Of a DNA stretch of 20,000 nt, positions 1-20,000 are shown in pieces (the stretch's first letter is position 1; each line of letters begins with the position of its first letter). Source of the stretch: an uncultured virus (IMG/VR IMGVR_UViG_3300042307_001070) (Duplodnaviria > Heunggongvirae > Uroviricota > Caudoviricetes); the IMG/VR virus record IMGVR_UViG_3300042307_001070. One strand, 5' to 3'. Below the pieces are notes generated by a model. That model ran no database searches. It was not told the DNA's origin and was given only the letters and a program-made list of their open reading frames with translations. The position numbers were made by a program, and so were the translations under genes.

Positions 1-61
1 TTGGTTTTAGAGCACTCCACTTTTAATGGAGGGGTCACAGGTTCGATTCCTGTCGGGGACA
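1..61 (+). tRNA. tRNA-Lys(TTT), 5' end cut by window edge
   Basis: Anticodon arm CTCCA-CTTTTAA-TGGAG; T arm ACAGG-TTCGATT-CCTGT. Confidence 0.9.
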
Positions 62-130
62 CAAAAAAATTTAGTAAAAAAGAACGATAGTTACCAAAAA
101 ATGGTTATCTTCGTTCCAAGAAACTAAAAT

Positions 131-204
131 ACACTCTTAGCTCAGATGGTAGTAGCGGTTGTTTTACATACAACAGGTCACAGGTTCAAACCCTGTAGAG
201 TGTA
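131..204 (+). tRNA. tRNA-Val(TAC)
   Basis: Acceptor ACACTCT/AGAGTGT; anticodon arm GTTGT-TTTACAT-ACAAC; T arm ACAGG-TTCAAAC-CCTGT. Confidence 0.9.
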
Positions 205-214
205 CAAAAAATAA

Positions 215-295
215 GGAAGTGTTGAGCATTTGGCTGGCTCGCTTGACTGTAGATCAAGTCCGAAAGGCGTGTAGGTTCGACCCCTACCACTTCCA
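215..295 (+). tRNA. tRNA-Tyr(GTA)
   Basis: Acceptor GGAAGTG/CACTTCC; CTTGA-CTGTAGA-TCAAG; long variable arm; T arm GTAGG-TTCGACC-CCTAC. Confidence 0.93.
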
Positions 296-303
296 CAACA
301 AAT

Positions 304-392
304 TGATGGGTGTCCCGAGATGGCCGAAGGGTCCGGCCTGTTAAGCCGATGAGAAATATTCTCCACCGTGGGTTCGAATCCCACCCCATCAG
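304..392 (+). tRNA. tRNA-Asn(GTT) with long variable arm
   Basis: Acceptor TGATGGG/CCCATCA, G73; CGGC-CTGTTAA-GCCG; variable hairpin GAGAA-ATA-TTCTC; T arm GTGGG-TTCGAAT-CCCAC. Confidence 0.85.
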
Positions 393-442
393 CTGATTTT
401 TTCCGAACTATCAGATATTTATTAATATAAAATGTTAATATT

Positions 443-985
443 ATGGAAAGGTATTCGGAAAAAATTATATCTTTGAGGAAAGAAGGGAAAACCTACAAAG
501 AGATTACTAAAATTTTAGGTTGTGCAATGTCAACAGTGTCGTATCATTGTCAGATACATAAATTGGGGGATAACAACCAAAAAGTGACGGAAGAAGAGAA
601 AGATAAACTTCAAAAATTATACGATGAAGTAGGATCCTTAAAAAAAGTTGCAAGGATAACAGGTAGGTCTTTTGAAACTGTTAAAAAACACGTTAATAGT
701 GTGGTTAGAGTTAAAAAGATTAGTGGTTCCCAATCGGTTATATTGTGGAGAAAGAGAACTAAAAAGAAATTAATTGAATATAAGGGGGGAGGATGTGAAT
801 TGTGTGGGTATAGTAAATGTGATTCAGCATTACAATTTCACCATAAAAACCCTGACGAAAAAGATTTCTCAATTTCTGGTAGAAGTTTGTCTTTTGACAG
901 ATTAAAAGAAGAAGTTGATAAATGTATGTTGGTGTGTTCTAACTGTCACGCCGAAATACACGAAAAAAATACCACCGAGAAGTGA
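443..985 (+). CDS. Free-standing HNH (homing-type) endonuclease with N-terminal HTH repeats
   Basis: Two HTH-like segments (TYKEITKILGCAMSTVSYH; SLKKVARITGRSFETVKKH), then CELCGY..C..ALQFHH..P..KDF...CMLVCSNCHAEIH zinc-HNH motif. Confidence 0.85.
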   Translation: MERYSEKIISLRKEGKTYKEITKILGCAMSTVSYHCQIHKLGDNNQKVTEEEKDKLQKLYDEVGSLKKVARITGRSFETVKKHVNSVVRVKKISGSQSVILWRKRTKKKLIEYKGGGCELCGYSKCDSALQFHHKNPDEKDFSISGRSLSFDRLKEEVDKCMLVCSNCHAEIHEKNTTEK

Positions 986-1044
986 CTGACGAGTCCGATG
1001 ACGAGCTGAGGGGGTGGTTAAGAAATACCCCTAAATACGTACCA

Positions 1045-1117
1045 GTTCACGTAGCTCAATTGGTAGAGCGCCGATCTGATACGTCGGAGGTAATGGGATC
1101 GTAACCCGTCGTGAACA
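1045..1117 (+). tRNA. tRNA-Ile(GAT)
   Basis: Acceptor GTTCACG/CGTGAAC; CCGAT-CTGATAC-GTCGG; non-canonical T loop ATCGTAA. Confidence 0.9.
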
Positions 1118-1175
1118 CAAAAAGGGGGATAACTTGTGTGGGTGCCCCAACTACTGCAGTAGTACCACACTCTAT

Positions 1176-1264
1176 GGAAAGTAAACCCTGAAGGCGACGG
1201 GACATGCCTGCTAAGCATTGTGATCGGTGAAAATCCGATTGTGGATCGTTACCACTGCTTTCCG
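1176..1264 (+). tRNA. tRNA-Ser(GCT)
   Basis: Acceptor GGAAAGT/GCTTTCC, G73; ATGC-CTGCTAA-GCAT; long variable arm ATCGG..CCGAT; T loop ATCGTTA. Confidence 0.88.
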
Positions 1265-1269
1265 CAACT

Positions 1270-1337
1270 CCCGTATGATCAGGGATCAAAGTTGGCTCAT
1301 ATCCTACTTGAGGTTGGTTCAAGTCCAACATACGGGA
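1270..1337 (+). tRNA. Atypical tRNA with CAT anticodon (Met or Ile2)
   Basis: Acceptor CCCGTAT/ATACGGG; miniature D arm GATC-AGG-GATC; extended anticodon stem AAGTTGG/CCTACTT, loop CTCATAT; 3-nt variable loop; T arm GTTGG-TTCAAGT-CCAAC. Confidence 0.75.
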
Positions 1338-1344
1338 CTTATAT

Positions 1345-1418
1345 GGTGTATGTAGCTCAGTTGGTAGAGTGTCGGTTTGTGGAACCGAAGGTCGTGGGAT
1401 CGTGACCCATCATACACA
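1345..1418 (+). tRNA. tRNA-His(GTG), encoded G-1
   Basis: G-1 plus acceptor GTGTATG/CATACAC, A73; TCGGT-TTGTGGA-ACCGA; T loop ATCGTGA. Confidence 0.88.
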
Positions 1419-1419
1419 C

Positions 1420-1587
1420 AAAAGATGATAAGAAGCGTAGAATGACAGACGTGGAGAGACGTGTCGCAAGGGTACAAACTAAGGATAGGTATTCAATCTT
1501 AATTGTATTGATGTAATAACCCAACTCTCTAATGGTGTGTGAAGGTTTCCAAACCAAGATTCCTGATAAAGTCATTCATCATCTTTT
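1420..1587 (+). ncRNA. Unassigned ~170-nt multi-stem structured RNA with candidate pseudoknot
   Basis: AAAAGATGAT(1420-29)/ATCATCTTTT(1578-87); GAATGAC(1440-46)/GTCATTC(1571-77); loop GGAGAG(1453-58) complementary to CTCTCT(1525-30); internal hairpins. Confidence 0.65.
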
Positions 1588-1628
1588 TTTGACATCCGAT
1601 GTCGGTCCCGAGCTAGGTCGGGCAATTT

Positions 1629-1699
1629 GCGTGGTACAGACAAGGTGTCGGTCAGGTCTCCAAAACCTCGACGGGTTAGTTCGATTCTAACACCACGCG
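1629..1699 (+). tRNA. tRNA-Trp(CCA), atypical D arm
   Basis: Acceptor GCGTGGT/ACCACGC; AGGT-CTCCAAA-ACCT, extendable by GTC/GAC; T arm GTTAG-TTCGATT-CTAAC. Confidence 0.82.
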
Positions 1700-1709
1700 C
1701 AAATAACAA

Positions 1710-1782
1710 GGACTCGTAGCTCAGTTGGTAGAGCACAGGACTGAAAATCCTGGTGTGGTCGGTTCGATTCCGTCCGAGTCCA
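1710..1782 (+). tRNA. tRNA-Phe(GAA)
   Basis: Acceptor GGACTCG/CGAGTCC; CAGGA-CTGAAAA-TCCTG; canonical D and T loops. Confidence 0.95.
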
Positions 1783-1799
1783 CAAAACAAATAGAAATA

Positions 1800-2255
1800 A
1801 TGAACAGAGTATTTAGAACGGTTAACGGTGAAACAATTCCTGATGTGGTAAAACATACCTTAGATGTTCTGAAAGAATGTCCATGGGTGGAAGTACACAT
1901 CGGTACAGACTCACAAAACCACAGAAGAAGTACCGTGTATGTTACGGTAATAGCTTATAGGTATGGGAATAGGGGTGTCCATTATATTCTTCACAAACAG
2001 AAAGTGAAAAAAATAAGAGATAAATGGACACGTCTTTGGAATGAGGCCGATTATTCAATTGAGGTTGCCGAATGGTTAACCAAAAAAGTAAAGGTGCAAG
2101 TTGAGATTGACTTAGATTATAATAGTCAGGAAAAACATTTCAGTTCAAAACTTGTTCCTCCTGTTGTTGGGTGGGCAACATCGTTGGGTTATAAAACAAA
2201 TATTAAACCTGACAACCAAATTGCAACAAAAGCGGCAGATCACCACTGCCGTTAA
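1800..2255 (+). CDS. RNase H-like YkuK family protein (DUF458)
   Basis: IGTDSQ motif, E..YSIEVA, IDLD and IKP...IATKAAD motifs. Start moved to ATG 1800 because the upstream part of the ORF overlaps tRNA-Phe. Confidence 0.82.
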   Translation: MNRVFRTVNGETIPDVVKHTLDVLKECPWVEVHIGTDSQNHRRSTVYVTVIAYRYGNRGVHYILHKQKVKKIRDKWTRLWNEADYSIEVAEWLTKKVKVQVEIDLDYNSQEKHFSSKLVPPVVGWATSLGYKTNIKPDNQIATKAADHHCR

Positions 2256-2260
2256 TATAA

Positions 2261-2332
2261 GGACCTATGACCGAGAGATTTAGGTGCCGGTCTGCAAAAC
2301 CGGTTAGATTGGTTTGATTCCAATTAGGTCCT
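2261..2332 (+). tRNA. tRNA-Cys(GCA)
   Basis: Acceptor GGACCTA/TAGGTCC, U73; CCGGT-CTGCAAA-ACCGG. Confidence 0.92.
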
Positions 2333-2339
2333 CAATAAT

Positions 2340-2420
2340 ACCTTCGTGGTGGAACGGTAGACACGTCAGATTTAGGATCTGATGCCGTAAGGTGTGAGAG
2401 TTCGAGTCTCTCCGAAGGTA
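2340..2420 (+). tRNA. tRNA-Leu(TAG)
   Basis: Acceptor ACCTTCG/CGAAGGT; TCAGA-TTTAGGA-TCTGA; long variable arm; T arm GAGAG-TTCGAGT-CTCTC. Confidence 0.93.
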
Positions 2421-2432
2421 CAAAAAAGATTG

Positions 2433-2470
2433 ATCCGTTATCTGTTGTGAAACACGTAACGGATTTTTTT
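2433..2470 (+). terminator. Probable intrinsic terminator of first tRNA block
   Basis: ATCCGTTA/TAACGGAT stem followed by T-run. Confidence 0.65.
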
Positions 2471-2505
2471 GTATATTGATATATTTATATATAAAATAAA
2501 ATATT

Positions 2506-2775
2506 ATGAATAGATTAACAGAAAGAGATTTGTCAAGAATTGTTAGACAAGTTATTAAAGAAGACAAAGAAGATAAGAAAAAAACTATGAATGACATACC
2601 TGATAGTTTCTTTAAAAGTTTTTTATCAAAAACTAGTAGCATAATGACAAGCGAGGAGTTTTCTGATATTGAATCAATTTTAGGAAAAAGAGTTGGATCA
2701 AATGGTGAAGGTATGGGTGATGTTTTTGAAAAAATATTTATGGAAGCAAGAACAAGAAGAAGAAAAAACGATTAA
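2506..2775 (+). CDS. Hypothetical protein with RLTExDL leader
   Basis: MNRLTERDLSRIVRQVIKE N-terminus; ATATTTAT at 2481. Confidence 0.8.
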   Translation: MNRLTERDLSRIVRQVIKEDKEDKKKTMNDIPDSFFKSFLSKTSSIMTSEEFSDIESILGKRVGSNGEGMGDVFEKIFMEARTRRRKND

Positions 2776-2776
2776 T

Positions 2777-3220
2777 ATGAAAAAAATAATAAGACTTACA
2801 GAATCAGATTTAACAAGGATAGTAAAAAAGGCGATTAACGAATCCAAATCACTAACTAAAAAACAATTGGATCAGATGGTTAAAGATAGTCTAATCACCC
2901 CAAGAGATAGTGAAATCTTAAAACTATATTATATTGATAATATGAGTTTTGATGATATAGCTAATAAGTTTGATAGAACCGTATCAAGTACTAAACAACT
3001 AATTAAAAAGTTATATAATGATATTTCAGATGTTGATGGGTTAAAAAATAAAAGACAAAGTAAAGATGACTCACAAAAAGAAAACCATATAAATAAAGTT
3101 AAAAAAGAAATGAAAAGGGTTAAATTTTATCTTGATAATGGTTATTTAACTAAAAATGAAATTATGTCTTTATTTAAAGAAGTTTTAAATGGTGAAGAAA
3201 AATTAACAACATTAAGATAA
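2777..3220 (+). CDS. Hypothetical protein with RLTESDL leader and sigma-region-4-like HTH
   Basis: MKKIIRLTESDLTRIVKK (start moved to 2777); ITPRDSEILKLYYIDNMSFDDIANKFDRTVSSTKQ resembles sigma70 region 4 HTH. Confidence 0.75.
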   Translation: MKKIIRLTESDLTRIVKKAINESKSLTKKQLDQMVKDSLITPRDSEILKLYYIDNMSFDDIANKFDRTVSSTKQLIKKLYNDISDVDGLKNKRQSKDDSQKENHINKVKKEMKRVKFYLDNGYLTKNEIMSLFKEVLNGEEKLTTLR

Positions 3221-3225
3221 ATTTT

Positions 3226-3265
3226 TAAATAAAACTTGACACTTTTGAAAAGAGTGAATATTTAT
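3226..3265 (+). repeat. Duplicated promoter block (copy at ~3578-3618)
   Basis: TAAATAAAACTTGACACTTTTGAAAAG in both copies, each followed by ATATTTATAA; contains TTGACA. Confidence 0.75.
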
Positions 3266-3280
3266 AATTAAAATAATATT

Positions 3281-3580
3281 ATGAGAAAAACTATAAAATT
3301 AACGGAAGGTGATTTATCACGTATTGTTAGACGAGTTATTAAAGAAGATAAAGAAGAAGATGAAATGGAAGGTATGGGTATGTCCATTACAGTAAAAGAT
3401 ATATTTGAGGCGGTTATAGATGCTCTTCACGATCTTGGTACGTATGATGATGCATCTATGGGTGAAAAGGCAATGAATTTGGCTAAAATGATTATGAGTA
3501 ACATGCAAGATGACTTGGCTTACGTTACTGAGAATTATGAGGATCAACTTTATGATATTCTTGGTGATGAAAATTATTAA
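3281..3580 (+). CDS. Acidic hypothetical protein with KLTEGDL leader
   Basis: MRKTIKLTEGDLSRIVRRVIKE. Confidence 0.8.
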   Translation: MRKTIKLTEGDLSRIVRRVIKEDKEEDEMEGMGMSITVKDIFEAVIDALHDLGTYDDASMGEKAMNLAKMIMSNMQDDLAYVTENYEDQLYDILGDENY

Positions 3581-3640
3581 ATAAAACTTGACACTTTTGA
3601 AAAGTATCATATATTTATAACAAAACAAATAAAAACGCAA

Positions 3641-3715
3641 ATGAAAAATTTACATATCATATTATTAGGCGGATTGGCGATAGCTGAGGATCGTTCCTAT
3701 AAGGAGATGGTATGA
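3641..3715 (+). CDS. 24-aa candidate leader peptide MKNLHIILLGGLAIAEDRSYKEMV
   Basis: Short ORF after ATATTTAT motif and A-rich leader, directly before terminator/antiterminator. Confidence 0.5.
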   Translation: MKNLHIILLGGLAIAEDRSYKEMV

Positions 3716-3740
3716 TAAATTAATTATATAATAAATTTTG

Positions 3741-3772
3741 AAACCCATCTCAATTACGAGGTGGGTTTTTTT
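3741..3772 (+). terminator. Intrinsic terminator (candidate attenuator)
   Basis: AAACCCATCTC/GAGGTGGGTTT stem followed by T-run. Confidence 0.8.
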
Positions 3773-3787
3773 GTTCTTTGACATATT
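3772..3787 (+). promoter_or_regulatory. boxA-like antitermination element (further copies 3864-3878, 5103-5119)
   Basis: TGTTCTTTGACATATT, GTTCTTTGAAATATT, TGTTCTTTTAAAATATT; resembles rrn boxA TGCTCTTTAACA. Confidence 0.6.
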
Positions 3788-3810
3788 GGTAAAAAAAAGT
3801 TTAAAAAAGA

Positions 3811-3842
3811 TTTGGTAGATCAAAATAGATTACATATCTTTG
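3811..3842 (+). promoter_or_regulatory. Bacteroidota-type housekeeping promoter
   Basis: TTTG-N20-TATCTTTG (-33/-7 consensus TTTG/TAnnTTTG). Confidence 0.8.
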
Positions 3843-3885
3843 TAAAACAAATAAGGAAAAAAGGTTCTTTGAAATATTAAAAATA

Positions 3886-3978
3886 TTGTGGTTGTAAGAA
3901 ACGGGAAACTCGTAAAGTGCATTAACCTGTTGACTCAAGATGGTGAAACGAGAGTTTGAGTCAACTACTAAACTACAA
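3886..3978 (+). ncRNA. Unassigned structured RNA (three-way junction)
   Basis: TTGTGGTT/AACTACAA closing stem; ACGGG-AAA-CTCGT; GTTGACTCAAG/TTTGAGTCAAC 11-bp stem. Confidence 0.55.
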
Positions 3979-3987
3979 ATGGTATAT

Positions 3988-4059
3988 CGCAGGATAGAGC
4001 AGTGGTAGCTCGCAAGGCTCATAACCTTGAGGTCGGAGGTTCGAACCCTTCTCCTGCAA
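3988..4059 (+). tRNA. Initiator-type tRNA-fMet(CAT)
   Basis: CGCAGGA/TCCTGCA with C1:A72 mismatch; CAAGG-CTCATAA-CCTTG. Confidence 0.9.
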
Positions 4060-4142
4060 CAACTAATAGCCAACCAAGCTTTACTACGATACGGGTAATA
4101 CCTGTGGGTTAGGGGTGACGGTCAGGAGAGACTGACGATTAT

Positions 4143-4222
4143 GCTGACGTACCGGTGGATGCTTATATCATCTATGCCCGTAGAGGAAGTTTTAAACGTT
4201 GGTTCGATCCCAACCGTCAGTA
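4143..4222 (+). ncRNA. D-armless tRNA-like RNA, TAT anticodon
   Basis: Acceptor GCTGACG/CGTCAGT; 5-nt linker in place of D arm; GTGGATG-CTTATAT-CATCTAT; T arm GTTGG-TTCGATC-CCAAC. Confidence 0.65.
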
Positions 4223-4228
4223 CAATAA

Positions 4229-4300
4229 GCGGGTATCGTATAATGGTTATTACTCCACACTTCCAATGTGGAGATGAGTGTTCGATTCATTCTACCCGCA
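4229..4300 (+). tRNA. tRNA-Gly(TCC)
   Basis: Acceptor GCGGGTA/TACCCGC; CCACA-CTTCCAA-TGTGG; A73. Confidence 0.92.
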
Positions 4301-4305
4301 CAAAT

Positions 4306-4375
4306 GGGCCTGATGCCGACGGCAGGTCAACTGATTTGCAATCAGATTGTTTGGGTTCGATTCCCACAGTGTCCA
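4306..4375 (+). tRNA. tRNA-Ala(TGC), irregular acceptor stem
   Basis: G3:U70 pair; CTGA-TTTGCAA-TCAG; T loop TTCGATT. Confidence 0.72.
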
Positions 4376-4395
4376 CAAAAAAAGTTTGAAAAAGA

Positions 4396-4427
4396 TTTGG
4401 CAGATTGAAATAGATTACATATCTTTG
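4396..4427 (+). promoter_or_regulatory. Bacteroidota-type promoter, near-duplicate of 3811-3842
   Basis: TTTG-N20-TATCTTTG; shares AAATAGATTACATATCTTTGTA with first copy. Confidence 0.8.
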
Positions 4428-4447
4428 TAGAACAAAAATAAAGAACT

Positions 4448-4729
4448 ATGACAAACACAGAGACAATTAAAACCGTAGGTTTAAAAATTACAAAAATTGA
4501 AGGATACGATTATTGTTTGACAGGATACCCAAACAAAAACACAATCCGTAATTGGGAAGATGCGTATGAGTTTGAAAGTTTTGTACAAGATGTTTTAAAG
4601 ATTGAAGGTGAGTTTGATTCTGAAAGTGGTCAGTTCTACGTGTACTTCAAAACTAAACAAAAGGCAACTGCGGCTTTGAATAAGATTGAAAAACATTTCA
4701 AAAAAGTTGGTGAAATGTTAGGTTTGTAA
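4448..4729 (+). CDS. Hypothetical protein
   Basis: 93-aa ORF directly after promoter. Confidence 0.75.
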   Translation: MTNTETIKTVGLKITKIEGYDYCLTGYPNKNTIRNWEDAYEFESFVQDVLKIEGEFDSESGQFYVYFKTKQKATAALNKIEKHFKKVGEMLGL

Positions 4730-4737
4730 GAGTTAAT

Positions 4738-4811
4738 CGCCCGTTGGACAAGTGATTGAAGTCGCTTCCCTTTCACGGAAGAGATCATGGGTTTGAATCC
4801 CATACGGGTGA
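4738..4811 (+). tRNA. tRNA-Glu(TTC)
   Basis: Acceptor CGCCCGT/ACGGGTG; CTTCC-CTTTCAC-GGAAG. Confidence 0.9.
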
Positions 4812-4813
4812 CA

Positions 4814-5020
4814 ATGAGTGAGAGATACTCAAGATGTTTTTAAGTTCATACAAAACTTAACGGTAGAAGTTACACCTACGTTACGGGTACTCGTTGGGAA
4901 TAAGGAAGGAAGGTTCTCCTCGCCCCCAAGTAAGAACTGACTTTTAAGTGGTAAGACACGTTGGGTTTTCAAATAGAAAAACTGTGAATATCTACTCACC
5001 ATTAATCTCAGGTGGGGAAA
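4814..5020 (+). ncRNA. Structured RNA domain A (5' partner across tRNA-Asp)
   Basis: GTGAG-AGATA / TATCT-A-CTCAC closing stem; TTAAGTT/AACTTAA, TTGGG/CCCAA and AGGA/TCCT hairpins; 3' tail AGGTGGGGAAA. Confidence 0.6.
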
Positions 5021-5024
5021 CTTT

Positions 5025-5095
5025 GGTCCATTGGTGAAATATTATCATATCTGACTGTCTATCAGAAGTCCTCGGAGAGTAACCGGGATGAACCG
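5025..5095 (+). tRNA. tRNA-Asp(GTC), degenerate D and T loops
   Basis: GGTCCAT/ATGAACC, G73; TCTGA-CTGTCTA-TCAGA; D loop lacks GG; T loop AGAGTAA. Confidence 0.75.
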
Positions 5096-5117
5096 CACAA
5101 AGTGTTCTTTTAAAATA

Positions 5118-5258
5118 TTGATAGTGGTTTTCCCCACCTCAACGGATGTCGACAATCCAGAGTGGATCAGGAATTCAGCACCCTTTCTGCCGGGGCCCTG
5201 ATAAAAGTCAGAAGAAGCAGTTAAGATTGGAGCGAGACGGGTACTCCATCACTATCAA
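5118..5258 (+). ncRNA. Structured RNA domain B (3' partner across tRNA-Asp)
   Basis: TTGATAGTG/CACTATCAA closing stem; GGAT/ATCC, TCAGG/CCTGA and TGGAG/CTCCA hairpins. Confidence 0.6.
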
Positions 5259-5265
5259 CATATTT

Positions 5266-5328
5266 AGTCAGGTGGCGGAAGGGTAAACGCACTACAATCA
5301 GCAACAGGTTCGAGTCCTGTCCTGACTA
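5266..5328 (+). ncRNA. tRNA-like RNA lacking an anticodon arm
   Basis: AGTCAGG/CCTGACT acceptor; D arm GCG-GAAGGGTAAA-CGC; 13-nt linker; T arm ACAGG-TTCGAGT-CCTGT. Confidence 0.72.
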
Positions 5329-5367
5329 CGTGGGAAAGATCTATCCCGAAAACAGAACATGGATCAC

Positions 5368-5463
5368 AAACACGTAAACCTAAGTACCTGTACAGCGGTG
5401 AGTAACGGGCTAAGTTATATACAATTCCTCGGAGCTGGGAGTAGAATGCTTAGGAGCGTGTTT
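5368..5463 (+). ncRNA. Unassigned structured RNA
   Basis: AAACACG/CGTGTTT and CCTAAGTA/TGCTTAGG stacked stems enclosing small hairpins. Confidence 0.55.
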
Positions 5464-5480
5464 TTAAAATATAAAAAACT

Positions 5481-5543
5481 ATGACACCATTATTGTTGAT
5501 ATTATTTATTATGTTTATCTTTGTAGTAAGAAAAAGAAGATAA
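5481..5543 (+). CDS. Possible 20-aa hydrophobic peptide MTPLLLILFIMFIFVVRKRR
   Basis: A-rich leader, single TM-like stretch with basic tail; overlaps a TATCTTTG promoter-like motif. Confidence 0.4.
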   Translation: MTPLLLILFIMFIFVVRKRR

Positions 5544-5554
5544 AATTATTGGTT

Positions 5555-5670
5555 GGTCAGGAGTGTAATGAGGCACGGTGCCGAGTCCCCAAGACCAATA
5601 GTCCCAGACACTTGTGGGTTCTATGGAGTCGTAAGGTTGCTCATTGTGGGTTCGACTCCCACCCTGACAT
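5555..5670 (+). ncRNA. tRNA-like RNA with long hairpin replacing the anticodon arm
   Basis: GTCAGG/CCTGAC acceptor; D-like arm GTGT-AATGAG-GCAC; ~65-nt interrupted hairpin; T arm GTGGG-TTCGACT-CCCAC. Confidence 0.65.
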
Positions 5671-5675
5671 CACCG

Positions 5676-5833
5676 GTTACTTGATTCCTGGTAGTAGAGT
5701 AACAACCATTGGGGAATTCGGGATGTCCCGCGAATGGTGGTGTAAGATAAGAGGAACTTACAACGGTAGAGTACCATAAACAAAAGAAACAAGACGTAGA
5801 GGTGACTCTGCGTTGGCGCAAATCTCTACCAAC
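5676..5833 (+). ncRNA. Unassigned multi-hairpin RNA
   Basis: GTTACTT/GAGTAAC, ACCATT/AATGGT, TGTAAG/CTTACA, GGTAGAG/CTCTACC and ACGTAGAG/CTCTGCGT stems. Confidence 0.55.
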
Positions 5834-5835
5834 TT

Positions 5836-5927
5836 AGTCAGGTTGGTACAAGGTCGGTTCGAGTCCGATGGAAGGTCATGGATGTCGGGTAGCTCCCTGT
5901 AGAGAGGTTCGATTCCTCTCCTGACTA
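5836..5927 (+). ncRNA. tRNA-like RNA with two T arms
   Basis: AGTCAGG/CCTGACT acceptor; GTCGG-TTCGAGT-CCGAT (5853-69) and AGAGG-TTCGATT-CCTCT (5903-19). Confidence 0.68.
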
Positions 5928-5930
5928 CAC

Positions 5931-5959
5931 TTGACATTATTAAATTAATGTCTTATTAT
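5931..5959 (+). promoter_or_regulatory. Canonical sigma70-like promoter
   Basis: TTGACA-N17-TATTAT. Confidence 0.45.
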
Positions 5960-5966
5960 TATACAA

Positions 5967-6040
5967 AACCGGGTAGCTCAGCTGGTAGAGCAATCCTTTT
6001 TAAACAGGACGTGTCATTGGTTCAATCCCTTTCCCGGTTT
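5967..6040 (+). pseudogene. Degenerate tRNA (Lys-like body, 8-nt anticodon loop)
   Basis: AACCGGG/CCCGGTT; canonical D arm; TCCT-TTTTAAAC-AGGA; weak T stem ATTGG/CCTTT. Confidence 0.6.
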
Positions 6041-6064
6041 TTTTATTTATAAAATTAAAATATT

Positions 6065-6271
6065 ATGAAAAAGTTTCTTTTATTGGTTTTGTCTTATGTT
6101 CTGTCATTCAGTATTGTTTGGGTTGGTTTGGGGTTGTTCAAATACTATTTGGAATCAGAATCATCAATCGGAACTTTTTTAATTGGATTAGTTGGTTTTT
6201 TCGTTGCCATTAATCCTGCTATGGATGTTTGGGAAAAATTATTCAAACGCTGGTTTAAAATCAAAGAATAA
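6065..6271 (+). CDS. Small two-TM membrane protein
   Basis: Two hydrophobic segments, basic C-terminus. Confidence 0.75.
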   Translation: MKKFLLLVLSYVLSFSIVWVGLGLFKYYLESESSIGTFLIGLVGFFVAINPAMDVWEKLFKRWFKIKE

Positions 6272-6346
6272 TAATTTAATAGTATGATCCACTCAAGAGG
6301 AGTGTTGGAACGGAGTTTGTTAATCTATTTATAAAAAAAAAACACT

Positions 6347-6430
6347 ATGGAAGTAATTATCGCATGTTTAGTACCGATCGCGTTGATAGGTATTATGGTA
6401 GTATCTTATTTGACCTACAAGGGGAGATAA
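6347..6430 (+). CDS. 27-aa single-TM peptide MEVIIACLVPIALIGIMVVSYLTYKGR
   Basis: TATTTAT at 6326, A-rich leader, terminator directly after stop. Confidence 0.55.
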   Translation: MEVIIACLVPIALIGIMVVSYLTYKGR

Positions 6431-6452
6431 AAAAAGGGACCGAAGTCCCTTT
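6431..6452. terminator. Bidirectional terminator between convergent genes
   Basis: AAAAAGGGAC-CGAA-GTCCCTTT. Confidence 0.75.
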
Positions 6453-6455
6453 ATG

Positions 6456-7064
6456 TTATTTAATGTCTGTTGACTCTATTAGAGTATATGAAAACTTGTT
6501 TCCGTGAATTTTAGATGCCTTCTTACATAAAGACATAAACACATCAAAGTCTTTTACTCTTTTAAATACTTGACAACCCTCACTCCAATTTTCAACCCAC
6601 TGTGAGTCTTGACCTGCTTTGTGGATGTTAATACCAAAAATACCAGTATCGGTTTTTGTTTCTTCAAAAATAAGATCTTTGTTTGCATCTCTCCATACAG
6701 TTACATTTCCTAATCTTTGACAAAGAGCTTCATATTTTCCTTGATGTAAATCAATTTTCCATACACCTCTGTACTGACCCGGTACTAATCTTGCAACACC
6801 ATTTTTGTTATGGAATTGTTGAACACCCTTTTTACCTGGATCACATGTTGCCATCCAACAATAGTATTGCCAAGCACCTTTTTCATCTTTAAATGATAAT
6901 GTTAGATGATCGTCAAACACATTGGTCACTTTTTTATAAACCGCTGGTGACGTGTTTCTTACTCCTACGATATTCACATCGTAACTTTTGTTGTTTGCGT
7001 CTTCAAACCAAACATACCCTTTGGCTTTTACGGCAGCCTCAACCTGTTCTCTTGTGTAACTCAT
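6456..7064 (-). CDS. Putative L,D-transpeptidase (YkuD)-like cysteine peptidoglycan enzyme
   Basis: GINIH-x13-SEGCQV resembles the YkuD H...SxGC catalytic motif; ATATTTAT upstream on minus strand (7082-7089). Confidence 0.6.
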   Translation of the reverse strand: MSYTREQVEAAVKAKGYVWFEDANNKSYDVNIVGVRNTSPAVYKKVTNVFDDHLTLSFKDEKGAWQYYCWMATCDPGKKGVQQFHNKNGVARLVPGQYRGVWKIDLHQGKYEALCQRLGNVTVWRDANKDLIFEETKTDTGIFGINIHKAGQDSQWVENWSEGCQVFKRVKDFDVFMSLCKKASKIHGNKFSYTLIESTDIK

Positions 7065-7142
7065 AATAATTAATTTTGATTATAAATATTGTGATTTTTG
7101 AAAAGTAAATAGGTTTTTTAAGGTATTGTCATATTTATTAAT

Positions 7143-8762
7143 ATGAAATATCGTTTAAGAATAAAAATAACATTAGTTATCGCCGCTTTACTAATGATTG
7201 CATTTATGTGTGTTAAAATTGCGGTTCTTATTGGGTTACGAGAATCTACAGAAACAACTAGATGGCTAGAATTTTTTGGGGTTATTTCTCTCATCCCTAT
7301 ATCTGCGTTATTAATTAAAGACTTTATCAATTCCACTAAAGATACTGTATCTAAAGAATCGGTGGATAAATTGGTAGAATTAAAACATTTCTTAGATTCT
7401 TCTTCCATCATATCTAAAGCTGATGCAAAAGGAAAGATTACATACGTTAATCAAAAATTTACCGAAATCTCAGGTTATTCATTAGAAGATGTTCTTGGTA
7501 AAGACCACAATATTGTAAATTCTGGAACACACCCAAAAGAGTTTTGGTCTAATATGTATAAAACTGTTGTTGTGAATAAGGGTCTTTGGAATGAGGTTTG
7601 TGTCAATAGGGCAAAAGATGGAAGTCTTTATTATGTGGATACTTTTATTAAATGTAGTTTTGATGAAAACGGTAAATTGTTAGAGTTTATGTCAATTCGT
7701 CAAGACTTAACTTCTTTAAAAAAGACTGAACAAGAAATATCAAATAGAATGAATGCGATTAACAGATCAAATGCCGTTATTGAATTTGATTTAGATGGTA
7801 ACATAAAATTTGCAAATGATTTATTTTTAAGTACTTTAGGTTATGATTCGCACGATGAACTTGTTGGAAAACATCATAGTATATTTGTTGAAGATGTGGT
7901 AAAAGACTCTGAAGAATATTCAAACTTTTGGAAAACTTTAAAAGGTGGTCAATTCTTTATGGGTGAAATCATTAGAAAGAAAAAAAACGGATCTTTAATT
8001 TATCTCCAAGCGACATATAACCCCATCATAGGAACCGATGGGAAACCATATAGAGTAATGAAAATCGCCACTGACATCACCCAAAGTATTAATCAACAAA
8101 TGGAGATTGAAAAGAAAAATACCTATTTAGAGCATGCCGCAAAGATATTAAGACACGATATGCACTCTGGTATTAATACATATATGCCAAGAGGATTAAG
8201 CTCTTTAGAACGAAGATTAACTCCTGAAGATATAAAAAATTTAAAAATAGAATCCCCACTTAGAATGATTAAAGAAGGTTTAAAACATTCTCAAAAAGTA
8301 TATAAAGGGGTTTACGAATTTACCAATTTGGTTAAAAGAGATGTTGTTTTAAATAAAGCGGAATGTGATTTAAAATTAATCCTATCTGATTATCTATCAT
8401 CTACTGCATATATTAGTCAAGTTATTATAGATGAGTTACCAACTATTGAGGTAAACGAAGCACTATTTTGTACTGCGGTTGATAACTTGATTAGAAACGG
8501 TTTAAAGTATAATGATTCGGATTCTAAATTTGTTAAAATAACTTCAGACGAGAATTATGTTTACATTCAAGATAATGGTAGAGGAATCACACAAGAAGAT
8601 TTTGATCACCTATGTAAACCATATACCAGAAAAGAAGGACAAAAAGAATCTGGCACTGGTTTGGGTTTAAATATTTGTGTTGCTATATTAGAAGAACACG
8701 GGTTTAATATTACCTGTGAGAAAAATGAAATAGGAACAAAAATGAAAATAAAAATAAAATAA
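7143..8762 (+). CDS. Membrane-anchored PAS-PAS sensor histidine kinase
   Basis: Two N-terminal TMs; PAS1 (GKITYVNQKFTEISGY..NRAKDGSLY); PAS2 (GNIKFANDLF..LQATYNPI); H-box ILRHDM; N-box NLIRNGLKY; G1 DNGRGI; G2 GTGLGL. Confidence 0.93.
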   Translation: MKYRLRIKITLVIAALLMIAFMCVKIAVLIGLRESTETTRWLEFFGVISLIPISALLIKDFINSTKDTVSKESVDKLVELKHFLDSSSIISKADAKGKITYVNQKFTEISGYSLEDVLGKDHNIVNSGTHPKEFWSNMYKTVVVNKGLWNEVCVNRAKDGSLYYVDTFIKCSFDENGKLLEFMSIRQDLTSLKKTEQEISNRMNAINRSNAVIEFDLDGNIKFANDLFLSTLGYDSHDELVGKHHSIFVEDVVKDSEEYSNFWKTLKGGQFFMGEIIRKKKNGSLIYLQATYNPIIGTDGKPYRVMKIATDITQSINQQMEIEKKNTYLEHAAKILRHDMHSGINTYMPRGLSSLERRLTPEDIKNLKIESPLRMIKEGLKHSQKVYKGVYEFTNLVKRDVVLNKAECDLKLILSDYLSSTAYISQVIIDELPTIEVNEALFCTAVDNLIRNGLKYNDSDSKFVKITSDENYVYIQDNGRGITQEDFDHLCKPYTRKEGQKESGTGLGLNICVAILEEHGFNITCEKNEIGTKMKIKIK

Positions 8763-8780
8763 AAAACAAAAAAGAAAAAA

Positions 8781-9218
8781 ATGATTGATTCAATTTTATT
8801 AGTAGATGATGAGGATTTATTCCATTTGGTATTTGAAGACGCTTGTTCGTTACTTGACATAAGTTTGTCTTTAAATGCGTTAAATAGTTCTGACGAGGCA
8901 GCAAAACTATTTCAAAAATGGTTCCAGGATGGTGACAATAATGATAAACCTGAATGTGTGTTTGTTGACTTAAACATAATTGGTAGTTCTTTTGATGGTA
9001 TAGAGTTAATTAGAAAAGTTAATTTTGAATATGGTAATCACGTAGTTATTGGTATCATATCATCATCAAACGAACCGGAAGAACAAGCAAAAGCGCTCCA
9101 GGCTGGTGCTCAATTCTGGATTATTAAATCAGATGATATTGAACCTCGTTTAGAAGAGTTTAGAAAAGATTATGACGGTTACAAAAATAGAACCTTACCT
9201 TTTAAAGTATATAAATGA
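8781..9218 (+). CDS. Single-domain response regulator (CheY-like receiver)
   Basis: ILLVDDE; phospho-acceptor in VFVDLN; DGIELIR; ISSS; AGAQFWIIK; no output domain. Confidence 0.92.
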   Translation: MIDSILLVDDEDLFHLVFEDACSLLDISLSLNALNSSDEAAKLFQKWFQDGDNNDKPECVFVDLNIIGSSFDGIELIRKVNFEYGNHVVIGIISSSNEPEEQAKALQAGAQFWIIKSDDIEPRLEEFRKDYDGYKNRTLPFKVYK

Positions 9219-9889
9219 TAAAGTTAGATAAAAATAGTGAAGAAAAGTTAATAAACCTACTTGAGTCCAAGAACATTGGACTTGAGGGGAATGTTATAAA
9301 GTTGATTGAATCGGACAACGATTCGTTTAAAGACTATTTAAAAAAATGTACGGATAAAGATAAAGATTCTAGACGAAAACGATTAGAGATTACTAAAAAA
9401 ATACAATTACAAAACAATGAATTATCTGATCTAAACGAACAGAATCAAAAAATGATGGAAGATCTTCAGTCCACACTAAAAGAGGCTGAAGAACAAAAAG
9501 TAAAGATTGAAGGGCAAAACGGAGAGTTGATTAATTGGAGAGAAGAGAACGAAAAGATTCAACAGGAACTACAAAAGGAGATGATTAAATCTGAAACCGC
9601 AAGAATACGTGCGGAGGAAGCAAAAACAAACGCAATCAACGATCTTGACATACTTCAAAAGAAAAACCAAACAGAACTTATATCAACAATTGTTAGAGTT
9701 GCTCTTTATATTATTGTTGGTGTTGGTATTGTTACTACCGGAGTTTATGTATTCACTCTTGTTATGGGTAAAGACACACAAGTTATTAGTGCTGCTTGGT
9801 CTAACATATTTGGTATACTTCTAACAAACGCATTCTCAATAGTAGGAACCATTATGGGTATTAAATACGCAACAGAAAATAAACAATAA
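9215..9889 (+). CDS. Coiled-coil protein with two C-terminal TM helices
   Basis: Long heptad-rich E/Q/K region then two hydrophobic helices; ATGA overlap with response regulator. Confidence 0.8.
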   Translation: MIKLDKNSEEKLINLLESKNIGLEGNVIKLIESDNDSFKDYLKKCTDKDKDSRRKRLEITKKIQLQNNELSDLNEQNQKMMEDLQSTLKEAEEQKVKIEGQNGELINWREENEKIQQELQKEMIKSETARIRAEEAKTNAINDLDILQKKNQTELISTIVRVALYIIVGVGIVTTGVYVFTLVMGKDTQVISAAWSNIFGILLTNAFSIVGTIMGIKYATENKQ

Positions 9890-9900
9890 AACAAAAACGT

Positions 9901-10725
9901 ATGTTATTAAAAGTAGGATCTACAGGAGAAGATGTAAAAAAACTCCAAACAAAATTAGGATTAACCGCTGATGGTTCTTTTGGACCTAAAACTGAAACGG
10001 TGGTAAAAGAATGGCAAACTAAAAACGGATTAACCGCTGATGGTATTGTTGGTGACGGTACTTGGTCTAAAATGTTCGGGACAACTCAAGTAGTAAAAGA
10101 AGATGTTGTGATTACACCGGTAACAGGATTGAATATTGAAAAACTAAAAGGTCACATTCCTGATGTTGTTATCGCACAGATTCCTGAAACCGCAAAAAAA
10201 TTTAATATCACAACTAACTTGAGACTTGCTCACTTCTTATCACAATGCGGTCACGAGTCAGGAGGTTTTAAGGCGGTATCAGAAAATTTAAATTATTCTG
10301 CCGACGGATTAAAAAGAACGTTTGGTAAATACTTTCCTGGTAACTTGGCTGAATCATACGCAAAACAACCTGAAAAGATCGCATCAAGAGTCTATGCTGA
10401 CCGTATGAGTAACGGAAACGAAGCGTCAAAAGAAGGATATAAATTTAGAGGTAGAGGATACATCCAATTAACAGGTAAAGGAAACTACACCAGTTTTACA
10501 AAATTTATCGGTGAAGATTGTGTTGCGAACCCTGACTTAGTTGCAACTAAATACCCATTGGCATCTGCGGCATTTTTCTTTGACTCAAACAAACTTTGGT
10601 CAATATGTGATAAAGGAGCTGATGATGCTACGGTTACTGCGGTAACAAAAAGAGTAAATGGAGGAACAATAGGTCTTGCGGATAGAATTAAACACTTCAA
10701 AGAGTATTATAACTTATTAAAATAA
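9901..10725 (+). CDS. Endolysin: peptidoglycan-binding domain plus GH19 lysozyme/chitinase-like domain
   Basis: PGBD (GSTGEDVKKLQ..ADGSFGPKT..DGIVG); AHFLSQCGHESGGF, ENLNYS, FRGRGYIQLTGK, VTKRVNGG motifs. Confidence 0.93.
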   Translation: MLLKVGSTGEDVKKLQTKLGLTADGSFGPKTETVVKEWQTKNGLTADGIVGDGTWSKMFGTTQVVKEDVVITPVTGLNIEKLKGHIPDVVIAQIPETAKKFNITTNLRLAHFLSQCGHESGGFKAVSENLNYSADGLKRTFGKYFPGNLAESYAKQPEKIASRVYADRMSNGNEASKEGYKFRGRGYIQLTGKGNYTSFTKFIGEDCVANPDLVATKYPLASAAFFFDSNKLWSICDKGADDATVTAVTKRVNGGTIGLADRIKHFKEYYNLLK

Positions 10726-10734
10726 AATAAAAAA

Positions 10735-11589
10735 ATGGCAGAAAATAATACAATATTTTTTAAACTTGAGGAATATTACGACAACGATGGATCTGAGGAG
10801 TTACAAGCATCTACCGATGTAAATGGTAAGGTTAATATCTCAGTAATTAATTTACTAAATAAGGAAACCGCTGCGGATCAACATAGAGAAGTTGTTGGTT
10901 TAACTCCATTATCACGATACACCATAAATGATACGACAGAAAATTTATTTAGTGTTAGTTTTATAACTGACGATGATGGGTATACTAAAGTTGACCTATC
11001 CAAAATGTTATTAAACACTACATTTATAAAGTTTTATCAAAAGTACAAAGGTGAGGTAACTTTAAATGTAACAATTGAAATACCAAAAACAAATAAATAT
11101 AACGTTTTTGTTGGTAACGCTAAAATAACACCATCGTGGAAAAAAGAAGAATCAGGAATTATATTTGAAAGTTATGACTATTACAATAATGACGATACTA
11201 TCATTTTATCACCAATTGAAGATAAAGTAACTGATTTGGCAACATTAAGACAAACATATAAAACAGTTGAAGAAAATTACCTTTTAGTTAAAAAAAGATA
11301 TGAGAGTCAAATTGTTGGTGAGGTTGATTTAGAAATTGATACTACGGAAACTTATGAACCTAAAAGTCTTAAAACCGTTATAACAAGATTATTAGAATTT
11401 CAAGTGGGTACTTTACAACCGGCACTTGAATATACAAAAACCGCAAAACTAACAACAGAATACGACAGGTTAAACACAATGGATAAATTAGTTAATATTT
11501 TATCTAAAATGTATCCAAATATTACTATTGAAGATGGTGAAGGAATTCCTTATAATTCGGATATTGATCCAAAATTGGAAACATTGTAA
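10735..11589 (+). CDS. Hypothetical protein
   Basis: 284-aa ORF 9 nt after endolysin. Confidence 0.8.
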   Translation: MAENNTIFFKLEEYYDNDGSEELQASTDVNGKVNISVINLLNKETAADQHREVVGLTPLSRYTINDTTENLFSVSFITDDDGYTKVDLSKMLLNTTFIKFYQKYKGEVTLNVTIEIPKTNKYNVFVGNAKITPSWKKEESGIIFESYDYYNNDDTIILSPIEDKVTDLATLRQTYKTVEENYLLVKKRYESQIVGEVDLEIDTTETYEPKSLKTVITRLLEFQVGTLQPALEYTKTAKLTTEYDRLNTMDKLVNILSKMYPNITIEDGEGIPYNSDIDPKLETL

Positions 11590-11624
11590 TATTTATATAT
11601 AAATAAACTTTTAAATTTTCAATT

Positions 11625-11792
11625 ATGAAACTTACAAAAGAACAAGTATTAGGGATCGTTAGACACACATTAACATTTGTTGGTGGTATTGTTGTAATGA
11701 AAGGTCTTGTTGATGAGACGGTCGTTACTGAGATCATCGGTGGTGTTATGACATTAGTCGGAACTATTTGGTCAGTTATTAACAAAAAATAA
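11625..11792 (+). CDS. 55-aa putative holin (Pam3 gp28-like), absent from ORF track
   Basis: MKLTKEQVLGIVRHTLTFVGGIVVMKGLVDETVVTEIIGGVMTLVGTIWSVINKK: two short TMs, RH.LT..GG and WS..K pattern. Confidence 0.7.
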   Translation: MKLTKEQVLGIVRHTLTFVGGIVVMKGLVDETVVTEIIGGVMTLVGTIWSVINKK

Positions 11793-11811
11793 TTTTGTTA
11801 AATTAATACTT

Positions 11812-11838
11812 AACCCCCATAAAAAGTGGGGGTTTTTT
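11812..11838 (+). terminator. Intrinsic terminator
   Basis: AACCCCCAT/GTGGGGGTT stem followed by T-run. Confidence 0.8.
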
Positions 11839-11864
11839 AATTTATAATATATTTATTAATTAGT

Positions 11865-12473
11865 ATGGAAAATTATGTAGGAATAGTGATCGCATTTATA
11901 ACAGGTGTGATAGGACCAATCTTGGTTCTTTATATAAAGAGTAAGTTGGAGAAGAAGGAGAAACCTGATATGGTTAAGGAAACATTAAGGGTTGCGGAGT
12001 TGGTTACAAACAAAATAGAACACATTAAGGACGAATTTAATGCTGACAGAGTTTGGATTACACAATTCCATAACGGAGGAAACTTCTACCCAACAGGTAA
12101 ATCAATGGCAAAGTTTTCAATCATGTATGAAACGGTACATCCAGGTGTTCAATCAGTACAAAGTAACTTTCACAATATACCTGTTAATCTATTTTCAAAA
12201 TCAATCAACCAACTATTAAGTAACGACGTTATAGAAATACCGGACTATAAAGACGAGACAATAGCGACTTATGGTTTAAAATATATTGCAGAAGATACTG
12301 GATGTAAATCAGGTTATTTATTTGCTATTAAAACTATTGATGATAGATTTATCGGGACTTTAGGTGTTGAATATACAAAAAGAAAAACGAAATTAAATAT
12401 TGAATCAATAAACCATTTATTAGTACATGCAACATCACTTGGTGGTGTACTTATGACACACTTGCAACAATAA
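11865..12473 (+). CDS. Single-TM protein with GAF-like domain (T4 holin T-like architecture)
   Basis: N-terminal TM; ADRVWITQFHNG...GCKSGYLFAIK...FIGTLGVEY matches GAF pattern. Confidence 0.6.
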   Translation: MENYVGIVIAFITGVIGPILVLYIKSKLEKKEKPDMVKETLRVAELVTNKIEHIKDEFNADRVWITQFHNGGNFYPTGKSMAKFSIMYETVHPGVQSVQSNFHNIPVNLFSKSINQLLSNDVIEIPDYKDETIATYGLKYIAEDTGCKSGYLFAIKTIDDRFIGTLGVEYTKRKTKLNIESINHLLVHATSLGGVLMTHLQQ

Positions 12474-12474
12474 C

Positions 12475-13005
12475 ATGTCAACAAAAAATAAAAAAATTAT
12501 TCAAGCCAATATATTATCAGAACAAAGATATCTGAATAATAAATACTTAAACGAGGATGAAGGGACAACAAGTGGAAACACTCAAAACACTAAAGAAACA
12601 TTGCAAGATGTTGGTGTAAATTTAACGGATTCTGCAACACACAATTCTATTTTACAACAATTAAAACCTTATAGTAATAAAGTCAATATTAATAGTTTAA
12701 CTCCACACGTAGGTAAAGATAGTTTTTTTGATGAGTTAGGTAATTACGTAAGTTTATCACCTGAGAAATCAAAAATAGATAGATCCACAATAACAGGACA
12801 AGAGTTAAAATTAAATTTACCTAACGGAATTAATTTAAAAGGTAGTTTTGATTTAAAAGACGGTGGGTTAGGTAGTGTATCGATTGGTAAAAACGTAAAC
12901 ATCGGAAACCAAAAGGTAAATTTATCACTTAAAACTAATGCGTTGACAGGAGGGAACACAGCGCAAGTAGGGATTAAAATACCAATAGGTGGTAATAGAC
13001 GTTAA
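12475..13005 (+). CDS. Hypothetical protein
   Basis: 176-aa ORF; Gly-rich, beta-strand-like C-terminus. Confidence 0.75.
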   Translation: MSTKNKKIIQANILSEQRYLNNKYLNEDEGTTSGNTQNTKETLQDVGVNLTDSATHNSILQQLKPYSNKVNINSLTPHVGKDSFFDELGNYVSLSPEKSKIDRSTITGQELKLNLPNGINLKGSFDLKDGGLGSVSIGKNVNIGNQKVNLSLKTNALTGGNTAQVGIKIPIGGNRR

Positions 13006-13011
13006 TTTAGA

Positions 13012-13584
13012 TTACTCAACTCTGAATATCTTTACATAATCAACAAATACAAATATAGTACCGTCTTGATTCATAACCGAATGACAAGCAAACACTCCCG
13101 GTAAGTTTGAAGAATCAAACTCCATATTTTGAACTTGTTTGTGACCCTCAGAGTTTTCCCACGCAATTACAATTCTAGAAGCCAACTCATCATAAGAAGA
13201 ATAATCCACGTTGGACTTAAATGCGTTTTCATATAAACTCATTTTTGGTAATCCGTTTTGTAACATTACACTTTCACCACCATAAATATTTTTGGCTTCA
13301 GATATTATTTTATTTCTTATTGAAAGATCGTTATATCTCTCTTTGTTTGGTGGGTGATAAAAAGATCCCGATAACGAAACCTCAATACAATTAGGGTTTG
13401 AAAACAATTGATAAACGGATTTTGAAGTGATCAATGTATCAATACCTCTATCACGTCTTAATTTGTTTATCTCTATTAAAACTTTTTTATTTAAAAGTTG
13501 AGAGTTAAACGTGGAGTAAGTAACCCCCTGACCTAATACGAAATTTAGTACAAGAGAAAAAACAAGAACAAATAGGGTTTTCAT
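13012..13584 (-). CDS. Secreted CAP (SCP/PR-1) domain protein
   Basis: Signal peptide MKTLFVLVFSLV; INKLRRDRG, FYHP, EN, AWENSEGH motifs; start moved to 13584. Confidence 0.7.
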   Translation of the reverse strand: MKTLFVLVFSLVLNFVLGQGVTYSTFNSQLLNKKVLIEINKLRRDRGIDTLITSKSVYQLFSNPNCIEVSLSGSFYHPPNKERYNDLSIRNKIISEAKNIYGGESVMLQNGLPKMSLYENAFKSNVDYSSYDELASRIVIAWENSEGHKQVQNMEFDSSNLPGVFACHSVMNQDGTIFVFVDYVKIFRVE

Positions 13585-13650
13585 GAGATAATATTTTTGA
13601 TTTATGATGATACAAATATACAAATTTATTTTTAATTCATATTTATTAAT

Positions 13651-14307
13651 ATGAGAAAAAATTTAATTTTAGAAAAAATAATATATAACATAAAAAAAAA
13701 CCTAATCAACGAAAGAAAGTCAGATGAGTTATCAATGAAACTTTCCCGAATGGTTATCAAGCAATTTAAAAAAGATGAGGACTTTGAGTTGTATGATTTA
13801 AGATTTGACAGGGGAGATGAGTATGCGGTCTTTGATTTCAAGTGTTATTTTTTGGAGGATATTGATTTGGACGATCCATTCTCAATACATGCTGAAGCAG
13901 ATATGGAAGAGATATATATTGAGATTACATTCAACCCACAACATTTTCCTGAGAGTATGAGTGATTTGGTTGCTGAAGTGAAAGAAACTATTGAACACGA
14001 GTTAGAACACGTTGAGCAACAAAATTTTGAGGATATGGAATTTGAACGTGAAGATGATATTGAGGACGATGAAGAATACAATTTTAAATACCTGACATCT
14101 AACATAGAAATACCGGCATATGTAAGAGGTTTAATCAAAAGAGCTAACACCAAAAGAATGTCGTTGAAAGATGCGATGGATGAGTGGTTTAAAGAGAACA
14201 AAAGAAAGTTTAAAAATCCGACAACTGATTGGCCAAAAGTTAAAAAAGTTTGGATGAATTATGCTTCTGAAATGAGAGAAAAAGAAAAAATCAAAAAATT
14301 TAATTAA
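13651..14307 (+). CDS. Putative zincin-like protein (HExxH)
   Basis: TIEHELEHVEQ followed by EIPAY; ATATTTAT upstream. Confidence 0.6.
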   Translation: MRKNLILEKIIYNIKKNLINERKSDELSMKLSRMVIKQFKKDEDFELYDLRFDRGDEYAVFDFKCYFLEDIDLDDPFSIHAEADMEEIYIEITFNPQHFPESMSDLVAEVKETIEHELEHVEQQNFEDMEFEREDDIEDDEEYNFKYLTSNIEIPAYVRGLIKRANTKRMSLKDAMDEWFKENKRKFKNPTTDWPKVKKVWMNYASEMREKEKIKKFN

Positions 14308-14310
14308 TTG

Positions 14311-14342
14311 TTTGTTTTATACCAGATGTTTTCCTAACTTTG
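14311..14342 (+). promoter_or_regulatory. Bacteroidota-type promoter
   Basis: TTTG-N20-TAACTTTG. Confidence 0.75.
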
Positions 14343-14356
14343 GTAAAAAATAAATT

Positions 14357-14794
14357 ATGAGTGTTAAAGGTTGGACTAGACGGGTATACAAACGTTTAAA
14401 ATTAAAATGGAATCGATGGGGTAAAACTCCAGGTATGTTTAAATTACCAGAAGAGAGGACGGGTTACGAACATAAATCTATGGCGATCTGCCGTAAGATG
14501 ATTACCCATCCCGATTCAAAATTCACTATCGCACCACTTTCAGGTAAGAGATACATAGTAAACAAAACCCTTGACATTTTTGTGATTATCTTAGACGGTA
14601 AAGTCGAGATCACCAATCACGTATATCATTATGTTATCACATTAAGTAGTGGTGAGATTAAAAAATTAGTAAACTTTTTTGATAGTAAAGTGGATGATAT
14701 TCGTGTAAAATATGAAGAAGAAATCAAATCACAAATCGGAAACACATTAGATAAAATATATGAAAAAATCACAAAACAAGAATCCCTTAATTAA
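14357..14794 (+). CDS. Hypothetical protein
   Basis: 145-aa ORF after promoter. Confidence 0.8.
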   Translation: MSVKGWTRRVYKRLKLKWNRWGKTPGMFKLPEERTGYEHKSMAICRKMITHPDSKFTIAPLSGKRYIVNKTLDIFVIILDGKVEITNHVYHYVITLSSGEIKKLVNFFDSKVDDIRVKYEEEIKSQIGNTLDKIYEKITKQESLN

Positions 14795-14972
14795 CACACC
14801 AAAAGGTGTCGGACAAATTGAAAATCTTTATGTATCTGATCTTGGATTTTTGATGGTGAGGGTTTATTTTGATAACGGCACGTACACAACCTATAATATG
14901 GGAAAACACGATATTCAAAACAACCTGATCACCAACCAATTATTTGAAGATGAAAGTAAAACTTTTGATTGA
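14760..14972 (+). CDS. Hypothetical protein
   Basis: 70-aa ORF in tightly packed run. Confidence 0.7.
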   Translation: MKKSQNKNPLINTPKGVGQIENLYVSDLGFLMVRVYFDNGTYTTYNMGKHDIQNNLITNQLFEDESKTFD

Positions 14973-15099
14973 TAACGAGATCATTGAGGGAGTCGTTGAG
15001 ATTGATGAAAGATTTTATGGTGGTAAAAAAGTAATTTATCAAGATAAAGAAAAAAGAATGTGTGTTATATCAATAAATTTAGTTACTATTGTATTATGA
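14950..15099 (+). CDS. 49-aa hypothetical protein
   Basis: MKVKLLIDNEIIEGVVEIDERF...; ATGA overlap with next gene. Confidence 0.55.
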   Translation: MKVKLLIDNEIIEGVVEIDERFYGGKKVIYQDKEKRMCVISINLVTIVL

Positions 15100-15311
15100 A
15101 AAAATTATTAATTATGTTATGTCTTGTGTCCTGTACATCAAACGGGTACAAGTACAAAATTGAAGGTGTGGTTGAAACAAAAGATGGTGGACATCCAGCA
15201 GTCTGGTATACCGACACAATAAGTTTTGATGGTGATACTGCGTATTACTTTAATAGTGATGGTAGTGAAGTAAGAATTAGTCCTCCATATGTTGTTAAAA
15301 CGATTAAATGA
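15096..15311 (+). CDS. Putative lipoprotein
   Basis: MKKLLIMLCLVSC lipobox-like signal; start moved to 15096. Confidence 0.7.
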   Translation: MKKLLIMLCLVSCTSNGYKYKIEGVVETKDGGHPAVWYTDTISFDGDTAYYFNSDGSEVRISPPYVVKTIK

Positions 15312-15583
15312 TGAATATGAAAGAATTAAATGATAGCGATCTTTTAGATCTTGCTTGGAAAAACTTAGAAATTGCTGATAAACACACATACTCGACAATA
15401 GTTTTAACTGTTGTTGCATTGATACAAGCAATTTTATTATTTTTTAATATAGTTGGGGTTGTTAGTTTTTTAATTGTCTATCCACTTTGTGTATTATTTT
15501 ATCTCTATCACAAATATAAAAGTGAAAAACATTTAAAAATTATTGAAGAATTACTTAAAGAATTTACATCAAGAGGAGTTTGA
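15308..15583 (+). CDS. Two-TM membrane protein
   Basis: Central hydrophobic hairpin. Confidence 0.7.
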   Translation: MMNMKELNDSDLLDLAWKNLEIADKHTYSTIVLTVVALIQAILLFFNIVGVVSFLIVYPLCVLFYLYHKYKSEKHLKIIEELLKEFTSRGV

Positions 15584-15585
15584 TT

Positions 15586-15834
15586 ATGAAGAAAATTATT
15601 TATATATTTGTTCTGTGGTTGGTAACGAGTTGTTCTAACTGGGAATATAAGGAATTTACATATTTAAGATGTAAAAAGTTGGATAAAGTACATGCTCATT
15701 TATATTATCACGAAACGTGTGAGTGGAATTGTTTGAGTATGAACGAGACGTATTCTATTGTTATTGATACTGCTAAATTTAAATATAAGGTAGATAAAAA
15801 CGGTGAAGTAAAAAAAGTAAAACTAATAAAATGA
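15586..15834 (+). CDS. Putative lipoprotein
   Basis: MKKIIYIFVLWLVTSC. Confidence 0.7.
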   Translation: MKKIIYIFVLWLVTSCSNWEYKEFTYLRCKKLDKVHAHLYYHETCEWNCLSMNETYSIVIDTAKFKYKVDKNGEVKKVKLIK

Positions 15835-16094
15835 AGAAAGTATTTTTGGCGATTTTAATGGGTGTTATGGTAACATCTTGTACGGAAAACTCAAGAGTGA
15901 AGAGTTTTGGTGGAGAAGGAACAATCAACCTACCAAAAGGTCGTAAATTAGTGACCGTTACTTGGAAAGAGACTCAGGTTTGGTATTTAACAAGACCAAT
16001 GGATTCAAGCGATGTGGCACAGACATATCAATTCCACGAAGAATCATCTTGGGGTGTAATTGAAGGAACTTATAACATTGTAGAGACTAAATAA
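15831..16094 (+). CDS. Putative lipoprotein
   Basis: MKKVFLAILMGVMVTSC. Confidence 0.78.
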   Translation: MKKVFLAILMGVMVTSCTENSRVKSFGGEGTINLPKGRKLVTVTWKETQVWYLTRPMDSSDVAQTYQFHEESSWGVIEGTYNIVETK

Positions 16095-16095
16095 T

Positions 16096-16353
16096 ATGAC
16101 AGAAAGAGAATTAATACTTTTAGGGTTTAAAAGTGAGGAAATGAGGGAACACGATGAAGACGAGTCTTATTACTACGTTCTTGATATCGTTGACGGATTA
16201 ACCTTTATTACGACATCCAATGAGGAGATAAAGGAAGACAATTGGTATGTTGATTTTTTCAATACTGATCCACTTGTTAGATTTCACGAATTCGGAGAAG
16301 TTCAAGGACTGATAAACCAACTAACAAAAGCAATAGTAAAAAATGGAAAATAA
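16096..16353 (+). CDS. Hypothetical protein
   Basis: 85-aa acidic ORF in operon. Confidence 0.75.
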   Translation: MTERELILLGFKSEEMREHDEDESYYYVLDIVDGLTFITTSNEEIKEDNWYVDFFNTDPLVRFHEFGEVQGLINQLTKAIVKNGK

Positions 16354-16519
16354 AAGATTATTATACAATAGTTTGTCAAACCAACATAGATTAATTACTA
16401 ATCAAATTGGTGATATAAAGGCAAAAAACTTTGAACTAACTGAGGAAGACAAGAAAGAAATCCAAAAGTTAGAAACAAGAATGATTGAGATAACGAACCA
16501 ACTTAAAAGTTTGTTTTAA
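16343..16519 (+). CDS. 58-aa coiled-coil hypothetical protein
   Basis: MENKRLLYNSLSNQHRL...; fills gap between adjacent ORFs. Confidence 0.65.
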   Translation: MENKRLLYNSLSNQHRLITNQIGDIKAKNFELTEEDKKEIQKLETRMIEITNQLKSLF

Positions 16520-16520
16520 G

Positions 16521-17045
16521 ATGAGAAGTATACCAACACACGATCCACAGACCGGAGAACTTAATCCGTATTACGAAGAACTAACAGGTGAGAAAAATCC
16601 ATTATCAAAAGATGTAGAAAATGAAAGTTTTGATATTCCAAGATTTGTTGGTAGAAAATTTAGGTATAATGGAAAATTAATAAAAACCGATGTAAATTAT
16701 CTATTAGAAGACGATAAGGGTGTTGTTGTCGCATCAACATCCACAAAGGAAGGGATTAACGGTTTATCCAAACAAAACTGTGATAAGATATTTGGGGTTA
16801 TTGATGTTGTATATAAACAAGTTAGAAACGGATTTGATGGAGTTATAGATTCATTCACTGAAGCATTTGCTAAAGAATGTATCAACAAAGCAATGGAGTT
16901 ATATCAACCAACGGAAATTGAAGTTGAGATTGAGATGGAATGTTTGGATCCTAATTGTGATGGTATAAACAAGAAAGGTGTTTGTATACCTGGTGATAAA
17001 CCAAAATTAGATGAGAATGGATGTTTAATATTAAAAAAACTATAA
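16521..17045 (+). CDS. Hypothetical protein
   Basis: 174-aa ORF. Confidence 0.75.
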   Translation: MRSIPTHDPQTGELNPYYEELTGEKNPLSKDVENESFDIPRFVGRKFRYNGKLIKTDVNYLLEDDKGVVVASTSTKEGINGLSKQNCDKIFGVIDVVYKQVRNGFDGVIDSFTEAFAKECINKAMELYQPTEIEVEIEMECLDPNCDGINKKGVCIPGDKPKLDENGCLILKKL

Positions 17046-17046
17046 A

Positions 17047-17298
17047 ATGGAAAATAGAAGTACACACTACGGAGACGTATCAAACTGGATTGAAAAGATA
17101 ATTGATTCTTGTGAAACAATAGAACAAACATTTACTGCTAAAAAATTGATTAGTAATTTTGCAAAACAATTAAGAACTAAATCTCCAGATAAATACTGGA
17201 ACAGTTATCAATACACAGTTATTGACCCACTTAATGATTTGGTAAGAATTAAACGACAATCATTCATAAATAAGATTGAGGAACAATGGAAGAAGTAA
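17047..17298 (+). CDS. Hypothetical protein
   Basis: 83-aa ORF. Confidence 0.75.
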   Translation: MENRSTHYGDVSNWIEKIIDSCETIEQTFTAKKLISNFAKQLRTKSPDKYWNSYQYTVIDPLNDLVRIKRQSFINKIEEQWKK

Positions 17299-17603
17299 AA
17301 TATCCAATAGGTGGTTTTGCACCTGGTGACTATATGTGTAAATGCGTAACCTGTAAAGAACAATTTCACGGAGATAAAAGGTCCGTTCAGTGTGAACCTT
17401 GTGCTATTGAAATGGTTAGAACTAAAATAGTTGAAAGTGAGGAAGGTGGATTTGAAATTGAACGTGATTATTTACAGGGATTTATTGATCAGTTCGGAGA
17501 TGGACCATTAGGTGAACTGGATCCAAATGAATGGACGGCACCTGATTTTTTGAGATGGTTAAAACTTAACAAATATAAAATTATAAAAGAAAAGAAAATA
17601 TGA
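17286..17603 (+). CDS. Hypothetical protein with CxxC...CxxC zinc-ribbon motif
   Basis: CVTC-x11-CEPC. Confidence 0.7.
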   Translation: MEEVKYPIGGFAPGDYMCKCVTCKEQFHGDKRSVQCEPCAIEMVRTKIVESEEGGFEIERDYLQGFIDQFGDGPLGELDPNEWTAPDFLRWLKLNKYKIIKEKKI

Positions 17604-17788
17604 ACAACAACCCATTTGATCCAAATATGTTTAAAAATTTGGAAAACGTAATGAAAGGTTTTCAACAACCACAAAACAATAAAGGATTTTTTAATTTTAA
17701 TAAGATTAAAAAATATTTAATAACATTTATTGTTTCAATATTTGTGTCAGGATTTGCGTTAGGATTGGCAATTGGATTATTGTTTTAA
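17600..17788 (+). CDS. Small protein with C-terminal TM
   Basis: Hydrophobic C-terminus. Confidence 0.7.
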   Translation: MNNNPFDPNMFKNLENVMKGFQQPQNNKGFFNFNKIKKYLITFIVSIFVSGFALGLAIGLLF

Positions 17789-17791
17789 ACG

Positions 17792-18040
17792 ATGTTAGAT
17801 AATATAGTAGAATATTACCAAGACGAGGAGATCTTAAAGGCTGATGGGTTTGATGATGCGGTTATTGGTATTGAAAATGGTACTATGAGACTAATATATT
17901 CTGTACGAATGTGTATTGAAATATTGGTATTGGATGGTATGGATATGGTTGATGCTATAGAACATTTTGATTATAATGTTAGAGGGTCGTATGTGGGCGA
18001 AAAAACACCAATATGGTGCGATGATATGTTTGAAATTTAA
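17792..18040 (+). CDS. Hypothetical phage protein
   Basis: 82-aa ORF (ADGFDDAVIG...GSYVGEKTP). Confidence 0.78.
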   Translation: MLDNIVEYYQDEEILKADGFDDAVIGIENGTMRLIYSVRMCIEILVLDGMDMVDAIEHFDYNVRGSYVGEKTPIWCDDMFEI

Positions 18041-18074
18041 TATGGATTCTTTTATACTTAATAAAAAAACTGAT

Positions 18075-18185
18075 ATGATAAAAAAATTAAACAGGTGGTT
18101 TGAACTCAACTGGGGTTGGTTCTTCATCAACGGAAGGAAACAAGAACAATGGAATGAATACTTAAAAAACAAATATAAAAAATGA
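18075..18185 (+). CDS. 36-aa Trp-rich hypothetical protein
   Basis: MIKKLNRWFELNWGWFFINGRK...; ATGA overlap with next ORF. Confidence 0.55.
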   Translation: MIKKLNRWFELNWGWFFINGRKQEQWNEYLKNKYKK

Positions 18186-18328
18186 AAACAATAGAAGTAA
18201 ATTTAGGAATTGGAATGAATATGTTATTCCCCGAAACAGTAAAGATCGTTATTGAAGACGATACAGATGATGAAACAACTAAAAAACCAAGTAAGGTTAA
18301 ACCGGAAATAGAAATAGAAAAGGAGTAG
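18182..18328 (+). CDS. 48-aa hypothetical protein
   Basis: MKTIEVNLGIGMNMLFPE... Confidence 0.55.
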   Translation: MKTIEVNLGIGMNMLFPETVKIVIEDDTDDETTKKPSKVKPEIEIEKE

Positions 18329-18356
18329 GGGTTTACCCCCATTTTAACTAAAATCA

Positions 18357-18388
18357 TTTGTAAAAACCAAAAATCCTCATTATATTTG
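18357..18388 (+). promoter_or_regulatory. Bacteroidota-type promoter
   Basis: TTTG-N20-TATATTTG. Confidence 0.75.
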
Positions 18389-18412
18389 TTCTATAATTAA
18401 AAACAAAATAAA

Positions 18413-18535
18413 ATGAGAAAAAACACGGATTGGAAGGAATTTATTCCACAAGAAACTAAAGATGAATGTACTGATTCATTAAAGCTAAACCTTAAAGAAG
18501 TAGAAGAAAGATTGTATTGTTGGAAGGATATATGA
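18413..18535 (+). CDS. 40-aa hypothetical protein
   Basis: ORF directly after promoter with A-rich leader. Confidence 0.5.
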   Translation: MRKNTDWKEFIPQETKDECTDSLKLNLKEVEERLYCWKDI

Positions 18536-18600
18536 ATTTAGTTAAAAATATAAAATAATTGGTTTTTTTTTTTGATGATATATTTATTATTAAATTTGTA

Positions 18601-18664
18601 TTATGAAAAAAATTATTAGATTAACAGAATCAGATCTAACAAGAATTGTTAGACGAACACTAAA
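18601..18664 (+). repeat. Exact direct repeat (copy at 19288-19351) encoding the MKKIIRLTESDL leader
   Basis: Identical ~64-nt blocks; upstream T-run and GATGATATATTTAT also duplicated. Confidence 0.9.
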
Positions 18665-19193
18665 CGAGATGGAAGATTTTACAAAAGATATTGCAAAAGA
18701 TTTATATTCTAAATTACCAAGAGAAAACTTTACAACTGAAGATTTTATTGAATATATGAAAGATAAAAAAGCTCCAATGTCAGTAATCACAGATGTATTG
18801 GAACATTTAAAAAAAATGGGATTTCCTTTTAGTAAAGTAATTGAAAAAAGTAAAGAAAATTTTAAAAATAATAGAGACAAAAAAATGACAAAATCAAAAA
18901 ATAAAAAAATGGTAACAAAAGAAGATTTAAATAATTATTTAATAGAGTGTGAATGTGATATTTTTATGGATGGGCCATTTATTTATAATAATGAAGAATG
19001 GGAAATTTTTGGTAAGATGTTTATTAAAAGAATTGAAGAAAAATACGATATTAAAGTAAAGTTTAATGAAGATTGGTATGAAAATATATGGAACACAATA
19101 CCGGAGAGTATAACTGATGATGTTGTAGATCTTGGATTGGAGGCGTTGGCTGATTGGATTAATAAATATGATATTGAATGTGATTTAAATTAA
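18603..19193 (+). CDS. Hypothetical protein with RLTESDL leader
   Basis: MKKIIRLTESDLTRIVRRTLNE. Confidence 0.85.
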   Translation: MKKIIRLTESDLTRIVRRTLNEMEDFTKDIAKDLYSKLPRENFTTEDFIEYMKDKKAPMSVITDVLEHLKKMGFPFSKVIEKSKENFKNNRDKKMTKSKNKKMVTKEDLNNYLIECECDIFMDGPFIYNNEEWEIFGKMFIKRIEEKYDIKVKFNEDWYENIWNTIPESITDDVVDLGLEALADWINKYDIECDLN

Positions 19194-19289
19194 AAAATAA
19201 TATAAGTGTTAAAATTTTATGGTTAAATACCAAATTTATTAAAATTACTTGTTTTTTTTTTGATGATATATTTATAATAAAATTAAATT

Positions 19290-19670
19290 ATGAAAAAAAT
19301 TATTAGATTAACAGAATCAGATCTAACAAGAATTGTTAGACGAACACTAAATGAAATGGAGGATAAAAATTGGGATGATCACAAAGAAGAAAACGATTTT
19401 AGTTATTTTGATACCGATATGTATAATGGATTAGATGACGAAGAGTGGGGTGAAACTGATGGAGGTGGAGGTGGAGAAGAACTACAAGATTTGATAAAAG
19501 ATGCGAAAGAATTTTTGGAAAATGAATGTGGGTATGATTTAGATGATATAAATTTAATGAGCGTTGATGATATTGTAGATACAATATTTGATGAAGGAAA
19601 TATTGTGTTAGCTCAAAAAATTGATAACTTATTGGACTTTGATGATTTTAATTTTTTTGGAAATGGTTAG
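19290..19670 (+). CDS. Highly acidic hypothetical protein with RLTESDL leader
   Basis: Same first 24 aa as 18603 ORF, unrelated D/E-rich body. Confidence 0.85.
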   Translation: MKKIIRLTESDLTRIVRRTLNEMEDKNWDDHKEENDFSYFDTDMYNGLDDEEWGETDGGGGGEELQDLIKDAKEFLENECGYDLDDINLMSVDDIVDTIFDEGNIVLAQKIDNLLDFDDFNFFGNG

Positions 19671-19717
19671 TATTCTTATTACCACTAACTTATATATCAA
19701 CACCTTATAAAAAATAA

Positions 19718-19750
19718 CCCCACTTCCTAAAAAGGTGGGGATTTTTATTT
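19718..19750 (+). terminator. Intrinsic terminator
   Basis: CCCCACTT/AGGTGGGG stem with T-rich tail. Confidence 0.7.
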
Positions 19751-19880
19751 GTCAAAACTAAAACAAAAAAAAATAGTATAAGTACTAAACTTTTAGGGAT
19801 AAATACTAATCCAACTAAAAATACTTTTCAAATCAAAATAAATTGTTTAAGTTTGTATAAGAAATTAAAAAATAAATAAA

Positions 19881-20000
19881 ATGGAAAAAGAATTTGTACC
19901 TTATGAGTTGGCGGTTAAACTCAAAACACTTGGATATGATGGACCTTGTTTTGGAGTTTATATTGCAGGTCACTTGATGATAACATATGATTCAATTTAC
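19881..20000 (+). CDS. Hypothetical phage protein, truncated by window edge
   Basis: MEKEFVPYELAVKLKTLGYDGPCF...; TAAGTTTG promoter-like motif at 19848. Confidence 0.7.
   Translation, partial: MEKEFVPYELAVKLKTLGYDGPCFGVYIAGHLMITYDSIY

Follow-up and report, generated by a model that had tools for sequence, protein, structure and literature searches.

Whether a phage can carry a complete two-component system and use it to time the lysis of its host is the question raised by positions 7143-12473 of the 20,000 nt stretch of viral DNA analysed here (the window), whose source is described as an uncultured giant lake-water phage. The original prediction placed an intact PAS-PAS histidine kinase, a stand-alone receiver, a coiled-coil/2-TM protein and a GH19 endolysin in a single unit, and the open reading frames and Pfam agree on this arrangement. 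The four genes are spaced by 18, -4 and 11 nt, the negative value reflecting the predicted ATGA coupling of the receiver and the coiled-coil/2-TM gene. The locus is laid out as follows:

6456..7064, minus strand: LYS, a divergent candidate wall hydrolase (phrog_33083 endolysin, E 3.4e-9)
7131..7138, plus strand: ATATTTAT promoter-like motif, with the kinase start 4 nt further on
7143..8762, plus strand: sensor histidine kinase, 539 aa (Pfam: two PAS and HATPase_c)
8781..9218, plus strand: single-domain receiver, 145 aa (Pfam PF00072 Response_reg, over cut-off)
9215..9889, plus strand: coiled-coil/2-TM effector, 224 aa, overlapping the receiver (ATGA) at 9215-9218
9901..10725, plus strand: endolysin, PG-binding and GH19 (Pfam PG_binding_1 and Glyco_hydro_19; phrog_181 endolysin, E 5.5e-69)
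10735..11589, plus strand: 284-aa ORF with no family above cut-off, found in a few close relatives only
11625..11792, plus strand: holin of the Pam3 gp28 family (Pfam Phage_holin_10, PF23987, E 2.3e-17)
11812..11834, plus strand: terminator-like hairpin 3' of the holin
11865..12473, plus strand: gene for a 202-aa TM and globular-domain protein, GAF-like by eye only, with its own motif

LYS adjoins the kinase and was absent from the original prediction. Its conserved residues, His148...Ser161-x-Gly163-Cys164, form a His...Ser-x-Gly-Cys pattern that we take to be like that of L,D-transpeptidase-fold enzymes, and 10 distinct homologues have LYS fused to a domain for PG binding.

The whole cassette had been placed behind one motif. 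ATATTTAT does stand before the kinase, but separate copies belong to the holin (11589-11596) and to the 202-aa TM gene (11849), and the hairpin at 11812-11834 sets the latter gene apart as a separate unit. The motif is enriched, with 15 copies in the window compared to 4.1 expected and 0 of 200 shuffles attaining 15. In G000 it precedes an M23 peptidase gene and none of the 8 annotated replication, sigma or methylase genes. A sigma-70 promoter scan of the DNA was below background; ATATTTAT is probably a phage late promoter. The predicted order of GH19 endolysin, holin and TM+GAF protein stood only in part, since the Pfam holin is present but the 284-aa ORF intervenes and the GAF domain was not confirmed: the 202-aa product had no Pfam GAF match at E<=1, a PDB profile search gave a chance match only, profile comparison with the GAF domain of P0019 was negative, and the predicted fold (pLDDT 40) was too poor for structure search. 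This gene lies within 1 kb of the kinase-receiver-effector trio in 0 of 60 lineages, and is not a fixed neighbour of the module.

The kinase opens with two TM helices (aa 12-30 and 44-62) that were missed in the original prediction, followed by PAS1 (MmoS/NifL/Aer-like), PAS2, DHp and HATPase_c. It matches PDB entries 3EWK, 2GJ3 and 8DIK, the best match of the tandem PAS being MmoS (3EWK, E 7.5e-28). The HisKA Pfam profile did not match the kinase, and the candidate phospho-accepting residue, His338 (nt 8154-8156), was assigned by position. This His and the N, G1, F and G2 boxes are all present: H338, N452, D477, N478, G479, G481 and G508 are at 100% and G506 at 97% in 160 kinase cores, and F487 is conserved too. 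The receiver, which is without an output domain in Pfam, retains the acidic pair, phospho-Asp, S/T and Lys of an active site, with D9, D10, D63 (nt 8967-8969), S94, W113 and K116 intact and conserved at 99% in 180 receiver/effector pairs. Comparison across these kinases and receivers supports the prediction of a complete phage-borne relay, having intact catalytic residues and no DNA-binding output.

What this relay would sense is less uniform. In FAD-binding PAS domains (NifL/MmoS/Aer; clusters 4, 9 and 14), the F-alpha Trp is the primary determinant, according to PMC9668731 and PMC10468136. PAS1 lacks it, having Tyr139 at the position of Aer Trp70 in 79 of 79 sequences, and retains G97, H122 (at 97%), M138, N155 (at 100%) and R186 as the equivalents of Aer G28, H53, M69, N85 and R115. 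In PAS2, Trp263, at a position aligned by eye, is invariant in 74 of 74 sequences, and H244/H245 are also present, so that two or more of the Trp, His and Asn residues are found in both PAS1 (H122, N155) and PAS2 (W263, H244/H245). The redox sensing proposed for the kinase is plausible, but the main FAD determinant of PAS1 is Tyr and not Trp. The input is variable, because many relatives carry either an added GAF domain or another kinase that takes an extracytoplasmic input (two kinase genes in 66 of 352 relay loci).

The target of the receiver was predicted to be the coiled-coil membrane protein, which has three parts:

9215..9424, plus strand: N-domain, aa 1-70, proposed receiver-docking input
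9413..9646, plus strand: coiled coil N67-L144, 77 aa or 11 heptads, proposed signal-transmitting linker
9644..9889, plus strand: two-helix membrane hairpin with a conserved polar/small stripe, proposed output

The effector has no match in Pfam, PHROGs, NCBIfam or the PDB; fold search of its model, which has an uninterrupted helix from 36 to 183, returned one uncharacterised phage homologue (BFVD) and no PDB structure. In the ESM Atlas the hairpin matched unnamed viral clusters only, under 0.9, and the N-domain gave no match. The hairpin comprises two TM helices joined by a short outer loop, and its stripe residues (N197, G200, T204, S208, G211 and G215) lie on one face.

Gene order ties this protein to the receiver. 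At 322 of 324 loci the effector gene lies directly 3' of the receiver, so that its N-domain comes next, and conversely an N-domain follows 339 of 343 receivers. Counted against the relay were effectors without a neighbouring kinase or receiver (L408/L413) and a receiver without a neighbouring kinase (L453). Complete relay genomes have one receiver gene each (3/3), and kinase and receiver are naturally fused in P0288-P0290. The parts of the effector are also exchanged. Elsewhere the N-domain heads a second kinase, joined to HisKA and HATPase_c in approximately 29 clusters, a form whose genomic context was seen at a single metagenome locus out of 80, the 1058-bp L295, where N-domain-coil-HisKA is preceded by the same kinase-receiver pair. 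In other phages the hairpin is fused directly to a sensor, which may be PAS-PAS (in 60 distinct sequences), PAS or GAF, and a receiver or kinase occurs in 0 of 88 such fusion loci. Long contigs have one hairpin gene per record (30/30; 22 relay-type and 8 fused). Short "hairpin-only" proteins, and N-domains or hairpins joined to unrelated enzymes (single sequences only), were discarded as fragment- or chimera-like.

In 195 of 198 homologues the coil length is divisible by 7, ranging from 28 to 77 in steps of 7, with 9 of 207 candidates left out for want of a measurable anchor. N-domain-to-His distances are 33, 47 or 54 in the N-domain-kinase forms, and PAS-to-hairpin distances are 36 or 43 in the fused forms, where 5 of 164 distances, measured from the first PAS, were dropped. 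Linker lengths in heptad steps are a signature of signalling linkers in PMC6798134, but heptad insertions and deletions suit any continuous coiled coil, which was counted against the relay reading. Covariation between receiver and effector (180 pairs, Neff 78) placed all top pairs in the variable loop 48-55 or at other variable sites and so gave no information on contacts. Because the N-domain follows the receiver, the modules swap and the coil varies by whole heptads, a path from kinase to receiver, N-domain, coil and hairpin is well supported by comparison, and we regard this wiring, with the effector as the receiver's target, as very probable. Two new modules emerge: an input domain associated with the receiver, and an output in the form of a membrane hairpin, the two being connected by a phase-locked coil.

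The kinase and receiver could instead hijack or buffer host two-component pathways, the coiled-coil gene being merely co-transcribed. Stand-alone receivers can serve as phosphate sinks, and the closest solved receiver structure is 3ILH, presumably of Bacteroidota origin. This explanation is improbable given that the N-domain is found only with this receiver family, that a fused sensor replaces the N-domain where the relay is absent, that the linker is heptad-locked, and that the receiver family was not found in three overlapping samples of 401 Bacteroidota-centred genomes each, searched with a positive control. Still further from likely is a bacterial operon, recently captured and hitchhiking without a phage function. 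It would fit the presence of an N-domain-kinase version in Bacteroidota (at least one MAG, P0186) and an apparently frameshifted receiver (L142), but is largely refuted by conservation, with at least 584 viral loci carrying receivers (active sites intact, the best 80 at 82-100% identity) and the hairpin in just 8 of 185,579 species genomes, each time on a MAG contig of phage-like or ambiguous appearance. These searches did not place the module on bacterial chromosomes, the finding that the original prediction had named as evidence against itself. Neither receiver nor hairpin had a match in 50,697 GenBank phages, and no description of this system was found in the mostly open-access literature searched. 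A likeness to the bS21-encoding freshwater jumbo phages of Bacteroidota (PMC9723584) is that bS21 also occurs in 4 of 5 related contigs, in 3 of them on the reverse strand and within 5 kb of a T4-type capsid gene; the main text of that paper has 0 hits for kinases, and the portion searched of its supplement has uncommented entries for one GAF histidine kinase and one PAS chemoreceptor-like gene.

Is lysis the output of the relay? Of 60 relay lineages, 34 have a wall hydrolase no more than 1 kb away, as do 6 of the 21 deep ones (<60% identity); the 26 lineages, 15 of them deep, without a lytic enzyme at this distance were counted against a lysis role. Using enzyme profiles derived from these same neighbourhoods, wall-hydrolase density was 0.32/kb within 1 kb compared to 0.018/kb at 4-10 kb. 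The neighbouring hydrolases belong to several unrelated classes (GH19, GH24, M15 and LYS types), adjacency is scattered over a quick tree (30/53, 15 changes), and lysis genes flank both sides in L379, L384, L398, L422 and L423. Relay loci in MAG contigs (L135-137, L142) had a lytic enzyme within 1 kb in 0 of 4 cases. Among the fused forms 25 of 29 have a hydrolase within 1 kb, although all belong to a single close-knit family (6 clusters at 80%) and do not amount to 29 independent cases; on contigs, 7 of 8 fused forms show a hydrolase no further than 1.4 kb from the hairpin match, and the remaining one has a Pfam holin at 1.3 kb. The link to lysis genes is recurrent, not obligatory. The claim of a module built into the lysis cassette goes too far for the holin, as just 2 of 12 trio contigs have this Pfam holin family no more than 1 kb from the module, and in 9 of 12 it is at least 18 kb off.

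The same relay and hairpin might serve some membrane function other than lysis in late infection, such as tuning of PMF or respiration, superinfection exclusion or envelope stress control, with endolysins nearby since late genes of the envelope are clustered and travel as a group. The holin family is unlinked to the module, about half of the lineages and most deep ones lack an adjacent hydrolase, DnaK, Hsp20 and YceI are recurrent neighbours (DnaK in 7/60 and a metallophosphatase in 5/60, both also declining with distance), and many relatives have the extracytoplasmic-sensing kinase described above. We consider this possible but rather unlikely, given the unrelated hydrolase classes in many arrangements scattered over the tree, the fused-form contigs, and a GH19 tie that is tighter for the hairpin than for the holin: in 10 of 12 contigs no more than 3.6 kb separates the GH19 orthologue from the hairpin gene (26 and 58 kb in the other 2), and the orthologue is beside a Pfam holin in 2 of 7 only. 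We lean towards lysis as the output, on the evidence of gene neighbourhoods.

A special case of the lysis reading, in which the hairpin protein itself is a signal-gated holin or pinholin-like pore, would suit its two TM helices, short outer loop and polar/glycine stripe, its single copy per record, and the fact that in 6 of 12 contigs its gene directly precedes the endolysin, while the Pfam holin is usually distant. It is doubtful, since no holin or antiholin family was matched in Pfam, PHROG or fold searches, and a separate holin is often at hand (Pfam holins in 15 of 30 contigs; small 2-TM proteins, H3/H55, next to the hairpin in 18 of 29 fused-form clusters). We know of no holin design with a dimeric coiled-coil stalk.

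Our preferred explanation, with a probability of about 0.5 for wiring and lysis output together, is a late-expressed phage His-Asp relay whose membrane hairpin output would tune host lysis. PAS sensing, probably of flavin redox and hence of host respiratory state, would set autophosphorylation at His338, and the intact residues, fixed order and natural fusions suggest that the phosphate passes to receiver Asp63. The receiver would dock on the effector N-domain, and a helical twist along the phase-locked coil may then reach the hairpin, as domain swaps and heptad lengths suggest. Gene neighbourhood points to a last step in which the hairpin oligomerises or contacts a holin-type protein, so that the adjacent endolysin is released earlier or later. 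More tentatively, redox and, in some lineages, extracytoplasmic cues may converge on one receiver, with coil twist gating a membrane lysis effector of a new class, namely a holin or antiholin under signal control, that is run elsewhere as a one-component PAS/GAF fusion.

Known lysis timing depends on holin accumulation or direct antiholin binding. If the proposed relay is real, the virus would set its latent period according to external cues or the energy state of its host, in a phage group that is abundant in lakes and has predicted Bacteroidota hosts; even without a lysis role, there are the two new modules with their phase-locked coil, and a small three-gene system. Single-domain response-regulator pathways include CheA-CheY-FliM and DivK-DivL. 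The phage relay resembles these in having a kinase, a stand-alone receiver and a predicted protein-protein output with no DNA-binding regulator, and differs in being phage-encoded and in its target, an undescribed N-domain/coil/membrane-hairpin protein. In T4 lysis inhibition, as given in PMC11413866, holin T and antiholin RI bind directly when triggered by superinfection, which is signal-dependent lysis control via protein contact at the membrane, as proposed for the phage relay, but involves no phosphorylation or PAS sensor; PHROGs gave no sequence match to T4 lysis families. Among the FAD-PAS redox sensors MmoS, NifL and Aer (PMC9668731 and PMC10468136), Aer shares the G/H/M/N/R residues with PAS1, but has a stacking Trp in place of Tyr139, and PAS1 belongs to a membrane-anchored kinase in a phage. 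Coiled-coil-linked sensor kinases of the YF1 type (PMC6798134) show the same heptad periodicity of input-output linker length as the effector coil, whereas in the effector the input is a receiver-associated domain and the output a membrane hairpin.

The kinase, receiver, effector and GH19 endolysin genes were all found, in one direction and tightly packed, and their Pfam domains (two PAS plus HATPase_c; receiver; peptidoglycan-binding plus GH19) agree with the original prediction of an intact PAS-PAS kinase, a receiver, a coiled-coil/2-TM protein and an endolysin in one unit. The kinase N-terminus has two TM helices in addition. The predicted holin was recovered (Pam3 gp28-type), but the proposed layout of one motif, then holin and TM+GAF gene, did not hold: a 284-aa unknown ORF separates GH19 from the holin, ATATTTAT also sits separately before the holin and before the 202-aa TM gene, and a terminator-like hairpin splits the latter off from the module. 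The GAF domain proposed for this gene's product was not confirmed by Pfam, PDB sequence search or folding.

Features of the module and its flanks (window numbering)
6456-7064 (-): divergent gene, second candidate wall hydrolase (LYS)
7143-8762 (+): kinase
8781-9218 (+): receiver
9215-9889 (+): effector, 224 aa; N-domain (aa 1-70), coil N67-L144, C-terminal two-helix membrane hairpin
9901-10725 (+): GH19 endolysin
10735-11589: 284-aa ORF
11625-11792: holin
11812-11834: terminator-like hairpin
11865-12473: 202-aa TM gene

ATATTTAT occurs 15 times in the window against 4.1 expected. In G000, the 73.4-kb virus record of which the window is the terminal part, it is present upstream of an M23 peptidase gene and was not found upstream of the eight annotated replication, sigma and methylase genes, a distribution from which we infer a late promoter. 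Many unrelated-looking ORFs, usually 3' of ATATTTAT, share a short N-terminal peptide of the M-K/R-K-x-I-R/K-L-T-E-x-D-L type:

window: 3281, 18603, 19290, and inside 2693-3220
G000: 6048, 47418, 51074, 51505

Judged by their residues, the relay genes are intact: kinase H338 and the N, G1 and G2 boxes are 97-100% conserved (160 kinase cores) and receiver D9, D10, D63, S94, W113 and K116 are 99% conserved (180 receivers), which bears out a complete two-component set on a phage. Kinase and receiver are naturally fused in homologues P0288-P0290. The receiver is encoded at at least 584 viral loci, with exactly one gene in 3/3 near-complete relay genomes and none in 2/2 in which the hairpin is instead joined directly to a sensor (fused forms); neither receiver nor effector matched any of 50,697 GenBank phage records. 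Nor did the trio prove to belong to bacterial chromosomes, as hairpin matches in 8 of 185,579 species genomes were all MAG contigs of 3-89 kb, phage-like or ambiguous, and three samples, each of 401 genomes around Bacteroidota MAGs, yielded no match to the receiver (positive control 5/5). Effectors lack an adjoining kinase or receiver in loci L408 (3150-3806) and L413 (5574-6230), and receiver plus effector lack an adjoining kinase in L453 (5393-6501); L443 has flanks identical in kind to those of L408 and a full relay.

The proposal that the coiled-coil membrane protein is the receiver's target gained support from gene coupling, domain swaps and linker phase. The receiver lies directly upstream of the effector in 322/324 loci, and 339/343 receivers have the N-domain after them. 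In the structure model (pLDDT 84) a small N-domain leads into a single helix (36-183) and a second TM helix, whose polar/small face (N197, G200, T204, S208, G211, G215; 93-98% conserved) is of a kind that would allow close packing or pore formation. In other phages the hairpin's fusion partner is PAS-PAS (60 distinct sequences), one PAS or a GAF domain, with no receiver or kinase in 88 hairpin-fusion loci, and all 30 long contigs (22 relay-type, 8 fused) carry a single hairpin gene. Conversely, the N-domain is joined to HisKA plus HATPase_c in ~29 clusters (one labelled Bacteroidota MAG), preceded by the same kinase and receiver families in L295, the only contig with context. The N67-L144 distance is 28, 35, 42, 49, 56, 63, 70 or 77 in 195/198 measured homologues and 88 in 3, so that 8/9 lengths share one modulo-7 class (~1e-5 were lengths random), although heptad indels are favoured in any continuous coil; an excerpt of PMC6798134 describes such periodicity of length as a mark of coiled-coil signalling linkers. 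N-domain-to-His distances are 33, 47 and 54 (43 sequences, near-copies counted), PAS-to-hairpin 36 or 43 and PAS-to-His 27, giving a His-versus-L144 offset of 5 modulo 7 for both inputs (a one-in-seven chance). Together these data amount to an in-register two-by-two swap in which N-domain or PAS/GAF serves as input and kinase or hairpin as output, and this is the best evidence that the hairpin would be the relay's output.

When loci were thinned until effectors shared less than 80% identity, and only those flanked by 1 kb or more in both directions were counted, a wall hydrolase lay within 1 kb in 34/60 relay lineages (48/87 at 90%, 19/41 at 70%, 6/21 at 60%); DnaK (7/60), metallophosphatase (5/60) and Pfam holins (5/60) were among the other neighbours, and Pfam detected no overlooked hydrolase among 80 further ones. 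Wall-enzyme density was 0.32/kb within 1 kb versus 0.018/kb at 4-10 kb, from profiles built on the same neighbourhoods that were counted, and DnaK density also falls. Enzymes (GH19, GH24, M15, LYS, SLT) occur in several arrangements and are scattered on a quick tree (30/53 lineages; 15 changes versus 17.6 in shuffles). About half of relay lineages, and most deep ones, have no adjoining endolysin. A membrane role of the hairpin other than lysis is an unlikely but serious reading. A GH19 orthologue was present on 12 of 22 relay contigs (selected for length and lineage spread, five first taken for absence of an adjoining enzyme). On 10 of the 12 it lay no more than 3.6 kb from the hairpin gene, against 0.7 expected under random placement with shared descent ignored, and on the other two it lay 26 and 58 kb away. 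A Pfam holin lay within 1 kb on 2/12 and adjoined the GH19 orthologue on 2/7. Fused forms had a hydrolase within 1 kb in 25/29 at 90%, although these reduce to 6 clusters at 80%. On 7/8 of their contigs a hydrolase and the hairpin match lie no more than 1.4 kb apart, and the eighth has a Pfam holin at 1.3 kb. By these counts the hairpin accompanies endolysins more faithfully than a recognised holin does. The predicted placement in a lysis cassette recurs for the endolysin without being obligatory, and it is too strong for the holin.

Several neighbours were observed besides. LYS belongs to an endolysin-like family with an invariant His...Ser-x-Gly-Cys, often fused to a peptidoglycan-binding domain and lacking a catalytic Pfam match; it could represent an L,D-peptidase family as yet without a name. 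Small 2-TM families H3 and H55 (L262 1849-2121; L039 6437-6733), lacking family matches, recur by hairpin genes and endolysins and are candidate unnamed holins. A YceI-like gene lies within or at the edge of the relay in some lineages (L346 5025-5552, L195, L308), and DnaK and Hsp20 genes also recur nearby. Lysis genes of G000 are dispersed, since a spanin-like TM/coiled-coil pair, homologous to pairs adjoining fused hairpins, and an M23 peptidase (G000:C1 21530-22292 and 42673-44034) lie 18-40 kb from the module.

On the observed genes, residues, couplings, swaps and linker phase, the kinase would phosphorylate the receiver, which would dock on the effector N-domain and twist the coil, carrying the signal to a hairpin that would act on lysis; the PAS domains would carry a cofactor, and expression would be late. 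We regard the relay wiring as highly probable and lysis as its output as somewhat favoured; for both together we estimate a probability of about 0.5.

PAS2, putatively BdlA-like, has an invariant Trp263 and His244/245. BdlA PAS domains are predicted to take FAD (PMC8694187). PAS1, predicted to be of Aer/NifL type, is nearest to MmoS, NifL and Aer and retains equivalents of the Aer pocket residues G28, H53, M69, N85 and R115 listed in PMC9668731, but Tyr139 replaces Trp70 in 79/79 homologues. PMC10468136 ranks the Trp at this position first among the determinants of FAD binding and finds two or more of Trp, His and Asn retained in each cluster. Flavin redox sensing by the kinase is likely. Relatives differ in input (GAF-PAS-PAS or single PAS), and a second kinase gene is present in 66/352 relay loci; its product typically combines an N-terminal hydrophobic leader with an extracytoplasmic region (coiled in L157 7545-9559, L164, L177 and others) and a TM helix. 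Often 5' of it in these loci lies a ~204-aa secreted-looking protein, SP11, and the two are a possible periplasmic sensor pair acting on the same receiver.

G000 has 31.5% GC, 18 tRNA genes and a completeness of ~25%. In the window, a tRNA with a four-base TTAA anticodon (5966-6041 (+); ARAGORN) lies at the end of a 13-tRNA cluster; it may be a pseudo-tRNA, or it may read stop codons or shift the frame. HTH-HNH and RNase H-like proteins lie inside the cluster (443-985 and 1725-2255), and a 203-aa secreted-looking protein without family match (13012-13623 (-)) is convergent on the late genes. Of five related contigs, with lengths of up to 290-320 kb, four have bS21 together with a T4-type capsid gene, like freshwater jumbo phages predicted for Bacteroidota hosts in PMC9723584, which suggests such a host and clade for G000. 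Literature searches found no published description of a kinase-receiver-hairpin system. A table of PMC9723584 gives two sensor annotations without comment, and the jumbo-phage receiver in passages of PMC7824862 is only cREC, unrelated to this one. The module is a form of two-component signalling whose input and output domains are undescribed; if it gates lysis, it would be a new kind of lysis control.
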